From IMG/VR virus record IMGVR_UViG_3300047157_000105, positions 1-64,000 of that record: a DNA stretch of 64,000 nt; one strand, given 5' to 3'. Shown here piece by piece: positions 1 through 64,000 of this stretch. Numbering within the stretch: the first letter of the stretch is position 1; every line of letters begins with the position of its first letter. A model generated the notes under the pieces. That model ran no database searches, was not told the origin of the DNA, and saw only the letters and a list, made by a program, of their open reading frames with translations. The position numbers and the translations under genes are program-made. The stretch is from a virus.

Positions 1-238
1 TACTACATTTGCGGGATTACCATTTGCAACAGAAGCATCTACAGCTTTATCAATACATCAAATGTATCAAGTCAATTGGCCATCAAGTGCAAAACAATTA
101 GCGTGTTATGTATCAGGTTCAAATATTTATTTTCGTTGGCAAACAGATACTGGAGTAGGTGCATCTCTTTCTTCAACGGATACTGCACACTCATCTTGTA
201 CATTTGGAATTGCAGGAACTTACAAAACAACTGCTTAA
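1..238 (+). CDS. 3' end of a tail fibre-like protein (partial)
   Basis: Open frame from nt 2 (TTFAGLPF...FGIAGTYKTTA*) ending TAA at 236-238; the GLPF...G-T-Y C-terminus is typical of phage tail fibre tips. Confidence 0.6.
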   Translation, partial: TTFAGLPFATEASTALSIHQMYQVNWPSSAKQLACYVSGSNIYFRWQTDTGVGASLSSTDTAHSSCTFGIAGTYKTTA

Positions 239-291
239 TTACGCTTAGTGGATTCTAAGCACGGACATTTAACAACAACAAGGAGAAAGCA

Positions 292-567
292 ATGGCTTTA
301 ACAAAAGAAATAGTAGTAGACAAGATAGAAGTTTTAGAAATGGGACAAGTGCAAGTACGCACAGCAACAAGAGTCAAAGAAGATGGGGCAGTATTATCAT
401 CATCATTCCATAGACACGTTTTAGAACCTAGAACAAAGGTTGGTGATACTTGGGAAGATACAGACATTAGTGCTGAAGATTCAAAAGTACAAGCAATATG
501 TAATGCATCTTGGACCGCTGATGTGAAAACTGCATACCAAAATATGATTAATGCACTATCACTTTAA
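292..567 (+). CDS. small tail-fibre-associated protein
   Basis: AAGGAG RBS; MALTKEIVVDKIEV...VQVRTAT type of small gene that typically follows fibre genes in marine phages. Confidence 0.55.
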   Translation: MALTKEIVVDKIEVLEMGQVQVRTATRVKEDGAVLSSSFHRHVLEPRTKVGDTWEDTDISAEDSKVQAICNASWTADVKTAYQNMINALSL

Positions 568-575
568 TATAAATA
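568..575 (+). promoter_or_regulatory. T4-type late promoter TATAAATA
   Basis: Exact gp55 consensus, intergenic, 6 nt before ATG 582. Confidence 0.75.
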
Positions 576-581
576 ATACAT

Positions 582-797
582 ATGGCAATAGATAGAATAA
601 CAACGAATGGTATAAAAGATGGCACCATCACGAACACTGATGTGAGCACAACTGCAGGTATTGCAGGATCTAAAATATCAGCTATTAATTTTCCTTTTTA
701 TAAGGCAGATGGTAACTATGATGCAATATCAGTTACTAATGGCGAGTTTCCGTTCTTTAAAGCCGATGGCACGCAAGATAACATAGGAGTAGCATAA
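582..797 (+). CDS. small virion/fibre protein
   Basis: IKDGTITNTDV..AGIAGSKI repeat; internal duplication FPFYKADG/FPFFKADG; TAATG coupled to next gene. Confidence 0.55.
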   Translation: MAIDRITTNGIKDGTITNTDVSTTAGIAGSKISAINFPFYKADGNYDAISVTNGEFPFFKADGTQDNIGVA

Positions 798-1531
798 TGG
801 CAAATAAAGTACCTGTAAAGGCGATATTCTCAGGATCAGATGTAAGTTCACTTGGAGAATTTGCAACTAGTGATACTATTGCAGCAAGTTATATTAATGG
901 TGTTCCTACAGGATCTTTAGCATTAGCTGGTGGCACTATGACAGGTGATTTAGTTCTTGGTGATAATGTTTCTTTAGAACTTGGTGCTGGTACTAATGGT
1001 GATTTACAAATATATCACGATGGTTCACATAGTTATATACATAATAAAACAGGTGAACTAAAAGCTAGAGCAAGTGTTTTTAAGTTTTTGAATGATGCTA
1101 ATAACGAAACAATGTTATCTGCTACTCAAGATGGAGCAGTAGACCTTTACCATAACAATGTTAAAAAAATTGAAACAACTGCAAATGGTATTACAGTAAC
1201 AGGTACAGCAGTAGCCACAACAGACACAGACGCAACAAACACAGGTTCAGTCACACTAGACTTTGCTACTAAACAAAACTTTGTATTAACACTTACAGGT
1301 AATGTAACATTAGCTAATCCATCTACTGAACAAGTTGGACAAAGCGGATTTATAGCATTTATACAGGATGGTACGGGGGGCCGCACGGTAGCTTTAGGAA
1401 CAGATTACGAAACTCCAGCAGCGGCAGGTCTTACACTCACAGCAACAGCAGGTGCAACCGATTTAGTTCCTTATTTGGTTGTCGCATCAAATAGGATACT
1501 ATTAGGAACACCTCAACTGGCGTTTGCATAA
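797..1531 (+). CDS. tail fibre-related structural protein
   Basis: LAGGTMTGDL fibre motif, DLQIYHDGS and LYHNN.KKIETT motifs, C-terminal QDGTGGRT domain. Confidence 0.7.
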   Translation: MANKVPVKAIFSGSDVSSLGEFATSDTIAASYINGVPTGSLALAGGTMTGDLVLGDNVSLELGAGTNGDLQIYHDGSHSYIHNKTGELKARASVFKFLNDANNETMLSATQDGAVDLYHNNVKKIETTANGITVTGTAVATTDTDATNTGSVTLDFATKQNFVLTLTGNVTLANPSTEQVGQSGFIAFIQDGTGGRTVALGTDYETPAAAGLTLTATAGATDLVPYLVVASNRILLGTPQLAFA

Positions 1532-4500
1532 TGGCTATCGGATCACCGCAATGGATGTACAAGTCTGGAGAGGCTTACCAGATAGAGCAGAGTCTTAAAC
1601 TTGATGATTCTAAAGGCGGTTTTTTATCTCGCACCCCTTCTTCTGGAGGCAATAGAAGAACCTATACTATTAGCACTTGGATAAAAAGAGGTACAATATC
1701 AAATGGTTCAATAGTTGTATCTGGCGCAAATAATAATTATGTTTTTAGATTTAGATTTAACGGTGCTGCTTTGCACGCTTATGATTACCATGGTGGTAGC
1801 AATCAATTCCAATGGGTTTTACAAAGTAATAATCAATTAAGAGATACTTCTGCGTGGTATCATGTCTTATTAGCAGTAGATACTACACAAGCAACAAACA
1901 CAAATAGAATAAAAATGTATGTTAATGGTAGTCAAATTACTAATTTAGGTATATCTAATTATCCTGCCCAAAATTATCAGTCTTATATAAATGATGTTGA
2001 AAAAATATGGATAGGAGAAACTATATCAGAAGATTCTGCAATGGATGGATATTTAGCAGAATTAAACTTCATAGATGGACAAGCCTTAACCCCAGCAGAC
2101 TTTGGTGAAACAGGTACATATGGTGAATGGAAGCCTATAGAGTATGAAGGTACTTATGGTACTAATGGATTTTACTTACCGTTTAAGAATGACTATACAG
2201 TAGAAGGTTTTAGTACGGTTACTTATAAGGGTAATGGAACGTATGGAAATTACATTGGTGGCACTGGTTTCAATCCTGACATTATATGGATCAAGCCAAG
2301 AAGTTTAGCAGACCACCATCAGTTTTACGATTCAGTTAGAGGATTTCAACATCAATTTAAAACTAATTCAGCTAATGCAGAAGACGTTACTAGTAAAGTT
2401 TTATCTGCTACAGATGGTACTTATTTAACTACTACAGATCAAAATCTAAATAGTTCATCACATACTTATGTAGGTTGGCACTGGGATATGGGTGCTAATA
2501 CACCGACTGGTTTTGGTTGTGTTGCTTATAAAGGCGCTAATGTAGTTAATCAAGTTGTTACAGGATTTAATTTTTCTCCAGATTTGCTTTGGATTAAAAG
2601 TAGAACAAATGGTGATTCTAATCATTTGTTTGACAAATTAAGAGGTGCTGGTAGAAGAATTAGGTCAGATTCAGATTCTGCTGAAGATAACGGTAATGAT
2701 TCTATGAGAGATTTTCTTCCTGATGGTTTCAAGTTAGGAGTAACAGGCACAGGTATAACAGTTAATGCAAGTAATTATGTAGCTTGGGGTTGGGATATGG
2801 GAGGCACTTCTGTTTCTAACACAGACGGTACTCTTACATCTACTGTAATGGCAAACCCAACATATGGACAATCTATTGTTAAGTACACAGGTGTTGCTGG
2901 TGTGTCTAATGCTACTAAAGTAGGACACGGCTTAAATTCTGCACCAGAGATGATTATTCTTAAAGTGCTTGGTGAAGCAGAGTATTGGCCAGTATGGCAT
3001 AAAGATATGCACTCTGATGGTGGTTTTGATAGAAAAATGTATCTTAATGATACTGGTGGTGTAAGTGGTACAGACCAACGCAGAGTAACAAGTGTTTCTT
3101 CAACTACTTTTGGTTTAGCAGAGGGTGCAAGTACTGGAGGTTATTCAGAAGCAAATCAGATAGGTGAAGAACATATAGCATATTGTTTCCATAGTGTATC
3201 TGGCTACAGCAAGTTTGGAACTTACACAGGTGATGCTACAACTAACCACTCTAAAAGTGTAACTTTAGGATTTAGACCAGCATTTTTAATGGTTAAGAAA
3301 ACAAGCGGTACTGGTAATTGGGTTATGGTTGATAATGTTCGTAATCCAATGTCTAATGATGTTGATAAATATGTTAAAGCAGATACTAATGATGCAGAAG
3401 CTACACAGTCTGGAGAGTTATTCAAGTTTACTTCTACTGGTTTTACAATTGGAGCAAACTTAGGTGATGTAAATGCTAATGGAGCAACTTACATCTATAT
3501 GGCATTTGCTGGTGGTATGGATAGTATCTCAGACTACAATACAACTGGCTCATCTGACAGTAGAGTAAAAGCTAACACTACATATGGTCAAAGCATTGTA
3601 ACTTACACAGGTCAATCAGGCGCACAAACTATTGGTCACGGACTTAGTTCTGCACCTGAAATGATTATTGCTAAGAACAGAAGTTCTGCTCAAGAATGGC
3701 TAGTTTATCATCACAGTATTACAGATGCTAAAGATAAATATTTAAGATTAGATACTACAGGTGCAGTTGCAGACAATACTTTTTGGAATGATACTGCTCC
3801 TACATCTTCAGTATTTTCTGTAGGTGATTCTCAGCCAATTAACTCTGGTCACGGTAATAACTATGTTGCATACTGTTTCCATAGTGTGACTGGGTATAGT
3901 AAATTCGGAACTTATAATGGTGACGGTACACATAATGGTTCTAACGCAGTTAACTGTGGATTCGAGCCTGCATTTGTAATGATTAAGTGTACTAACGATG
4001 CAGAGGCTTGGTGGATATTTGATAATGTCAGAAACCCACTTAATGGTGGAGAAGACCCTAAACGAATAGCTGCTAATGAAAGCAATGCGGAAGTTACTGG
4101 TGGTTCTACAGGTTCAGACTGGGTAGAGTTTACATCTACTGGATTTAAAATGACTGGTCAAGGCGGTGGTACTAACGGTGGTAGTGGGCAAGTATATGTT
4201 TATATGGCTTTCGCTGACAAACGAGAGTACGCATACTGGCTAGATCAAAGTGGTAACAATAATGACTGGACAAGTAATAACCTAACAGAGTCAGATATAT
4301 CTGTTGATAGTCCTACGAATAACTTTTGTACCATAAATCCTTTAACTAGATTAGGTGTAACTGGAAGCAATACTCAAGGTTTTGCAGAAGGTAATTTAAT
4401 GATGGATGAAAGTTCTAATGGTTGGTCTTGTTATGGTGGAACTCATTTAATGCCTTCTGGAAAGTATTACTACGAAATGTATATGGCAGGTTCAGGTACT

Positions 4501-6081
4501 GTTGATGTAAATATGGGTGCAGTTGTAAATGATTTCAATCGAGGTAGTAATGCAGGTATAGATACAACTGGTGCTTATTCTCTATATGCTGGGAGTACTG
4601 GTAATGGAACTAAATATGATAATAGTGGTAGTGGAACAGGCATGGGAACAGGTTATCACTTTACTTGGGGAGATATAGTTCAAGTAGCCTATGATGCTGA
4701 TAGTGGAAAAATGTGGTTAGGAAAAAACAACATTTACTTGGGTTCGGGAAATCCTGCAACTGGAGCAAATCCTTTCTTAACAGTTAGCGCAACTAATAAA
4801 GGAAAATTAATACCAGCTTTTAGCCAATATCATTCTACTTCAGAAATAATAGCAAATTTCGGTCAAGATTCCTCATTTGCTGGTTATAGAATAGCACAAG
4901 GCAATCAAGATGGTAATGACATAGGTGACTTCTACTACACACCACCTACAGGTTTCTTAGCTTTATGTACAAAGAACTTGCCTGACGCTACTGTTACACC
5001 TCAAGAGCATTTTAATACTGTGCTTTATACTGGTACTGGTAACACTTCTACAAATGCAATTACAGGTGTTGGATTTCAACCAGACCTTGTATGGACAAAA
5101 AATAGAGAAGATACTTATTTCCATACTTTGTATGATGCTGTAAGAGGAACTGGTAATACAAAAGCTATACATTCAAATGATACTGCTTCTGAAGGAACAC
5201 ATTCTGCACATAATAATTTAGCTTCTTTTGATTCAAATGGCTTTACTTTAGGAACAACTTCTTCAACAAGTGTTCAAAATTATTATGACCATATATATGT
5301 AGCTTGGAACTGGAAAGCTGGAACATCTGTGTCAGGCAATACAACTGGTTCAGGTGATGACATAGCATATACAGGCTCAGTTAATACGGATGCAGGATTT
5401 TCAATTATTAAATATGCTGGAAACAATACAGCAGGACATCAAATACCACACCATTTGGGTGTTGTACCTGATGCAATATTTATTAAGAGTTTAACTTCAC
5501 AATCTTGGAACTGCTTTTTTCCTAATACAAGTCTAGGAGCAACAAAAGGTTTACAGTTAGATAATACTGGTGCAGCAAATACAGTTAGTCATTTAAACAA
5601 CACTATGCCTTCAACTTCAGTTGTTACATTAGGTACTGGTGCAGGCACAAACACTAAAGATGGTGATGACAATCCTCAACCATACATTATGTACTCGTGG
5701 GCAAATAAAGATGGCTATGTAAAAGTCGGTTCATATACTGGTAATGGTAGTCAAGATGGTCCATTTGTGTACACAGGTTTTAGACCAGCTTTTGTAATGG
5801 TGAAATCATCAAGTATGAGTAATTCAGAAACAAATTGGGTTATTTGGGATAACGAAAGAAATGGTTACAACACCACAGGAAATGTTCAAGTTTTTGCTAA
5901 TCAATCTTGGGCTGAAGGACAAAGAGATGATAATGGTGGTGCTGGAATTTCTGATTTAGATATTTTATCTAATGGGTTTAAACATAGAGATTCAACTTGG
6001 GCGCAAAACGGTCAAAATGGTGCTACTTTTATCTACATCGCATTTGCAGAAACACCATTTAAGTATTCTAATGCGAGATAA
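1531..6081 (+). CDS. large adhesin/fibre protein with ConA-like lectin domain, SPRY-like domain and repeated modules
   Basis: 1516 aa; LamG-like N-terminus (TISTWIKR, WYHVLLAVD), SPRY-like GKYYYE...DADSGKMW, repeated GF.PD..W.K.R and GFRPAF.MVK modules. Confidence 0.75.
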   Translation: MAIGSPQWMYKSGEAYQIEQSLKLDDSKGGFLSRTPSSGGNRRTYTISTWIKRGTISNGSIVVSGANNNYVFRFRFNGAALHAYDYHGGSNQFQWVLQSNNQLRDTSAWYHVLLAVDTTQATNTNRIKMYVNGSQITNLGISNYPAQNYQSYINDVEKIWIGETISEDSAMDGYLAELNFIDGQALTPADFGETGTYGEWKPIEYEGTYGTNGFYLPFKNDYTVEGFSTVTYKGNGTYGNYIGGTGFNPDIIWIKPRSLADHHQFYDSVRGFQHQFKTNSANAEDVTSKVLSATDGTYLTTTDQNLNSSSHTYVGWHWDMGANTPTGFGCVAYKGANVVNQVVTGFNFSPDLLWIKSRTNGDSNHLFDKLRGAGRRIRSDSDSAEDNGNDSMRDFLPDGFKLGVTGTGITVNASNYVAWGWDMGGTSVSNTDGTLTSTVMANPTYGQSIVKYTGVAGVSNATKVGHGLNSAPEMIILKVLGEAEYWPVWHKDMHSDGGFDRKMYLNDTGGVSGTDQRRVTSVSSTTFGLAEGASTGGYSEANQIGEEHIAYCFHSVSGYSKFGTYTGDATTNHSKSVTLGFRPAFLMVKKTSGTGNWVMVDNVRNPMSNDVDKYVKADTNDAEATQSGELFKFTSTGFTIGANLGDVNANGATYIYMAFAGGMDSISDYNTTGSSDSRVKANTTYGQSIVTYTGQSGAQTIGHGLSSAPEMIIAKNRSSAQEWLVYHHSITDAKDKYLRLDTTGAVADNTFWNDTAPTSSVFSVGDSQPINSGHGNNYVAYCFHSVTGYSKFGTYNGDGTHNGSNAVNCGFEPAFVMIKCTNDAEAWWIFDNVRNPLNGGEDPKRIAANESNAEVTGGSTGSDWVEFTSTGFKMTGQGGGTNGGSGQVYVYMAFADKREYAYWLDQSGNNNDWTSNNLTESDISVDSPTNNFCTINPLTRLGVTGSNTQGFAEGNLMMDESSNGWSCYGGTHLMPSGKYYYEMYMAGSGTVDVNMGAVVNDFNRGSNAGIDTTGAYSLYAGSTGNGTKYDNSGSGTGMGTGYHFTWGDIVQVAYDADSGKMWLGKNNIYLGSGNPATGANPFLTVSATNKGKLIPAFSQYHSTSEIIANFGQDSSFAGYRIAQGNQDGNDIGDFYYTPPTGFLALCTKNLPDATVTPQEHFNTVLYTGTGNTSTNAITGVGFQPDLVWTKNREDTYFHTLYDAVRGTGNTKAIHSNDTASEGTHSAHNNLASFDSNGFTLGTTSSTSVQNYYDHIYVAWNWKAGTSVSGNTTGSGDDIAYTGSVNTDAGFSIIKYAGNNTAGHQIPHHLGVVPDAIFIKSLTSQSWNCFFPNTSLGATKGLQLDNTGAANTVSHLNNTMPSTSVVTLGTGAGTNTKDGDDNPQPYIMYSWANKDGYVKVGSYTGNGSQDGPFVYTGFRPAFVMVKSSSMSNSETNWVIWDNERNGYNTTGNVQVFANQSWAEGQRDDNGGAGISDLDILSNGFKHRDSTWAQNGQNGATFIYIAFAETPFKYSNAR

Positions 6082-6089
6082 ATAATAGT

Positions 6090-7010
6090 ATGGCTATAAG
6101 AACACCACTAAAATTAGATAGTACAAACCTAAAGGAGATGTCATCGACAGATACTGGTAATATCATATCGAGAATGGTCTATCTTTATTTGACAGATCCT
6201 TCTGTAACATTATCTGTTGTTGCAAATAGTGGTTCATTAACTGGTATAAATGATACGAGAATGCAAGCTGGTGCTATGTCTTCATCTGCTACAGCATTTC
6301 CTAGTGAATCATCTACAGCAGAACCTAGTGTTGTTACTGTTGCATACGATAAAATTAATGAGGCTACAACTTCATTATCAGCTCCGGCCGATACAAATAA
6401 CATAAGATTTCCTGTGTATTATGACTCGGGTAATATTAAAGCAATGTCTCTTACTGATATGTATGAATCATTTGTTAGCCTTGCATCAAATGGAGCAAGT
6501 GAATTAATTCCAGCTGCACAACCATATAAGATTCATACATCTACTACGCCTCCAAGTGGATATACATTAGTATCTTCAACTCCAGTGTTTATTGATACAA
6601 GAGCTAATGTTTCTGCATATACTGCAGGTGGTATAGGAGAAACACTTGATCAGCCAACTACAATAACTAGTTATTACTTACATAGAGCAAATGGTACCGC
6701 TGTTACAGCACCAACACCATTATACATTGATTCAAATCAAAACTTAAAAGAATATACCGCAGCAGAGTTTGATGCTATATTAAAAGAAGTAATACGATAT
6801 ACATCAGTGAATTTAACATCTAATAAATTAAGATATTTTATAGATGGAGCAGGTACGACATTAGGAACTGGTATGGCAAATACTAAATTAAATGGCTCAG
6901 GTAATTATCAAACAAGATATGTAAATACCGATGATTATAGAGCACAAGAATTCCCTAATGGTTCTGTGGTTACAGAAGCCACATATTATTTGAAAGCAAG
7001 GAGAGTATAA
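6090..7010 (+). CDS. putative virion structural protein
   Basis: 306 aa, S/T-rich, internal repeats (LKEMS/IKAMS/LKEYT); preceded by GATAAATA late-like promoter. Confidence 0.55.
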   Translation: MAIRTPLKLDSTNLKEMSSTDTGNIISRMVYLYLTDPSVTLSVVANSGSLTGINDTRMQAGAMSSSATAFPSESSTAEPSVVTVAYDKINEATTSLSAPADTNNIRFPVYYDSGNIKAMSLTDMYESFVSLASNGASELIPAAQPYKIHTSTTPPSGYTLVSSTPVFIDTRANVSAYTAGGIGETLDQPTTITSYYLHRANGTAVTAPTPLYIDSNQNLKEYTAAEFDAILKEVIRYTSVNLTSNKLRYFIDGAGTTLGTGMANTKLNGSGNYQTRYVNTDDYRAQEFPNGSVVTEATYYLKARRV

Positions 7011-7510
7011 TGTTTACTAAAAAGAATGTAATAACTGCAAGGTTTATTAATGAAGGACATACAACAATTGAAGTACTTCATACTATTAAAGGTGATGAAA
7101 AAGCTCATGCTTATATATTAGAATATGATAAAGATTCAGCTGATTATAAAGATTTAGAAAAAGCTGGATGGGATTTAGAACGTATCCAAGAAGAAACAGC
7201 TGGATATAAAAGAGCTGCTAGTCTTCAACATGATACAGCGGTTGCAGCTGCTGCTCAAGAGTGGCTCAAAGAAAATCCACCTGAAATTGTTACTGAAATT
7301 GAAACTATTATTGAAAATATAAAGGTAGATGATATCATAGGTTCAATTATATCTAAGAATACAGATGAAGATATGATATTTAGAGCTAAACTAGCTGTAA
7401 TGGAATTAGATGATGTTAAAAAATCTAAAGATACAAAACTAAAACAAGAAATACGTAAAGCTAATACCTTAATTGAAGTAGTATCAAAGTTAGAAAAATT
7501 TATGAAGTAA
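7010..7510 (+). CDS. hypothetical protein
   Basis: 166 aa ORF, TAATG coupled. Confidence 0.6.
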   Translation: MFTKKNVITARFINEGHTTIEVLHTIKGDEKAHAYILEYDKDSADYKDLEKAGWDLERIQEETAGYKRAASLQHDTAVAAAAQEWLKENPPEIVTEIETIIENIKVDDIIGSIISKNTDEDMIFRAKLAVMELDDVKKSKDTKLKQEIRKANTLIEVVSKLEKFMK

Positions 7511-7513
7511 AAA

Positions 7514-8137
7514 ATGAATGTAATTTTTGTGAAGTGGGGTACGAAGTATTCCAGTGATGATGTTAATGCACTATATAATAATCTAATCGAATATAATTCA
7601 AAATATTCATATCATTGCTATACAGATAATCCAGAAGGCTTAAATGAAAATATCAATGTGATATGGATTCCATCATATCCTATACTTAAAAAATGGTGGA
7701 ATAAATTAAGAATGTTTTCTTCTGAATTTCCCCTTAAAGGAAAATGCATGTTCTTTGATATAGACACTACTATTCAAAATGACCCCTTTAAAGTTTTAGA
7801 TCAAGTTGATTTTAATAAATTAACTATACTTGATTGCCCATGGAAATCTGATCCTATATATAATAGAGCTACTAACTATGATGTACGAATAGCAAGTGGT
7901 GTTATAACATGGACAGCAGGTAACCATGCAGAGATGTGGGAATCTTTTATGGCTAATAAAGATTATTACCTACGTAAATATAAAGGTATAGATAGATATA
8001 TAGCCCACGAAGGTTATAGCTATAACACATTTCCACATACTTATATCCAATCATATAAATATCAACAAGAAATAGATTATGAACCTGCAATAATGACATA
8101 TGAAGAGGTAGACTTTGAATCCAGAAATATTAAATAG
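7514..8137 (+). CDS. GT-A-like glycosyltransferase
   Basis: VKWGTKY...CYTD...WWNKLRMF...FFDID (DxD) signature. Confidence 0.7.
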   Translation: MNVIFVKWGTKYSSDDVNALYNNLIEYNSKYSYHCYTDNPEGLNENINVIWIPSYPILKKWWNKLRMFSSEFPLKGKCMFFDIDTTIQNDPFKVLDQVDFNKLTILDCPWKSDPIYNRATNYDVRIASGVITWTAGNHAEMWESFMANKDYYLRKYKGIDRYIAHEGYSYNTFPHTYIQSYKYQQEIDYEPAIMTYEEVDFESRNIK

Positions 8138-8741
8138 ATGTCTTAAGTTAATAGAAGAAGTATATAATGAATCAATGTATGGTGAGAATGATATATACCG
8201 CATTAAAGATCTTATACATTCAGTAGATAAAAATCATTGGAAAAGCAAACAATGGTTAGTCCGTGAATTCTATAAATTATATGACCACAACCAAGGATCA
8301 TTTTATGTAGGTGGTGGATGGTATGGTTTATTATCCCATCTTATGAGAATGCAATGGCCGGAAGAAGGCTTAAATCTAACAAGTGGTGATATAGATCCGA
8401 GGTGTGAAGAATTTGGTTGGAAACTATTTCATAATAGTGATATTAATTTTGTTACCGAAGATATGACCTCACGTGACTTGAGTGAATACTCAGCAATTAT
8501 ATCAACTTCGTGCGAGCATGTAGAGCCTGAGGTATTAGAAAAGTTTATAAGAAGCAAAAACTCTAATGCATGGGTAGTATTACAAACAAACAATTATGAT
8601 GAACTTGATAGCCATATTAACTGCTATCCTGATGTAATGTCATTTGCAAATTGGGTAGAGCCACTAATTAAAGAAAGAATTTACTTTGCAGGTACATTAA
8701 GGCTCGGTGATTTTGATAGATATATGGTAATAGGAAAATGA
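8115..8741 (+). CDS. SAM-dependent methyltransferase-like protein
   Basis: VGGGWYG glycine loop, SGDID acidic motif, STSCEH. Confidence 0.6.
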   Translation: MNPEILNRCLKLIEEVYNESMYGENDIYRIKDLIHSVDKNHWKSKQWLVREFYKLYDHNQGSFYVGGGWYGLLSHLMRMQWPEEGLNLTSGDIDPRCEEFGWKLFHNSDINFVTEDMTSRDLSEYSAIISTSCEHVEPEVLEKFIRSKNSNAWVVLQTNNYDELDSHINCYPDVMSFANWVEPLIKERIYFAGTLRLGDFDRYMVIGK

Positions 8742-9607
8742 GTCGTATAATATTTTCTATCTTTATTGATATTCCTAAAGAAGATTTAGATAATCCAGGT
8801 TGGTATAATGCTGAAGGGAAGATGCAGGATACTGATAAAAGTAAACAAACAAAAGATTACTTTGCGAAATATAGTAATAAACTAAAAGCAAGGCAAGTTA
8901 AATACGCTAGAATTATAGGTGTTGATTATGTATTGCATGAGTATGATAATGACTATAAACAATATGTCAATTATTTTAAAAATAATTATCCACAGATATC
9001 AATCTATGATATAATAAACTTTTATAAGCATGAGCTTATGAAAAGATATGCACACAAGTATGATGAAGTATGTTACTTAGATTTCGATGTTATACCAAAT
9101 ACTGCTAAATCTATATTTGATATAGTAAAGCATGATGAGTTTGGTTGTGCTGATTCAAATAGAGAAGCTGAGTGGGGTAAGAAAGTAGAAGTTAAATATT
9201 ATAATACATGTATACGAAACCCTTCAAGTAAGTATTGGAATTGTCATGCTATGTTAAACGATATCGGATTAGAACCTGATACCGATGTATTCAATACAGG
9301 AATTATGGTTGCTTCAAGTAAGATGATTAAACGATTAGATTATTTTGGTAATTTTGAACAAGTACTTGAATTAATGACAAGGATAAAGCATGATGAAGTA
9401 TCTATGTATCCGCACAATATACAAAGATCATTTAACTATGATAATGAAACTGTATTTGCATATAAAAGAATTGTAAATGATATAAAAATTAATTATTTAG
9501 ATGATGACTGGCACCATAAAGTACAAGATGAGAAGTGGTATGTATTTAATGAGAATGCTAAAATGTATCATGTAATCAATAAGAGGTTTGGCAAGTTTTT
9601 AAAATGA
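8738..9607 (+). CDS. glycosyltransferase-like protein
   Basis: YLDFDV (DxD), FNTGIM, HVINK. Confidence 0.6.
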   Translation: MSRIIFSIFIDIPKEDLDNPGWYNAEGKMQDTDKSKQTKDYFAKYSNKLKARQVKYARIIGVDYVLHEYDNDYKQYVNYFKNNYPQISIYDIINFYKHELMKRYAHKYDEVCYLDFDVIPNTAKSIFDIVKHDEFGCADSNREAEWGKKVEVKYYNTCIRNPSSKYWNCHAMLNDIGLEPDTDVFNTGIMVASSKMIKRLDYFGNFEQVLELMTRIKHDEVSMYPHNIQRSFNYDNETVFAYKRIVNDIKINYLDDDWHHKVQDEKWYVFNENAKMYHVINKRFGKFLK

Positions 9608-10248
9608 AAGTATTCTGCGTAAGAATAGGAACAAAATACGGAGAGGAATACGAAGATTATATTGAAGAGAAGTTATCTGATTATGACGTACATTGGATAA
9701 GGCAACCTTTTGATAATCGCGTTGAGCTTCAATGGAATAAGATGTTACCTATGAATCTCGATATTGATGACCCAGTGTGTGTTATGGACATCGACGTTAT
9801 CCTTATGAACGACTTTAAACTGATCTTTGACTATCCCATTCAGAGAGGAGAGTTTATTGGCGCTCCAGATTGGTGGCAGAATAGAGATGACTATCATTTA
9901 AATGGTGGCTTCTTTAAGTACTACCCAAAGGATTGTAAGTATATATTCGATAAGTTTATGAAGGATCCAAAATACTGGCAACAATACTATATAAACAATG
10001 GTACAACAATCGGTCCAGTAAATGGTGAACAGTATTTTGTAGAAGATTCTGTGAATGAACAGCTAACCCTAAAACTATTACCTAATGCATGGTTTACACG
10101 ATGGACTAATGCTGGAGATCACACCTGGAAATCTAATATAAATAAGTTATATAAAGAAAAATCTGGTAATGAATATCTCAACATAGATGAGTTTCACCCA
10201 GATATAAAATTTGTGCACTACACATTTGCTATGAATAAACCAAGATGA
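9604..10248 (+). CDS. GT-A-like glycosyltransferase (paralog of 7514..8137)
   Basis: VRIGTKY, WNKM, VMDIDV, NGG, GEQYFV, FVHY. Confidence 0.65.
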   Translation: MKVFCVRIGTKYGEEYEDYIEEKLSDYDVHWIRQPFDNRVELQWNKMLPMNLDIDDPVCVMDIDVILMNDFKLIFDYPIQRGEFIGAPDWWQNRDDYHLNGGFFKYYPKDCKYIFDKFMKDPKYWQQYYINNGTTIGPVNGEQYFVEDSVNEQLTLKLLPNAWFTRWTNAGDHTWKSNINKLYKEKSGNEYLNIDEFHPDIKFVHYTFAMNKPR

Positions 10249-10874
10249 ATAAAGATATATTATATTCGTATCTTACAGTATACGGAATACAAAGTGAACT
10301 AAATATTCGATTAGATGACCCTGAACAATTTGTAGATTGGACAGAAGCCAACTTTGATTATGTAAGATATAACCCTAGGAAAGATATAGATCGTTGGGGA
10401 TTAAGCATAACAAGTTATGATGGTGGACTTAGCGGTATTCCTGACTTAGATAGCATAGGAGAATACTGTGTAGAAAATAATGTATCTCTTGAAGAGAGTG
10501 ATTTTGATGTACCAACAGAAGTGTATAAACAAAACCTTCATCTTCAAAAAGTATTAGAACCTTTTAAAGGACATTTCTATAGAACCCACATATTAAAATT
10601 AAATCCAGGTGGATACTTTCCCAAACATAGAGATTTAAGGCAAACCAATTTTAATAATTTTAGATTGATTATTCCCTTAAAAAATCCATGTACATTTATA
10701 ATAGAAGATAAAATTTTAAATTGGGAATTAGGCAGAATGTATTATGTAGATACTGCTAAAGTGCATTATCTATTTAATGCTACAGATGAGCCAAGCTATT
10801 GGTTAGTGCTTAATGTCGAATTAACAGAAGAAGTGTTTAAAAAAGTAACACATCATTTTTCATATAGAGCATGA
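10245..10874 (+). CDS. 2OG-Fe(II) oxygenase, Asp/Asn beta-hydroxylase-like
   Basis: LNPGGYFPKHRD (HxD) ... DTAKVHYLFN (distal His). Confidence 0.65.
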   Translation: MNKDILYSYLTVYGIQSELNIRLDDPEQFVDWTEANFDYVRYNPRKDIDRWGLSITSYDGGLSGIPDLDSIGEYCVENNVSLEESDFDVPTEVYKQNLHLQKVLEPFKGHFYRTHILKLNPGGYFPKHRDLRQTNFNNFRLIIPLKNPCTFIIEDKILNWELGRMYYVDTAKVHYLFNATDEPSYWLVLNVELTEEVFKKVTHHFSYRA

Positions 10875-11419
10875 TAGTACAAGTTATTACAGATGATTTA
10901 ATACCTGATCTGGAAGTCTTCTGCCAAAAAGCATGGAAATTAGGTTATACTAATAACTCTAGTCTTAAAGCAATGCGATATGATTGGTGTAAAGAGAATG
11001 GGGAATATTATTGTGCTATGCAAGACGATAGAATAATTGCTGTAGCTGGGTGTCATACATTACCGGAAGTAGGTGACGATGCCTGGAGAATATTATTTAG
11101 AGGATGTGAATTACCGGGAACATCACCTTATAAAGGATTAAACAAAGGTGATTGGAATAGTGTGACACAAAGAGATTTCATTCCTAAATTTATTGACTAT
11201 ATTCCATCTAAAAATTTATATATAAGTACAAATACAGATAATGAGCATTCTGGCAAAGCTTTGAGGAACCATAGACTTATGAATATACTCGCCAAACAAA
11301 AAGATGCGTATATAGATAATATGGGTGACATGGTATTATATGATACACAGCAAACAATATGGAAGCTAAATATAGATCAGTACCTGAATAGAAGGAGTAA
11401 ATTAAATGGAATGGTTTAA
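10871..11419 (+). CDS. GNAT-fold acyltransferase-like protein
   Basis: IIAVAGC...WRILFRGC..P pattern. Confidence 0.45.
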   Translation: MIVQVITDDLIPDLEVFCQKAWKLGYTNNSSLKAMRYDWCKENGEYYCAMQDDRIIAVAGCHTLPEVGDDAWRILFRGCELPGTSPYKGLNKGDWNSVTQRDFIPKFIDYIPSKNLYISTNTDNEHSGKALRNHRLMNILAKQKDAYIDNMGDMVLYDTQQTIWKLNIDQYLNRRSKLNGMV

Positions 11420-11663
11420 TTGGAATCATTTAAAAGAAGCACGAGAAAAAGCCGGAGGTAAAGGAGGCTATTGGTGGCATTTTAAGTTTGCAGCAATAGA
11501 AGCTGTATGGTTATTCTTTGCAGCTATTGGTTCTTTAATACATGCTATATTTCCTTTTCTTATTGATTTTAAATTACTAAAAGCAAGAGTTGCTAGGCTT
11601 AAATATCTTAAGTCAAAACTTCCACACGATCCTGATTTAAATAAGATACACTTTGATGATTAA
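11406..11663 (+). CDS. small membrane protein, DUF6356-like
   Basis: HL......GYWWHFKFA...LIHAIFPFL pattern. Confidence 0.55.
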   Translation: MEWFNWNHLKEAREKAGGKGGYWWHFKFAAIEAVWLFFAAIGSLIHAIFPFLIDFKLLKARVARLKYLKSKLPHDPDLNKIHFDD

Positions 11664-12495
11664 TACAATTGGTTATAAGAATGGTGAATACCTGCCACTA
11701 GAATATTGTGGACCAACAATACTAGATTTTGGATTTATTCATAATGATGCAACATATGATGTAATGCCTATATATGATGGTAAAGCATTCTGTTTAGATA
11801 GACACTTAAATAGATTTGTAGCTTCAGCTGAGTACTACAATCTTGAGTTACCGTATATACATTACTTAGGAATTGCTAGTGAGTTAATGGAAAGGAATCC
11901 AGGTATAAAAAATGGATTTATGTGGTTCATAGCATGGAGAGGTTATCCTGAATCTGGTCAACCAAGAGACATTAAAAATGCACCAGTTAATGTAGCAATG
12001 TATATAAAGCCAAGCTATCCTTTGACAGCAAAAGGTGGTGCAGTAAATGTACAATTATCGGATCAGCCTCGAGTACCTGACAATTATTATAACCAAAGGG
12101 CAAAAAACTTTTCTTGGATTGATTTGACAAGAGCTCAGTTAGGTAAATCAGATATGTTTGACACAGTTGTATTATTAGATCATACTCGTCATATAACAGA
12201 AGGCCCAGGATTTAATGTTGGATTTGTGTGGGAAGATATAGTATATACACCATTAAATAATTGTTTGCATGGCGTAACAATGAGTGTTGTCGAAGATATA
12301 TGTGATGATTCTCCAGGAATAACATTTGTTAGGAATCATTTAGAAGAAGATGTGTGGCATTATGCTGAAGAGATCTTTTTGGCATCATCATCTGGTGGTA
12401 TAACTGCAACACAAAGAACTGGAAAAATAACTGAATGGCTACAACGTGAATATATAGAGAGAACAAAACATTATGACTACACAACAGAACTATGA
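11653..12495 (+). CDS. PLP-dependent class IV aminotransferase (IlvE/PabC/D-AAT family)
   Basis: DFGF...ATYDV, HLNRF, RAKN (catalytic Lys), EGPGFNV, LHGVT, LASS. Confidence 0.85.
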   Translation: MMINTIGYKNGEYLPLEYCGPTILDFGFIHNDATYDVMPIYDGKAFCLDRHLNRFVASAEYYNLELPYIHYLGIASELMERNPGIKNGFMWFIAWRGYPESGQPRDIKNAPVNVAMYIKPSYPLTAKGGAVNVQLSDQPRVPDNYYNQRAKNFSWIDLTRAQLGKSDMFDTVVLLDHTRHITEGPGFNVGFVWEDIVYTPLNNCLHGVTMSVVEDICDDSPGITFVRNHLEEDVWHYAEEIFLASSSGGITATQRTGKITEWLQREYIERTKHYDYTTEL

Positions 12496-13509
12496 TTTAA
12501 AATTAGATTTTGATGATGTATTAATAAAACCTCGTAAATCAATTAAGCCTCTTACAAGGCAAAGTGTTAATATAGAAATACCTTGGTTAGATAAAACATC
12601 GCATCCTATTGTTATTGCAAATATGCCTTCAACAGGAACATATGAGATAGCAAAGCATATGACACCAATGAAAGTGTTTACATTTATTCATAAAGAATAT
12701 ACTGTAGAAGAGCACAAAATCAATTTAGCTATGATGAAAGATCGTAGTTACATTGCTATTACAAGCGGTGTGCAATCATGGGATATAGAAAGAACTATTG
12801 AAGTTATAAGTGAATTTAATGATGTCGGCATAATTAATGTTGATATAGCTAATGTCTATGCTAATGTTAGTGGAATGATTAAAGCTATTCAAACATATAG
12901 AAAACACTTTCCACATATTAAAATATCTGCTGGTAATATATGTGATAAAGATCTTATGGAAGAGTTAGTTAATGCCGGTGCAGATTATATTAAAGTTGGT
13001 GTAGGTTCAGGTGCTGCATGTATTACTCGAACAGAAGTTGGTGTGGGTATTCCACAGTTGAGTGCTGTATTAGAATGTCATGAAGAAGCACAAAAGCTTA
13101 GGATTGTAAAATAATATCTGATGGTGGATGTGTTACTTCAGGCGATGTAGCTAAAGCAATTGCTGCTGGTGCAGATATGGTTATGATTGCTGGTATGGTT
13201 TCTAGTTGTTATGAATGTAGTAATATGGTAGAGATTGATGGTCAACAATATGTAAATCTATATGGATTAGGTTCAACAAAACAATATAATATACATGGTG
13301 TAACTGAAAAGGAATATAGACCAAATGAAGGTAGAGATCTAATGATACCTGCAAAAGGTCATATCAAAGATATTATTAATCAAATACTTGGTGGATTAAG
13401 AAGTGTATGTACTTATGTGGGTGTATCTCACATTACACAGCTATCTTCTCATGCTGAGTTTATTAGAGTTAATAATACTCATAATAGAAGCTTAGAGAAA
13501 TATGGATAA
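12473..13509 (+). CDS. guaC: GMP reductase (one frameshift near 13100, probably sequencing error)
   Basis: LDFDDVLIKP, ANM, KVGVGSGAACITR..VGVGIPQLSAV; continues in another frame CKIISDGG..GDVAKAIAAGADMVM..EG..LGGLRSVCTYVG. Confidence 0.85.
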
Positions 13510-14215
13510 TTATTTACAACAGATTTTAAATCATAAACGATTTGGAATAGGTATTGTATCATCGGGAACAACAGGAGAACCAAAGCTTATATGGAGATCG
13601 CCTGATAATCTTCGTGCATGTAATGAAGTTGCTATACATGCTCAGCAATTAACTAGCAAATCTAAAGTATTAACGGTAACAAAAACCGATCATGCTGGTG
13701 GATTACTATTACAAACATTGCCGGCATATACCTTAGGGTGCAAAGTCATTGATGTAGAAAAGTTTAATGCATTTAATTTCTTAAAGAAGATAAAAGGATA
13801 CACACATACATTCCTAACACCTGAGCAAATGAAAGCTGTGATGATGACCAAAGGTTTTAAAGATTGTGACTTAAGTGGTATACGAATATTAGGTGGTAGT
13901 AATCCAGTTAGTTGGGAAATAATAGAAGCGTTTGTATCAAAGGGAGCACTTGTTCAACCTAATTGGGGTATGAGTGAAATTGGCCCGATGGTAATCAATA
14001 TTGAGATAGATAGTATAGAGCATATAGAATATTTAAAACAAAGAACGCCTAAAAGTTATACTATATTAGGTAATGCATATTGGTGTGATTGGAAAATAGT
14101 TGACCATGAGTTATATGTTAAAAGCGATATGTGTATTGAACCTGGGTGGTTTGCTACAGGAGATATCGTTGCTTTAGATATGGGTAAAAGAATGTATTAT
14201 AAGGGAAGAAAATAA
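13502..14215 (+). CDS. truncated adenylate-forming (ANL/AMP-binding) enzyme
   Basis: SSGTTGEPK P-loop, WGMSE, ATGD, KGR motifs within 237 aa. Confidence 0.75.
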   Translation: MDNYLQQILNHKRFGIGIVSSGTTGEPKLIWRSPDNLRACNEVAIHAQQLTSKSKVLTVTKTDHAGGLLLQTLPAYTLGCKVIDVEKFNAFNFLKKIKGYTHTFLTPEQMKAVMMTKGFKDCDLSGIRILGGSNPVSWEIIEAFVSKGALVQPNWGMSEIGPMVINIEIDSIEHIEYLKQRTPKSYTILGNAYWCDWKIVDHELYVKSDMCIEPGWFATGDIVALDMGKRMYYKGRK

Positions 14216-14796
14216 TGGAACCATACTTTAAACTTATTGAAGGCATAGACTTTACACCAAAGACACGACAAAAAATTGCAGATAATATTTTAGCAAACTG
14301 TGATAATTATTTTAGATCAGGAACTAAAGAAGATAAATTTGGTTTTAATGACTGGAATTGGTTTTGCCCTAGAGATTTAATGCCTAGAGATCTTATGGAT
14401 GAAGTAGGTAAACGATTTAAAATACCTGTAGCTTATGAACTGCTCGGGCAAACTCCATATACATATGGAAAGATTCATATAGACAAACAGATACCTACGA
14501 ATCCGCCTAGAGAGACACTTATTAACTTTCCTATATACCCCTTAAACAAAGATTTATTTTCTCCAACTAATTTTTTTGAGTTAGAAAGTGGAACTTATGA
14601 TGATTATGATAATGCAGTATTTAAATTAAAAGCTTCTGTAGATTATTCAATAGGATTACCTGTTATATTTAATTTACAAGAATTCCATAATGCAGTAAAT
14701 CCTGGCAGTGATTACAGATTTAGTTGTCAATTTACTACTGATATACCATTTCAAGAACTAGTTAATATATACAACCAGGGAGAATTATTTGTATAA
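14215..14796 (+). CDS. 2OG-Fe(II) oxygenase-like hypothetical protein
   Basis: IHID...LINFPI...FHNAVN...RFSCQF. Confidence 0.5.
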   Translation: MEPYFKLIEGIDFTPKTRQKIADNILANCDNYFRSGTKEDKFGFNDWNWFCPRDLMPRDLMDEVGKRFKIPVAYELLGQTPYTYGKIHIDKQIPTNPPRETLINFPIYPLNKDLFSPTNFFELESGTYDDYDNAVFKLKASVDYSIGLPVIFNLQEFHNAVNPGSDYRFSCQFTTDIPFQELVNIYNQGELFV

Positions 14797-14799
14797 ATA
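14792..14799 (+). promoter_or_regulatory. late promoter TATAAATA
   Basis: Exact consensus overlapping the upstream stop codon. Confidence 0.7.
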
Positions 14800-14802
14800 C
14801 AT

Positions 14803-14892
14803 TATATAGTTATTAAGTGAGTCATCTCACCTGGCTTCGGTCTGATAATAACGGGTGTTTACACCTGAGATGGCTCTCTTAATAGCTATATA
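14803..14892 (+). ncRNA. structured RNA candidate (26-bp closing stem with branched interior)
   Basis: 14803-14829 pairs with 14866-14892 with two G-U wobbles and one U-U mismatch; inner GGC-UUCG-GUC and GGUG-UUUA-CACC hairpins. Confidence 0.55.
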
Positions 14893-14909
14893 TAAAACAC
14901 AATACAATT

Positions 14910-15356
14910 ATGATTGAGAAGATATTAGCGGGCACATTAGCCCTTTCATTAGGTGGATGTAGTATGTTAGGCGGTTTCAACGCACTAGATCCCAAGAATT
15001 TAATAAAGACAGCAGCAACAACTGGTGTCACATACGTCATAGCAGGCCCTTTACCGGCAGCGGCCAATGCAGCGACATCTATAGCAGTTGATTCAGTATT
15101 ACCTGAAGATAAACCTGCAATAAGCGATATTGAAGCCGGGAACGAAGAACAATTGAGGGCATTTATGTTTGCAAATGTAACAGAAACCATACTATATGGT
15201 GCAATCGGATTTTTAATATTCACTAATGTTGTCGGTCCATGGGCTGCACAACGAAGAGCAAGAAGGAAAGCAGAACAAGCAGCAGTAGATCAGCGTAGGA
15301 AAGATAAGTATGACGCTATGAAGGCAGAGCTTGCGGCAAGAAGAAGTAAAGATTAA
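14910..15356 (+). CDS. lipoprotein with second TM segment (u-spanin-like topology)
   Basis: LSLGG-C lipobox; hydrophobic TILYGAIGFLIFTNVVGPW followed by basic QRRARRK. Confidence 0.5.
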   Translation: MIEKILAGTLALSLGGCSMLGGFNALDPKNLIKTAATTGVTYVIAGPLPAAANAATSIAVDSVLPEDKPAISDIEAGNEEQLRAFMFANVTETILYGAIGFLIFTNVVGPWAAQRRARRKAEQAAVDQRRKDKYDAMKAELAARRSKD

Positions 15357-15364
15357 GGAGCTAA

Positions 15365-15523
15365 ATGCAAAAGAAAACTAGTAGGAATATTAGTAAGTCA
15401 GTTCAATTAAAACATACAAAAGAAAAGTTACATGAGATGGGTCATGATAGATCACACAAGAAAGCTAATCTCGTGAAGAGCTTAAAAAATCTCATGAAAA
15501 GAAATAATCGAAAAGGAGAATAA
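15365..15523 (+). CDS. small basic hypothetical protein
   Basis: AAGGAG RBS, 52 aa ORF MQKKTSRN...RKGE. Confidence 0.5.
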   Translation: MQKKTSRNISKSVQLKHTKEKLHEMGHDRSHKKANLVKSLKNLMKRNNRKGE

Positions 15524-15524
15524 G

Positions 15525-16166
15525 ATGGGGTTTAATAGATTTTTAGAAAGAACTATTGCAAAATCACAACAATGTAATAGAAATTGGGATCTATCTAAGC
15601 AAATCCCAGATGAGGATATTAAAACAATGGAGCAGTCTGTCAAGCATTGCTCGTCTAAACAAAATCGTGTATTTTATAAAGTTCTGTATACACAAGATCG
15701 TGATAAGATTGAAAGAATACATGATGCTACAGATGGTTTTACCTATGGTTTAGATATGGAAAAAGATAAAGATGGGAATTTTTTATCGACCACTAACCCT
15801 CAAGTACTAGCAAATACATTATTTATTTTCGCAAAAGATAGAGATGAGAAAATAGATTATGCTAGAATAGCTGAAGAGAAAAATCTTGGTATAGAAGAAG
15901 GCAAAGACAAAATGGATGAAGACCGTTCAATTGGAATTGCTGCAGGATATTTAACTCTCACTTCTAATCTTTTAGGATATGAATCAGGTTGTTGCCAATG
16001 CTTTAATGAGGCTGATGTTAAAGATATATTAGGTATAGATGAAGATGTATTTTTACTAATGGGTGTAGGTTATGGTGATAAGACAAGATTGAGAAAAGAA
16101 CATCATACAGATCCTAGCTTTACATTTCCTTCATTTAAGAAAGATATAAAAGTACAAAGAGTATAA
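15525..16166 (+). CDS. nitroreductase family protein
   Basis: QQCNRNWD..K.IP, SSKQN, IGIAAGYLTL..NLLGYESGCC, LLMGVGY. Confidence 0.75.
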   Translation: MGFNRFLERTIAKSQQCNRNWDLSKQIPDEDIKTMEQSVKHCSSKQNRVFYKVLYTQDRDKIERIHDATDGFTYGLDMEKDKDGNFLSTTNPQVLANTLFIFAKDRDEKIDYARIAEEKNLGIEEGKDKMDEDRSIGIAAGYLTLTSNLLGYESGCCQCFNEADVKDILGIDEDVFLLMGVGYGDKTRLRKEHHTDPSFTFPSFKKDIKVQRV

Positions 16167-18008
16167 TTAAGGGACTAAGTTATATATTTCTATAACATCT
16201 TCCTTACCTTTCACTCTAATATCACCTATCTTATGAGATCGTATAATCATATCATCTGGCAATTGAGTCATTGTCATGGAGGAATAAATTGTTGGATATT
16301 GTAAATAATCTCCCCTTCCTGCTGTTGCTTCTAGTCTTGCTGCTAGATTAACAGCATCACCTATTACACTAAAATCAAATCGTGTAGAGCTACCCATATT
16401 ACCGATAATAGCTGGTCCAGTATTTACACCTGTACCAACGTTAATATCAGGTAAGCCTCTATCCTTATATCTTTGTTTTAGTTCTAATGTCTTTGCTTCT
16501 ATTTCAACAGCGGACTTCACCGCCATCTCAGCATGATTAGGCATATCTAATGGTGCACCAAACACAGCCATAATACAATCACCCATAAACTTATCAACCA
16601 TACCACCATTATTCAATATAATATTTGTCATCTCATCTAAGAACTCATTCACTAATACAACTAAACCTTCTGGGTCATCTTTGTTTTTATAATATTCTGA
16701 GATAGGTGTGAATCCAATAATGTCCATAAACAAATAAGACATATCTTTTCTTTCACCACCAAGCTTAAGTAAGTCAGGATTTTTCTGCAGTGCTTTGACT
16801 TGACGTGGATCTAAGTAGTGTTCAAACTGTTTCTTAATCTGTTGCTTCTGTCTAAACTCTAATATGAACCTATTAAACGTGGCATGGAATCCTACAATAA
16901 AGAATGTTAATAATGCCCATGTAATATCTACAAGAACTAATTGTGTGCTAAACATATGTTGGAAGTAATATATACCTCCACCGAATATACCTAATAATGA
17001 TACACCTATTATCCAATAAGGTGTAAATCGTGTAATAAGTATGATTAATATACCTAATACGAATCCAGCCAGTATCTCTATGAGGCTATCATATCTCTTT
17101 ATTGTTTCTCCATCTAATATTGTTTGGAGAGTTTGTGCAGATATAACATAATCATATTGTTCACCCACAGGTGTTGCAACAACTCCGCCTAATCCCTCTG
17201 CTGTCATAGCAACAATGACTGTTGTACCCGCAAGTGGCGTGAAGTCTTCAGACGCAGCACTCATTGTTTTAAATTCTTTATTCCATCTTACCCATACACG
17301 AGCATTCGTATCTGTATTAATTGTAGCATAAGCTGGAACTCTCATAGCCACAATACCAGTCTCATCTGCTTTGACTTGATATGATGGGTCACCTACAGCA
17401 ACACGAATAGTTTCTATTGCCATATTCGGATATACTTCCTCACCTATCTTCATAAGCAATGGAACTCGTCTAACTACACCATCAATCTCAGGAGCTGTAT
17501 TAATAACACCAACACCATTCGCACACTCAGCAAGTTTAGGTAATGGTCCAACCATACCATTCCACTCAAATAGATATGGTAACGGATCACCTATCTTTGC
17601 CACACCTCTCGGCACTGGATTAGATGTTCTCTTTTGTGCTGTACCTGTTTGGGCAATGACTGTGCCATACGTTAGTGTTTCACAGAATACATCATCACTA
17701 CCAAACCTATCTTCCTCACTAAACAATATAGGCATAACAATAATACCTGTTTCTGCATTCCTTAATTGAAGTATGAGGTTAGCAAGTACATCACGATCCC
17801 ACGGCCATTGGCCATGTTCTTCGATTGCTGCTTCATCGATGGTAACTATTGTAACTGCTTCAGAAGGAGTCTTCTCTTCATTTTGCAATACATAGTCAAA
17901 TGATTTAAGTCTGAGTATCTCTTTGACCCATGGATCTTGCAGACCGATATAGGTTAATGCTATAAGGGTAACAAATGCGATAGACCAATGTGATAATATT
18001 TTCTTCAT
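16167..18008 (-). CDS. CHASE2-domain class III adenylate cyclase
   Basis: N-terminal TM; IDE..IEEHGQWPW.R and DGVVRRVPL (CHASE2); 3 TMs; FMDIIGFT, DKFMGDCIMAVFG, GVNTG, FSVIGDAVNLAARLE. Start MKKILS at 18008. Confidence 0.92.
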   Translation of the reverse strand: MKKILSHWSIAFVTLIALTYIGLQDPWVKEILRLKSFDYVLQNEEKTPSEAVTIVTIDEAAIEEHGQWPWDRDVLANLILQLRNAETGIIVMPILFSEEDRFGSDDVFCETLTYGTVIAQTGTAQKRTSNPVPRGVAKIGDPLPYLFEWNGMVGPLPKLAECANGVGVINTAPEIDGVVRRVPLLMKIGEEVYPNMAIETIRVAVGDPSYQVKADETGIVAMRVPAYATINTDTNARVWVRWNKEFKTMSAASEDFTPLAGTTVIVAMTAEGLGGVVATPVGEQYDYVISAQTLQTILDGETIKRYDSLIEILAGFVLGILIILITRFTPYWIIGVSLLGIFGGGIYYFQHMFSTQLVLVDITWALLTFFIVGFHATFNRFILEFRQKQQIKKQFEHYLDPRQVKALQKNPDLLKLGGERKDMSYLFMDIIGFTPISEYYKNKDDPEGLVVLVNEFLDEMTNIILNNGGMVDKFMGDCIMAVFGAPLDMPNHAEMAVKSAVEIEAKTLELKQRYKDRGLPDINVGTGVNTGPAIIGNMGSSTRFDFSVIGDAVNLAARLEATAGRGDYLQYPTIYSSMTMTQLPDDMIIRSHKIGDIRVKGKEDVIEIYNLVP

Positions 18009-18013
18009 AAACC

Positions 18014-18021
18014 TATTTATA
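18014..18021 (-). promoter_or_regulatory. late promoter TATAAATA for the cyclase gene
   Basis: TATTTATA on + strand; minus strand reads TATAAATA-GGTTT-ATG. Confidence 0.7.
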
Positions 18022-18866
18022 TTAATTCTTGCGTGACTTGAACTGAGCAACCACTAGGATGTAGTGCATGTATTTGTTAAACTATATGATTGCGCTGTGC
18101 TATTATACTGTAATAAATCTAAATCTGTTGTATAAGCTACCAGTTAAATCTATTGTTGCGGTATGGTAGCATCTCCTTCTTTGCATAATGATTCTTCTCC
18201 ATTATCAGTTATATACTATAAGTTATATGATTTATCTTGCCATTGCCTTCTTGTTTAAAGAATATATCATTATTATCACCACCATAATGTATAAATTTTG
18301 CCTCATGGTCTGCATTACCTGTACCAGTTTCTTGTGACCGCCTTTAAATTTGTGTCACCACTATGAAGATCTAATTGACAGTGTGCCCACCATATTCTGC
18401 TGTAGCATAGAATCACATGTTGTATGAAGTTCGCATCAGCGTCAAATGTTTTACCTTGGCAAAAATGAACAGTATTATCATTAGTATTAATATGAAATCC
18501 TATTCGATTAGCATCTGATCCTGTAGTATTACAATATTGCTTCGATACTTTAAAGTATTACCTGAACCATCTAAGTCACCACCCCAAGATTGCCAGAACC
18601 CCAATGCCGTAGTATAACCCACACTAATGCATCTTCATTTCCCTCTTGGTCAATTGTAACTGTATTATCATCATGTGCTACCTTAGAAATTGTACTACAT
18701 TATCATCACCATCTTGGGTTATATCTATTGTTAGGTTATCGCTCGTACCAACTTGTGTAATGTATATTTCGTTATTGGCAAACACAGAACCAGCCATAAA
18801 AATTATTGGAATATATAATATTATTAATACTAATATGCTACTGACTTTGAATAATAGTGATTTCAC
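18017..18866 (-). pseudogene. curlin-repeat secreted protein, multiply frameshifted in this sequence (likely read errors)
   Basis: Signal peptide then NEIYITQVG..N..IDITQDGDDN; out-of-frame fragments DDNTVTIDQEGN, DLDGSGNTL, NDIFFKQEGNG, GCSVQVTQ. Confidence 0.65.
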
Positions 18867-19937
18867 TTTCTATTCCTCCTAATTCAAAATCTATTAACTC
18901 GAAATCCCCTTGTTGTATATTCATCATATAACTATTTTCTTGTTCAAGTCTTAATTCAACCACACTACCACTTGCAGCTTCTCTATGCCAATACCATTGT
19001 GGGTCTTCATCTAATATGGTAATGCCTGTGTCTTTATCTTTACCTAATGTAAAATCGTATGAACCTTTTTTCTTATCAAATTCAGAACGCATTTGTAATG
19101 CTAATTGACGATATTCAGTTGTTCTAGAATATCTGCTAAGAAATTCTGATCTAAGAAATCTGTATCAAGCATTGATACATACTCATCTTCTTCTATTTCT
19201 AAATAGTCTATTTCTAATTCTTCAAACTTTAGAAAGTCTATGTCAAGAGCAGTAGCAACTTTATTTAATTCTTCATTCTGCATTGCCTCTTCGATCTCGC
19301 GAGGTTTAGATATAATAAGTAAGTTATTAATGAATGCTTCTTCTAGATCTACAATCACAGGTTTTAATGGCCTCGAAGAAATAGTGTCCACAACGGTAGC
19401 CTGGAAGGCCTGATTCATAATAACCATGCCCGCATCGGATTCAACTGATATCTCACCTACAAAGCAGTTACCATTTGTATCACATGACGGCAGTAGAATA
19501 ATAGTAGAACTACCTACCTCGTCTATCGTCATTGAAAAATCTGTACCTCGAACACCGATAGTAGCTGTTGGTGTTTTTATTTGTACTGCAGTTGGGGTGG
19601 TCTTTGCAATCTGACCTGAAGCATATCTTACTGTACCAAGTGCTGCTTTTAGTGATAGCGACCCCTTCTTAGTATTTGGGTCATAAACAAATTCATCAAT
19701 AATAAGTTTGGAATGCTGTGTAACATCTACCCTCGTATCATCAATAAAGCCAATAGCGACTTTACCTTTACCAGTTTTAACAGTATCATACTGGAATATA
19801 TCTAAATCTTTTTCGGCATCAACATCTTCACCATCCGTTCTTTCAATATTGGCATTACCTTCATGTAAGATAACATCGCCAATTATACTAGCGAATGATG
19901 AAAATGTTAAACACCATAATATAACAAAAAGCCGCAC
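18838..19937 (-). CDS. FecR-domain periplasmic protein (frameshift near 19110)
   Basis: Signal peptide; D.VKTG.G...I.F.DDT, G.VRYASG, IKTPTATIGVRGTDF FecR motifs; 19101..19937 and 18838..19092 join across an indel. Confidence 0.8.
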
Positions 19938-19938
19938 A

Positions 19939-21048
19939 TTAATCCCTCTGGATTATATCTACATTAGCTGATGCACCATTAACTGTCATTGTAATAACAT
20001 CACCAGAACCACCAGTTTGTAAGATAACATAATCTGCAGATGCACCATCATGTGTTAATGATAATGTACTTGCGTTATCTTGGTCAATATCAGCTACAAA
20101 GGTTGCACCATCTACATCCATGTTGACTGTACCTGTGCTTGTTTGTTCTATACTGATATTAGCACTTGCTCCGTTTGCATCTAAGTTAATAGTACCTGTG
20201 CTTGTCTGGTCAATATCAAATGTACCACCAGCACCGTTTAAACCATCCGAAGTTTGTCCAAGAATAGTTCCATCAGTATTAAATGTTGCATGACCTGTCT
20301 GATTAATATTAACTGTCTTCACAGCGCTTGCCGTACTTCCAGTGGTTGTCATTGTTACTGTACCACCCGCTGTTTGAGTAATATCAATGTTTTGTGAATC
20401 ACCTGTTGTAGTTACAGTTGCTGAGTTATCATATACACCTGATTGAACAACATCAACATCAGCAGTGATACCAGTTTGAGTCATAATTAAAGTATGACCT
20501 GCAACATCTCCATTACCATCAATATCGATTAGATAGTTATTTGAATCACCATTAATTGTTAATCTTAATATTGCACTTGCACCATCGATAGTAGCTGCAA
20601 CAACAGTACTGTCCGTACCTGATGCACCAACAATATCAATATCGGCATTATCACCCGAAGTAGAACCACCAACATCAATGTCAATATCTTGTGAGTTACC
20701 CGTAAAAGTAATTACAGCATTGACATCATCACAACCACTTGTGCTATCTGCTGGGTCACAATTGAAATCAATATTGTTACTATTACCTGTAGTACTCCAT
20801 GTACCAACAAAGTTATCACCGTTTATATCAAAGGTGATTATATTACTATTACCAACCTGGTCAATATTAAAGTTTGTTGCAGAGCCAGACACGGTGGATG
20901 CTGTAGTTGAATTACCTACCATATTACCATCACCATCCTGGAGTACATCAAAAACTAATGAAGCACCAGCCTGTGTTACATAAATCTTATTTGTTGCCAT
21001 TGCTGGCAAACTCATCAAAGCCATAATAAAGAATGTCAGTAATTTCAT
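19939..21048 (-). CDS. curlin-like repeat protein (CsgA/CsgB-like beta-solenoid)
   Basis: Signal peptide then NKIYVTQAG and many x-I-D/N-Q-x-G-x-x-N repeats; D/T/G/N-rich. Confidence 0.7.
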   Translation of the reverse strand: MKLLTFFIMALMSLPAMATNKIYVTQAGASLVFDVLQDGDGNMVGNSTTASTVSGSATNFNIDQVGNSNIITFDINGDNFVGTWSTTGNSNNIDFNCDPADSTSGCDDVNAVITFTGNSQDIDIDVGGSTSGDNADIDIVGASGTDSTVVAATIDGASAILRLTINGDSNNYLIDIDGNGDVAGHTLIMTQTGITADVDVVQSGVYDNSATVTTTGDSQNIDITQTAGGTVTMTTTGSTASAVKTVNINQTGHATFNTDGTILGQTSDGLNGAGGTFDIDQTSTGTINLDANGASANISIEQTSTGTVNMDVDGATFVADIDQDNASTLSLTHDGASADYVILQTGGSGDVITMTVNGASANVDIIQRD

Positions 21049-21051
21049 TAA

Positions 21052-21958
21052 CTACTCTCCTTCTTTTGCCTCAATTGGATGTTTCGCCCAATCATCAAGT
21101 GGTATATCAGAATATACAGCATCTTTGTCTACCCGTTCTGCTATAACGGGTTCTGCCCATTCCCATAAACCACACTCTCTTCCTTCATATAACATTTGCA
21201 ATACTGCAAATTCAATAGCTGTACGAATCGCATAATTCACCGGTTCGTTAGCTGCATTGCCAGATTCTATCTCCAATGCTCTTGTTCCTAAATCTAAAAA
21301 TCTAAATACATCTGCACCATTGCTGGTGCTTGCGATTGTTTTAGTAGACGACACAGTCAATAGGATTTCTCCTGTCTGAACTGAAACAAGTCTTAATGAA
21401 ACAGTTACTTGATCAGTTCTATATTGATCGTTAGCTCCTAAACCAAGGAACCTTGCTCCTGCTCCTCCACTTGTAGTGTTCGTATCATACCCTACAATTG
21501 CCACCTTCTAATATTAAGCCAGCAAATAACATAGGTGCCAAAGCATCTGTGCTTTGAGCACCATCATATAGTTCTCTTGTACTTCTAATTAATTGTCTTT
21601 CTTTGACTAAGTTATCTAAACTTGCCCTTTCAACAACTGAGAACCAATCACCTTCACCAACTGCCATGAGTGATTGTATAACCCATACATCAGCTCCCTG
21701 AGAAACTGCTGTCGATAATCCTACCTGCTTTCTCTGTCCTGTCTCATCAGGGAAAGCATATACTGCCACGGTAATTTTTACTGGATTTCCATTTCCATCC
21801 GTGGGTGTATTTATCAAATCTGGCATATCTTTTAGCAATTCTTTTGTAGGTGTGCCCTGAACAAAAGGCATTTCTCCTTCTATTGCTTTGGTGTTCTGTA
21901 CCGAACAACCAGCCATAATACAACTTAAAAATGCTATCGCCAAATATTCCATATTCAT
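21052..21958 (-). CDS. csgG: curli secretion channel CsgG (single-base frameshift near 21497)
   Basis: MAG-C lipobox; VAVYAFPDETGQRK, STAVSQGA, WFSVVER..LDNL.KERQLIRS, EGG|IVGYDTN..SGG.GARFLG.G...YR.DQVTVSLRLVSV.TGEIL. Confidence 0.92.
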
Positions 21959-21962
21959 AATT

Positions 21963-22448
21963 TTAAAATTTAAAGTCTCCAACTGGTACAACTAATTCTG
22001 TTAATGAACCATCAGCTGCTGTAACAGTTAACGTAATTGTTTCTGCTGTCTCGTCTTTTACCCATGCCACTGTTGAGCCATCAGGTAAAGTTGCTGTACC
22101 ACTTAATGGGCACTCTAATTCTGTCGTATCTAAATCTTCGGTGCAATTAGTACCGAACATATTATCAACCATTTGTTTGGATAAGTTTGCGAATATACGA
22201 CTTTCTACGTTCGTTACAAACTTTGCAAGGGTGGTATTCTTAGCATCTCTCTCAGCTTTAGCAGCTGCAGATAATAAGTCATCCTTTACAGATTCTTTTC
22301 TATTGTATTCTAGCTGAGATATTGAAAGTACATGACTAGAATATCCTTCTCCACTAAAAGCCGGATTACTAAAATCAAACGTTAAATTACTCGCTTGACT
22401 TATTGTCGTCAGTGTTAGTAGTGTCAGTAAAAGTTTTAATTTCACCAT
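21963..22448 (-). CDS. csgF: curli assembly component CsgF
   Basis: Signal peptide then LTFDFSNPAFSG (NPxFxG motif); C-terminal ITLTVTAADGSLTELVVP. Confidence 0.85.
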   Translation of the reverse strand: MVKLKLLLTLLTLTTISQASNLTFDFSNPAFSGEGYSSHVLSISQLEYNRKESVKDDLLSAAAKAERDAKNTTLAKFVTNVESRIFANLSKQMVDNMFGTNCTEDLDTTELECPLSGTATLPDGSTVAWVKDETAETITLTVTAADGSLTELVVPVGDFKF

Positions 22449-22704
22449 GTCTTTCTCTCTCCTGTAATATCATATCTAATTTAGCGTTTAATCTAATTAA
22501 ATCATTATCCAACATTCTTACTCTATCGATTAATGCAATTAAAGTCATATGGCTATCGCCTATAACTGGATCTACCTTTGTAGAAACCCATGTCCATATG
22601 AAGTATATAAAGTAACCCATTGCCAAAGCGGCAATAATAGGAAAACCGTAATCACTAACTAATTGTCCTATCGTTGTTTGTTGCTCTACTACTACTTCTT
22701 CCAT
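22387..22704 (-). CDS. single-TM coiled-coil membrane protein (YvrJ/BhlA-like)
   Basis: LVSDYGFPII..AMGYFIYFIW then heptad region. Confidence 0.55.
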   Translation of the reverse strand: MEEVVVEQQTTIGQLVSDYGFPIIAALAMGYFIYFIWTWVSTKVDPVIGDSHMTLIALIDRVRMLDNDLIRLNAKLDMILQERERHGEIKTFTDTTNTDDNKSSE

Positions 22705-22985
22705 TAGTCTCTCCTCGCATCAGTCTTACCGTCTGCTCTTGCGATTCGATCCGTATCAGGTCTTATACCAAATGCCTGACACATCTTTACATCAATACGT
22801 ATTAATTCACTATTCATAGTCTTTACTCTATTGTCTAATGCTTGTGCAAACATTCTTTGTTGCTTAATGTCTGATTCAACTCCTTCTAATATAAAACTTA
22901 ACGTTAAATATACGAAATAACCTGCTGCTCCTGCACCTACAATAGGAAACCCTACCTCAGTTACTAAATCTAATATGCCTTCCAA
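22704..22985 (-). CDS. single-TM coiled-coil membrane protein, paralog of neighbour
   Basis: AGGAGAG RBS, TTG start; LVTEVGFPIVG..AAGYFVYL. Confidence 0.55.
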   Translation of the reverse strand: MEGILDLVTEVGFPIVGAGAAGYFVYLTLSFILEGVESDIKQQRMFAQALDNRVKTMNSELIRIDVKMCQAFGIRPDTDRIARADGKTDARRD

Positions 22986-23012
22986 ATCACTCTCCTAATC
23001 TATTCATTACTA

Positions 23013-23334
<322 letters not shown>

Positions 23335-23342
23335 GAGATACC

Positions 23343-23495
23343 GTGGAAGAAGATCCAGTTAAAACATATCCGGCCAAAGATCCAGAAGATATTAAAGAAG
23401 TAAAAAAGAAAGATAAAGAACGACATCCGCCATTAGGTGCAATGTCGCCATTTGATGATGGACCATGGCCAGATAAAGGAGAAAACCATGTTTGA
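23343..23495 (+). CDS. small hypothetical protein
   Basis: AGGAG RBS, GTG start, 50 aa. Confidence 0.45.
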   Translation: MEEDPVKTYPAKDPEDIKEVKKKDKERHPPLGAMSPFDDGPWPDKGENHV

Positions 23496-23760
23496 AGATA
23501 GACTATGGATTTATACAAGTATTGCAGGTGCATTATTAGGTGCAGCTTTTTTAGCCTATATTAAAGACACACGTATTGGTTTGTGGGCTTATGGTAAGAT
23601 TGATGACACAGTAGATTATTTTAGAGACAAGTATGGTTGGACTTGGTTAAACCAAGATGAAGATGCTTGGAAGAAAGTCAATCCAAAGATTGCTGCAAAG
23701 ATCGAGCAATTAGAAATGCGCATTGATGATTTAGAAACAGAAATAGAGGAGAAACTATAA
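23488..23760 (+). CDS. N-terminal TM protein with coiled-coil tail
   Basis: AAGGAG RBS before MFEDRLWIY; TM IAGALLGAAFLAY. Confidence 0.6.
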   Translation: MFEDRLWIYTSIAGALLGAAFLAYIKDTRIGLWAYGKIDDTVDYFRDKYGWTWLNQDEDAWKKVNPKIAAKIEQLEMRIDDLETEIEEKL

Positions 23761-23891
23761 TGGGAAGTAATTTAGGATTAATAGCTTTCGGGCTTATCGC
23801 GTTATTTGCTACATCATTTATTAAAATTGCAGCGATCGCTGCATTAGGTTGGGGTGCTTATAAAGCCTATAGAGATTGGGGAGCAATGTAA
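23760..23891 (+). CDS. small hydrophobic protein
   Basis: 43 aa MGSNLGLIAFGLIALF..., TAATG coupled on both sides. Confidence 0.55.
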   Translation: MGSNLGLIAFGLIALFATSFIKIAAIAALGWGAYKAYRDWGAM

Positions 23892-24643
23892 TGTCAATAC
23901 GTGAAATGAATTTAAAGGAGAAGAGTCTCCTTTTTGCTAAACTTGCAGCTGATGCATATGGTGATAAACCGGATGTTGTAAAGCTTGCAAAGAAACATGG
24001 TTTTACTAAAACAAAATTTTATGATATAGGTGGAGCTCAAGCATATAGGTTTGAGTCAAAGACTGATGTTGTAGTTGCTTGTCGTGGTACAGAGCCTACA
24101 GAATTTAATGATCTCAAGGCAGATCTCAAAGCATTTCCAGTCAAATCAGAAACAGTAAGTAGAGTACATCGTGGCTTTAAGAATGAAGTTGATGAACTCT
24201 GGCCTGAGGTATCTGTTGATATAATCAATGTAAAGAAACCTTTATGGTTTTGTGGACATAGTTTAGGTGCTGCAATGGCAACTATTATGGCTAGTCGATG
24301 TGCATTGAATTATGATTTTCCAGAAGTTGAATGCTTATTTACATACGGTTCACCTAGTGTTGGTTGGCCTACATATGTTAAATCACTGTTAATATGTCAT
24401 TATAGATGGCAGAATAATAATGATATAGTTACAAGAGTGCCTTTGAGACTTATGAACTATAAGCATGATGGTACGCTAATGTATATTGGACATGATGGAA
24501 CAGTTCATGAAAAGAAAATGGGTGTATGGGCTAAGTTCTCAGATCGCATGAAAGGTATGTGGGGTGGACTAAAATCATTCAAAGTTGATAACTTTTCTGA
24601 CCATGCCATGACAGAGTACATTAAACACATTGAAAATTGGTAG
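23891..24643 (+). CDS. class 3 lipase
   Basis: VACRGT, VHRGF, GHSLGAA nucleophile motif, TYGSP, DIVTRVP, DH. Confidence 0.88.
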   Translation: MSIREMNLKEKSLLFAKLAADAYGDKPDVVKLAKKHGFTKTKFYDIGGAQAYRFESKTDVVVACRGTEPTEFNDLKADLKAFPVKSETVSRVHRGFKNEVDELWPEVSVDIINVKKPLWFCGHSLGAAMATIMASRCALNYDFPEVECLFTYGSPSVGWPTYVKSLLICHYRWQNNNDIVTRVPLRLMNYKHDGTLMYIGHDGTVHEKKMGVWAKFSDRMKGMWGGLKSFKVDNFSDHAMTEYIKHIENW

Positions 24644-24646
24644 TTG

Positions 24647-24654
24647 TATAAATA
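24647..24654 (+). promoter_or_regulatory. late promoter TATAAATA
   Basis: Exact consensus, intergenic. Confidence 0.7.
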
Positions 24655-24684
24655 CATTCATAGGAAATTAATTTCGGGAATAGA

Positions 24685-25029
24685 ATGACAACAGAAACAA
24701 AACTTCTCGAAATCGAGAATAAATTAGAGAGCATGCATGCTGCTTTAGAACGTCAGGAAAAAGAATTAGACTCTTGGCGAGAGCGAAGTGTAAGAGTTCC
24801 TAACTGGATTAGGAATAGTGGAATTGCATTGTTTCTAGCCATATTCGGTCAAACAATGACTGCAGTATGGTGGGCATCAGAGATCACGAATACTCAATCG
24901 AATATTCTTGCAGATGTCAAAGTAAACACTGAATACCGAATGCAAAGTGCAGAAAGGTACAATGACATTATGATAGAAATTACGAAACTCCAAGTGATGA
25001 TGGAGTCATTAATTAACAACAAGGAATAA
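24685..25029 (+). CDS. coiled-coil/TM hypothetical protein
   Basis: 114 aa with central hydrophobic segment. Confidence 0.55.
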   Translation: MTTETKLLEIENKLESMHAALERQEKELDSWRERSVRVPNWIRNSGIALFLAIFGQTMTAVWWASEITNTQSNILADVKVNTEYRMQSAERYNDIMIEITKLQVMMESLINNKE

Positions 25030-25031
25030 AT

Positions 25032-27014
25032 ATGAAAACCCTCAAACAAATTAGAGAAGCAAAATCGGGAGGCAAAGAAGCCTACCAAAAATTCTTCAAT
25101 TCTCTTCTTAAAAAATTTGGAGTAAAATCGCCTGCTGAGTTAGACGATGCTAAGAAAAAAGAATTTTATGATGCTATCGATAAAGGTTGGAAAGGAGATA
25201 ACGAAAAGCCTGAGAAAAATGAAAGGTATGACGATCCTGATAATTTAGATCCTGAGACTACTGTTGATTCGGATGAAGATATGGCTGATAAAGCTGCATC
25301 ACAAATCAATGCTTCATATGGTAAAATGAATGCTTCTAAGAAGAAGAAAATGAATGCTGCATATCATAAAGAATCAGTTAAAGAAGCAAAGAAGCTTAAG
25401 CCTGGTAAAGGTAAAGCTGAATTAGATATCAATTGGGATGGAGATCGCAGTGATATTAAATTTGCTACAACAAAATATAAAATTAAAATGAAGCCACATA
25501 GTGATGGTGCTATCATTTCAGGTGATAAAGCAAAACTATTAGCTTACTTACAAGGGCAAGATTATGCTATGGATCCAGAGGATATTGAAGATTTATATCC
25601 TGAGTTGATGGAGAGTAGCAGCTACCCAAAGCCTTTAAGCATTATTCGTCAAGTTAAGGAATTCTCGGGTGATGCTGAAACAGTAAGAAGAAAAAGAAGA
25701 CGTTTTGAAGCTGACGAAGAAGAAGCCCACAAAATGAACGAGAAAATGGTTATGTGTGAGCATTGCGGTAAAATGCATGAAGAAGGTGCTTGCGGTGACA
25801 TGAACGAATCTGAGATTCATTTAGATGCGAAGTCTGATAAATTTAAAAAAATTAAAAAATCACAATGGGCTGCAATTAAGAAAAAATATAATGTAACAAT
25901 TGATTCTGATAGTACTGGTAGTTGGGCTGGTGGTAAGCCAGCAGATCTTCATAAATTTGCTATGGCTATGGGAATGTCCAAGGATGACATTAAAAAAACC
26001 TACAATCACATTACTCCCGATTACAAAGGTGCTAGCAGTGTAAAGAATAGACAGCGTGAAGAAGTTGAAGAAGCAATGTCAATGAAAAGCATTGGTCTTA
26101 AAGGTGCAAGTAAGAGATCACGTGAAACAGGCCGTAAAGCAAAAGAAGGGCCAGCTTTGAGAGGTGCTAAATTAGGTAAATCACAACCTGTCTTAAACCG
26201 TTCTCAAGAGAATGAAATCCATAAGATTGCTAACAAGCATTCTGGCAACATGGAAAAAGCCATGAAAGAAATTGAGAAGATGAGAGTATGGAAAGGTAAA
26301 GGCATTCAAGACCATCCATATGTAATGGACGTTCTTAAAAAAGCTAATGAATCTGTTAACGAAGCAATGTCTAAAGGCCAAATGGCTCACGATAAAGACT
26401 TTATGCATAAGAAGCTTAAAGGTAATAATGACAAATCAATGAAGATTACTACTGCAAAAGCTTTGAAAATTAAAGTTGATGGTAATACATTAGTGATGAC
26501 TCCTAAACAAGATAAATTAATGCAAAAGCATAAGGTTACTATACGTAATGATAGCGATGGTGACATATCAGTTTGGGGTAAAGGTAATGATGTCTATAAC
26601 TTTATGGCTGCTATGGGTCAAAAAGTAGAAGAAGTCGAAGAGAAAGTTGATGTAGATGGTCGTTTAATTGGATTTAAATCTGCACAGCGTAGATCTGAAG
26701 GCGAGAAGCAAAAAGGTAAGGTCATTGTAGATAGACGTACTAAAGGTTATAAAGAAGCTAAACTACGTAGTGAAAAAGCTAAGGCTAAAAGAGAAGCAAA
26801 GAAAAAAGAAAGAGAGTTTGCTGAAAAATATCCTAGTATAGACTATGCTTATGGTGATGATGCTGAATTAAGAAAGACTATGGAAGCCGCAAGTAAAGTT
26901 CTAATGGGTGAAACTGCAGCGAATGCAGTAGCTCATGGTGGTGTTGATATGGCCCCTAATGCAGGAAAGAAAAAGAAAGATAAAGAAAAGTTAATGGCCA
27001 AAAGAGGTTACTAA
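25032..27014 (+). CDS. putative internal head (poly)protein
   Basis: 660 aa, K/E-rich, MKTLKQIRE N-terminus, repeated (V/M)xE-(A/S) sites, CxxC..H...C motif. Confidence 0.5.
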   Translation: MKTLKQIREAKSGGKEAYQKFFNSLLKKFGVKSPAELDDAKKKEFYDAIDKGWKGDNEKPEKNERYDDPDNLDPETTVDSDEDMADKAASQINASYGKMNASKKKKMNAAYHKESVKEAKKLKPGKGKAELDINWDGDRSDIKFATTKYKIKMKPHSDGAIISGDKAKLLAYLQGQDYAMDPEDIEDLYPELMESSSYPKPLSIIRQVKEFSGDAETVRRKRRRFEADEEEAHKMNEKMVMCEHCGKMHEEGACGDMNESEIHLDAKSDKFKKIKKSQWAAIKKKYNVTIDSDSTGSWAGGKPADLHKFAMAMGMSKDDIKKTYNHITPDYKGASSVKNRQREEVEEAMSMKSIGLKGASKRSRETGRKAKEGPALRGAKLGKSQPVLNRSQENEIHKIANKHSGNMEKAMKEIEKMRVWKGKGIQDHPYVMDVLKKANESVNEAMSKGQMAHDKDFMHKKLKGNNDKSMKITTAKALKIKVDGNTLVMTPKQDKLMQKHKVTIRNDSDGDISVWGKGNDVYNFMAAMGQKVEEVEEKVDVDGRLIGFKSAQRRSEGEKQKGKVIVDRRTKGYKEAKLRSEKAKAKREAKKKEREFAEKYPSIDYAYGDDAELRKTMEAASKVLMGETAANAVAHGGVDMAPNAGKKKKDKEKLMAKRGY

Positions 27015-27454
27015 TGAAAAGTTTTAAGATGTTTGAGAGTGATGCATATCATTCCGGATTATCTAAATCTAGTAAAGCAAAAAGGCAAGCTCAATTTAAA
27101 AAGCAAGCTGCTATGGATGATGATGATCCGAATGCATATAAGCCAGCCGTAGGAGATAAGACTGCGAAGACCCGTATGTCTACACATACATCAAAGATGC
27201 GTAAAATGTATCCTGATGTATATGAAGCAAGTAAGTCTGATAAGTCATTAGCAAAGAAAGCTAAAGCTTCTGGTATGCCTCTCGGTATCTTAAGACAAGT
27301 CTATAATCGTGGTGTAGCTGCATGGAAGACTGGACACAGACCAGGAACAACACCTGAACAGTGGGGCCACGCAAGAGTAAACTCATTTGTAACTAAATCA
27401 TCTGGCACTTGGGGTAAGGCCGATAAAGATTTAGCTGATAAAGTAAGAGGTTAA
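27014..27454 (+). CDS. conserved basic phage protein (DUF5824-like)
   Basis: LRQVYNRGVAAWKTGHRPGTTPEQWGHARVNSF. Confidence 0.65.
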   Translation: MKSFKMFESDAYHSGLSKSSKAKRQAQFKKQAAMDDDDPNAYKPAVGDKTAKTRMSTHTSKMRKMYPDVYEASKSDKSLAKKAKASGMPLGILRQVYNRGVAAWKTGHRPGTTPEQWGHARVNSFVTKSSGTWGKADKDLADKVRG

Positions 27455-27455
27455 T

Positions 27456-27749
27456 ATGAAATCATTTAAAGCATTTGAAAATAAAGATGAGTTCTCGCCT
27501 CATATGATGTATGATCCTGAAACAAAGAAGGGTTATAAAGCAAAGACATATGACGATCATGTGAGAATGAAGAAGCTAGGTTATGTACATGATTTAGATG
27601 AGTTAGGTCCAGCTGCAATGAAGAGACGTAAAAGAATGCAGGATCGTTTACAAAAGACTATGAAAAAATATGGCGATGCTGCTAAGATGGGTATCGACGC
27701 GAAAGATGTGAATCAAAGACGGAATGCTCCAACTAGGAAGAAAACTTAA
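27456..27749 (+). CDS. hypothetical, probable internal head protein
   Basis: MKSFKAFE N-terminus; PHMMYDP.T.KGYKA motif. Confidence 0.5.
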   Translation: MKSFKAFENKDEFSPHMMYDPETKKGYKAKTYDDHVRMKKLGYVHDLDELGPAAMKRRKRMQDRLQKTMKKYGDAAKMGIDAKDVNQRRNAPTRKKT

Positions 27750-29154
27750 GCAAGGCCTTTTTGTAATTATGGCGACACTAACATTACCTTCAGCTCACTC
27801 GATGAATACGGTATATCCTATTAATATACCAACTCCAACATCCTCTGAATATTACACTAAAACAATAAATTTAAAAGAATCTGCTGGCTCGTATTTAGCC
27901 GAAGCAACAATGTTGGTGTATGATGAAATATTAAGATACCAAAGAGGAGTTGAATTTACACATGGATTAGATGAAGATCAATTGGCAAAGTTTGATTATG
28001 ACGCATTTGAAGCCAATGTTAAATGGTTTATGGATGAAATAGTTGGTATAGAATCAGAATGGAAAAAAGATGCATTGAATCCTGAAAGTGGTGCATATGG
28101 TTATGTACAATTTTTAAATCAAGCTTCTGTTCAAACCGCAGTTAATCGTTACAGATACCATATAGAAAAATTTAATACACGTCGTAGTGGTGCTGGATAT
28201 ACTCGAACACAAGCTGTTAATGAATGGTTTCCTCCAATAAAAACTGACACATATGATTTATACATATCAGATATACCAGATGTTAAAGCTTTACCAGCAA
28301 CAAACTTTAGCATGTCACCTGACTTGGCAGTTGGGGAAGTTGGACTAACAGGTGCACGTAGGCTATCCACATCGATACATAAGGGTATAGAAACTGAAAA
28401 ATTTTACGAGTACAGTTTTGTAAAAGATTCAACAGGAATAACTGCTTCCTGGACAATGAGTAATATAACATATGGTACTTCACCGGGTTCTTTTGAAGCT
28501 GAAGAATATTTTTTCTTTGGAATACATATGACCGATCATCAAGCAGGTCAAATTCAATATGCTTATGACAATGAGAACTGGGATGATTTTGAAAAACTTG
28601 GGTTTGTATATAGTTTTTTTGATCCATCTAGTGATTATACTGCAGATGACAGATGGGAAGGTTCTAATTATGATGATAGTTTAGTAAAGTTAGTTGATGG
28701 AAAATGGACATATCCTGCATATACAAAATCAATTTCTGTTGAAGCTTCAGGAATACTTCCTGCAGAAACTGAAATAGTTTCATTTCCAGCAAAACCTCTT
28801 TTAACTGCATCAACTAATAGAGATTGGAATCCACGTGGCTATAGTGATGGCTCAAGAATGGAATATCCAGATTGGTTGATTACACTTGAAAGAAAGGTTA
28901 ATAATAGTTTACTTGGTACAGTTATGGATCCAGGAAATTATGACCATGAAAGAGATTTAGCTGTGTTAAACTATGATGAAATGGTAGCATTAGCATTTGT
29001 TCATATGCATAGTAAAGATTCTAAAGATTATAACTTTGTACAGTTAGCAAAAGGTGATGTTGCAGCCGCAAAAGAGATATATTCAAAAAACCACCACACA
29101 AATATTGATGCTAAAACACTAGCACGTATGGAATTATTCTTCCAAATTCATTAA
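27724..29154 (+). CDS. protein with lysozyme/SLT-like motif
   Basis: GIESEW...NPESGAYGYVQF resembles the SLT ES...GA.G..Q motif. Confidence 0.45.
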   Translation: MLQLGRKLKQGLFVIMATLTLPSAHSMNTVYPINIPTPTSSEYYTKTINLKESAGSYLAEATMLVYDEILRYQRGVEFTHGLDEDQLAKFDYDAFEANVKWFMDEIVGIESEWKKDALNPESGAYGYVQFLNQASVQTAVNRYRYHIEKFNTRRSGAGYTRTQAVNEWFPPIKTDTYDLYISDIPDVKALPATNFSMSPDLAVGEVGLTGARRLSTSIHKGIETEKFYEYSFVKDSTGITASWTMSNITYGTSPGSFEAEEYFFFGIHMTDHQAGQIQYAYDNENWDDFEKLGFVYSFFDPSSDYTADDRWEGSNYDDSLVKLVDGKWTYPAYTKSISVEASGILPAETEIVSFPAKPLLTASTNRDWNPRGYSDGSRMEYPDWLITLERKVNNSLLGTVMDPGNYDHERDLAVLNYDEMVALAFVHMHSKDSKDYNFVQLAKGDVAAAKEIYSKNHHTNIDAKTLARMELFFQIH

Positions 29155-29170
29155 AGGAAGTCTTGTTTTA

Positions 29171-29178
29171 TATAAATA
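29171..29178 (+). promoter_or_regulatory. late promoter TATAAATA
   Basis: Upstream of gp13. Confidence 0.75.
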
Positions 29179-29201
29179 AGTCTATATAACAAGGAAACAT
29201 C

Positions 29202-29945
29202 ATGGCAAAACCTAATTCAAGATCGACATTACAAGATTATTGCTTAAGAAATTTAGGCGCACCTGTAATTGAAATCAATGTAGATGAAGATCAACTAGAA
29301 GATCGTACTGACGACGCGTTACAATTCTATCAGGAATATCATTCTGATGGTGTAATTCGTGAATATTTAAAACATGAGCTTACTTCAACTGATATAACTA
29401 ATAATTATATTACTGTAGCTGATAGTGTAACCAATGTTGTACGCATGTTGAAGATTACTGGTACTTCTGGTTCTTCATTATTTGACATGGGTTACCATAT
29501 GCGTGTAAATGATATCTTCATGTTGCAAGGTTTAGGCACGCAAATGCAGGAATATACTCAATCGCAACAAAAATTATCTTTGATTGACCATAGATTAAAC
29601 AGCGAAGAGCATATAAGATTTAGTAGACACATGAATAGAGTTCACATGGACGAAGGCTTTGGTGATTTGGGTGCTGGAGATTTTATTGTATTAGAGGTAT
29701 TTAGTATTATAAATCCAGCAACATATGTCGACGTTTTTAATGACTTGTATTTAAAGAAATATCTTACTGCGTTAATTAAACGCCAATGGGGTGCAAACTT
29801 AATGAAGTTTCAAGACTTTCAGCTTCCTGGTGGTATAACAATGAATGGACGTCAAATCTATGAAGATGCTATCGAAGAAATTCAAGGATTAGAAGAAGAA
29901 TGTAGGTTGATTTGGGCTATGCCAGACAACTTTTTAATGGGATAA
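29202..29945 (+). CDS. gp13: neck protein
   Basis: YCLRNLGAPVIEINVD, KRQWGANL.KF...LPGG. Confidence 0.92.
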   Translation: MAKPNSRSTLQDYCLRNLGAPVIEINVDEDQLEDRTDDALQFYQEYHSDGVIREYLKHELTSTDITNNYITVADSVTNVVRMLKITGTSGSSLFDMGYHMRVNDIFMLQGLGTQMQEYTQSQQKLSLIDHRLNSEEHIRFSRHMNRVHMDEGFGDLGAGDFIVLEVFSIINPATYVDVFNDLYLKKYLTALIKRQWGANLMKFQDFQLPGGITMNGRQIYEDAIEEIQGLEEECRLIWAMPDNFLMG

Positions 29946-29948
29946 TAA

Positions 29949-30872
29949 ATGGCTACATCAGTATACTTTTCAGGTGCAGTAAGATCTGAACAGGATCTAT
30001 ACGAGGATCTTGTCACAGAAAGCATCAAAATATTTGGGCAAGACGTGGTATATCTACCACGAGAGTCATTAGGTGAAGATGCCTTATTAAATGAAGAGTG
30101 GGCTCAATACACACAAGCATATCCAGTAGAAATGTATTTAGAAAATCCTGAAGGTTTTGAAGGAGATGGCAATCTATTAGGTAAATTTGGTTTAGAGATT
30201 CGTGACCAAGCAAACTTTGTAGTTACTAAACGTAGATTTGCTCAGGCTGTTGGGCAGAATATTGTTGATGGCCAAAGTAAACCTAACGAAGGTGATCTGT
30301 TATATATGACAATGACCGGAAGATTATTTGAGATCAAATATGTAGAGCCTAAGAATCCATTCTATCAATTAGCAGATCTACCAAGTTATACAATGACTGC
30401 AGAGTTATTTGAATATAATGACCAGCATTTTGATACTGGTTGGGATGAGATTGATGCAATAGAATGGGATAATGCTACATCATATAGTTATATTGTTACA
30501 GCTGGTACGGCCAACTTTGAGCTTGGTGAATTAGTAACACAATGGACTGGATCAAATGATTCATCTGGTAACCCGATTAATATTGAAGGTTATGTTGCTG
30601 GTTGGGAAGGTACTGAAGCTAGAATAACAATTATATCTCCACATCAAAGCTTAAACGGTGATGGTACATTTATGACATTCTCTGTACAAGCTGCATCAAA
30701 TAGAAAACTTGTAGGTACTATATCAGGTACACAAACAAATATAACAATTGACCAGAGTGGTACTACGAAGACATTCTATAACCAAGATGTATTTGCTGAC
30801 AATGATGAATTCGAAGTTGCCGGTGATGATGTTATAGACTTTACAGAATCTAATCCGTTTGGAGATCCATAA
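29949..30872 (+). CDS. gp14: neck protein
   Basis: EQ.LYEDLV.ESIKIFGQDV.YLPR, KFGLEIRD, DFTESNPFG. Confidence 0.92.
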   Translation: MATSVYFSGAVRSEQDLYEDLVTESIKIFGQDVVYLPRESLGEDALLNEEWAQYTQAYPVEMYLENPEGFEGDGNLLGKFGLEIRDQANFVVTKRRFAQAVGQNIVDGQSKPNEGDLLYMTMTGRLFEIKYVEPKNPFYQLADLPSYTMTAELFEYNDQHFDTGWDEIDAIEWDNATSYSYIVTAGTANFELGELVTQWTGSNDSSGNPINIEGYVAGWEGTEARITIISPHQSLNGDGTFMTFSVQAASNRKLVGTISGTQTNITIDQSGTTKTFYNQDVFADNDEFEVAGDDVIDFTESNPFGDP

Positions 30873-31639
30873 TGTTTGAGAATCATTTCTATAATGAAAG
30901 TACAAGACGTATGGTATCTGTCTTTGGATCTATATTCAATGACATGGAAGTAGTCAAAAAGAATGCTGCTGGTAAAGTACTTACAAAGATAAAAGTTCCT
31001 TTAGGTTATGCACCTAGAACAAAAGTGCTTGCACGTTTAAATGAACAAACATCTGATCCGAAGCTAGCAATCAAATTACCAAGGTTGTCATTTGAAATAT
31101 CTTCTATGGAATATGACCCTGCAGCACGTGTATCAAAACATAAAAATTTCACAAAAGTTGTAACAGGAGATACATTACAATTACATAAACTCGGAGCACC
31201 CGCTGTTTATAAAGTTGGATTCGAATTAAATATTATGGCTTCTACGCAAGATGAAGCTCTGCAATTATTAGAGCAGATACTTCCAATGTTCCAGCCAGAA
31301 TATACAGTAACAATAAAAGATATTCCAAGTATGGATATCAAAACCGACACTCCAATTGTTTTAACGAGTGTTGCCTTAAATGATGATTATGAGGGTGATT
31401 TAGTTACGAGAAGAGCAATTATATATACGCTAGCTTTTGAAACTCGTATTCGTTATTATAGAGGTCTTGGTAAGAGCAAACAAATTCTTCAAACAGAAGT
31501 TGATTTTTCAGAAAATGTTGATCCTACTACTCATAAATTTGAGACGTTAGCGATAGACGGTAGAACCACATCTGATGGTGCGGGAGGCTTTAAAGAACCT
31601 TATACCGAAACGATTAACTTTTTTGACACTGATGTATAG
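30872..31639 (+). CDS. gp15: tail sheath stabiliser/terminator
   Basis: HFYNES.R....FGSIFN, VPLGYAP, LPRLSFE, EQILPMFQPEY. Confidence 0.92.
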   Translation: MFENHFYNESTRRMVSVFGSIFNDMEVVKKNAAGKVLTKIKVPLGYAPRTKVLARLNEQTSDPKLAIKLPRLSFEISSMEYDPAARVSKHKNFTKVVTGDTLQLHKLGAPAVYKVGFELNIMASTQDEALQLLEQILPMFQPEYTVTIKDIPSMDIKTDTPIVLTSVALNDDYEGDLVTRRAIIYTLAFETRIRYYRGLGKSKQILQTEVDFSENVDPTTHKFETLAIDGRTTSDGAGGFKEPYTETINFFDTDV

Positions 31640-31650
31640 AGGAGAATACA

Positions 31651-32130
31651 ATGTACAGATTTAATGCACGATTAGTAAAGGTTGTCGATGGAGATACCAT
31701 CGATGCAGATATAGAATTAGGTTTTTCTGTATTCATGAGGGATAGAATCCGTTTAATGGGTATAGATACACCTGAGAGTAGGACAAGAAATTTAGCAGAG
31801 AAATCATGGGGACTTGCTGCTAAACACAGATTAATTGAACTATTGGCAGAAGCTGATGGACATTTTACTCTAGTAACCGAAGATATGGAGAAAGGTAAAT
31901 TCGGAAGAGTATTAGGTACGATTGAGGTTAACGGTAAAGATGCTAACCAAAGTCTTATCGAAGAGAACCTAGCTATACCATATGAAGGTGGCAATAAAGA
32001 TGAGAGCCGCACGAAGTATGGTGTAATGGAGCTATGGAATACATATTATGAAAACCCACAGGAACACGATGATGACCATGAACACGGAGAAGAGAATCCA
32101 GAAGCACACATTGACTGGCACGAAAAGTAA
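31651..32130 (+). CDS. thermonuclease (SNase-like)
   Basis: KVVDGDTID, RIRLMGIDTPE, GKFGRVLG. Confidence 0.9.
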   Translation: MYRFNARLVKVVDGDTIDADIELGFSVFMRDRIRLMGIDTPESRTRNLAEKSWGLAAKHRLIELLAEADGHFTLVTEDMEKGKFGRVLGTIEVNGKDANQSLIEENLAIPYEGGNKDESRTKYGVMELWNTYYENPQEHDDDHEHGEENPEAHIDWHEK

Positions 32131-32470
32131 AATCGATCAGGACTTCGAAAGAGTCCGTAGAGATTTATTTGATTTGTCAACGCAAGGTGAAGAAGCTATA
32201 GAGCTTATGATGGAACTTGCACGTGAGTCTGAGCACCCAAGAGCTTTTGAAGTTCTTGGGCAATTAATTAAACAAAATGCTGAGATAGGCGAAAAAGTTT
32301 TAAAGCTTCATAAGAGCAAGAAAGAACAGGATAAAACTGATGAACCTACAGCAATTGCTCAACAAGCAGCAACGAATAACAATGTTTTTATAGGTAGCAC
32401 AGCAGAGCTACAGAAGATGTTACGTGATGAAAAGGTAATAGAAACAGAACCGGATTTATTTGAAAAATGA
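32048..32470 (+). CDS. gp16: terminase small subunit
   Basis: DFE..R..L, SEHPRAFEV.GQLIK, NNVFIGSTAELQKML; start uncertain. Confidence 0.88.
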   Translation: MKTHRNTMMTMNTEKRIQKHTLTGTKSKIDQDFERVRRDLFDLSTQGEEAIELMMELARESEHPRAFEVLGQLIKQNAEIGEKVLKLHKSKKEQDKTDEPTAIAQQAATNNNVFIGSTAELQKMLRDEKVIETEPDLFEK

Positions 32471-34033
32471 GAGAAACAAACTACTTAGGCAATCCGAATG
32501 TTCGGGGGTGCCGATGTAGAACATCCATGGACTAAAGAGGAATTAGTTGAATACAAAAAATGTTTAGATGACCCTAAATATTTTGCTAAGAAGTATTGTA
32601 AAGTAATCCACCTCGACAAAGGCTTAATACCCTTTGACCTATACCCGTATCAAGAGAAAATGTTTGACTCATTTACGGCCCATCGCTTTAATATAGTTCT
32701 GGCATGTCGTCAGAGCGGTAAATCTATTGCTGTGGTCGCGTATCTTCTATGGTATGCTATATTCAAAGGGGAACAGGTTGTAGGTGTACTTGCAAATAAA
32801 GAAGCAATTGCAAGAGAGATGTTAGCACGTATTACTCTCATGTTAGAAAACCTACCATTCTTTCTACAACCAGGGTGTACTGCACTTAATAAGAAGTCTA
32901 TAGGCTTCTCAAATAATAGTAGAATCATTGCTGCAGCCACATCATCAAGCTCTATTCGTGGTATGTCACTTAATCTTGTTTACCTCGATGAGTTTGCATT
33001 TGTAGATAACGCTGCAGAATTTTATACATCAACATATCCAGTTATCTCATCTGGTAAAACATCTAAGATTATTATCACATCTACAGCCAATGGTATTGGT
33101 AATATGTACCATAAACTATATGAAGGTGCTGTGCAAGGAACAAATGAATTTACACCAACTCGTGTAGACTGGTGGGATGTACCAGGAAGAGATGAAGATT
33201 GGAAGAAGATGACAATAGAGAATACATCCGAACTCCAGTTTGACCAGGAATTCGGCAATAGTTTTCACGGTACAGGAAACACATTAATATCTGCTGATAT
33301 ATTATTAGCGTTAAGATCTGCAGAGCCACAGGAATACTATAACAATGTAAAGATCTTTGACCACCCTCAAGAAGGTCATAATTATATCATGTTTGTCGAT
33401 GTATCTCGTGGAAGAGGTCAAGATTATTCAACATTTACAATTATAGATATATCATGTAACCCCTTTGCACAGGTATGTACATACCGTGATAATATGATAA
33501 GCCCTTTATTATTTCCTGACCTGTTATACAAGTATGCTACACACTATAACGAAGCTCATGTTGTAGTTGAATCAAACGATGCAGGACAAGTTGTATGTAA
33601 TGGTTTATATTATGATTTAGAATATGAGAACGTATTCGTAGAATCTATGGTGAAAGCAAATGCAATCGGTGTTACTATGACAAGTAAAGTTAAAAGGATT
33701 GGATGTTCTAACCTTCGTGATATTATGTCACAGAAGAAGTTAATAATAAAAGATGAAGAAACAATTCGAGAAATGTCGACATTTGTAGCAAAAGGATCTT
33801 CATACCAAGCAGATTCTAACTCACATGATGATCTTATGATGAATTTAGTGATGTTTGGATGGTTCACATCCACACCATTCTTTGCAGAATCAACCGATAT
33901 TAATATGAAAACATTGTTATATAAACAAAAAGTACAGCAATTAGAAGATGAAGTCATACCTGTAGGGCATATGCCTCAGCATGAAGAAGGCAATCATCCG
34001 TTCGGGCCTGGGTGGCAAACCTATAAACCTTAA
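32467..34033 (+). CDS. gp17: terminase large subunit (extra G in run 32504-32508)
   Basis: MRETNYLGNPNV then ..RQSGKS (Walker A), YLDEFAF, STANG, FDQEF, DVSRG, HDDL. Confidence 0.95.
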
Positions 34034-34037
34034 TAAG

Positions 34038-34087
34038 TATAAATAAGTATATTGAGAAAATTCGTATTATGATAAATCTTATAAATA
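34038..34087 (+). promoter_or_regulatory. tandem late promoters
   Basis: TATAAATA at 34038 and 34080 upstream of gp18. Confidence 0.75.
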
Positions 34088-34106
34088 ACATGACAAAGGA
34101 ATAAAT

Positions 34107-35798
34107 ATGGCAGATCTATACTCACCTGGCGTACAGGTAAAAGAAATTGATTTGACTAATGTCGTACCGTCGGTATCATCTACAATAGGAGCTATGGCTG
34201 GAGCATTCCAGTGGGGCCCATGCGAAGAGATAACTACTGTAACTAGCGAAACGGAATTAGTAGATCAGTTTGGAAAACCAAATGCAGATACGTTTGAAAG
34301 CGTTCTGTCGGCAGCCCAATTTTTAAGTTATGGCAACGCGCTAAAAGTTGTCAGAGCTGTAGGAACATCAGCACGTAACGCGACAGCGTCAGGTACTGGA
34401 ATTTTAGCAAAAAATGATAGCCACTTTGATACATTAACAATTGCAGCTGGAGATTGGGTTATGGCCCGTCATCCTGGTGTTATAGGTACGGCGTTAACTG
34501 TAGAAGTTGCAACTGATCCATCATCTTGGACAGCTAACGCAAGTTGGAAATTATGGACTGATAGTGCTCCTGGCACATCAGCTGGAGCCGCTGCAGTAGG
34601 TGGTTCAAATGATGAAATTCATATCGTAGTTAGAGATTTTACTGGTGCTATAACAGGAACAGCTGGTTCAGTTCTTGAATCTTTTCAACACTTAAGTCAA
34701 GCTAATGATGTTAAAGCAGAAGACGGTACAACTCTATACTATAAAGATCATATTAATGCAAGATCAAAATGGATTCGTATCGGAAATCACTCAGCAGCAA
34801 GTGGAAAAGCATTAACAGATGCAGGAGAATCAGCAGCAGGTAATGCATTTACAAGAGTGAATGTATTCTTTTCTAATCTGTCTGGTGGAGTAGATGATAA
34901 TGCGTTAACTTTAGGTGAAACTACTGCTATGTATAATAAATTTGCTGATGCAGAAACAGTTGATTTAAGTTTAGTGTTCCAAGCAAACTCAGGATTAAGC
35001 AATACTGAGACAAGAACATTAAGTAATTATATAACTGCACTATGTGCAGCAAGAAAAGATGCAGTGGGTTTTGTCTCTCCTGAAAGAGCGGCAACGGTTG
35101 GCGTAGCAGTACCGCTTACTCCGGTAGCAGCATGGAGAACAAATTTAACTTCAACGTCTTACGGCTTTGCAGATTCAAGTTCTCTATATGTTTACGATAA
35201 GTACAATGATGTTTATCGTTGGATATGTGCAGCTGGATCTATGGCAGGACTAGCAGCAAATGCGGATTTAACTGCAGATGCATGGTTCTCACCAGCTGGA
35301 TTCACGAGAGGTAATGTTCGAAATGTTACTAAACTAGCATGGAACCCTAACCAAGCGGATAGAGATGAGTTATATAGGACAGGTGTAAACCCGATTGTAA
35401 CTTTCCCTGGTCAAGGTACAGTGTTATTTGGTGACAAAACAATACAATCTAAAGCAAGTGCATTTGATAGAATCAATGTTCGTAGATTGTTTATTGTTCT
35501 TGAGAAAGCAGTATCTACAGCGTCGAAAGCATCATTATTCGAATTTAATGATGAATTTACGAGAGCTCAATTTAGAAATATGGTTGAGCCATTTTTGAGA
35601 GATGTTCAGGGAAGAAGAGGTATTACAGACTTTAAGGTTGTTTGTGATGGTACTAATAACACTGGTAACATTATAGATAGCAATAAGTTTGTTGCTGATA
35701 TTTATGTCAAACCTGCAAGATCTATTAACTTTATAACATTAAACTTTATTGCCACGAGAACTGGTGTTGAGTTTAGTGAAATTGCAGGAGGTAATTAA
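34107..35798 (+). CDS. gp18: tail sheath protein
   Basis: SPGVQVKEIDLT, WFSPAG..RG, FDRINVRRLF, KPARSINFITLNF. Confidence 0.96.
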   Translation: MADLYSPGVQVKEIDLTNVVPSVSSTIGAMAGAFQWGPCEEITTVTSETELVDQFGKPNADTFESVLSAAQFLSYGNALKVVRAVGTSARNATASGTGILAKNDSHFDTLTIAAGDWVMARHPGVIGTALTVEVATDPSSWTANASWKLWTDSAPGTSAGAAAVGGSNDEIHIVVRDFTGAITGTAGSVLESFQHLSQANDVKAEDGTTLYYKDHINARSKWIRIGNHSAASGKALTDAGESAAGNAFTRVNVFFSNLSGGVDDNALTLGETTAMYNKFADAETVDLSLVFQANSGLSNTETRTLSNYITALCAARKDAVGFVSPERAATVGVAVPLTPVAAWRTNLTSTSYGFADSSSLYVYDKYNDVYRWICAAGSMAGLAANADLTADAWFSPAGFTRGNVRNVTKLAWNPNQADRDELYRTGVNPIVTFPGQGTVLFGDKTIQSKASAFDRINVRRLFIVLEKAVSTASKASLFEFNDEFTRAQFRNMVEPFLRDVQGRRGITDFKVVCDGTNNTGNIIDSNKFVADIYVKPARSINFITLNFIATRTGVEFSEIAGGN

Positions 35799-35800
35799 TC

Positions 35801-36352
35801 ATGGCGATTTTAGGCGTAGATGATATAAAAGCCCAATTACAGGGCGGCGGAGCAAGACCTAATCTATTCCAGGTCACTATGAACTTTCCAGCTGGTATAA
35901 CTGGCAGAGCAAGCAACTTGACTGGGGCTGGACAAACTAAAGCTAGTTATATGTGTAAAATGGCTTCATTGCCAGGTAGCACTATTGCACCAATTGAGGT
36001 TCCTTTTAGGGGTCGTAAATTGCAAATAGCTGGTGATAGAACATTTGATCCTTGGAGTATTACTGTAATAAATGATACTGACTTTGGTGTACGTAACAAA
36101 TATGAAGAGTGGATGAACGAGATTAACGAGCATAAAAGAAATACTGGATTAACAGATCCTACTTCTTATATGGCTGATATGATTGTTGATCAACTTGATA
36201 AAGATGGTACAGTACTAAAGAGTTATGATATCAGAGGAACTTTTCCTACAACTTTAGGACCGATCGAGCTTGACTATGGCTCAGAGAACGTTATCGAAGA
36301 GTTTGAGGTTGAGTTACAAATACAGTATTGGGAGTCTAATACAACAACGTAA
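35801..36352 (+). CDS. gp19: tail tube protein
   Basis: GGARPNLF, PFRGR.L.IAGDRTF..W.ITV.ND. Confidence 0.95.
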   Translation: MAILGVDDIKAQLQGGGARPNLFQVTMNFPAGITGRASNLTGAGQTKASYMCKMASLPGSTIAPIEVPFRGRKLQIAGDRTFDPWSITVINDTDFGVRNKYEEWMNEINEHKRNTGLTDPTSYMADMIVDQLDKDGTVLKSYDIRGTFPTTLGPIELDYGSENVIEEFEVELQIQYWESNTTT

Positions 36353-36370
36353 ATCATCGATATAACATAA

Positions 36371-36396
36371 GGAGTGCCTTCGGGCACTCTTTCTTA
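36371..36396 (+). terminator. intrinsic terminator with cUUCGg loop
   Basis: GAGTGCC-TTCG-GGCACTC then TTTCTT. Confidence 0.85.
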
Positions 36397-36401
36397 AGTG
36401 T

Positions 36402-36409
36402 TATAAATA
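36402..36409 (+). promoter_or_regulatory. late promoter TATAAATA
   Basis: Upstream of gp20. Confidence 0.75.
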
Positions 36410-36444
36410 ATATTTAAGAAAGAGTGTTTAAGGAATAAAATTTT

Positions 36445-37950
36445 ATGGCAGAAAGCAGATCACTATTTGGTTTTGAATTTAAAAGAAAATCAATAGAGCA
36501 AAACAAAAAACCAGTATCGTTTACCCCAGATAACGAGGATGGTGCATATGAGATATCACCAACAGGTGGTTATTTTGGTCAATACATGGATCTTAGTGGA
36601 GATAAGTATCAATCCGATAAAGATCTAATCATGAAATATCGATCGATAGCTGCATATCCTGAAGTAGATATGGCTATTGAAGATATATGTAATGAAGCAA
36701 TTACAGATGAGAATGGTGTTATCGCTAAGCTAAACCTTGATAACCTAGACCAAGCAGATAAAGTTAAAGAGCTTATTCAAGATGAATTTCAAAGGATTCT
36801 TAATTTAACTAACTTCTCATCTACAGCATACGACACATTTAGACGTTGGTATATTGATGGACGTTTATTCTATCATGTTATTATTAATCCAAATAAGACT
36901 GATGCTGGTATAATTGAATTAAGACAGATAGATCCTACAAAGATTCGTAAGATTAAAGAAACTGAGAAGGTTAAAGATCCTAAGACTGGTGCTGATCTTG
37001 TTAAAGAAGTTGCTGAGTATTATTTGTACCAAGATGATTCAATGACTCAAAATGGTGAGGGTTTACGTATTAACACTGATGCTATTATTCAGGTTAACTC
37101 AGGAATGTTAAATGAAGAACGTAATAAGGTTGTTGGCTATTTAAATAAAGCCCTTAAACCTATTAATCAATTAAGTATGATGGAAGACTCACTTGTTATC
37201 TATCGTATATCTAGAGCACCTGAACGTAGAATATTTTATATTGATGTTGGTAATCTACCTAAAGGTAAAGCAGAAGAATATTTAAATAGCACGATGAATA
37301 GATATCGTAATAAGATCGTATATGATCCTGCTACGGGTAATATTAAAGATGAGAAGGTTCATCGTAATATTATGGAAGATTTTTGGTTACCACGTAGAGA
37401 GGGCGGTCGTGGTACTGAGATTGATACTCTACCTGGTGGTTCTAACCTTGGTGAGATCGAAGATATTCAATACTTCCAAAACAAATTATATAGGTCTTTA
37501 AATATACCTATGTCAAGATTGACTGAAGCAGATGCATTTTCTGTTGGTCGATCTTCAGAAATTACGCGTGACGAACTTAAATTCCAGAAATTTATTGATC
37601 GTATTCGTAATAAGTTCTCAACACTATTTTATGAAGCACTGAAAAGGCAGTTAATCCTGAAGAAGATTATTGTGCCAAGTGACTGGGTAAATATCCGCGA
37701 AGATATAGTTGTTGAGTATTCTAGAGATAACTACTATGCTGAATTGAAGGATGCAGAAATCCTTCGTGAAAGAATAGAAATGGTACAAATGTTAGATGAA
37801 TATATTGGTACGTTCTGGTCTAAAGACTGGGTACGTAGAAATATTCTTAAACTTACTGATGAAGATATTAAACAAATCGCTAAGGATAATAAAGATGATC
37901 CAGTTACACCGGATGATTTCAATCCTGATTTGTCTAATTCAGCGATATAA
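36445..37950 (+). CDS. gp20: portal protein
   Basis: YRISRAPERRIFYIDVGNLPK.KAE.Y, EDFWLPRREGGRGTEI.TLPGG. Confidence 0.97.
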   Translation: MAESRSLFGFEFKRKSIEQNKKPVSFTPDNEDGAYEISPTGGYFGQYMDLSGDKYQSDKDLIMKYRSIAAYPEVDMAIEDICNEAITDENGVIAKLNLDNLDQADKVKELIQDEFQRILNLTNFSSTAYDTFRRWYIDGRLFYHVIINPNKTDAGIIELRQIDPTKIRKIKETEKVKDPKTGADLVKEVAEYYLYQDDSMTQNGEGLRINTDAIIQVNSGMLNEERNKVVGYLNKALKPINQLSMMEDSLVIYRISRAPERRIFYIDVGNLPKGKAEEYLNSTMNRYRNKIVYDPATGNIKDEKVHRNIMEDFWLPRREGGRGTEIDTLPGGSNLGEIEDIQYFQNKLYRSLNIPMSRLTEADAFSVGRSSEITRDELKFQKFIDRIRNKFSTLFYEALKRQLILKKIIVPSDWVNIREDIVVEYSRDNYYAELKDAEILRERIEMVQMLDEYIGTFWSKDWVRRNILKLTDEDIKQIAKDNKDDPVTPDDFNPDLSNSAI

Positions 37951-37990
37951 ACATAATGTATACATAAAGTTTACTGGAAATAAACATTTT

Positions 37991-37998
37991 TATAAATA
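37991..37998 (+). promoter_or_regulatory. late promoter TATAAATA
   Basis: Upstream of prohead core genes. Confidence 0.75.
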
Positions 37999-38013
37999 CT
38001 TAACAGAGAGATT

Positions 38014-38235
38014 ATGAACACAAGAGAATTAATTGATAATATAAAATCGGGTGATGCGCAAGCAAGCAACAATACTTTTAATAGTATTATGCATGATAAA
38101 TTGATTGACGCATTAGATAATCATAAACAAGAAGTTGCTTCTAAAATGTATGGAGCATCTGATAACGCTCCTGCAGTTGAAGAACCTGCGATGGAGACAG
38201 AGACAGGAGAAGTTGAAGCGGATGCTGACGTTTAA
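38014..38235 (+). CDS. prohead core protein (gp67-like)
   Basis: Small acidic protein between gp20 and gp21. Confidence 0.6.
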   Translation: MNTRELIDNIKSGDAQASNNTFNSIMHDKLIDALDNHKQEVASKMYGASDNAPAVEEPAMETETGEVEADADV

Positions 38236-38452
38236 GGAATCATTTAATGAAGTAATCGAAGCTAAATTAAAGCTCCCGAAAGGTGAAAAGGTAGCCAAGG
38301 AATTAAAAAAACTTGGAAAAAAGAAAAATGTGAGTGCTGTTATCACAAGCAAGTTTAATCTTTATATTGATGGCGTTAAGCTTGATAAGTTTAAAGATAT
38401 GGCTAGTGCTGAAAAAGCAGTTAAAGAATTCATCAAATTAATGGGAGCATAA
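38222..38452 (+). CDS. prohead core protein (gp68-like)
   Basis: MLTFKESF..IEAK start at 38222; syntenic position. Confidence 0.55.
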   Translation: MLTFKESFNEVIEAKLKLPKGEKVAKELKKLGKKKNVSAVITSKFNLYIDGVKLDKFKDMASAEKAVKEFIKLMGA

Positions 38453-39103
38453 ATGAAGTTAATCACAGAATATACTCAGAATCAGTTGGGTTATTCTATC
38501 CAAGAGGATAAGAAAACTGGCAAGAAGAATGTCGTACTTGAAGGCGTCTTCATGCAAGCTGAGAATAAGAACAAGAATGGTAGAATTTATACTAGAGAAG
38601 TTCTTACAAGAGCCGTTGATAAATTTGTTAACGAGCAAGTAATTACAGGCCGTGCAGTTGGTGAGCTAAATCACCCTGATGGGCCTTCCATTAATTTGGA
38701 TAAAGTTTCTCACAGAATTACCGAACTTAATTGGGATGGTAATAATGTGATGGGAAAAGCACTTATTTTGGATACACCTATGGGACAGATTGTAAAAGGT
38801 CTTGTTGAGGGTGGCGTTCAACTAGGAGTGTCAAGTCGTGGTATGGGAAGCCTTTCAATGAAGAATGGTGTTAACTATGTAGCTGATGATTTCATGCTAA
38901 ACACAGTTGATATTGTTCAGGATCCTTCTGCCCCTAATGCGTTTGTTAACGGCATTATGGAAGGAGTTTCTTATGAGCAGGATAGACCTGGTCATTTTGT
39001 GAAGGTAATTGATGAAGGTGAGACAGAAGTGAAAGAATCTAAAGAGATGTTCTCGGAAGAGCAACAGATCGCAGGTTTTGAGCATTTCCTCTCTAAACTA
39101 TAA
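38453..39103 (+). CDS. gp21: prohead protease
   Basis: MKLITE, GELNHP, LDTPMG, GVSSRGMGS, DPSAPNAFV. Confidence 0.96.
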   Translation: MKLITEYTQNQLGYSIQEDKKTGKKNVVLEGVFMQAENKNKNGRIYTREVLTRAVDKFVNEQVITGRAVGELNHPDGPSINLDKVSHRITELNWDGNNVMGKALILDTPMGQIVKGLVEGGVQLGVSSRGMGSLSMKNGVNYVADDFMLNTVDIVQDPSAPNAFVNGIMEGVSYEQDRPGHFVKVIDEGETEVKESKEMFSEEQQIAGFEHFLSKL

Positions 39104-39123
39104 TCTCTATAGGAGAAAACATA

Positions 39124-40233
39124 ATGTCTGAAGTTAAAGACGAAATTGTTGAAGATGTAGCAGAGGTTATCGTAGAGGATACGGAAGTAGAAGCAACGGT
39201 AGAAGTACCTGAAGCACCTCTTACGGAAGCTCGTACAGTATCAGCAATACAAGCCTCTATGACAGGAATGTCTAAAGAGGGCCTTGACGCCATCTTTGAA
39301 GCAGCGAAAAAAGCAGAAGCGAAAGCTAAAGTGGAAGACGATGAAGAAGAAGAGGACGATGAAGGTGATGAGGACGAAGGCGATGTAGAAGAAGGAAAGT
39401 CTAAGAAAGAGCAAGTAGACGGAGAAAAAGATCTAGACACAGCTAAAGCTAAGAAAAAGAAAAAGACAGCTGATGATGGATCTGAAATCGAAGTAACTGC
39501 TGAGAAGAAGAAATTTAAAGAAGATGTTGAAGCGTTAATTAAAGACGAAGATACATTATCTGAAGGTTTCAAAGCGAAAGCTGAGACTATTTTTGAAGCT
39601 GCACTGCAATCAAAAATCATTTCTGAAACTGCAAAATTAGAAGAGAGATATGCTTCTGATCTAGCAGGTGAAGTTGAAGCTATTAAAGAAGATTTAGTTG
39701 ACAAGGTTGACGGCTACTTAACATATGTAGTTGAAAACTGGATGAAGGATAACGAAGTTGCGATTGAGCATTCTTTGAAGTCTGAAATCACTGAGTCATT
39801 CATTGATTCACTAGGCCAGTTATTTGCTGAGCATCACATCAACGTTCCTGAAGATAAAGGTGACATCTTAGATGCACTATCTGAAGAAGCGAAAGATGCT
39901 AAAGCTCAATTAAATGACGAAACTGCAAGAGCTATGGAACTTGCTGAGCAAGTTAAAACTTACCAACGTAAGGATATCGTAGCAGAAGCATGTGAAGGCT
40001 TAGCGGCAACTGAAGCAGCAAAAGTAAAAGAATTAGCAGAGGCTGTTGAAGCTGATGATAATCAAGCTTTTGCATCTAAAGTAGCTACAATTAAGGAATC
40101 TTACCTTAAGAAAGATACCGCGGTAGAAGCAACTCCGGAAGTTGATGCTATTACTGAGGATACACAAGAACAAGATGTTTCTGATAATATGAAGAGATAT
40201 CTAAGCGCAATCGAGCGCACAACATCCATCTAA
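39124..40233 (+). CDS. gp22: prohead scaffolding protein
   Basis: Acidic; LSEGFK.KA.TIFEAA, VD.YL.YVVE.WM..N.VAIE. Confidence 0.92.
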   Translation: MSEVKDEIVEDVAEVIVEDTEVEATVEVPEAPLTEARTVSAIQASMTGMSKEGLDAIFEAAKKAEAKAKVEDDEEEEDDEGDEDEGDVEEGKSKKEQVDGEKDLDTAKAKKKKKTADDGSEIEVTAEKKKFKEDVEALIKDEDTLSEGFKAKAETIFEAALQSKIISETAKLEERYASDLAGEVEAIKEDLVDKVDGYLTYVVENWMKDNEVAIEHSLKSEITESFIDSLGQLFAEHHINVPEDKGDILDALSEEAKDAKAQLNDETARAMELAEQVKTYQRKDIVAEACEGLAATEAAKVKELAEAVEADDNQAFASKVATIKESYLKKDTAVEATPEVDAITEDTQEQDVSDNMKRYLSAIERTTSI

Positions 40234-40247
40234 TAGGAGAATTTTAA

Positions 40248-41549
40248 ATGGAAATTAATAGACAAGTATTACAGGAAAAATGGGCTCCTGTACTTGAGTC
40301 TCAAGAAGCTGGCAAGATCGGTGATGCGCACAAGCGTGCCGTAACTGCTGTTGTTCTTGAGAACCAAGAAAAAGCGTTTCAAGAAGAGAAGCAGTTAAAT
40401 GAAACTGCTGCTAACGCTACTGGCTCAAACATTGATAATTGGGATCCTGTCCTAATTAGCTTGGTAAGACGTGCGACTCCTGCAATGTTAGCATTTGATC
40501 TAGTTGGCGTACAGCCAATGACTGGACCAACTGGCCTAATCTTTGCTATGAAGTCTAAGTACAGCACACAAGGTGGTACTGAAGCATTGTTCAACGAAGC
40601 TGACACTGGTTTTTCTGGTGCTGCTTCTGGCGATACTGGTGCTGCTGACGCTGGCAACAACGATCCGTTTTCTGGTGACGATCCTTCTTCAGGTGGTTCA
40701 GTAGGTACTGACTCTGACTCTGTTGCTGAGTATATGCCTGGTTCAGGTAACACTACAGCGGTTGCTGAAGCGCAAGGTAACTCTGGTGCTGCTATTCCTC
40801 AAATGGCGTTCTCAATCGATAAGACTACTGTGACTGCAAAGTCTCGTGCTCTTAAAGCTGAGTACACAACTGAGTTAGCGCAAGACCTTAAGGCTATCCA
40901 TGGTCTTTCTGCTGAAACTGAATTGGCAAACATTTTGTCAACTGAGATTCTTGCTGAAATGAATCGTGAAATCATCCGTTTAGTTAACATTGGTGCTAAA
41001 GTTTCTACTCGCGGTAACGCTGCTGGAACTTTCAATGCAACTAATGCTACTGACAACGGTGGTGCTAGATGGTCAATTGAGCGTTACAAAGCTCTAGTTC
41101 AAGCAATTGAGCACGAAGCTAACCAAATTGCTGTTGACACTCGTCGCGGTAAGGGTAACTGGGTACTAGTATCTAACAACGTTGCTGCAGCTCTAAATGC
41201 TGCTGGCGTTATGGACACTGGTATGGGTGCGTTAGGTGCACAGCAAATGGATTCAGATGTAACTGGATCTCTACTTGCTGGTACTTTAAATGGTAACATT
41301 AAAGTGTATGTTGATCCATACGCTGGTGTAGACTATTTCAACGTTGGTTATAAGGGTACTAACCCATATGACGCTGGAATGTTCTATTGCCCATATGTTC
41401 CATTAAGCATGATGAAGACAATCGGTGAGAATGATTTCCAACCGAAAATCGGATTCAAAACTCGTTACGGTATTGCTGACAATCCTTTTGTCACTGCAGG
41501 AAATAACAACAACGTATACTACAGAAAACGTAAGGTCACTGGCCTATAA
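40248..41549 (+). CDS. gp23: major capsid protein
   Basis: EKWAPVL, DPVLISLVRR, GVQPMTGPTGLIFAM, SRALKAEY..ELAQDLKAIHG, QPKIGFKTRYG. Confidence 0.98.
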   Translation: MEINRQVLQEKWAPVLESQEAGKIGDAHKRAVTAVVLENQEKAFQEEKQLNETAANATGSNIDNWDPVLISLVRRATPAMLAFDLVGVQPMTGPTGLIFAMKSKYSTQGGTEALFNEADTGFSGAASGDTGAADAGNNDPFSGDDPSSGGSVGTDSDSVAEYMPGSGNTTAVAEAQGNSGAAIPQMAFSIDKTTVTAKSRALKAEYTTELAQDLKAIHGLSAETELANILSTEILAEMNREIIRLVNIGAKVSTRGNAAGTFNATNATDNGGARWSIERYKALVQAIEHEANQIAVDTRRGKGNWVLVSNNVAAALNAAGVMDTGMGALGAQQMDSDVTGSLLAGTLNGNIKVYVDPYAGVDYFNVGYKGTNPYDAGMFYCPYVPLSMMKTIGENDFQPKIGFKTRYGIADNPFVTAGNNNNVYYRKRKVTGL

Positions 41550-41568
41550 TTTTCTAAATATACACAGT

Positions 41569-41599
41569 GAAATCCCCCTTAATTGGGGGATTTTTCTTT
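41569..41599 (+). terminator. intrinsic terminator after gp23
   Basis: GAAATCCCCC-TTAATT-GGGGGATTTT then TCTTT. Confidence 0.85.
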
Positions 41600-41611
41600 A
41601 TAAATAACATT

Positions 41612-42073
41612 ATGCCAAGCACTAATTTTTTAAATCCATCATCGTTTGTAATGTCTTTAGACAGCCAGACATATTCTGGGGTAGAATTCACTGTGCAATC
41701 TGCTTCAATACCTGATGTCTCATCTGAAGGAGCAATATTATCATTTAAATCTGTTAATACTGCAATGGCAGCAGATAAGATTACATATAGCCCCCTTGAA
41801 TTATCTTTTTTAATTGATGAAGATCTTTTAAATTATAAAGAAATATATGATTGGATTAAATCTAATGTAGAAACTGATCAACCAGTTACTAATCATGTGC
41901 GTGACTTAACGCTAACAATTATGAATTCATCAAATAACGTAGCAAAACAAATACGTTTTATTGATGCTCAACCAATAAACCTCTCATCCTTACCATTTGA
42001 AATTACTACAGTAGATGCAGAATATCTAACTGCTGTCGTATCATTCCAATATTCTTATTACGAATTCGTATAA
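41612..42073 (+). CDS. gp3: tail tube terminator
   Basis: NFLNP..F, F..Q...IP, FLIDEDL.NY.EIY.W, F.DA.P..LS; TATAAATA at 41599 just upstream. Confidence 0.85.
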   Translation: MPSTNFLNPSSFVMSLDSQTYSGVEFTVQSASIPDVSSEGAILSFKSVNTAMAADKITYSPLELSFLIDEDLLNYKEIYDWIKSNVETDQPVTNHVRDLTLTIMNSSNNVAKQIRFIDAQPINLSSLPFEITTVDAEYLTAVVSFQYSYYEFV

Positions 42074-42078
42074 CACCT

Positions 42079-42107
42079 ATGTACATTGGGTAAAAATATG
42101 ATATAAT
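42079..42107 (+). promoter_or_regulatory. early/middle-type promoter ATGTAC-N17-TATAAT
   Basis: One of 11 copies of the motif. Confidence 0.75.
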
Positions 42108-42136
42108 ATAATCATTATAAGTATAACTAGATTATT

Positions 42137-42583
42137 ATGAATATTGAACAAGTACTAGAAATGTGGAAGGAAGATTCCATAATAGATGATTTAAAATTAG
42201 ATGACACTACTATTAAGATGGCACGTGTACATAGTAAGTATCTTGAATTAATTACTATTTCAAAGATGCGTAGAAAGAAAAAAGATCTTGACTATAAAAC
42301 ATTGCTTAAAGATAAGTGGTTATATTATAATGGTAAACTATCTAAAGATCAGATAGATGCATTCAATTGGGAATACGATCCATTTGGTGGTCTGAATAAA
42401 CCACTGAAAGGTGACATGAATTATTATTATGATGCAGATACTGATATCCAAAAAGCTCAAGCAGCACTTGAATATGATAAGGTTCTCATTGAAACCTTAG
42501 AAGAAATTATGTCTACCATACGTTGGAGACATCAGAATATTGGTAACATAATTAAATGGAGAAGTTTTGAAGCAGGAGTTTAG
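42137..42583 (+). CDS. uvsY: recombination mediator
   Basis: MW..DS.ID, HSKYL, YY.GK, R...I.N.I.WR.F.AG. Confidence 0.9.
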   Translation: MNIEQVLEMWKEDSIIDDLKLDDTTIKMARVHSKYLELITISKMRRKKKDLDYKTLLKDKWLYYNGKLSKDQIDAFNWEYDPFGGLNKPLKGDMNYYYDADTDIQKAQAALEYDKVLIETLEEIMSTIRWRHQNIGNIIKWRSFEAGV

Positions 42584-42794
42584 TCGCAAGACACTTGAGT
42601 TATTACTCGTACACTATAACAATATAAACAAAGACTTAAAGCCATGTGCTGAAAAGGCTAAGTTTGAGAAGTTAATTAAAGAGACTGAAGAGAAATTAAA
42701 GTCTGCACCATTAGATAGAGTTTATCCAGATGGAATGACTGCTATGGAATTTGCATTACACTTAGCACATGGAAGAAATAACAGTACAGACTAA
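42567..42794 (+). CDS. hypothetical protein
   Basis: 75 aa ORF overlapping both neighbours. Confidence 0.5.
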   Translation: MKQEFSRKTLELLLVHYNNINKDLKPCAEKAKFEKLIKETEEKLKSAPLDRVYPDGMTAMEFALHLAHGRNNSTD

Positions 42795-44265
42795 AGATAA
42801 TGCCTTTATCTATGTAGATTGTGACGATAAAGGAATCATACAAGAACTAGCAGAGTATTTTACATTCTTTGTTCCTGGTTATAAATTCATGCCACAATTT
42901 AGAAATAAGATGTGGGATGGTAAGGTAAGACTACTTAATCTCAGAGACCAGTCTATATACGCTGGTCTATACAAATATATTGCAGCATTCGCTGCAGAAA
43001 GAAATATAAAACTTACAGTTATACCAAGTGCAAAGCTTGGTTATAATCTACCTAATGTCTATGTTGATGTTGACATGTCTTTTATAGATGAATATGTATT
43101 ACCATTTCCACCAAGAGATTATCAATTAGCCGCGGTCAAGCATGCACTCGAGAATAGAAAAGCGTTAATGGTATCTCCTACAGCCTCAGGTAAATCATAT
43201 ATTATATACCTTATGATGAGATATTTCTTAGATATGAGTTATGATTTAGAGGCTGATAAAGTATTATTGATTGTGCCTACTACATCACTTGTTAAACAAA
43301 TGGTGGGAGACTTTGCGAAGTACTCAGAGAATGATCCTAACTTTGATGTAAATGAATGCCATGAGATTATGGCAGGTTTAGATAAAGGTCATAAGACAAA
43401 AAGAATATATGTGTCTACATGGCAATCAATATACAAAATGCAGAAAGGTTATTTCCAGCAGTTTGGCATGGTAATTGGTGACGAGGCTCATGGATTTAAA
43501 GCTAAATCACTTACGAGTATTCTTACTAAATGCACAGAAGCTGGATATCGATATGGCTTAACAGGTACATTAGATGGTACACAAACACATAAGCTTGTCC
43601 TCGAAGGTTTATTTGGACCACATAAGAATATCACAACAAGTAAAGAATTAATTGATCGTGGTGATCTTGCCAATATAAAGATTGATATATTATTGCTCAA
43701 GCATCCTGAGGAACATTGTAAATTAGTGAATGGTATGAAATACCAAGATGAAGTAGATTGGATTGTTACATCATCTAAACGAAATAACTTTATAAAGAAT
43801 TTAGCTATCGATCTAAAAGGTAATACATTAGTATTATTCCAATATGTTGAGAAGCATGGTGAACCACTGTTTAGATTAATAGATGGTGCAACAGATGATA
43901 AGCGCAAAGTGTTTTATGTAAGCGGTAAGACACCTGCAGATACGCGCGAAGAAATTAGAGCTATCACAGAGACAGAGTCTAATGCTATATTAGTGTGTTC
44001 ATATGGCACATTCTCTACAGGAATAAATATAGTTAACTTACATAATATTATATTTGCATCACCGAGTAAGAGTCAAATACGAGTATTGCAAAGTATTGGT
44101 AGAGGATTAAGAAAGAGTACATTAGATACCACAGTTTATGACATTGCAGATGACTTACATTGGAAAGCAAATAAGAATTATACCTTAAATCATAGTGGTG
44201 AGAGGGTTAAAATATACAGTAAAGAAAGGTTCAAATTCAAGATACATGAGGTTAAATTATTATAA
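42769..44265 (+). CDS. uvsW: SF2 helicase
   Basis: PRDYQ, SPTASGKS, GDEAH, GLTGT, QSIGRGLRK. Confidence 0.96.
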   Translation: MEEITVQTKDNAFIYVDCDDKGIIQELAEYFTFFVPGYKFMPQFRNKMWDGKVRLLNLRDQSIYAGLYKYIAAFAAERNIKLTVIPSAKLGYNLPNVYVDVDMSFIDEYVLPFPPRDYQLAAVKHALENRKALMVSPTASGKSYIIYLMMRYFLDMSYDLEADKVLLIVPTTSLVKQMVGDFAKYSENDPNFDVNECHEIMAGLDKGHKTKRIYVSTWQSIYKMQKGYFQQFGMVIGDEAHGFKAKSLTSILTKCTEAGYRYGLTGTLDGTQTHKLVLEGLFGPHKNITTSKELIDRGDLANIKIDILLLKHPEEHCKLVNGMKYQDEVDWIVTSSKRNNFIKNLAIDLKGNTLVLFQYVEKHGEPLFRLIDGATDDKRKVFYVSGKTPADTREEIRAITETESNAILVCSYGTFSTGINIVNLHNIIFASPSKSQIRVLQSIGRGLRKSTLDTTVYDIADDLHWKANKNYTLNHSGERVKIYSKERFKFKIHEVKLL

Positions 44266-44273
44266 ATATATAC

Positions 44274-44639
44274 ATGGATAAAGACTTCCCAGATCACATA
44301 TCAGATTTACCTGTCAAACTATTCAAATTAGTATCAGGTGAACAAATTATTGCATACACTCATAACCTAGATGACGAATCTAATGGTGCACTCATTGGTA
44401 TAGAAGAACCGATGAAAGTATCAGTAGAAGAAGACCATCATTATGTTATGACACCATGGCTACCATTCTCTAGTCAGACATTACATGTCATAGAGGATTT
44501 TAATATTATGATTACTACAGATGTTACCGATGATGTGAAGGCACATTATATGAAGATTATATTGGATGAGATACAAACAGATAAACAGTTAATGGAAGAG
44601 CAAGTAAAGATGCTTAAAGGAAACGCCACCACCCATTAA
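44274..44639 (+). CDS. Sm-like conserved T4-like phage protein
   Basis: KLVSGEQII...P....PWLPFS; TATAAATA at 44261. Confidence 0.65.
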   Translation: MDKDFPDHISDLPVKLFKLVSGEQIIAYTHNLDDESNGALIGIEEPMKVSVEEDHHYVMTPWLPFSSQTLHVIEDFNIMITTDVTDDVKAHYMKIILDEIQTDKQLMEEQVKMLKGNATTH

Positions 44640-44670
44640 TACTGTCTCCCCCCGCAGAGAGTACTCTCTT

Positions 44671-44703
44671 ATTATACCATATAAATAGGGTAAAGTACAT
44701 ACT
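44671..44703 (-). promoter_or_regulatory. antisense early-type promoter (with an overlapping + strand TATAAATA at 44680)
   Basis: Minus strand reads AGTATGTAC-N18-TATAAT with TGG just before the -10. Confidence 0.65.
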
Positions 44704-44721
44704 TTTTGCAAAATAAATATT

Positions 44722-45540
44722 ATGAAATATAAAGATTATTTTCTTATAGCTTGGATAGATATTACAACATATTGTAATGCAGCTTGTCCTCAATGTCATA
44801 GAACAAACCCCGATAATTTAAATAAGGTTGATTGGTTACCATTAGTTCAATGGTCGCTTAAAGATTTTATGATATCATTTACCACTGAAGATATGATAAA
44901 AATTGATAAATTTGAATTATGTGGAACATGGGGTGATCCTATTATGAATAAAGACGTAAAAGAAATTATTGAATATATTATAGAGAATAGTAATTGTAAT
45001 ATTCAAATAAATACAAATGGCGGTGTTCGCGATGAAGATTGGTGGTGGGATTTAGGAGTTATTGGTAGAGAAAGATTAGAAGTCTATTTTGATATTGAAG
45101 GAATAACTCCAGAAATGCATTCTAAATATAGACAAAAAGTTGATTTAGAAAAACTTAAAGAAAATATACATGCGTATGTGGGTACAGGCGCTACAGCGAA
45201 TGCCCATGTAATTGCTTTTAAACATAACGAAGATTATTTATATGATATTGTTAATATGATTGATAATGAATTAGGAATTAAAGGTGATATTATTATTCAA
45301 ACTTCTAATAGGTGGGATGAATATCATAAAAAAATGACGTATACTTATAAAGGTAAAGAAATAACAATTGAAGAAGTAACAAATAAAAATCATCCATTAC
45401 TTCAAGATATTGCTCCAATACGCGATAGAATTAATAGAAACGATTTTAATCTTCCAATAAATACTAAACTAAATCAATATACTAAAAGAACTGATCGTTT
45501 AACTAATGATGGTGTTATAACAGTTTTAGTAAAAAAATAA
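44722..45540 (+). CDS. radical SAM protein
   Basis: CNAACPQC (CxxxCxxC), CGTWGDP, NTNGG. Confidence 0.88.
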   Translation: MKYKDYFLIAWIDITTYCNAACPQCHRTNPDNLNKVDWLPLVQWSLKDFMISFTTEDMIKIDKFELCGTWGDPIMNKDVKEIIEYIIENSNCNIQINTNGGVRDEDWWWDLGVIGRERLEVYFDIEGITPEMHSKYRQKVDLEKLKENIHAYVGTGATANAHVIAFKHNEDYLYDIVNMIDNELGIKGDIIIQTSNRWDEYHKKMTYTYKGKEITIEEVTNKNHPLLQDIAPIRDRINRNDFNLPINTKLNQYTKRTDRLTNDGVITVLVKK

Positions 45541-45923
45541 TGGAAAAATCAAATAAAAATAATATTATTTGTAGATGGATTGAAGATGATAAATTTCTTG
45601 TAAATCCAGATAAACAAGTTTGGCCGTGCTGTTATTTAGCAAACGGCGGTTATAAATGGAGAGTGACTGAATTACATAATGACCCAGAGATTCTTAATAG
45701 AGGTGTAGATGATATTACAAATCCTATAATGCAAAAATATTATGAATATGAAGATGAATTAAATCTTATGAATAATTCTCTAGATAATATTTTAAATCAC
45801 AAATGGTTTACAGAAATATTACCAGAATCATGGAATACAGATAATCCACACAGACTTTGTAAATTAGTATGTTCAAGAGATTTAGATGAATCAATAATTC
45901 CTTTAGATAATGATACCCTGTAA
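45540..45923 (+). CDS. SPASM/twitch-like Fe-S domain
   Basis: C...VNPD.QVWPCC ... CKLVC. Confidence 0.65.
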   Translation: MEKSNKNNIICRWIEDDKFLVNPDKQVWPCCYLANGGYKWRVTELHNDPEILNRGVDDITNPIMQKYYEYEDELNLMNNSLDNILNHKWFTEILPESWNTDNPHRLCKLVCSRDLDESIIPLDNDTL

Positions 45924-46914
45924 AGCTCCATTTAATAATATGTATTTTAATGTTCGTGGAAGAGTTTCCCCTTGTTGGAAGCTTCCTGGATATTGTGATA
46001 ATTGGTCACAAGATAGATCTATAAAAGATATCTGGTTTGGTGATAAATTCCAAATGTATAGAGATGCATTAGAAAAAAATATATTCTTAAATCGTTGTAA
46101 AGAATGTGAAAAGAATATTAATGAAGGTGTTTGGCCGCTAGCTAAAGCTTATGAAGATTTTCCTATGAATCAATATCCAAGTATGATGGAGCTTGAATTA
46201 AGTAATCAATGTAATCTTGAATGTATAATGTGTAATGGTGATTTAAGTAGTGGTATACGTAAGAATCGTGAAAACCTTCCACCTTTACCTATGATTTATG
46301 ATGACTTATTTAGAGAACAACTACATGAATTTATTCCACACTTAGTTGAATTAAGATTTAATGGTGGTGAACCATTTGCTCAAAAAAGTGTATTAGATAT
46401 ATGCGATGATGTTGCCCGTATTAATCCATCACTAAAAATTAATGTGGCAACTAATGGTACAGTAATTAATAAAAGAGTTAGGCATATTATGGAAAATAAT
46501 AATTTACATCTTAATATTTCTATCGATAGTTTAATTCCTGAGAGATATGAAGAGATTCGTATTAATGGTAAGTTCAATAAACTAATCAAAAATACTGAAA
46601 TATTTGCAGAGTATTGTACTAAAAATAATCGCGAATTAGCAATTATGGTTAATCCTATGAGAAATAATTGGGATGAGATGGATAACTATGTAAAGTTTAC
46701 TGAAAAACTGAATGCAAATTTGTGGTTTAATACCATACTTTATCCTAAACATTTAGCAATTTGGAATTTACCATCTGATGAATTAAATAAAATTTATTAT
46801 AGAATGAAAGTTCAATTAAATAAACTTGATAAATCACTAAATAATTATCATATATTAGAACATTTAATAGAGAAACAAATTAAAAATTGGCTATTAGATA
46901 GCTATATTATTTAG
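45910..46914 (+). CDS. radical SAM protein with N-terminal twitch/SPASM domain
   Basis: CKAPF...G.VSPC...CKEC then CNLECIMC, GGEPF, TNGT, SIDS. Confidence 0.88.
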   Translation: MIPCKAPFNNMYFNVRGRVSPCWKLPGYCDNWSQDRSIKDIWFGDKFQMYRDALEKNIFLNRCKECEKNINEGVWPLAKAYEDFPMNQYPSMMELELSNQCNLECIMCNGDLSSGIRKNRENLPPLPMIYDDLFREQLHEFIPHLVELRFNGGEPFAQKSVLDICDDVARINPSLKINVATNGTVINKRVRHIMENNNLHLNISIDSLIPERYEEIRINGKFNKLIKNTEIFAEYCTKNNRELAIMVNPMRNNWDEMDNYVKFTEKLNANLWFNTILYPKHLAIWNLPSDELNKIYYRMKVQLNKLDKSLNNYHILEHLIEKQIKNWLLDSYII

Positions 46915-46921
46915 AATAAGT

Positions 46922-46950
46922 ATGTACAATCGCGCGAAATATGTTATAAT
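46922..46950 (+). promoter_or_regulatory. early/middle-type promoter
   Basis: ATGTAC-N17-TATAAT with TG extension. Confidence 0.75.
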
Positions 46951-46980
46951 GGTAATACATTTGAACTAATAGGAAATATT

Positions 46981-47562
46981 ATGCCTGAAAAAATTAAACC
47001 TCGTGATAAACCCCATTACGTAAACAATAGAGACTTCTCATATGCAGTTGTTGAATATGTTGAGAAAGCAAATGCGGCAAAAGAAAGTGGAGAGAAGAAT
47101 CCAGTTGTACCTGATTATATCGCAATATGTTTTATGAAGATCTGCGAAGGATTATCTCATAAGCCAAACTTTGTAAGATATACATATCGAGATGAGATGG
47201 TCATGGATGGAGTTGAGAATTGTTTAAAAGCAATATACAACTATAGAATAGATGCAAGCACAAGAACTGGTAAGCCTAATGCATTCTCATATTTTACACA
47301 GATAGCTTACTTTGCTTTTATACGTAGAATTGTAAAAGAAAAGAAACAAGCTGATATCAAATTTAAATTCATGGAGCAAGCAAACATTGAAGAGTTTGTA
47401 TCTGCTATTGATATGAACAGTCCAATCGATCAAACATTCCTTGATACACTTCGTGAAAAGATTTCAAAGATTCAAGAGATTGATAAGCAAGTAAAAGACT
47501 TTGCAAAGGAAGAGAAGGAAAAGAAAAAGAAAGGATTAGAATTACACATGGCTTATGCATAA
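46981..47562 (+). CDS. gp55: late sigma factor
   Basis: HYVNN, LSHKPNF..YTYR.EM..DG.ENC, NAFSYFTQI.YFAF.RRI.KEKKQ. Confidence 0.96.
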   Translation: MPEKIKPRDKPHYVNNRDFSYAVVEYVEKANAAKESGEKNPVVPDYIAICFMKICEGLSHKPNFVRYTYRDEMVMDGVENCLKAIYNYRIDASTRTGKPNAFSYFTQIAYFAFIRRIVKEKKQADIKFKFMEQANIEEFVSAIDMNSPIDQTFLDTLREKISKIQEIDKQVKDFAKEEKEKKKKGLELHMAYA

Positions 47563-48490
47563 AATATATATTACTGGTATCGCTGGTTTTATTGGGTTTC
47601 ATTTAGCAAAAAAATTAGCTGAGGAAGGCTATGAAGTTGCAGGCTTAGATAACTTTAATGGCTATTATGATACACAATTAAAGTATGATAGATCATCAAT
47701 ATTGCATACACAATATGGTATTATTACAGATGCACATAGTTTAGATACTCAATATTGTGGTGCATTAAATTTATTAAAAGAACCAGTTGTACATGATTAT
47801 GATGCAGTTATTCATTTGGCTGCATATGCTGGTGTCCGACACTCACTAGAGAATCCCCAAACCTATATTGATAATAATATAACAGGTACACAAAAATTAA
47901 TTACAACATGTGAAGAACATGGAATACCTGTTATATATGCATCATCATCTTGTGTAGATTCTGATCATCTTAATCCTTATGCTTGGTCTAAATATGTGAA
48001 TGAAAAACAATTTGAGACATCTAAATTACTTTCAAGCGGCTTGAGGTTTTATACGGTTTACGGAGAGTATGGTAGACCTGATATGGCTTTACATACATTC
48101 GCAGATCTTATGTCTCAAGGTAAAGCAATAGACATCTATAACCATGGTGATATGCAACGTGACTTTACTTATATCGGTGATTTAGTTGATGGCATTGAAA
48201 TTATATTAGAGTATATGCTCAATCAGCCTCAAGAGAATCAACATGAAATCTATAATCTTGGTACAGGTAAATCAAATGAGCTTATGGATTATATAGAATG
48301 TTTAGAGAATGAATTAGGAAGAGTGGCATTAAAAAACTATTTGCCTATGCATCCTGCCGATGTTAAATCTACACAAGCAAATATAGGTAAGGCTCAATCA
48401 TTAGGATATAACCCAAAGGTGTCAATCCAAGAAGGAATTAAACACTTTGCAGACTGGTTTAAAGATTACCACAAAGGTATGTACTTTTAA
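47555..48490 (+). CDS. NAD-dependent epimerase (UDP-glucuronate 4-epimerase-like)
   Basis: TGIAGFIG, HLAAYAGVRHS, YAWSK, RFYTVYG..GRPDMA, RDFTY. Confidence 0.88.
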   Translation: MHKIYITGIAGFIGFHLAKKLAEEGYEVAGLDNFNGYYDTQLKYDRSSILHTQYGIITDAHSLDTQYCGALNLLKEPVVHDYDAVIHLAAYAGVRHSLENPQTYIDNNITGTQKLITTCEEHGIPVIYASSSCVDSDHLNPYAWSKYVNEKQFETSKLLSSGLRFYTVYGEYGRPDMALHTFADLMSQGKAIDIYNHGDMQRDFTYIGDLVDGIEIILEYMLNQPQENQHEIYNLGTGKSNELMDYIECLENELGRVALKNYLPMHPADVKSTQANIGKAQSLGYNPKVSIQEGIKHFADWFKDYHKGMYF

Positions 48491-48507
48491 ACAATTTGTG
48501 TTATAAT
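48479..48507 (+). promoter_or_regulatory. early/middle-type promoter
   Basis: ATGTAC-N17-TATAAT. Confidence 0.75.
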
Positions 48508-48514
48508 ATACAGA

Positions 48515-49306
48515 ATGGAACGACGATTATTAATAATAGGATATGGCGTAGTAGGCAGAGCTGTATTCACAGGTTTAATTAGAGATAAAAATAATACTAT
48601 AGATGTATTAGATAGACCTGCTGGTTATGACTTACCTGATTTAAAATATTCAGATTATGATGGTGTTATATTATGTTTACCTACACCCGAAGGGCCAATG
48701 GGTGAATGTGATGACATGATGGTAGAGCAGTATCATAGAGATATTAGATCTGAATTGCCATGGATACCTATTCTTATTAAGTCAACTATATCACTTGAAT
48801 TAATTAAATTACTTGAAGACGATATGGCTCTTACATATAATCCAGAATTTTTAAGAGAGGATGGCGGAGATGAACAATTTATAAAACAAGACTTTGCAAT
48901 ATTTGGTGGTAGCAATTCACGATTTTGGTATTATGTATATGTTAATGCTGATATAACAATGAGCAAAGTAAGATTTACATCTTTAATTAATGCAGGATAT
49001 GCTAAGTATGCAATCAATACATTCCTTGCCACAAAGGTTGTATTCTTTAATGAATTAAGAAATATGTATTCTGATGAGAGATTTGATGAGTTAACAGATC
49101 TTATATCACTTGATGAAAGAATAGGCAATAGCCATATGATGGTTCCTGGGCCTGATCAAAAATACGGATTTGGTGGTAAGTGTTTTCCAAAAGATACAAG
49201 TGCATTTGCAGTATCTGCAAGAAGTATTGGATCACCATTAAAGCTTTTAGAAAAAGCTATAGATATAAACAAGGAGTTAAGAGATGAAAATAGCTTTATT
49301 AAATGA
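48515..49306 (+). CDS. UDP-glucose/GDP-mannose dehydrogenase-like (short form)
   Basis: GYGVVG, LPTP, KST, NPEFLRE, KY..N.FLA.K, GFGGKCFPKD. Confidence 0.85.
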   Translation: MERRLLIIGYGVVGRAVFTGLIRDKNNTIDVLDRPAGYDLPDLKYSDYDGVILCLPTPEGPMGECDDMMVEQYHRDIRSELPWIPILIKSTISLELIKLLEDDMALTYNPEFLREDGGDEQFIKQDFAIFGGSNSRFWYYVYVNADITMSKVRFTSLINAGYAKYAINTFLATKVVFFNELRNMYSDERFDELTDLISLDERIGNSHMMVPGPDQKYGFGGKCFPKDTSAFAVSARSIGSPLKLLEKAIDINKELRDENSFIK

Positions 49307-50348
49307 TACACATTGCGGTGTAAGAAATAGTTCAGAGATATTCATAGACTTCCAAGAGAGATTCTATGAGCAAGTATTCTTTCCATATTGTAAAGATAAT
49401 GATATAAAACATATCATACATCTCGGTGATTATTATGACCATAGGAAATTCGTAAACTTTAAGGCATTAAATGCTAATCGTAGACATTTCCTTGAGCCTA
49501 TGAAACAGAATGGTATGACCATGGATATTATTCCAGGTAACCATGATGTATTCCATAAGAACACAAATGATCTATGTTCTCTTAAAGAACTATTAGGTTA
49601 TTATACAAGCAATATTAATATTGTTATGAAACCATCAACGTTAAACTATGATGGGTGTGATGTACATTTAGTGCCATGGATTAACTCAGAGAATTGGGAT
49701 TCATCAATGAACTTCTTGGCAAGTAACAAAGGTATTATGATGGGTCATTTAGAGTTGCAAGGCTTTGAAATGATGAGAGGTATTAAACAACCTATGGGTC
49801 ATGGTATGGGTGTAGAACCTTTTGCACACTTTGACTTATGTTTATCAGGTCATTATCATGCAAGTTCACAACAAGGCAATATCAGATACCTAGGATGCCA
49901 AATGGAATTTACATGGGCAGATGCTGGTGATCAGAAATACTTCCATGTATTCGATACAGACACAAAAACAATAGAGGCAATACCTAATCCGCTCACGTTA
50001 TTTGAGAAAATATATTATGATGATACAGATACAGATTACACAAATTATGATATAAATACACTTACAGGCAAATTTGTTAAAGTAATTGTTGGGAATAAGT
50101 CTAACCCATTCATGTTTGACAAATTTATTGAACGGATATCAGAGCTAGATACACACGATTTAAAGATAGCTGAAAATTTCTCTGAGTTCTTAGGTGAGAA
50201 TGTTCTTACCAATATAGAAGATGTAGAAAATACAACAGACTTAATGGCAAGTTATATTGATGGTGTGAATACAGATCTTGACAAAGAGAAGCTCAAGACT
50301 CTGATGAACAGTCTCTATAATGATGCCATAGATATGGAGATACAATAA
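49284..50348 (+). CDS. gp47: recombination endonuclease subunit (SbcD-like)
   Basis: DTH.G, HLGD..D.RK, GNHD, GHLE, SGHYH. Confidence 0.95.
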   Translation: MKIALLNDTHCGVRNSSEIFIDFQERFYEQVFFPYCKDNDIKHIIHLGDYYDHRKFVNFKALNANRRHFLEPMKQNGMTMDIIPGNHDVFHKNTNDLCSLKELLGYYTSNINIVMKPSTLNYDGCDVHLVPWINSENWDSSMNFLASNKGIMMGHLELQGFEMMRGIKQPMGHGMGVEPFAHFDLCLSGHYHASSQQGNIRYLGCQMEFTWADAGDQKYFHVFDTDTKTIEAIPNPLTLFEKIYYDDTDTDYTNYDINTLTGKFVKVIVGNKSNPFMFDKFIERISELDTHDLKIAENFSEFLGENVLTNIEDVENTTDLMASYIDGVNTDLDKEKLKTLMNSLYNDAIDMEIQ

Positions 50349-50509
50349 TGAAAATGAAAAAAATTTCAAAATCAAGATGGGGAATACTAGCACTCGTGGT
50401 AGTAGGTCTTATTGTTTTATTTAATGTAGCTGGATGTTCTGTAGTGCAGAGCAGTTGGGATAAAATAAACCCAAATAAAATTGAAGTTCCAGTTTGTGAA
50501 GGATCATGA
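50348..50509 (+). CDS. small lipoprotein
   Basis: 53 aa; basic N-terminus, hydrophobic core, VAG-C lipobox; coupled to both neighbours. Confidence 0.55.
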   Translation: MKMKKISKSRWGILALVVVGLIVLFNVAGCSVVQSSWDKINPNKIEVPVCEGS

Positions 50510-51060
50510 GAAGCATGCGAGGATATAAGAGGTTAGTATTACTATCATTCCTATTGCCAATATTGGCTTGGGCAGAGATCGAACAAGTATGGACAGATTT
50601 CAGCCCAAAGCCTGAGGTTGTATATGATATAGCACCTGAACCAACGAAGAGTGCAGCAGCAATCGTTAAAGAAGTTCAGGAAGTTCAGATCGAAGCCAGA
50701 ACTGATGAGACTGGTACAGAGAATTTAGACAAAGAAAAGTATAGATCATACTTTGAAGATAAGTCTCTTGTGCTTATGGTCTTAGGTGGAGTAGAATATT
50801 GGAAAATGAATTGCGGTGAGTTATCAGTGCAAGGTAACTATTTCATGAAGCTTGCAATCAAAAAGCATGAAATAGACGAAGAGGAAATGCATATGGATAT
50901 GAGTTTCCAAACAGGTTTATTTGCTGCTCAACTATATAATAGCTGTGACCACTTTTTACAACAAGTAAAATCGATTGGATTAGATATGATGTTTGTAGTA
51001 GACCCAGATGTCGTACCCTCACCAGAAGCAATAAATAATATAAGCAATCCAGAAACATAA
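50506..51060 (+). CDS. secreted hypothetical protein
   Basis: Signal peptide ending AWA; two Cys. Confidence 0.55.
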   Translation: MRSMRGYKRLVLLSFLLPILAWAEIEQVWTDFSPKPEVVYDIAPEPTKSAAAIVKEVQEVQIEARTDETGTENLDKEKYRSYFEDKSLVLMVLGGVEYWKMNCGELSVQGNYFMKLAIKKHEIDEEEMHMDMSFQTGLFAAQLYNSCDHFLQQVKSIGLDMMFVVDPDVVPSPEAINNISNPET

Positions 51061-51062
51061 GT

Positions 51063-51091
51063 ATGTACAAACCATACTTTAGTGATATAAT
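51063..51091 (+). promoter_or_regulatory. early/middle-type promoter
   Basis: ATGTAC-N17-TATAAT. Confidence 0.75.
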
Positions 51092-51097
51092 ATACCC

Positions 51098-52759
51098 ATG
51101 ATATTATTCAAAGAACTCACATACAAAAACTTTCTCTCAACTGGTAATAATGCAATAACAATAGATCTCAATAAGTCGAGATCAACTCTTATTGTAGGTA
51201 CTAATGGTACAGGTAAGTCTACCATATTAGATGCCATATCATTTGCTTTATTTAATAAGCCTCATCGTAATGTCAAGAGAGGTGGCTTAGTTAACTCAGT
51301 AAATGGTAAAGGTTGTGAGGTTACCATAGAATTTGAAACCGCTGGTCATACGTGGAAAGTATTACGTGGTATTAAACCAAATAAGTTTGAAGTCTATCAA
51401 GATGGTAACATGATAGATCAGCAAACAAATGTAAGAGACTATCAAAAGTTCTTAGAGCAAAACATCTTAAAGCTTAATCATAAATCATTCCATCAGATTG
51501 TGGTATTAGGATCATCTTCCTTTATACCGTTTATGCAACTGAAAGCATGGGACCGTAGAGATGTGATTGAAGATCTATTAGACATTGGTGTGTTTAGTAA
51601 GATGAAGACAGTATTAAAAACACGTAATGCTCAATCAAAAGAATGGGCAAAGAATTCACACATTGCATTAAATAATCAGAAAGACAAAATAGAATATCAA
51701 AAGAAACACATAGCACAATTAGAATCAATTAATGAAGATGCAAAGAAATCATTTAATGAAGAGATAAAAGAAACACAAGATAAAATTGATTCTCTAAAAT
51801 CTGATTTGGATAAATATCCGGTTGGCTTACGCGGCACTCTCAACTCCTTAAGGAAAGTCAGAGAAGGTCTAAATACTGAGAAAGGTAAACACTCACATTC
51901 TATGAAAGAGCTTGTAGGTAAAGCAAAGTTCTTTGAAGTGAATACTGCTTGCCCTACATGTACTCAAGAGATCAGCGAAAGTGTAAAGACTTCTATGTTG
52001 ACTGATGTACGTACACAAGCAAAACAAACTCAAAAGGATATAGATCTAAATAAAACAAAGTTCGATGAGACTATTAAAACACTAGAGGATGTGCAAACAC
52101 AAATCTCTGAAATAGCTGATATTAATTCACAAATATCAACACAAACAACTACAATGACAAAGCTAGTCAATAAGCAAGTCAAAGAAGTTGATATTGATGC
52201 ACCTGCCAAAGAGCTTGTTGATATGACCTATGATCTAATTGATATACAGGATAACCTCACGGAAGCTGAGGATCAGGTATTATATAACAATATTGCCGCT
52301 GAGATGCTCAAGGATACAGGTATTCGAACGAAAATTATCAGAGAATACTTACCTGCCATGAATGCCCTGATCAATAAATACCTCCAGACACTTGAGTTCT
52401 TTGTTGCATTTCACCTTAATGAGAACTTCGAAGAGTCAATCAAGTCAAGACATAGGGACGAATTTGTATATGCTAACTTCTCTGAAGGTGAGAAGATGCG
52501 TATTGATTTGTCATTGTTGTTTGCATGGAGACAGATAGCAAAGATGAAAAACTCTACAAACACAAATCTATTAATCCTTGATGAGACATTTGATTCATCT
52601 CTTGATGATGAAGGTACAGACAATCTAATGAAGATCTTAAAGACATTAGAGAAAGGCACAAACACATTTATTATATCACATAAGCCTGATGTTCTTGAAT
52701 CAAAAATGGAACAAAAAATACAATTTACTAAGAAAAATAATTTCTCAGAAATCGCATAA
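51098..52759 (+). CDS. gp46: recombination ATPase (SbcC/Rad50-like)
   Basis: KNFLSTGN, G.NG.GKST, CPTC hook, FSEGEK.RIDL, LILDE. Confidence 0.96.
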   Translation: MILFKELTYKNFLSTGNNAITIDLNKSRSTLIVGTNGTGKSTILDAISFALFNKPHRNVKRGGLVNSVNGKGCEVTIEFETAGHTWKVLRGIKPNKFEVYQDGNMIDQQTNVRDYQKFLEQNILKLNHKSFHQIVVLGSSSFIPFMQLKAWDRRDVIEDLLDIGVFSKMKTVLKTRNAQSKEWAKNSHIALNNQKDKIEYQKKHIAQLESINEDAKKSFNEEIKETQDKIDSLKSDLDKYPVGLRGTLNSLRKVREGLNTEKGKHSHSMKELVGKAKFFEVNTACPTCTQEISESVKTSMLTDVRTQAKQTQKDIDLNKTKFDETIKTLEDVQTQISEIADINSQISTQTTTMTKLVNKQVKEVDIDAPAKELVDMTYDLIDIQDNLTEAEDQVLYNNIAAEMLKDTGIRTKIIREYLPAMNALINKYLQTLEFFVAFHLNENFEESIKSRHRDEFVYANFSEGEKMRIDLSLLFAWRQIAKMKNSTNTNLLILDETFDSSLDDEGTDNLMKILKTLEKGTNTFIISHKPDVLESKMEQKIQFTKKNNFSEIA

Positions 52760-52810
52760 CTGCTCTATCGGGGTACCGCACCCCGCAACATCAACACTGG
52801 CAATACATTC

Positions 52811-52846
52811 TCTGGCACACCAACTCGCCGCATCTGGACCAGTAAA
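52811..52846 (+). repeat. 36-bp direct repeat, copy 1
   Basis: TCTGGCACACCAACTCGCCGCATCTGGACCAGTAAA, identical to 54055-54090. Confidence 0.95.
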
Positions 52847-52849
52847 AGG

Positions 52850-52879
52850 TTGTACATGACTGGTGAAACAGTGTATAAT
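52850..52879 (+). promoter_or_regulatory. early promoter TTGTAC-N18-TATAAT
   Basis: Immediately follows repeat copy 1. Confidence 0.7.
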
Positions 52880-52911
52880 GGTACCATAATCAATTAAAAA
52901 AGGACTAAATT

Positions 52912-54054
52912 ATGAATAAAGTGATCGAACAATTAATGACAAAATTTCCAAAAAAGACTGAATTTACAGCTAAGATGATTAAAGAAGCTGCTATTGCTGT
53001 GGGTGAGAATCCTAGATCAGCTTATGTAAATATCAGATATACAAACAATGCACCTACGGTACGTCGCGGTGTATATAACTTAGAATCTATGATGCCAAAA
53101 TCTGCTCGTCCAGCTAAAGCTGTTCCTGAAATGGTTAAAGGTGTTGAGTCGGTTTCAAATGACGAAGTCTTTGTTCCTGACTTTGATCCTACTTTTGTTC
53201 CATGGGGTAACTTTGCTGAGATCGTGAAAGTGCTTAAGTCTGGTATGTTCTATCCGACTTTTGTATCTGGTCTATCCGGTAACGGTAAGACTTTCCAGAT
53301 CGAACAGGCATGTGCTAAACTTAATCGTGAATATGTACGTGTTCAGATTTCTCCTGAGACTGACGAAGATGATCTAATCGGTGGTTTTCGTTTAATCAAA
53401 GGTGAGACTGTGTTTCAAAAAGGTCCAGTGATCAAAGCTATGGAAGCTGGTGCTGTTCTTATGATTGACGAGATCGATCGTGGAACTAATAAAATCATGT
53501 GTTTACAAGGTGTGCTTGAAGGCAAGCCAGTTCTGATCAAAAAGACTGGTGAAGTTGTTGAGCCTGCCGATGGTTTCAACGTGATTGCCACTGCGAACAC
53601 TAAAGGTAAAGGTTCAGAAGATGGACGTTACTCTGGTGCGACTGTTATTGACGATGCATTCCTAGAGCGTTTCACTATTACTCTTGAACAGACTTTCCCT
53701 ACTATTGCTACTGAAGAGAAAATCGTTATGAAGCATATGTCAAAGTTTGAAGCTGTTGACGAAGAATTTGCTAAGCTACTTGTTGGTTGGGCAGATGCTA
53801 TTCGTAAGACTTTCTATGATGAAGGTATTGACGAAGTTATTTCAACTCGTCGTCTATGCCACATCGTTCAGACTTTCTCTATCTTCGGTAAGAGAGACAA
53901 AGCGATTGCTCTTTGTGTAAACCGTTTTGACGATGACACTAAAGAAGCTTTCATAGATCTTTACGAGAAAGTTGATGCTACTATCAATGATCCTGAGCCG
54001 GAAGTTGACATTGAAGCTGCTGACTCATTTAATGACTCATGGGATGATGAATAA
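52912..54054 (+). CDS. CobS/MoxR-like AAA+ ATPase
   Basis: GLSGNGKT, ETDEDDLIGG, IDEID, ATANTKGKG, AFLERF, STRRL. Confidence 0.9.
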   Translation: MNKVIEQLMTKFPKKTEFTAKMIKEAAIAVGENPRSAYVNIRYTNNAPTVRRGVYNLESMMPKSARPAKAVPEMVKGVESVSNDEVFVPDFDPTFVPWGNFAEIVKVLKSGMFYPTFVSGLSGNGKTFQIEQACAKLNREYVRVQISPETDEDDLIGGFRLIKGETVFQKGPVIKAMEAGAVLMIDEIDRGTNKIMCLQGVLEGKPVLIKKTGEVVEPADGFNVIATANTKGKGSEDGRYSGATVIDDAFLERFTITLEQTFPTIATEEKIVMKHMSKFEAVDEEFAKLLVGWADAIRKTFYDEGIDEVISTRRLCHIVQTFSIFGKRDKAIALCVNRFDDDTKEAFIDLYEKVDATINDPEPEVDIEAADSFNDSWDDE

Positions 54055-54090
54055 TCTGGCACACCAACTCGCCGCATCTGGACCAGTAAA
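54055..54090 (+). repeat. 36-bp direct repeat, copy 2
   Basis: Identical to 52811-52846. Confidence 0.95.
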
Positions 54091-54093
54091 TAG

Positions 54094-54123
54094 TTGTACA
54101 GCTGGTCCAAAACGTGATATAAT
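54094..54123 (+). promoter_or_regulatory. early promoter TTGTAC-N18-TATAAT
   Basis: Immediately follows repeat copy 2. Confidence 0.7.
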
Positions 54124-54154
54124 GTACACATAACGAATTAAAAAAGGACATATT

Positions 54155-56314
54155 ATGAATTTATCAGCTCAAGAATACCTAGCCAAACTACTTGCTAAAG
54201 AGAACTTGTCTGTTCAACACGGCAACTATTCTACAGCTAGTTTTGACGTTGTTAACAGAGTACTTCGTCTTCCTCTTTGGAAAGACAAAGGTAAAGACGT
54301 TTATGATCTTTTAGTTGGTCACGAAGTTGGCCATGCGCTTTATACTCCTGCTGATGGATGGCACGATTCTGAAAAGAAGATCGGTAAGATTCCACGTGCA
54401 TATCTTAACATCGTTGAGGATATCCGCATCGAACGTAAAATCATGGAGACATATCCTGGTATCGTTCGTCGTTTCAAGAATGGTTATAAAGTTCTTTTCG
54501 ATACTGATCTTTTTGGTACTAACGAGAGAGATATCAACAAGGCTGGACTTATGGACAGACTGAATGTTTCTTCTAAAGGTCGTGGTTATGTTCCTGTTGA
54601 ATTCTCTGATGAGGAATCTCCATTAGTCAAAGAAGCTATGGAAGTTAAAACATGGGATGACGTTGTCAATGTTTGTAAAAAATTATATGATTTCATCGAA
54701 GATCAAAAAGATCAAGAAGAAGATAAAGATGAAATGGAAATGGGTATGCCAAGTGCTGACGAGGGTGAATCTCCTGAGAACGAAGGTGAAACTCCTATCT
54801 CTGGTGATGAGGAAAGCGATGACTCTGGTGAAGGTAATGGTGACTCTGATGGTGAAGATGAATCTGACGAAGAGCCTATAAGTGCTGAAGTTGCAGATGA
54901 TGAAGCTCCTGAAGGTCATGAGACTTGGACTGAAGATACTCAAAGAGAACGCGAAGAAGATCTTCTTGAAAAATCTCCTGAGCGTAATTTCGAAAGAAGT
55001 GGTCAGCCTCAATACTCAAGCGGCATGAGCGATGAGAATATCGAAAAGATTCTTTACTCTTATGACTATGCTAAATCATTACGTGACGAGTATGTAGAAG
55101 ACTTAATGGGTGAAAGACTTCGCTATGGCGATGACCATAGTGCTTATACTCACGTAGCTTGTAGAGAAGATTTCAATGAGACTAAACTAGTTTACAAGCA
55201 GCAAGCAAATCTTATGGCGAAAGACTTCGAACGTAAGAAAGCTGCATTCGAATATTCACGTGCGAGGACTGCAAAGTCTGGTAAACTTGATCCTTTAAAG
55301 TTACACGCATACAAAACTTCAGAAGATATTTTCTTGACTACTACTCAGTTAGCTCAAGCAAAGTCACACGGTATCGTAATGTTCCTTGATCTTTCTGGTT
55401 CAATGTGTGAGATCATCGAAGATGTTACTGCTCAAGCAATTACTATTGCTATGTTCTGTCGTCAAGTCAATATTCCTTTCGAGGCATATAACTTTACTTC
55501 TACTTCATACTGGAGAGAACGTGGTAAGGGTATTCGTGAGATGGACCACAAAGCTGGTGAGTTGCATTCTGACGGAACTAAAGTTGTTGAGATGTTCTCT
55601 TCAAAGATGAATAAGAAAACTTTTGACGAAGCTGCTTATGTTTCATTTGCTATTGCCAAGGCACATAGCTACACTAACAAACACATTAGTTACCACATAT
55701 CTGGTCACTATCTTCATGCTCTTGATGCTATGGGTTCAACTCCTCTTATTCAGACTGCAATGCTTGCAGCTAAATTGACTAAGGCATTCACACGTAAACA
55801 TGCGATACAAAACACAAACATTATGTTCCTAACTGACGGTTATCCTGATGGAATCAATATTGAACATGATTCAGATGCTACTGTTATGACTTCACGTGAG
55901 GCAATGATTAAATTTGACGGTAAGTTGATACGTGGCCAGGGTGGTCGTAAGATCTATGAGGCTGTTCTTCACAGACTTAAAGAGATAACTGGTGCAACTA
56001 TTATGGGTTTCCACCTTGCGTATGATGCATCTACTTTCGGACAAGGTTATGTTAACGTTGATGACAACAGAGAATTTCCTAAGGTAATCAAAGAGTGGAG
56101 AAAAGTTGGTTTTGGTGCTTGGAAAAATGTTAAAGGTTACGATGACTATTTCATTATCAAGATCAATCGTTCAGCAAGGTTTGATGCTGATGTGTTTGAG
56201 CCTAAAAAAGCTGACACTATCAATGATATTAAACGTGAGTTCAAGAAGTTTGCGAAGACTAAGAAGGGTAACAAGCAATTAGTTTCACGTATTACTGATG
56301 CGGTTGCTGCTTAA
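54155..56314 (+). CDS. CobT-like protein: HExxH peptidase-like domain, acidic linker, vWA domain
   Basis: GHEVGHAL, N.VED.RIE, DLSGSM (MIDAS), STPL, LTDG. Confidence 0.85.
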   Translation: MNLSAQEYLAKLLAKENLSVQHGNYSTASFDVVNRVLRLPLWKDKGKDVYDLLVGHEVGHALYTPADGWHDSEKKIGKIPRAYLNIVEDIRIERKIMETYPGIVRRFKNGYKVLFDTDLFGTNERDINKAGLMDRLNVSSKGRGYVPVEFSDEESPLVKEAMEVKTWDDVVNVCKKLYDFIEDQKDQEEDKDEMEMGMPSADEGESPENEGETPISGDEESDDSGEGNGDSDGEDESDEEPISAEVADDEAPEGHETWTEDTQREREEDLLEKSPERNFERSGQPQYSSGMSDENIEKILYSYDYAKSLRDEYVEDLMGERLRYGDDHSAYTHVACREDFNETKLVYKQQANLMAKDFERKKAAFEYSRARTAKSGKLDPLKLHAYKTSEDIFLTTTQLAQAKSHGIVMFLDLSGSMCEIIEDVTAQAITIAMFCRQVNIPFEAYNFTSTSYWRERGKGIREMDHKAGELHSDGTKVVEMFSSKMNKKTFDEAAYVSFAIAKAHSYTNKHISYHISGHYLHALDAMGSTPLIQTAMLAAKLTKAFTRKHAIQNTNIMFLTDGYPDGINIEHDSDATVMTSREAMIKFDGKLIRGQGGRKIYEAVLHRLKEITGATIMGFHLAYDASTFGQGYVNVDDNREFPKVIKEWRKVGFGAWKNVKGYDDYFIIKINRSARFDADVFEPKKADTINDIKREFKKFAKTKKGNKQLVSRITDAVAA

Positions 56315-56332
56315 TTTATTTAGGGTGAGGGT

Positions 56333-56361
56333 ATGTACTTTCACCCTTTACGTGTTATAAT
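56333..56361 (+). promoter_or_regulatory. early/middle-type promoter embedded in a hairpin
   Basis: ATGTAC-N17-TATAAT; AGGGTGA...TCACCCT inverted repeat brackets the -35. Confidence 0.7.
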
Positions 56362-56387
56362 ATTACTATATTTGAAAAAGGACCTGT

Positions 56388-56663
56388 ATGAAATTTAATG
56401 AATTAGAAAACATCAATCAGTTGACAACATATGTTGAGAGCACATACTCTAAACATTATGCTGCTCCGAATGGTGTACAAAGTATGGATCTGATCTCAGC
56501 TTCTGGCTTAGGTTTAGATTTTTGTCTTGGCAATGTATTAAAGTATGCGTCAAGATATGGTAAAAAGAATGGAGCAAATCGTGAAGATCTTATGAAGATC
56601 ATGCACTATACTCTATTGGCAATTAATGAACATGACTTAAAGGAGTCGAATAATGAAACTTAG
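56388..56663 (+). CDS. DUF3310-like protein
   Basis: HY, FCLGNVLKYASRYGKKNG...DL.K..HY. Confidence 0.8.
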   Translation: MKFNELENINQLTTYVESTYSKHYAAPNGVQSMDLISASGLGLDFCLGNVLKYASRYGKKNGANREDLMKIMHYTLLAINEHDLKESNNET

Positions 56664-57345
56664 TAATGAAATAAAAGATGTATTGAGCAATTTTCAAACG
56701 ATTAATAGTAATATTGCTCTAGGTGAAGACAATGGAGTTATTCGAACCATGTCCACTTCTAAAACCCTTATGGCAAAAGCAAACATAAAGTTTGATTCTC
56801 CATATCCATTTGGCATATATGACTTAGGTGAATTCTTAAGTTGTCTTAATATGTTTGATGATCCTACATTGTCTTTTGACGATGACAAGAAGTTTGTTAA
56901 AATTACTGATGGTATCACATCATTCCAGTATTACTTTTCGGATATCGACATCCTAACAGTCCCTACAAACGATATTAATCTACCATGTGAAGATCTACAA
57001 TTTACTCTTACTGATGAAGAGTTAAACAAGTTGCGTAAAGCTTCTTCTACTCTTAAGACAAGTAATTTGAGTGTGCGTAAGACTAATATGGGTGGACAGT
57101 TTATTGAGTGTGTTATCCTTGATAAACAGAATCCAACATCTAACCAATTCACAATGAATATTGCAAATTGCAGTATAAATACAGATGCAGAGTTTGATTT
57201 TGTGTTTGATATAAACAATTTCAAATTTAAACCTGCCGCTGAATATGTCTTCGGAATAGACAAAAAGCAGGTAGCATTGATAAAGGCCGGCGACACAGAT
57301 TACTGGGTTGCTCTAGATAAAACTACAACATTTAAGGAACAATAA
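56653..57345 (+). CDS. gp45: sliding clamp
   Basis: MKLS...L.NF..IN, FGIYDL.EFL, YWVAL. Confidence 0.92.
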   Translation: MKLSNEIKDVLSNFQTINSNIALGEDNGVIRTMSTSKTLMAKANIKFDSPYPFGIYDLGEFLSCLNMFDDPTLSFDDDKKFVKITDGITSFQYYFSDIDILTVPTNDINLPCEDLQFTLTDEELNKLRKASSTLKTSNLSVRKTNMGGQFIECVILDKQNPTSNQFTMNIANCSINTDAEFDFVFDINNFKFKPAAEYVFGIDKKQVALIKAGDTDYWVALDKTTTFKEQ

Positions 57346-57623
57346 TGGCAGAAGATAAAGCAATGGGACAAAAAGAGTTTGACGAAGTAGCAGCACAAGT
57401 TGATGCTCCAGCTCCGGAAGGTCCAACAGATGATCAGCTTAACCTAAGTGACATTCGTGCGTGTGTATCAATTATTGATATAGTAACAAAACGTGGTGCA
57501 TTTGAAGGCAGTGAATTAGCTGACGTTGGTGCAGTTCGTAACAGAATCGATTCATTCTTGACAAAAGCTGCAGAGGCACAAGAAGCTGCAAACCCAACTG
57601 AAGCTCCAGCACCAGCTGAGTAA
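57345..57623 (+). CDS. hypothetical protein
   Basis: L.LSD......IID....RGAF.G.E. Confidence 0.65.
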   Translation: MAEDKAMGQKEFDEVAAQVDAPAPEGPTDDQLNLSDIRACVSIIDIVTKRGAFEGSELADVGAVRNRIDSFLTKAAEAQEAANPTEAPAPAE

Positions 57624-57625
57624 GT

Positions 57626-57654
57626 ATGTACTTTTAACAAAAGCATGGTATAAT
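57626..57654 (+). promoter_or_regulatory. early/middle-type promoter
   Basis: ATGTAC-N17-TATAAT; AAGCATG...CATGCTT inverted repeat around the -10. Confidence 0.75.
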
Positions 57655-57679
57655 AATATCATGCTTATTATATTATGAG

Positions 57680-58615
57680 GTGTATGTGAAAGAATTTTTA
57701 TTCGTAGAAAAGTATAGACCAAAAACCATTGAGGATTGTATTCTCCCTAAAGACTTAAAGGAAACATTTCAAAAGATAGTCGATAAGGGAGAACTTCCCA
57801 ATATGATGTTTACTGGTTCAGCTGGTGTAGGTAAGACTACGGTAGCCAAAGCATTATGTCATGAGTTAGATCTTGACTATATGTTAATCAATGGATCAGA
57901 AGATGGTAACATTGATACCCTTCGTGGTAAGATCAAACAGTTTGCAAGTACTGTATCATTACAAGGTGGATTCAAAGTAGTTATCCTCGACGAGGCTGAT
58001 TATCTTAATCCTCAATCTACACAACCTGCTCTTCGTGGTTTCATTGAAGAGTTTAGTGATAACTGTAGGTTTATCCTTACTTGCAATTTTAAGAATCGTA
58101 TTATTGATCCTCTCCATTCGAGATGTTCTATATATGAATTCAACATAGGAAACAAAGCTTTGATGGCAGAGCAGTTTATGAAACGCCTTCAATTCATTCT
58201 TGATTCCGAACATATCATATATGACAATGCAGTGATTGCAGAACTCATTATGAAATACATACCTGACTGGAGACGTGTCATCAATGAATGTCAAAGATAT
58301 GGTATGAGTGGTCACATTGATACCGGCATTCTTGTTACTCTATCTGAGTCAAGTGTCGCTGGTCTTATGGAAGATCTTAAGACTAAGAACTTTAAAAAGA
58401 TGCGTAAATGGGTAACAGATAATATTGACGTAGAATCATCAAAGTTATTTAGATTAATTTATGATAACATGTCAACTTATGTAGAGCCTTCAAGTATTCC
58501 ACAATTGGTGCTTATACTTGCTGACTATTCATATAAAGATAGTTTTGTTGCAGATCATGAATTGAATGTAGTGGCATGTATGACTGAGATTATGTCACAA
58601 ATTAATTTTAAATAG
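57680..58615 (+). CDS. gp44: clamp loader large subunit
   Basis: EKYRP, GSAGVGKTT, ILDEAD, QPALR, SRC. Confidence 0.96.
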   Translation: MYVKEFLFVEKYRPKTIEDCILPKDLKETFQKIVDKGELPNMMFTGSAGVGKTTVAKALCHELDLDYMLINGSEDGNIDTLRGKIKQFASTVSLQGGFKVVILDEADYLNPQSTQPALRGFIEEFSDNCRFILTCNFKNRIIDPLHSRCSIYEFNIGNKALMAEQFMKRLQFILDSEHIIYDNAVIAELIMKYIPDWRRVINECQRYGMSGHIDTGILVTLSESSVAGLMEDLKTKNFKKMRKWVTDNIDVESSKLFRLIYDNMSTYVEPSSIPQLVLILADYSYKDSFVADHELNVVACMTEIMSQINFK

Positions 58616-58622
58616 GAGACTT

Positions 58623-58769
58623 ATGGTACAGGAATTGGCAATGTACGGACAGATAATTACAACAGTGGGTATAGTTATGATACTGTGGCAGCTAGAAAAG
58701 GCTGGCAGATTATTACAACTAATGAGTAAATTCTTAGCGGAGGCAGTAGAAGAGCATGACAAAAATTAA
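58623..58769 (+). CDS. small membrane protein
   Basis: AGGAG RBS; 48 aa with TM IITTVGIVMILW. Confidence 0.5.
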   Translation: MVQELAMYGQIITTVGIVMILWQLEKAGRLLQLMSKFLAEAVEEHDKN

Positions 58770-59049
58770 TATTAGTGGTAATAATCTATATGAAGATCTT
58801 AAAGATTTCTTAAGTGATGAAATCATTGAAGTAGCTTTTACCAAAAAGAATGGTGAAGACCGTGTAATGAAATGCACACTTATGCCTAAAGAGATCCCTG
58901 CTGAAATGGCACCAAAGAATATTGGTAATCCACCAGATGAAGAGAACAGAGACTATCTAAATGTCTTTGATGTTGAAGCTCAAGGCTGGAGATCATTTAT
59001 TTTATCTAGTGTTAAATATGTAAAGACAAATCTCAATGAATCCGTTTGA
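58756..59049 (+). CDS. WYL-like/SH3-fold protein (DUF2693-like)
   Basis: FTKKNGEDR.M.CTL ... VFDVE..GWRSF. Confidence 0.75.
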   Translation: MTKINISGNNLYEDLKDFLSDEIIEVAFTKKNGEDRVMKCTLMPKEIPAEMAPKNIGNPPDEENRDYLNVFDVEAQGWRSFILSSVKYVKTNLNESV

Positions 59050-59407
59050 ATTAATTAAATCTATATCTAGTACAAAGAAGGATATACTTGAGAATGAGAA
59101 AGACTACAATGCCTTTATGGTGAATCGTGGTCTTTCATATTTCCCTGATACTGTTATATACGCTAACGAAATGAATAGGTTTCACCACCTGGATAGCCGT
59201 CTACAGTATCAATTTCTTATAAATACTATTAGAAAACGTAATCGTTTTTCTAAGTGGAACAAGTCGATTGAATCTGATAATATCAGTGCTATAAAGCAAT
59301 ATTATGGTTATAGTAATGAAAAAGCTCGTGATGTACTTCCGCTTTTAAGTAATGAAAATCTTAAATATATAAGAGGAAGAATACAGCATGGCGGAATTCA
59401 ACGATGA
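59036..59407 (+). CDS. gp62: clamp loader small subunit
   Basis: Y..FMVNR.LS...DT...ANEMN, RKR.RFSKW, YYGYS.EKA. Confidence 0.92.
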   Translation: MNPFELIKSISSTKKDILENEKDYNAFMVNRGLSYFPDTVIYANEMNRFHHLDSRLQYQFLINTIRKRNRFSKWNKSIESDNISAIKQYYGYSNEKARDVLPLLSNENLKYIRGRIQHGGIQR

Positions 59408-59798
59408 ACTGGTAAATTGGAAACCAGAGATGATGTTAGAGGTAATACTGGCAGAGCCAGATGATTTTCTAAAGATACGTGAAACTCTCACGAGAATAGG
59501 AGTAGCTTCTAAAAAAGATAATAAATTATATCAATCATGCCATATACTACACAAACAAGGTAGATATTTTATAACTCATTTTAAAGAGTTATTCTTATTA
59601 GATGGTAAGCCTTCTAATCTCACAGAGAATGATCTTAAACGTAGGAACACAATTGTCAAGCTAATGGATGATTGGGGATTACTTACTACAGTTGCTCCAA
59701 TTGGAGAGACAGCATCATTAAACCAAATTAAAATTATATCTCATAAAGATAAAAACGATTGGGAATTATGTCCCAAATATAATATAGGTATTAAGTAA
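59388..59798 (+). CDS. regA: translational repressor
   Basis: PDDFLKIRETLTRIGVAS, LYQSCHILHKQGRY.I.HFKELF.LDG. Confidence 0.96.
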   Translation: MAEFNDELVNWKPEMMLEVILAEPDDFLKIRETLTRIGVASKKDNKLYQSCHILHKQGRYFITHFKELFLLDGKPSNLTENDLKRRNTIVKLMDDWGLLTTVAPIGETASLNQIKIISHKDKNDWELCPKYNIGIK

Positions 59799-59804
59799 AA
59801 CCTG

Positions 59805-59876
59805 TATAAATAAAACTGAATATGCCTAACGGGTATTCATTTTTTTAACCTTGCTATAAAATAGGAGGACAATATG
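59805..59876 (+). promoter_or_regulatory. late promoter plus ROSE-like RNA thermometer leader of hsp20
   Basis: TATAAATA at 59805; hairpin 59817-59839; CCUU-G-CUAU/AUAGGAGG hairpin sequesters the SD. Confidence 0.65.
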
Positions 59877-60329
59877 TCAAACTTAGCATTTAACTTCCCG
59901 AGAGATACATTCTTGGGTTTTGATCAACTCTTCAACACATTACAAAATACTAATCTAGAAACCGTTCGCGGTGCTGGATATCCCCCGTATAATGTAATCA
60001 AAAGAGATGACGGTCATTTTCTAATTGAGATCGCTGTTGCGGGATTTAAAAAGGAAGACATTGACCTAACACTTGAGAAAGGTGTTTTAACTATCGCTGG
60101 TAAGAAAGCTACTGGTACAGATGTACGAGAGTATGCTCACCGCGGTATTTCTCAAAGGGCGTTTGAACGTTCATTTACTTTAGCCGACACACTTAAAGTT
60201 GTTGGTGCCGATATTGTAGATGGCATGCTTGTTGTTATTTTGGAGAACAATATTCCAGAAGAAGATAAGCCTCAAACAATCAATTTAGGTGACCTGCCGA
60301 AATCAGCGAAGAAGCTGTTACTAGGCTAA
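59874..60329 (+). CDS. hsp20: small heat shock protein (IbpA-like)
   Basis: GFD, YPPYN, IEIAVAGF, HRGIS.RAFERSFTLA, DGML. Confidence 0.95.
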   Translation: MSNLAFNFPRDTFLGFDQLFNTLQNTNLETVRGAGYPPYNVIKRDDGHFLIEIAVAGFKKEDIDLTLEKGVLTIAGKKATGTDVREYAHRGISQRAFERSFTLADTLKVVGADIVDGMLVVILENNIPEEDKPQTINLGDLPKSAKKLLLG

Positions 60330-60343
60330 ATACTAAGGAGCAC

Positions 60344-60733
60344 ATGGCATATTCAGACAAAGTTTTAGATCATTACGAAAACCCACGCAATGTGGGAACG
60401 ATGGATCAACATGATCCTAATGTAGGTACTGGTATGGTAGGTGCTCCTGCTTGTGGCGATGTTATGAGACTACAAATAAAAGTAGAAGATAACATGGTTA
60501 CAGATGCAAAATTTAAAACATATGGGTGTGGATCAGCAATTGCTTCAAGCTCATTATTAACCGAGTGGGTAAAAGGTAGAACGGTAGAAGAAGTTCAAGC
60601 AATTAAAAATACTGAAATTGTTGAAGAGCTTCAGCTTCCACCAGTCAAGATACACTGTAGCGTATTAGCAGAAGATGCAATCAAGTGCGCAATCAAAGAT
60701 TATATGAATAAACAACCAAGGAATCACAGATGA
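60344..60733 (+). CDS. iscU: Fe-S cluster scaffold
   Basis: YSDKVLDHYENPRNVG, GAPACGDVM, FKTYGCGSAIASSS, LPPVKIHCSVLAEDAI. Confidence 0.96.
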   Translation: MAYSDKVLDHYENPRNVGTMDQHDPNVGTGMVGAPACGDVMRLQIKVEDNMVTDAKFKTYGCGSAIASSSLLTEWVKGRTVEEVQAIKNTEIVEELQLPPVKIHCSVLAEDAIKCAIKDYMNKQPRNHR

Positions 60734-61011
60734 ATGAAATTAGATTAGTTCGACTCACGTCGGGTGAAGAGTTATTATGTAAAAAGACAAACGAATCAGG
60801 TTTAACAATAACAGTAACAGATGTTGTTGCTTTAATTCCTACAGAGGAAAGATTAGGATTTATGCCTTATTTACCATACGCTGAAATAGAACAGCTAGTA
60901 ATCAAAAAAGATCACATCATGTTTGATCTTAAACCAACACAAGAGTTAGAAGCTCAGCATGTTTTAATGCACCAAGACACTAACATAGTTACTCCGGAGA
61001 AACCAGATTGA
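60730..61011 (+). CDS. Sm-like conserved phage protein
   Basis: LVRLTSGEEL ... FMPYLPY. Confidence 0.65.
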   Translation: MNEIRLVRLTSGEELLCKKTNESGLTITVTDVVALIPTEERLGFMPYLPYAEIEQLVIKKDHIMFDLKPTQELEAQHVLMHQDTNIVTPEKPD

Positions 61012-61037
61012 ACATTATAATAATTGTATAAGCAAGT

Positions 61038-61067
61038 ATGTACATTTAGTTTGATTCGTGTTATAAT
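61038..61067 (+). promoter_or_regulatory. early/middle-type promoter
   Basis: ATGTAC-N18-TATAAT. Confidence 0.75.
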
Positions 61068-61073
61068 ACACCC

Positions 61074-63586
61074 ATGAATCAAAACTTTTATACGTCAGCC
61101 TTTCGGCATGGAAAGGTCATTAAATATTTGGGCTATGAGAATGGTGAGAAAGTAAAGTTCACTGTTCCGTATCGCCCGACTCTATTTGTCACAAGCAAAC
61201 AAAACAATGCACATGATTGGCATTCCCTAGATGGTAAACCAGTAGAACCTATTCAGTTCGGTTCTATGGGAGAAGCCACTGACTTTATTAAGTCTTATGC
61301 AGATGTTCCTGGCTTTGATGTCTATGGCAATACCAACTATGTTGTTCAGTATCTTAATGAAGAGTTCCCTGGTGTAATCAAATGGGATCGTAACACAATC
61401 AATGTTACCTCTATCGATATCGAAACAAAGTTCGGTGATGGTTTCCCTGAGCCTAAAGATGCTGACCAGGAAGTGACAGCAATCACAATGAAGAATAACA
61501 TCGATGATACCTATTACACATTTGGTTGTGGTGAGTATGATGTAGAGAATTCTCTTATGCAAACACATTCGGTCGTTTATGTCAAGTGTGCTGACGAGAG
61601 AGAACTCTTACACAAATTTGTTTATCATTGGTCTAAGACTTCCCCTGATATTGTTACAGGTTGGAACTGTGAGTTCTTTGATATACCATATCTAGTAAAC
61701 CGTATTAGACGCATCTTTGATAATGGTCGTGAGAAGTTCCTATCTCCATGGCGAATGATTGATGAGCGTGAGACACATACTGGTTATGGTCAATCCACAC
61801 TTAAATACGAAATCAAAGGTGTAGCCATCTTAGATTACATGGCAATATTCAAGAAGTTCGGTTATTCGTATGGTCCACAAGAATCATATAAGTTAGATCA
61901 TATTGCAAATATTGTTCTCGGTGAGAAGAAGCTTGACTTCGGTGAAGCATCTGACCTTAATGAATTGCATGCAAATGACTATCAAAAGTTTATTGACTAT
62001 AACATCAAAGACGTAGAACTCATCGACCGTATGGAAGACAAGCTCGGTCTTATTAGTCTATGTCTTACCATGGCTTATAAAGGTGGTGTAAACTATGAGC
62101 AAGTGCTTGGCACTGTGGCTATATGGGATTCACTGATCTATCGTGACTTACATGCTAAGCGTATAGCTGTACCACAAAACGAAGAGTCATTTAAAGGTGC
62201 ATATCCTGGCGGTTATGTAAAAGAACCACATGTTGGTATGCATGATTGGGTATGTTCATTTGACTTAGCTTCTCTATATCCGTCAATCATTATGCAATAC
62301 AATATGTCTCCAGAGACTATCCTACTTGATGATGAGCCTGGTGTGAATGTAGAATCAGTCTTAGCTGGTCATATAAAGAATAATACACCAAACACGGCAT
62401 TAGCTGTAAACGGTGTTCGTTTCGATACAAAGAAGCTCGGTATTATTCCAGCCATTATCCAAGAGATCTATAATGATCGTCAAACATTTAAACAAGCACA
62501 ACTCAAAGCTGAGCAAGAGCTCGAGCTATGTGGTGTAAAGTCAGAGGTCTATGCCTTAGAGAAACGTATTGCTATTGCCAAGAACCAACAAATGGCATTA
62601 AAGATCCTACTCAACTCTTTGTATGGTGCAATGGGTAATAAGTGGTTTAGATATTTCGACATGCGTATTGCCGAAGGTATCACACTTACTGGTCAAGCAA
62701 CCATTCGTTGGGCAGAGAATAACTTGAATGATTACCTTAACAAAACCTTACAAACTAAAAAAGATTATGTAGTTGCTATTGATACCGACTCTGTCTATGT
62801 TTGTCTTGACGAGTTTGTTAAACGTCTTGGTCCAGCCAAGCCGGTAGACTTCCTTGACCAAGTATGTTCAGGTGCATTAGAAGGTGCACTCACTGAATGC
62901 TATGATCGTTTATTTAAAACACTAGGCGGTATAGAAAACAAAATGGTTATGGAACGTGAGGTAATTGCTGATCGTGGCATATGGACTGCCAAGAAGAGAT
63001 ACATACTCAATGTGCATGACAATGAAGGTGTTCGTTATGCTCAACCTAAATTAAAGATTATGGGTATCGAGGCAATCAAATCATCTACACCAGCTATATG
63101 TAGACAAGCCCTCAAAGATATCTTTCGCAGGATCATTGAGACTGATCAGGCAACCGTACAATCAGACATAGCAAACTTTAAAGCAGCATTTAAACAAGCG
63201 TCTGCCGAAGAGGTAAGCTTTCCTCGTGGTGTAAACAATCTAAATAAATGGACCGATAGGGAAAACATTTACAAGAAGGGAACACCTATTCATATTCGTG
63301 GTGCAATACTACACAATAATCTTATTACAAAACAAAATTAGGTAGAAGTATTCAGAAGATAACTAGTGGTGACAAGGTCAAGTTTACATATCTTGTCAAG
63401 CCGAATCCAATCAAAGAGAATGTGATTGCATTTGTAGATTATCTCCCACGTCAATTTAAACTTGAGAAATATATAGATTATAACCTACAGTTCGAGAAGA
63501 CATTCTTGGGTGCAATCGAACCGGTATTAGAAGCAGTTGGATGGACCAGTGAGCATGAAGTATCATTGGAAGATTTTTTTGTTTAA
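61074..63586 (+). CDS. gp43: family B DNA polymerase (one missing A near 63335)
   Basis: DIET, GWN..FFD, SFDLASLYPSII, KILLNSLYG, DTDS, KKRY; C-terminus (SGDKVKF.YL..PNP...SLEDFF) continues in a shifted frame to 63586. Confidence 0.96.
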
Positions 63587-63589
63587 GGT

Positions 63590-63618
63590 ATGTACTTTGA
63601 ACAAAAGTGTGATACAAT
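63590..63618 (+). promoter_or_regulatory. early/middle-type promoter
   Basis: ATGTAC-N17-TACAAT. Confidence 0.65.
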
Positions 63619-63666
63619 ATAACATATGAGTAAATTAGACTACGTAATATTAAAACTCGGAGACTT

Positions 63667-64000
63667 ATGTCAGCAGATTGGGTAAACGATATTAATCGTA
63701 TGCATAACAAATATGGTGTACGTGATTGGATAAATCATGCCACACCATTTCAATTAAAGAAGTTCTTAGAATTTCGTTTAGACTTTATCAAAGAAGAGTA
63801 TGATGAAACACGTGAAGCATTAATTATGGAAGATAGTGAAGAGATCGTAGATGGTCTTATCGACTTATGTGTTGTAGCTATCGGTACATTAGATGCTATG
63901 GGTATTAATGCTCATAAAGCATGGGATGAAGTATATCAAGCAAACATGGCAAAAGAAGTTGGTGTAAAAGAATCACGTCCAAATCCATTAGGTTTACCAG
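63667..64000 (+). CDS. MazG-like NTP pyrophosphohydrolase (partial, runs off window)
   Basis: GGAG RBS; FRL.FIKEEYDE...EIVDGLIDL.VV..G...WDEV..ANM.K. Confidence 0.8.
   Translation, partial: MSADWVNDINRMHNKYGVRDWINHATPFQLKKFLEFRLDFIKEEYDETREALIMEDSEEIVDGLIDLCVVAIGTLDAMGINAHKAWDEVYQANMAKEVGVKESRPNPLGLP

Follow-up and report, generated by a model that had tools for sequence, protein, structure and literature searches.

The window analysed here is a stretch of 64,000 nucleotides contained in a 140.5-kb virus record (IMG/VR) that encodes a T4-type terminase, sheath, portal, major head protein, UvsW-type helicase, gp46-like protein and DNA polymerase. The major head protein shares only ~52% identity with its counterparts in Synechococcus phage S-SKS1, the Methylophilales Melnitz phages and Pelagibacter phage HTVC008M. 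Because a T4-type gene set is here combined with so low an identity of the major head protein, the virus is, as judged from its genes, a distant and uncultured marine T4-like myovirus. Our analysis concerns a structured element that lies on the plus strand between a 193-aa ORF and a lipoprotein gene, at a locus with the following features (positions are those of the window):

14215-14796, plus strand: upstream ORF of 193 aa without a family assignment, the last gene of the element-bearing cassette; its homologues precede family members A, H and J
14792-14799, plus strand: late promoter, an exact T4-type octamer that follows a conserved G and overlaps the stop codon at the end of ORF 14215-14796
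14803-14829, plus strand: 5' arm of the basal stem (P1), defined by fold and covariation; its first 24 positions are homologous family-wide
14833-14842, plus strand: apical hairpin 1, 3 pairs with a UUCG tetraloop; pair probability ~0.69
14853-14866, plus strand: apical hairpin 2, GGGUG/CACCU, 5 pairs with a UUUA loop; pair probability 0.69-0.96
14866-14892, plus strand: 3' arm of P1, defined by fold and covariation
14893-14909, plus strand: A-rich unstructured linker to the ATG, 17 nt, without a Shine-Dalgarno sequence
14910-15356, plus strand: lipoprotein gene, 148 aa (phrog_19883)

The 148-aa lipoprotein belongs to no Pfam family, and its layout is that of a single-component spanin. Two look-ups for an exact database record of the lipoproteins at loci L011 and L006 found none. 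Convergent to the lipoprotein block, a minus-strand gene (16167-18050) encodes a CHASE2-adenylate/guanylate cyclase (Pfam CHASE2, Guanylate_cyc), and this gene adjoins the lipoprotein locus in most relatives. An IMP dehydrogenase/GMP reductase-like gene is present in the window as two ORFs in different frames (12473-13114 and 13177-13509) that match positions 2-207 and 232-337 of Pfam IMPDH; relatives carry one ORF of 335-352 aa, and the alignment places a 2-nt insertion near 13104-13110, which is either a frameshift or an assembly error.

The 140.5-kb genome contains 44 exact late-promoter octamers, the one at 14792 included. The density of structure behind this one is by far the highest among the 44, and comparable structure was found behind none of the other 43, for which reason we rejected the idea that the element is a general feature of the late promoters of this phage. 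In nine of the 44 cases only 3-6 nt separate the octamer from the ATG of an ORF (47-613 aa), one of these, on the minus strand at 18021, being the CHASE2 cyclase gene, and many late mRNAs of the phage would be leaderless or nearly so.

A structured RNA selected in the gene-sense orientation

An earlier note on this DNA, made from the letters alone, had described a 26-bp stem with strand-specific G-U pairs, and a sequence check together with folding bore out both the coordinates and the pairs. Positions 14803-14829 pair with 14866-14892 to give 26 pairs and one U-U mismatch (14818/14877), and the two non-Watson-Crick pairs of the stem (14810/14885 and 14822/14873) are U-G on the plus strand and would be A-C on the minus strand. 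The cUUCGg hairpin that the stem was said to enclose was found at 14833-14842, and the second enclosed hairpin at 14853-14866, as GGGUG/CACCU, with a UUUA loop that contains the conserved U-rich UUUAY motif of the family. The plus strand folds with a minimum free energy of -39.8 kcal/mol (z = -7.3), which none of 200 shuffles equalled, and the minus strand with -29.6 kcal/mol (z = -3.8). In this fold of the window the start codon is unpaired and lies 17 nt beyond the structure. The base of the stem (14803-14892) gives way to an A-rich stretch with no U-tract, as had been claimed, and the terminator scan called no intrinsic terminator at 14803-14900.

Searches against known families returned nothing that accounts for this structure. 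Rfam 15 gave 0 matches at the gathering threshold over the whole window and, around the element with E values up to 10, chance matches only, the best of which was mir-3473 with 17 bits against a threshold of 71.8. A tRNA/tmRNA scan found none, and the locus had no blastn match among 50,697 phage records. The RNA thus stands outside any recognised family, as the earlier note had suspected, and neither a known repeat nor a terminator, which the note had named as speaking against its own proposal, was found by Rfam or by the terminator scan.

We gathered copies of the element through its end patterns and through homologues of an upstream AMP-binding gene, and confirmed them with a covariance model. 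The sample comprises 13 distinct members (A, which is the copy in the window, H, J, C, D2, E, E2, F, G, I, B2, B1 and D1), all from uncultured marine T4-like myoviruses of one lineage. In the 13-sequence alignment, 96.7% of the cells are paired over 23 homologous pairs of P1, and 10 of these 23 pairs show changes on both sides (35 cells); not one of 500 column shuffles reached the P1 values. When the partner was slid by one to three columns, P1 pairing fell to 35-50%. An earlier test of P1 on 6 distinct sequences had given the same picture. The stem measures 24-27 pairs across the members, and in six other members, those with a compact interior, the 4-pair counterpart of apical hairpin 1 covaries at all four pairs.

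The same alignment also distinguishes the two strands. All wobble cells (36/36) are G-U on the plus strand and correspond to A-C mismatches on the other strand, and the covariance model scored 82.6 bits on the plus strand versus 44.6 bits on the minus strand. Several positions are conserved in sequence as well as in pairing: U16, G17 and G19 are invariant within the paired stem, and a U-G pair at column 8 is present in 9 of the 13 members. The invariant U of column 16 corresponds to 14818 in the window, and in six A5 members it faces A twice and U four times. Unpaired motifs are conserved too, namely CAC on the 5' side and the U-rich UUUAY before the 3' arm (alignments A3, A4 and others). The apical hairpins carry UUCG or GNRA tetraloops throughout the family, both of which are hallmarks of RNA, not DNA, structure. 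Since compensatory changes, strand-specific G-U pairs and UUCG/GNRA loops indicate selection on RNA rather than on duplex DNA, the element is a selected RNA that is read in the gene-sense (+) orientation. The proposal of a structured plus-strand RNA is thereby supported by the z score of the fold and by covariation in 13 homologues, and the collection of homologues that had been suggested as a check delivered compensatory changes both at P1 and at the apical hairpin.

Three further ideas about the element were discarded. A leader peptide translated from the 3' arm would lack its start codon in B1, and the end of its frame varies, running into the gene in H. Interior loops that would pair with the start region as antisense RNA, on the model of P1 c4, gave duplex energies no better than those of shuffles (z from -2.6 to +0.9). 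The UGAUGA/UGA arrangement of a kink-turn occurs only in the interiors of B1, G and I.

Placement and exchange of the element among related phages

All 13 members lie between the lipoprotein gene and the stop codon that precedes it, which belongs either to the AMP-binding gene or to the 193-aa ORF, and the stem begins ~6-10 nt past this stop codon. Downstream of each member a short open leader runs to the lipoprotein ATG, unless a second element comes in between; the linkers in the members other than A measure 9-21 nt and are of similar composition. The conserved G with the octamer stands 3-4 nt 5' of the stem in 12 of the 13 members, a spacing that is found behind both of the upstream genes, which terminate in different frames. 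Scans with exact and degenerate end patterns (IMG/VR, JGI metagenomes) gave matches at the same locus only, a scan for the second arm type gave four chance matches, all inside coding DNA, and an alignment-query search for further lipoprotein loci in IMG/VR brought nothing new. Each genome has one locus, occupied by a single element or by two in tandem (two loci carry a tandem pair), and no second copy was found in the 140.5-kb record or elsewhere in five related records. A MITE-like mobile palindrome was rejected, given the single locus per genome examined and filled and empty sites that differ beyond the inverted repeat.

Most relatives of the lipoprotein gene in IMG/VR lack the element, and there the promoter octamer lies 5-6 nt before the ATG. 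The 148-aa lipoprotein, 100% identical, occurs behind four different upstream genes, with the element only in the version behind the 193-aa ORF. The element is also absent from distant relatives of the cassette that end at a convergent gene. At loci L072-L081 and at 14792-14912 of the window, the junction to different upstream genes always falls at the G and late-promoter octamer, and the promoter appears to be a preferred recombination site at which cassettes are exchanged. At loci L090-L098, many short Logan/ENA contigs with the AMP-binding gene stop ~30-45 nt past the element, in the opening codons of the lipoprotein gene, and this variable junction appears to be a point where assemblies break.

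Comparison of the element with its flanking genes revealed opposite trends within and between subtypes. Members of one subtype resemble each other more closely in the element than in the flanking genes (95.6% vs 85-86% for A/H, and 92.4% vs 79.7% for E/F), whereas between subtypes the element is the less conserved part (70.7% vs 82.8%, and 59.6% vs 79.5%). Arms and interiors are mosaic, J combining the second arm type with an A-like interior. At the D locus each tandem element has its own promoter, and the spacer between D1 and D2 copies the final ~20 nt of the AMP-binding gene upstream together with the promoter octamer, a duplication that is, by its sequence, a footprint of unequal recombination. 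B2 is without a promoter of its own, which was lost in the fusion with B1. On the minus strand at L031, the 3' end of D1 itself reads as an exact late-promoter octamer. Given the conservation within and between subtypes, the mosaicism and the footprints at the tandem loci, the family is, as far as these patterns tell, a set of discrete selected element types that are exchanged by recombination.

Possible function of the element

The reading that we favour, with a rough probability of 45%, is that of a portable module of late promoter and hairpin, which would provide the lipoprotein mRNA with a base-paired 5' end and serve as a putative stabiliser or as a processing stem of the RNase III type. 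Late transcripts of T4 start 5-7 nt after the promoter octamer. By this rule late transcription would start inside the first turn of the 24-27-pair stem, and the octamer of the window indeed ends 3 nt before the stem, in line with the earlier note, which had placed the stem start at about the expected late +1. Because of the start expected from the T4 rule and the spacing of 3-4 nt between promoter and stem, the 5' end of the mRNA would be fully paired, with no single-stranded overhang. Such an end may protect the mRNA against decay that depends on the 5' end, an effect known from 5'-terminal stem-loops of the ompA type. Instead of this, or besides it, the RNase III of the host may cut the two-turn stem, the phage itself encoding no RNase III, and the lipoprotein mRNA would thereby be detached from transcripts that read through from the upstream gene cluster. 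At loci without the element, the late mRNA would be essentially leaderless, with the promoter 5-6 nt before the ATG; the element would therefore replace a leaderless mRNA by a capped and leadered one. An action in cis is favoured because no terminator follows the stem and because the start codon is open.

Several observations do not fit this module easily: (i) 24-27 pairs, a U-U mismatch, a near-invariant U-G pair and the interior loops CAC and UUUAY are more than a plain stabiliser needs, and the conserved mismatch, wobble and loops suggest a specific protein or nuclease partner; (ii) most relatives manage without the element before a 100% identical gene; (iii) elements stand in tandem at two loci, and B2, one of these, has no promoter of its own. 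Moreover, since the element always travels with the AMP-binding/193-aa cassette, it could serve this upstream cassette instead. The locus offers a natural comparison, with the identical lipoprotein produced from a gene with the element (~110-nt leader) and from one without (5 nt, effectively leaderless), and because the same lipoprotein occurs in both settings, what a 5'-terminal hairpin does to a late mRNA of a phage can be tested directly. In light of the spanin-like layout of the lipoprotein, the module may tune a lysis function.

A somewhat less favourable view must be taken of a free-standing late small RNA of ~90-145 nt, which the promoter would drive, which RNase III or RNase E would free from the leader and which would act in trans, for instance as a decoy or binding site for a protein of host or phage; we regard it as rather unlikely. 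Each of the tandem D elements has its own promoter, and sequence is conserved inside the paired stem (U16, G17, G19, the U-U mismatch and the column-8 U-G pair). The conserved interior loops and the RNA-specific tetraloops point to a folded particle, presence or absence in a hyperplastic region is typical of accessory functions, and discrete types are swapped between genomes. However, the element has neither a terminator nor a defined 3' end, it only ever occurs directly before the lipoprotein gene, its interior is without complementarity to the downstream start region, and the phage encodes neither RNase III nor a Ro/TROVE partner. An elaborated version, which we consider unlikely, takes the element as a portable gene for such a late small RNA, with the stem as a processing stalk and with a particle that would bind a specific host or phage protein, for instance as a decoy against a host defence system or nuclease, its types being exchanged between co-infecting phages. 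This particle would be recognised by its conserved U-U mismatch, by its U-G wobble and by two loops, CAC and UUUAY.

Another possibility, which we judge quite improbable, ties the element to the 3' end of the upstream (tailoring) cluster or to the space between cistrons, where it would act as a protective hairpin, as an RNase III site or as an insulator without a U-tract, so that transcripts of the cluster would end, or be uncoupled, ahead of the lipoprotein gene. In its favour are the facts that the AMP-binding/193-aa cassette is the only one found in front of the element, the other upstream partners of the lipoprotein gene never being followed by it, that its stem starts ~6-10 nt after the stop codon, and that the interior subtype tracks the upstream gene (A, H and J all lie behind the 193-aa ORF). 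Yet a promoter is kept between stop codon and stem in 12 of the 13 members and in two frames, and a pure 3' element needs none; distant cassette relatives that end at a convergent gene do without the element, and a U-tract is missing.

Recombination at the level of DNA, with promoter and inverted repeat as the crossover point of a PeSL-like cassette or of a small palindromic mobile element, is in our view very improbable. While the element does sit at the exact junction of one 100% identical lipoprotein gene with four upstream genes, while the D1-D2 spacer repeats the end of the upstream gene (~20 nt) and the promoter, and while arms and interiors are mosaic between members, there is one locus and none elsewhere in five related records, and the junctions with other upstream genes share the promoter only, without the hairpin. 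The compensatory changes, the strand-specific G-U pairs and the UUCG/GNRA loops speak for selection at the level of RNA.

A riboswitch or another ligand- or temperature-switched leader is hardly tenable: the interior loops are conserved and two copies of CACCUG (14828 and 14862) could pair with the single CGGGUG (14852), all positioned as the earlier note had stated, but this alternative pairing, real as it is, lies 3.2 kcal/mol above the main fold, makes up ~1% of the ensemble, rearranges the apex only and is confined to the A/H/J interior subtype, and the switchable leader derived from it is not supported, given a P1 of 24-27 pairs with a pairing probability of ~1, too stable to switch, an ATG that is not sequestered and lies 17 nt outside, and the lack of a visible expression platform, of a terminator and of any Rfam riboswitch match.

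Comparison with known systems

The portable 5' module that we favour resembles several known systems in part. Stabilising stem-loops at the 5' ends of bacterial mRNAs, of the ompA 5' UTR type, were reportedly described by Emory, Bouvet and Belasco in 1992. Akin to these, the element would place a hairpin at the very 5' end of the mRNA, with little or no overhang, ahead of an open translation start. For stem-loops of this class a distance of 0-2 nt from the 5' end is expected, and the spacing of 3-4 nt puts the start predicted by the T4 rule in the first turn of the stem. Unlike the ompA type, the element has a stem of 24-27 pairs, a conserved interior with several hairpins, and conserved mismatch and wobble positions.

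Stems cut by RNase III are known from T7 early mRNA, with sites such as R1.1, and from the processing stalks of rRNA. Like them, the element is an imperfect double-stranded RNA of about two helical turns that lies between cistrons, with an interior domain enclosed as in an rRNA stalk, and all members reach the length of an RNase III substrate (at least ~20 pairs), which makes the element a candidate substrate by length. In contrast to the T7 case, it has no sequence relation to the T7 sites and belongs to a phage that encodes no RNase III. The Y RNAs (YrlA) of bacteria and phages offer a further parallel, as RNAs of ~100 nt whose 5' and 3' ends meet in a long, imperfect and conserved stem around a variable interior; the element differs from them in having no Rfam YrlA match and no tRNA-like domain, and a search for TROVE/Ro in the phage gave no match.

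Structured leaders also occur at late promoters of T4 itself, inhibitory for e, I-TevI, soc and 49 and activating for 25 and 38 (PMC3014915). In e and I-TevI the ribosome-binding site is masked by the structure, and since the 5' arm of the hairpin contains the late promoter (PMC3014915), late transcripts do not carry the structure. The element agrees with these leaders in that an RNA structure adjoins a T4-type late promoter before a late gene, possibly one related to lysis, but in contrast to e and I-TevI its promoter lies upstream of the whole hairpin, with 3 nt between octamer and stem, and the start codon stays free of pairing. By sequence, the A/U-rich start region of the lipoprotein gene (14900-14920) closely resembles the RegA operator of T4 gene 44 (PMC3014915).

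Cassettes of promoter and stem-loop (PeSL/PmSL) are found at the breakpoints of gene cassettes in T4-type phages (PMC2839356, PMC4122927). They carry sigma-70-like early or Mot-dependent middle promoters with a short terminator stem-loop 5' of the promoter, and there are many per genome (PMC2839356, PMC4122927). Like a PeSL, the element is a unit of promoter and stem-loop that lies in a hyperplastic region, at breakpoints of cassette insertion, deletion or swapping; unlike a PeSL, it has a late promoter with a long branched hairpin downstream and occupies one locus per genome. Matches to sigma-70-like promoters in the region numbered 11, against 14.6 expected from shuffles.

Taken together, the family and the architecture of the element are new, while the kind of element is already known. 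Hardly any structured RNAs have been charted in uncultured marine T4-like phages, and the element adds to them a covariation-supported family without a catalogue entry, one that illustrates how RNA modules linked to a promoter travel with gene cassettes in hyperplastic regions.

Follow-up and report, generated by a model that had tools for sequence, protein, structure and literature searches.

The window, a 64-kb stretch of a 140.5-kb marine myophage contig, contains a block of eight genes on the minus strand at positions 16167-22985 (Table 1). Read from 22985 downward, the block encodes two small transmembrane paralogs, CsgF, CsgG, a first curlin, a FecR-fold protein, a second curlin and a CHASE2 class-III adenylate cyclase; the genes are tightly coupled and, among the last four, interleaved, with FecR between the two curlins and the cyclase at the end. 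No other minus-strand coding run was found in the window, and the sign of the GC skew reversed precisely at the block. A first-pass annotation had described this gene content and order and had placed the block opposite in strand to all other genes of the window; both descriptions were borne out, the former by Pfam, phrog and fold evidence in agreement.

Table 1. Features of the minus-strand block and of the motif ahead of it
Feature	Position	Strand	Evidence or remark
T4-type late-promoter-like motif TATAAATA	23013..23020	-	~27 nt upstream of the block's first gene; read in sequence
Small membrane protein 1 (93 aa)	22704..22985	-	phrog_18771, 1.8e-29
Small membrane protein 2 (105 aa)	22387..22704	-	phrog_18771, 1.4e-28
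CsgF homolog (161 aa), signal peptide	21963..22448	-	Pfam PF10614, 4.9e-11
CsgG homolog, predicted outer-membrane lipoprotein pore; one extra base at 21501	21052..21958	-	Pfam PF03783, two halves
Curlin 1 (369 aa), secreted CsgA-type beta-solenoid, ~22-residue repeats	19939..21048	-	AF2 model and profile match
Secreted FecR-fold protein (~365 aa read through); two extra bases at ~19109	18838..19937	-	Pfam FecR, 1.7e-9
Curlin 2, paralog of curlin 1; at least 4 frames in the record	18054..18866	-	weak Curlin_rpt match, 7e-4
Membrane adenylate cyclase, gene intact	16167..18008	-	Pfam CHASE2, 3.2e-38, and Guanylate_cyc, 2.7e-17

The two pieces of CsgG (21052-21507 and 21485-21991) both matched the Pfam CsgG profile PF03783 (7.6e-13 and 7.4e-27), the two halves scoring 94.5 and 48.7 bits (cut-off 20.8); the intact CsgG ortholog in a related locus, L006, gave 160.3 bits with the same profile, and the Cys of the 'GC' lipobox was nearly invariant in the CsgG alignment. 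CsgF scored 43.3 bits to its profile (cut-off 25.8), with the N-terminal part of the profile covered, and was 59% identical to gp014 of phage HTVC008M. For curlin 1 there was no Pfam match, but its AF2 model (pLDDT 84.9) aligned with Pontibacter CsgA (8c50) at Z 33.9 over 320 residues (VIA-align), generic beta-helices giving Z of 20 or less, and its profile matched 8c50 and also E. coli CsgA 8enq, the latter at 6e-4. The CsgA-type fold of curlin 1 was thus confirmed at the level of the predicted model. Scores with the Pfam Curlin_rpt profile were borderline, at 19.9 and 18.9 bits under a cut-off of 20.7, with one relative alone above it (25.4 bits); that the score in the window lies only around the cut-off counts against the reading of the block that we favor below. 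Fragments of curlin 2 matched gp103 of phage Melnitz in three frames (tblastn-type comparison), and the profiles of intact curlin 1 and intact curlin 2 aligned with an hhalign probability of 99.6%; by sequence comparison the two curlins are paralogs. Signal peptides were predicted for CsgF, both curlins and the FecR-fold protein, and two secreted CsgA-type solenoid proteins are kept in every complete related locus. CsgE, CsgC and CsgD are missing from the block. The first-pass annotation had seen no csgE, and a search of the full 140.5-kb contig with profile PF10627 for CsgE, which acts as periplasmic gate and specificity factor in enterobacterial systems, likewise gave no match (E up to 0.1); CsgE is also missing in alphaproteobacterial-type curli systems (PMC9599517).

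The open reading frame 19101-19937 matched Pfam FecR (PF04773) with 38.4 bits (cut-off 24), and a model of the intact FecR-fold ortholog from L006 matched the PupR signalling domain 6ovk (Z 15.7, rmsd 2.5, 134 residues) and 4m0n (Z 14.3). The protein begins with a signal-peptide-like helix (residues 2-12) and adopts the FecR fold from about residue 20. No other N-terminal domain was found; a cytoplasmic anti-sigma domain, a preceding membrane helix and an STN-type subdomain are all missing. The N-terminus of the protein shows homology to an adhesin's 'cell surface anchoring domain' (5ix9; E 2.6e-4, Z 11.4). The label of anti-sigma or iron regulator is unsupported for a secreted protein lacking the cytoplasmic anti-sigma domain.

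In the translated cyclase, one transmembrane helix is followed by a periplasmic CHASE2 domain (PF05226, 132.2 bits, residues 30-338), three transmembrane helices and a class-III catalytic domain (residues 436-620), with hydrophobic segments on both sides of CHASE2. The reading frame opens at a TTG at 18050 (16167-18050), and translation probably begins from the ATG at 18008. The nearest solved domains are both adenylate cyclases, a phytochrome-cyclase fusion (6fht, 3.7e-32) and CyaB of P. aeruginosa (3r5g, 3.4e-29). Residues D443, K487, D491, S561, N568 and R572 were invariant among 18 cyclase orthologs; S561 aligned with the Thr of the 'DYT' motif of CyaB 3r5g, and the other five aligned with the corresponding CyaB motifs. 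By family precedent we take D443 and D491 to be metal-binding, K487 to be the substrate Lys, and N568 and R572 to be transition-state residues; the Ser in place of the Thr of 'DYT' is the class IIIb pattern. Judged by these alignments, the cytoplasmic catalytic domain is intact and is a predicted adenylate cyclase. In S. meliloti a CyaD1 construct without CHASE2 produced constitutive cAMP (PMC5498481).

In small membrane protein 1, a single transmembrane helix at the N-terminus leads into a helical region, and the C-terminal tail is basic and conserved. The protein's homologs include HTVC008M gp011 and Melnitz gp97, and in the family alignment it is 29% identical to small membrane protein 2. 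Both paralogs always accompany the block. The 38 family members aligned are 75-113 aa long and share a single invariant column, a Gly; no conserved His was present in the alignment, and none of the 38 matched a Pfam histidine-kinase family at E up to 1. The published label 'histidine kinase' for the small genes is therefore unsupported. Weak YvrJ matches occurred in 8 of the 38 (best E 0.024).

The assignment of TATAAATA as a T4-type late promoter is by consensus match only. Of 32 distinct related loci, 14 have the exact TATAAATA in the 100-120 nt preceding the first small gene, and 20 have NATAAATA in that interval; ahead of the other module genes the count ranged from 0 to 7 of about 30, and it was 4 of 49 for the cyclase. 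Across the contig there are 36 copies of TATAAATA on the plus strand and 8 on the minus strand. Because the motif stands upstream of the first gene here and in the 14 relatives, the module appears to be expressed late.

The cyclase is encoded in 304 viral contigs. In related viruses, all 33 loci that extend 5.6 kb or more upstream of the cyclase contained CsgG and FecR; searched from the other side, all 33 that extend 5.5 kb or more downstream of CsgG contained the cyclase. The first-pass annotation had considered that the cyclase might be unlinked from the csg genes in related phages, and these counts found the two linked in both directions; on this evidence the eight genes are inherited together as a unit. 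The bacterial comparison covered 76 loci whose cyclases are 29-33% identical to the phage protein; a FecR reading frame lay within 10 kb in about 22 and directly adjacent in about 14 (all 10 of those checked exceeded the Pfam cut-off), and no CsgG, CsgF, curlin or small protein was found near the cyclase in any of the 76. By this survey FecR and CHASE2-cyclase are a recurrent bacterial gene pair. Since the pair was never beside csgG in the bacterial loci sampled, the comparison showed that the phage block joins two cassettes of evidently bacterial origin: a curli secretion set made up of a CsgG lipoprotein pore, CsgF and two CsgA-type curlins with signal peptides, without CsgE, CsgC and CsgD, and a secreted FecR-fold protein with a CHASE2-gated class-III adenylate cyclase.

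The module itself is already published. Wittmers et al. (2022, mSystems; PMC9599517) described the same cluster, including FecR and the adenylate cyclase, in pelagiphages among them HTVC008M, so that the first-pass view of what was already known from marine myophages, the csgF/csgG pore alone, does not hold. GenBank annotates the module in Pelagibacter phage HTVC008M (gp011-gp019) and Methylophilales phage Melnitz (gp97-gp104), with the same eight genes in the same order and with cyclases 67.5% and 48.8% identical, respectively, to the one found here. Unlike those modules, the present block is inverted relative to its neighbors and carries indels in three genes, and its curlin 1 is longer than the 228 aa of the published module. 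In contrast to the labels of PMC9599517, we read the 'HK' genes as small membrane proteins and, in place of an iron regulator, FecR as a secreted protein with the FecR fold. Added here are the CHASE2 identity of the cyclase sensor, which PMC9599517 does not mention, the two-cassette origin, the curlin fold, the unsupported 'histidine kinase' and 'iron regulator' labels, and the frame breaks as probable errors.

CsgG, CsgF and CsgA-type repeats are common to the phage block and bacterial curli systems (csgBAC/csgDEFG of E. coli and the alphaproteobacterial type without csgE, csgC and csgD), whereas CsgE, CsgC and CsgD of E. coli have no counterpart in the block. A further difference is that the carrier is a lytic phage and that its known hosts have no curli genes of their own (PMC9004378, PMC9599517); another is the union with FecR and a cyclase, an arrangement not seen beside the sampled bacterial cyclase homologs. 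The cyclases CyaD1, CyaD2 and CyaK of the alphaproteobacterium S. meliloti likewise combine CHASE2 with a class-III domain and have an adjacent FecR-domain gene, SMc02177 (PMC5498481); the consecutive tags SMc02175 to SMc02178 there denote clr, cyaD1, smc02177 and smc02178. S. meliloti signals via the CRP-like Clr encoded beside the cyclase, whereas the phage contig encodes no cNMP-binding protein, and SMc02177 is a downstream target, not a sensor component (PMC5498481). FecR and CHASE2 kinase operons have also been reported in Burkholderia and Pseudomonas (PMC5192318), where a secreted FecR-domain protein is likewise encoded directly upstream of a CHASE2 sensor, but the output is a histidine kinase with a response regulator rather than a cyclase, and the FecR protein carries a LysM domain missing in phage. 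With FecA-FecR-FecI and PupB-PupR the phage protein has in common the periplasmic FecR-fold domain, and the block the idea of an outer-membrane protein talking to it; in contrast to those systems, the phage protein has no membrane anchor, anti-sigma domain or STN subdomain, and the block has no ECF sigma factor or TonB-dependent transducer.

In this record three of the eight genes, csgG, the FecR gene and curlin 2, are interrupted; the other five, namely the cyclase, CsgF, curlin 1 and the two small genes, are unbroken. Two tblastn segments in different frames abut at 21500/21501 in csgG, two others change frame at about 19109 in the FecR gene, and curlin 2 occupies four or more reading frames. 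In three independent seawater DNA runs, near-identical contigs had neither the extra base at 21501 nor the two at 19109, and one RNA run likewise lacked the two 19109 bases (four runs in all). Contigs of other metagenomes carried many indels across 18029-18692 and had 18135-18600 replaced by 441 other letters; on these comparisons curlin 2 is hypervariable in nature. Frame breaks relative to HTVC008M were also found in the DNA polymerase and a baseplate gene of the same contig. Because the genes are intact in near-identical contigs and the DNA polymerase is broken as well, the breaks are most likely sequence errors; they look like errors or private lesions of the record, not a property of the module. 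That three of eight genes are out of frame could suggest a decaying pseudogene cluster in this particular phage, but we regard this as quite improbable, given the intact frames in the contigs of the three DNA runs, the intact remaining genes, and the breaks in polymerase and baseplate genes that a viable phage could not tolerate.

We consider it fairly probable that this phage carries a copy of the pelagiphage 'viral type VIII secretion' module, whose eight genes are expressed late as one block and alter the envelope of the infected cell. The first-pass claim that its parts span the envelope agrees with the predictions of an outer-membrane lipoprotein (CsgG), signal peptides on CsgF, the curlins and the FecR-fold protein, a periplasmic CHASE2 and a cytoplasmic cyclase. 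Late in infection, the curlins would be exported by host Sec and then through the phage CsgG-CsgF pore, and would polymerize into curli-like fibers on the cell surface. Periplasmic CHASE2 would hold the cyclase off, as in S. meliloti CyaD1, until a change of periplasmic state let it make cAMP, and the FecR-fold protein, having no anti-sigma part, might serve as a periplasmic adaptor. Buchholz et al. (2022, PMC9004378) proposed instead that CsgG-CsgF is repurposed, without any fiber, to time lysis or pass solutes, either as a gated pore or as a channel akin to a pinholin. The missing periplasmic gate CsgE, the apparently late expression, the holin-like size of the small membrane proteins with their weak YvrJ matches, and the lack of clumping in infected cultures (PMC9004378) all fit that proposal; the absence of clumping by Melnitz-infected cells also weighs against the secretion reading that we favor. 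We nevertheless think a pore alone unlikely: PMC9004378 treated the curlins as missing, whereas the two solenoid proteins are retained throughout the complete loci; CsgF, also retained, has its role in surface nucleation and is not required for the pore; and CsgG, lying in the outer membrane, could not alone depolarize the inner membrane. Still less probable is the regulatory role suggested by Wittmers et al. (2022, PMC9599517), in which FecR is iron-responsive and the cyclase and 'histidine kinase' control expression of the secretion genes. The same paper notes that cAMP-CRP regulates csgD in enterobacteria, but the FecR-fold protein is secreted and without a cytoplasmic anti-sigma domain, the supposed kinases have neither the size, the His nor the family match, the tightly coupled genes stand behind a late-promoter motif, and the contig encodes no cNMP-binding regulator.

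The first-pass annotation had interpreted the block as a trans-envelope relay, running from fiber or CsgG pore through the FecR-fold protein and CHASE2 to cAMP, by which the phage would equip the infected cell with a sensor. FecR-fold domains of cell-surface signalling dock on outer-membrane transducers, and the PupR domain that the model resembles was solved in a complex of this kind (6ovk); the repeated adjacency of FecR and CHASE2 genes in bacteria, the interleaved gene order with strict co-inheritance, and the homology to a cell-surface anchoring domain (5ix9) also speak for a relay. It is nonetheless doubtful. SMc02177, the sole studied FecR-domain neighbor of a CHASE2 cyclase, was not needed for signal perception (PMC5498481), the phage protein is without the STN-type subdomain, membrane helix and anti-sigma part of a true FecR, and neither a cAMP receptor nor a cNMP-binding protein was identified in the contig. 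Moreover, FecR is universal in podophage modules and the cyclase only 'frequent' (PMC9599517), so that the cyclase is dispensable for the role of FecR with the secretion genes. The dispensable smc02177, the missing cNMP-binding protein and the merely 'frequent' podophage cyclase count against the secretion reading too. We therefore give only a small chance to a virus-installed sensor in which curlins and CsgG-CsgF report via a FecR-fold adaptor to the CHASE2 cyclase, with the small proteins as further inner-membrane parts; were it so, surface state or pore load would set a cAMP level tuning the last phase of infection. That the FecR-fold protein relays to CHASE2 at all is somewhat more conceivable, although we lean against it; within the secretion module it is more probably tied to the secretion side, through the pore or curlin traffic, than a dedicated CHASE2 ligand. 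Expression of the module has been seen in metatranscriptomes (PMC9599517).

The source record is linear, 140.5 kb long and estimated to be 78% complete, and the window forms its first 64 kb. A minus-strand run occupies 16167-22985, with almost every other long ORF in the window on the plus strand, and a flip in the sign of the GC skew coincides exactly with this run. The first-pass annotation had read the block as two small membrane proteins, CsgF, CsgG, a curlin-repeat protein, a FecR-domain protein, a second curlin and a CHASE2 cyclase; this gene content and order proved correct, as judged by Pfam matches (see table) and by the assignment of the two small ORFs heading the block, which are paralogs, to a single, functionally uncharacterised phage family (phrog_18771). 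A megablast search of GenBank phages with the block gave no match, and relatives were found at the protein level only.

Features of the block in the window and regions of the modelled FecR-fold ortholog
Feature	Position	Strand	Basis
CHASE2 and class-III cyclase domains	16167-18050	-	627-aa ORF, Pfam
Curlin repeat, weak match	18678-18869	-	Pfam
FecR	19101-19937	-	Pfam
CsgG, two adjacent ORFs in different frames	21485-21991 and 21052-21507	-	Pfam
CsgF	21963-22448	-	Pfam
FecR-fold region 1, signal-peptide-like helix			Model of viral ortholog L006
FecR-fold region 2, confident beta domain	residues 20-200		Model of viral ortholog L006
FecR-fold region 3, acidic helical linker, low confidence			Model of viral ortholog L006
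FecR-fold region 4, small C-terminal beta domain			Model of viral ortholog L006

The identical eight genes in identical order are annotated in GenBank for Pelagibacter phage HTVC008M (gp011-gp019) and Methylophilales phage Melnitz (gp97-gp104), and relatives of the cyclase were encoded on 304 IMG/VR contigs. In a survey based on the cyclase we fetched 80 loci; a CsgG and a FecR gene lay upstream of the cyclase in all 33 viral loci that had at least 5.6 kb upstream, and this linkage was kept down to 40% cyclase identity. The reverse survey, carried out from csgG among the best 80 viral contigs and counting those with at least 5.5 kb downstream, placed a cyclase downstream of CsgG in 33 of 33 loci. 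The only rearrangements seen among the loci surveyed were relocation of the small-gene pair to a position directly behind the cyclase in several relatives (e.g., L040-L045 and L055) and, in L038, inversion of the first seven genes relative to the cyclase. The earlier proposal had been made to depend on conservation of the cyclase beside csg genes in related phages; the linkage held in both directions, and the block is a genuine unit that is conserved and spans the envelope. One viral locus (L043:454-3444) contained a cyclase ORF of 997 aa, as compared with about 610 elsewhere, which reflects either loss of the stop codon or fusion with a domain downstream.

Two earlier reports described csgF and csgG in pelagimyophages, for which 'sibling capture' was proposed (Zaragoza-Solas et al. 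2020, PMC7029224), and a module seen as incomplete, for which a lysis-timing pore was proposed (Buchholz et al. 2022, PMC9004378); the cyclase and FecR go unmentioned in both. In podophages and myophages, HTVC008M included, the full cluster was described by Wittmers et al. (2022, PMC9599517), with one or two 'HK' genes, CsgF, CsgG, two CsgA/B genes with FecR between them, and an adenylate cyclase, and therefore the finding is already known in substance. These authors also reported an ocean-wide distribution (all 65 GOV2.0 stations surveyed), expression in metatranscriptomes, and an alphaproteobacterial origin with transfer from myophages to podophages; CHASE2 and an anti-sigma architecture are not mentioned. 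Our additions are the CHASE2 identity of the cyclase sensor and its pairing with FecR in bacteria, together with the diagnosis of the frame breaks.

When the HTVC008M and Melnitz proteins were aligned to the window, CsgG aligned in two frames with the junction at 21500/21501, the FecR protein in two frames with the junction near 19110-19158, and curlin 2 as scattered fragments in three frames. We compared Logan contigs of four public runs with window positions 16000-23100. Every covering contig from three independent DNA runs (seawater or viral) lacked one letter at 21501 and two at 19109, and one RNA run likewise lacked the two at 19109; either change restored a single frame. Between 18029 and 18692 there were about 10 small indels between the Logan contigs and the window, and in two independent metagenomes 441 unrelated letters stood in place of 18135-18600, the middle of curlin 2, with both flanks matching. 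The swap gives curlin 2 the look of a hypervariable, cassette-like segment within the population. We also compared the whole 140.5-kb contig with the HTVC008M ORFs of 80 aa or more, 69 of which found a match. Relative to HTVC008M gp121, the DNA polymerase (ORF 61074-63341) runs on in another frame at 63332-63580, and the baseplate wedge gene has two frame changes, at contig positions 105602-105917, outside the window. Because a phage with a broken polymerase would not be viable, indel errors in the record are the simplest explanation; the frame changes in the polymerase and baseplate wedge genes suggest that they occur across the record, and they would, most simply, be concentrated in the repetitive, hypervariable curlin 2. 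Errors of this record probably account for the frame breaks, and the simplest reading of these alignments is that the module is intact in nature. Contigs of the RNA run covered parts of the block; since such libraries can contain DNA, we did not take them as proof of transcription.

Curlin 1 (19939-21048) showed a periodicity of 22 residues, and its sequence profile matched E. coli CsgA (8enq, 6e-4) and also Pontibacter korlensis CsgA (8c50). An AlphaFold2 model, made with an alignment of 28 orthologs, was all-beta with a mean pLDDT of 84.9. Its best match by VIA-align was again 8c50 (Z 33.9, 320 residues aligned), with generic beta-helices giving Z of at most 20; with Foldseek alone the model had no significant match, and CsgA and generic beta-helices were separated only by VIA re-alignment. 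The predicted fold thus confirms the curlin identity at the structural level, an addition to the published description. Curlins 1 and 2 are paralogs (hhalign, 99.6%), and the curlins were the fastest-evolving and most length-variable members of the block (185-497 aa), a pattern in keeping with exposed repeat proteins.

Across 18 orthologs the cyclase residues for metal binding, substrate and transition state were all invariant, and the solved proteins with which it aligned best were adenylate cyclases, P. aeruginosa CyaB among them. In each small protein a single membrane helix precedes a helical region; a glycine is the sole invariant residue, and no member matched a kinase family. The module labels 'histidine kinase' and 'iron regulator' of Wittmers et al. 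lack support here, a further addition to the published account. A holin-like identity of the small proteins is weakly supported and was set aside: YvrJ matched 8 of 38 members with a best E of 0.024, BhlA gave no match, and the protein atlas gave nothing.

The late-promoter consensus TATAAATA was located about 27 nt 5' of the first small gene; it occurred at the same place in 14 of 32 distinct relatives, with NATAAATA in 20 of 32, and was rare ahead of internal genes of the block. The divergent intergenic region 22986-23058 (73 nt) contains TATAAATA at 23013-23020 on the minus strand and plus-strand copies starting at 23033 and 23048, and it looks like two late promoters placed back to back, one serving the module and the other the ferredoxin-like gene at 23059-23334. 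A candidate late promoter for the cyclase alone, at 18014-18021, was rejected; only 5 nt separate it from the likely ATG, and just 4 of 49 relatives had the motif.

To describe the FecR-fold protein we modelled the intact viral ortholog L006:7127-8233 (window counterpart 18838-19937), which gave four regions. Residues 49-208 superposed on PupR, an anti-sigma regulator, over its cell-surface signalling domain (6ovk; Z 15.7, rmsd 2.5). The model contained neither a cytoplasmic anti-sigma domain nor a membrane anchor, and therefore the protein is not strictly a FecR-type regulator. For residues 17-112 the superposed structure was the 'cell surface anchoring domain' found in a Marinomonas ice-binding adhesin (5ix9; Z 11.4), to which the N-terminal part was also matched by profile (E 2.6e-4; 27% identity over 74 residues). 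This anchoring domain is thought to hold the adhesin at its outer-membrane pore, and the homology hints at docking of the phage protein at a pore. The C-terminal 78 aa (L006:8000-8233; window 18838-19070) ended in I-x-I-x-Q in 30 of 30 orthologs, with the Q invariant, preceded by six short strands at a spacing of about 11 residues, which gave the domain a curlin-repeat-like appearance. Its identity as a curlin repeat was not established by hhalign, which gave 13.7% (E 0.002) with curlin 2, 0.2% with curlin 1 and 0.4% with the CsgG control.

We scanned prokaryotes for the cyclase, using one genome per species, and searched the flanks with profile HMMs made from the phage proteins. Bacterial relatives, 29-33% identical, were mainly from Alphaproteobacteria (Hyphomicrobiales, Methyloceanibacter), and also from Elusimicrobia and Omnitrophota. 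A FecR ORF lay within 10 kb of the cyclase in about 22 of 76 bacterial loci, directly adjacent in about 14, and all 10 FecR neighbours checked were above the Pfam FecR cut-off. The same profiles detected no CsgG, CsgF, curlin or small protein in the flanks of the 76 loci. Similar pairings have been described: operons of FecR(LysM) and a CHASE2 histidine kinase occur in Burkholderia and Pseudomonas (PMC5192318), and in S. meliloti the genes clr, cyaD1, smc02177 and smc02178 have consecutive locus tags (SMc02175-SMc02178), CyaD1 being a CHASE2 cyclase and SMc02177 having a FecR domain (PMC5498481). As FecR and CHASE2 are paired in these bacterial loci without csg genes nearby, the phage block joins a curli secretion cassette to a FecR/CHASE2-cyclase cassette.

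We propose that the block would be transcribed late as one unit, that Sec would export the curlins and CsgF, with CsgG inserted as a lipoprotein pore, and that curli-type fibres could then form on the infected cell. The cyclase would make cAMP under the control of its periplasmic CHASE2 domain, by analogy with S. meliloti CyaD1; control of this kind is supported because CyaD1 without CHASE2 produces cAMP constitutively (PMC5498481). The weakest link is the role of the FecR-fold protein. The first-pass annotation had suggested that surface fibre, pore, FecR and cyclase form a trans-envelope sensor, which would be notable if true; we consider it unlikely. Against a dedicated relay from FecR to CHASE2, signal perception in S. 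meliloti does not need smc02177 (PMC5498481), podophage modules always have FecR and only often the cyclase (Wittmers et al. 2022, PMC9599517), and the contig encodes no cAMP receiver. Complex prediction with the FecR-fold protein and the CHASE2 periplasmic domain scored 0.00, a value obtained without controls that is not evidence on binding in either direction. Abundant phages of the most numerous marine bacteria carry the module, which lies on hundreds of viral contigs, and, since the known hosts encode no curli genes, it would supply a surface structure that they lack. If fibres and cAMP are made, SAR11-type cells would be altered on an ocean scale in their aggregation, superinfection or timing of lysis.

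Phage-type cyclases were also found on three short MAG contigs assigned to Rhodobacteraceae (L088, 93% identity), Synechococcus (L090, 38%) and Rickettsiales (L091, 36%). In L091 the two small phage genes directly follow the cyclase, and the genome behind this contig has cNMP-binding genes. All three probably represent phage contigs that were binned with bacterial MAGs. In two Elusimicrobia genomes (L128:4728-9815 and L147:4841-9994) FecR-domain proteins of about 1,700 aa, with no further recognisable Pfam domain, lie directly upstream of CHASE2 cyclases. In an alphaproteobacterial MAG, the protein encoded at L092:15439-18027 has a FecR domain, then nine RTX calcium-binding repeats and a C-terminal serralysin domain, an unusual combination for a FecR domain; its gene lies 3 kb downstream of the gene for a homolog of the CHASE2 cyclase.
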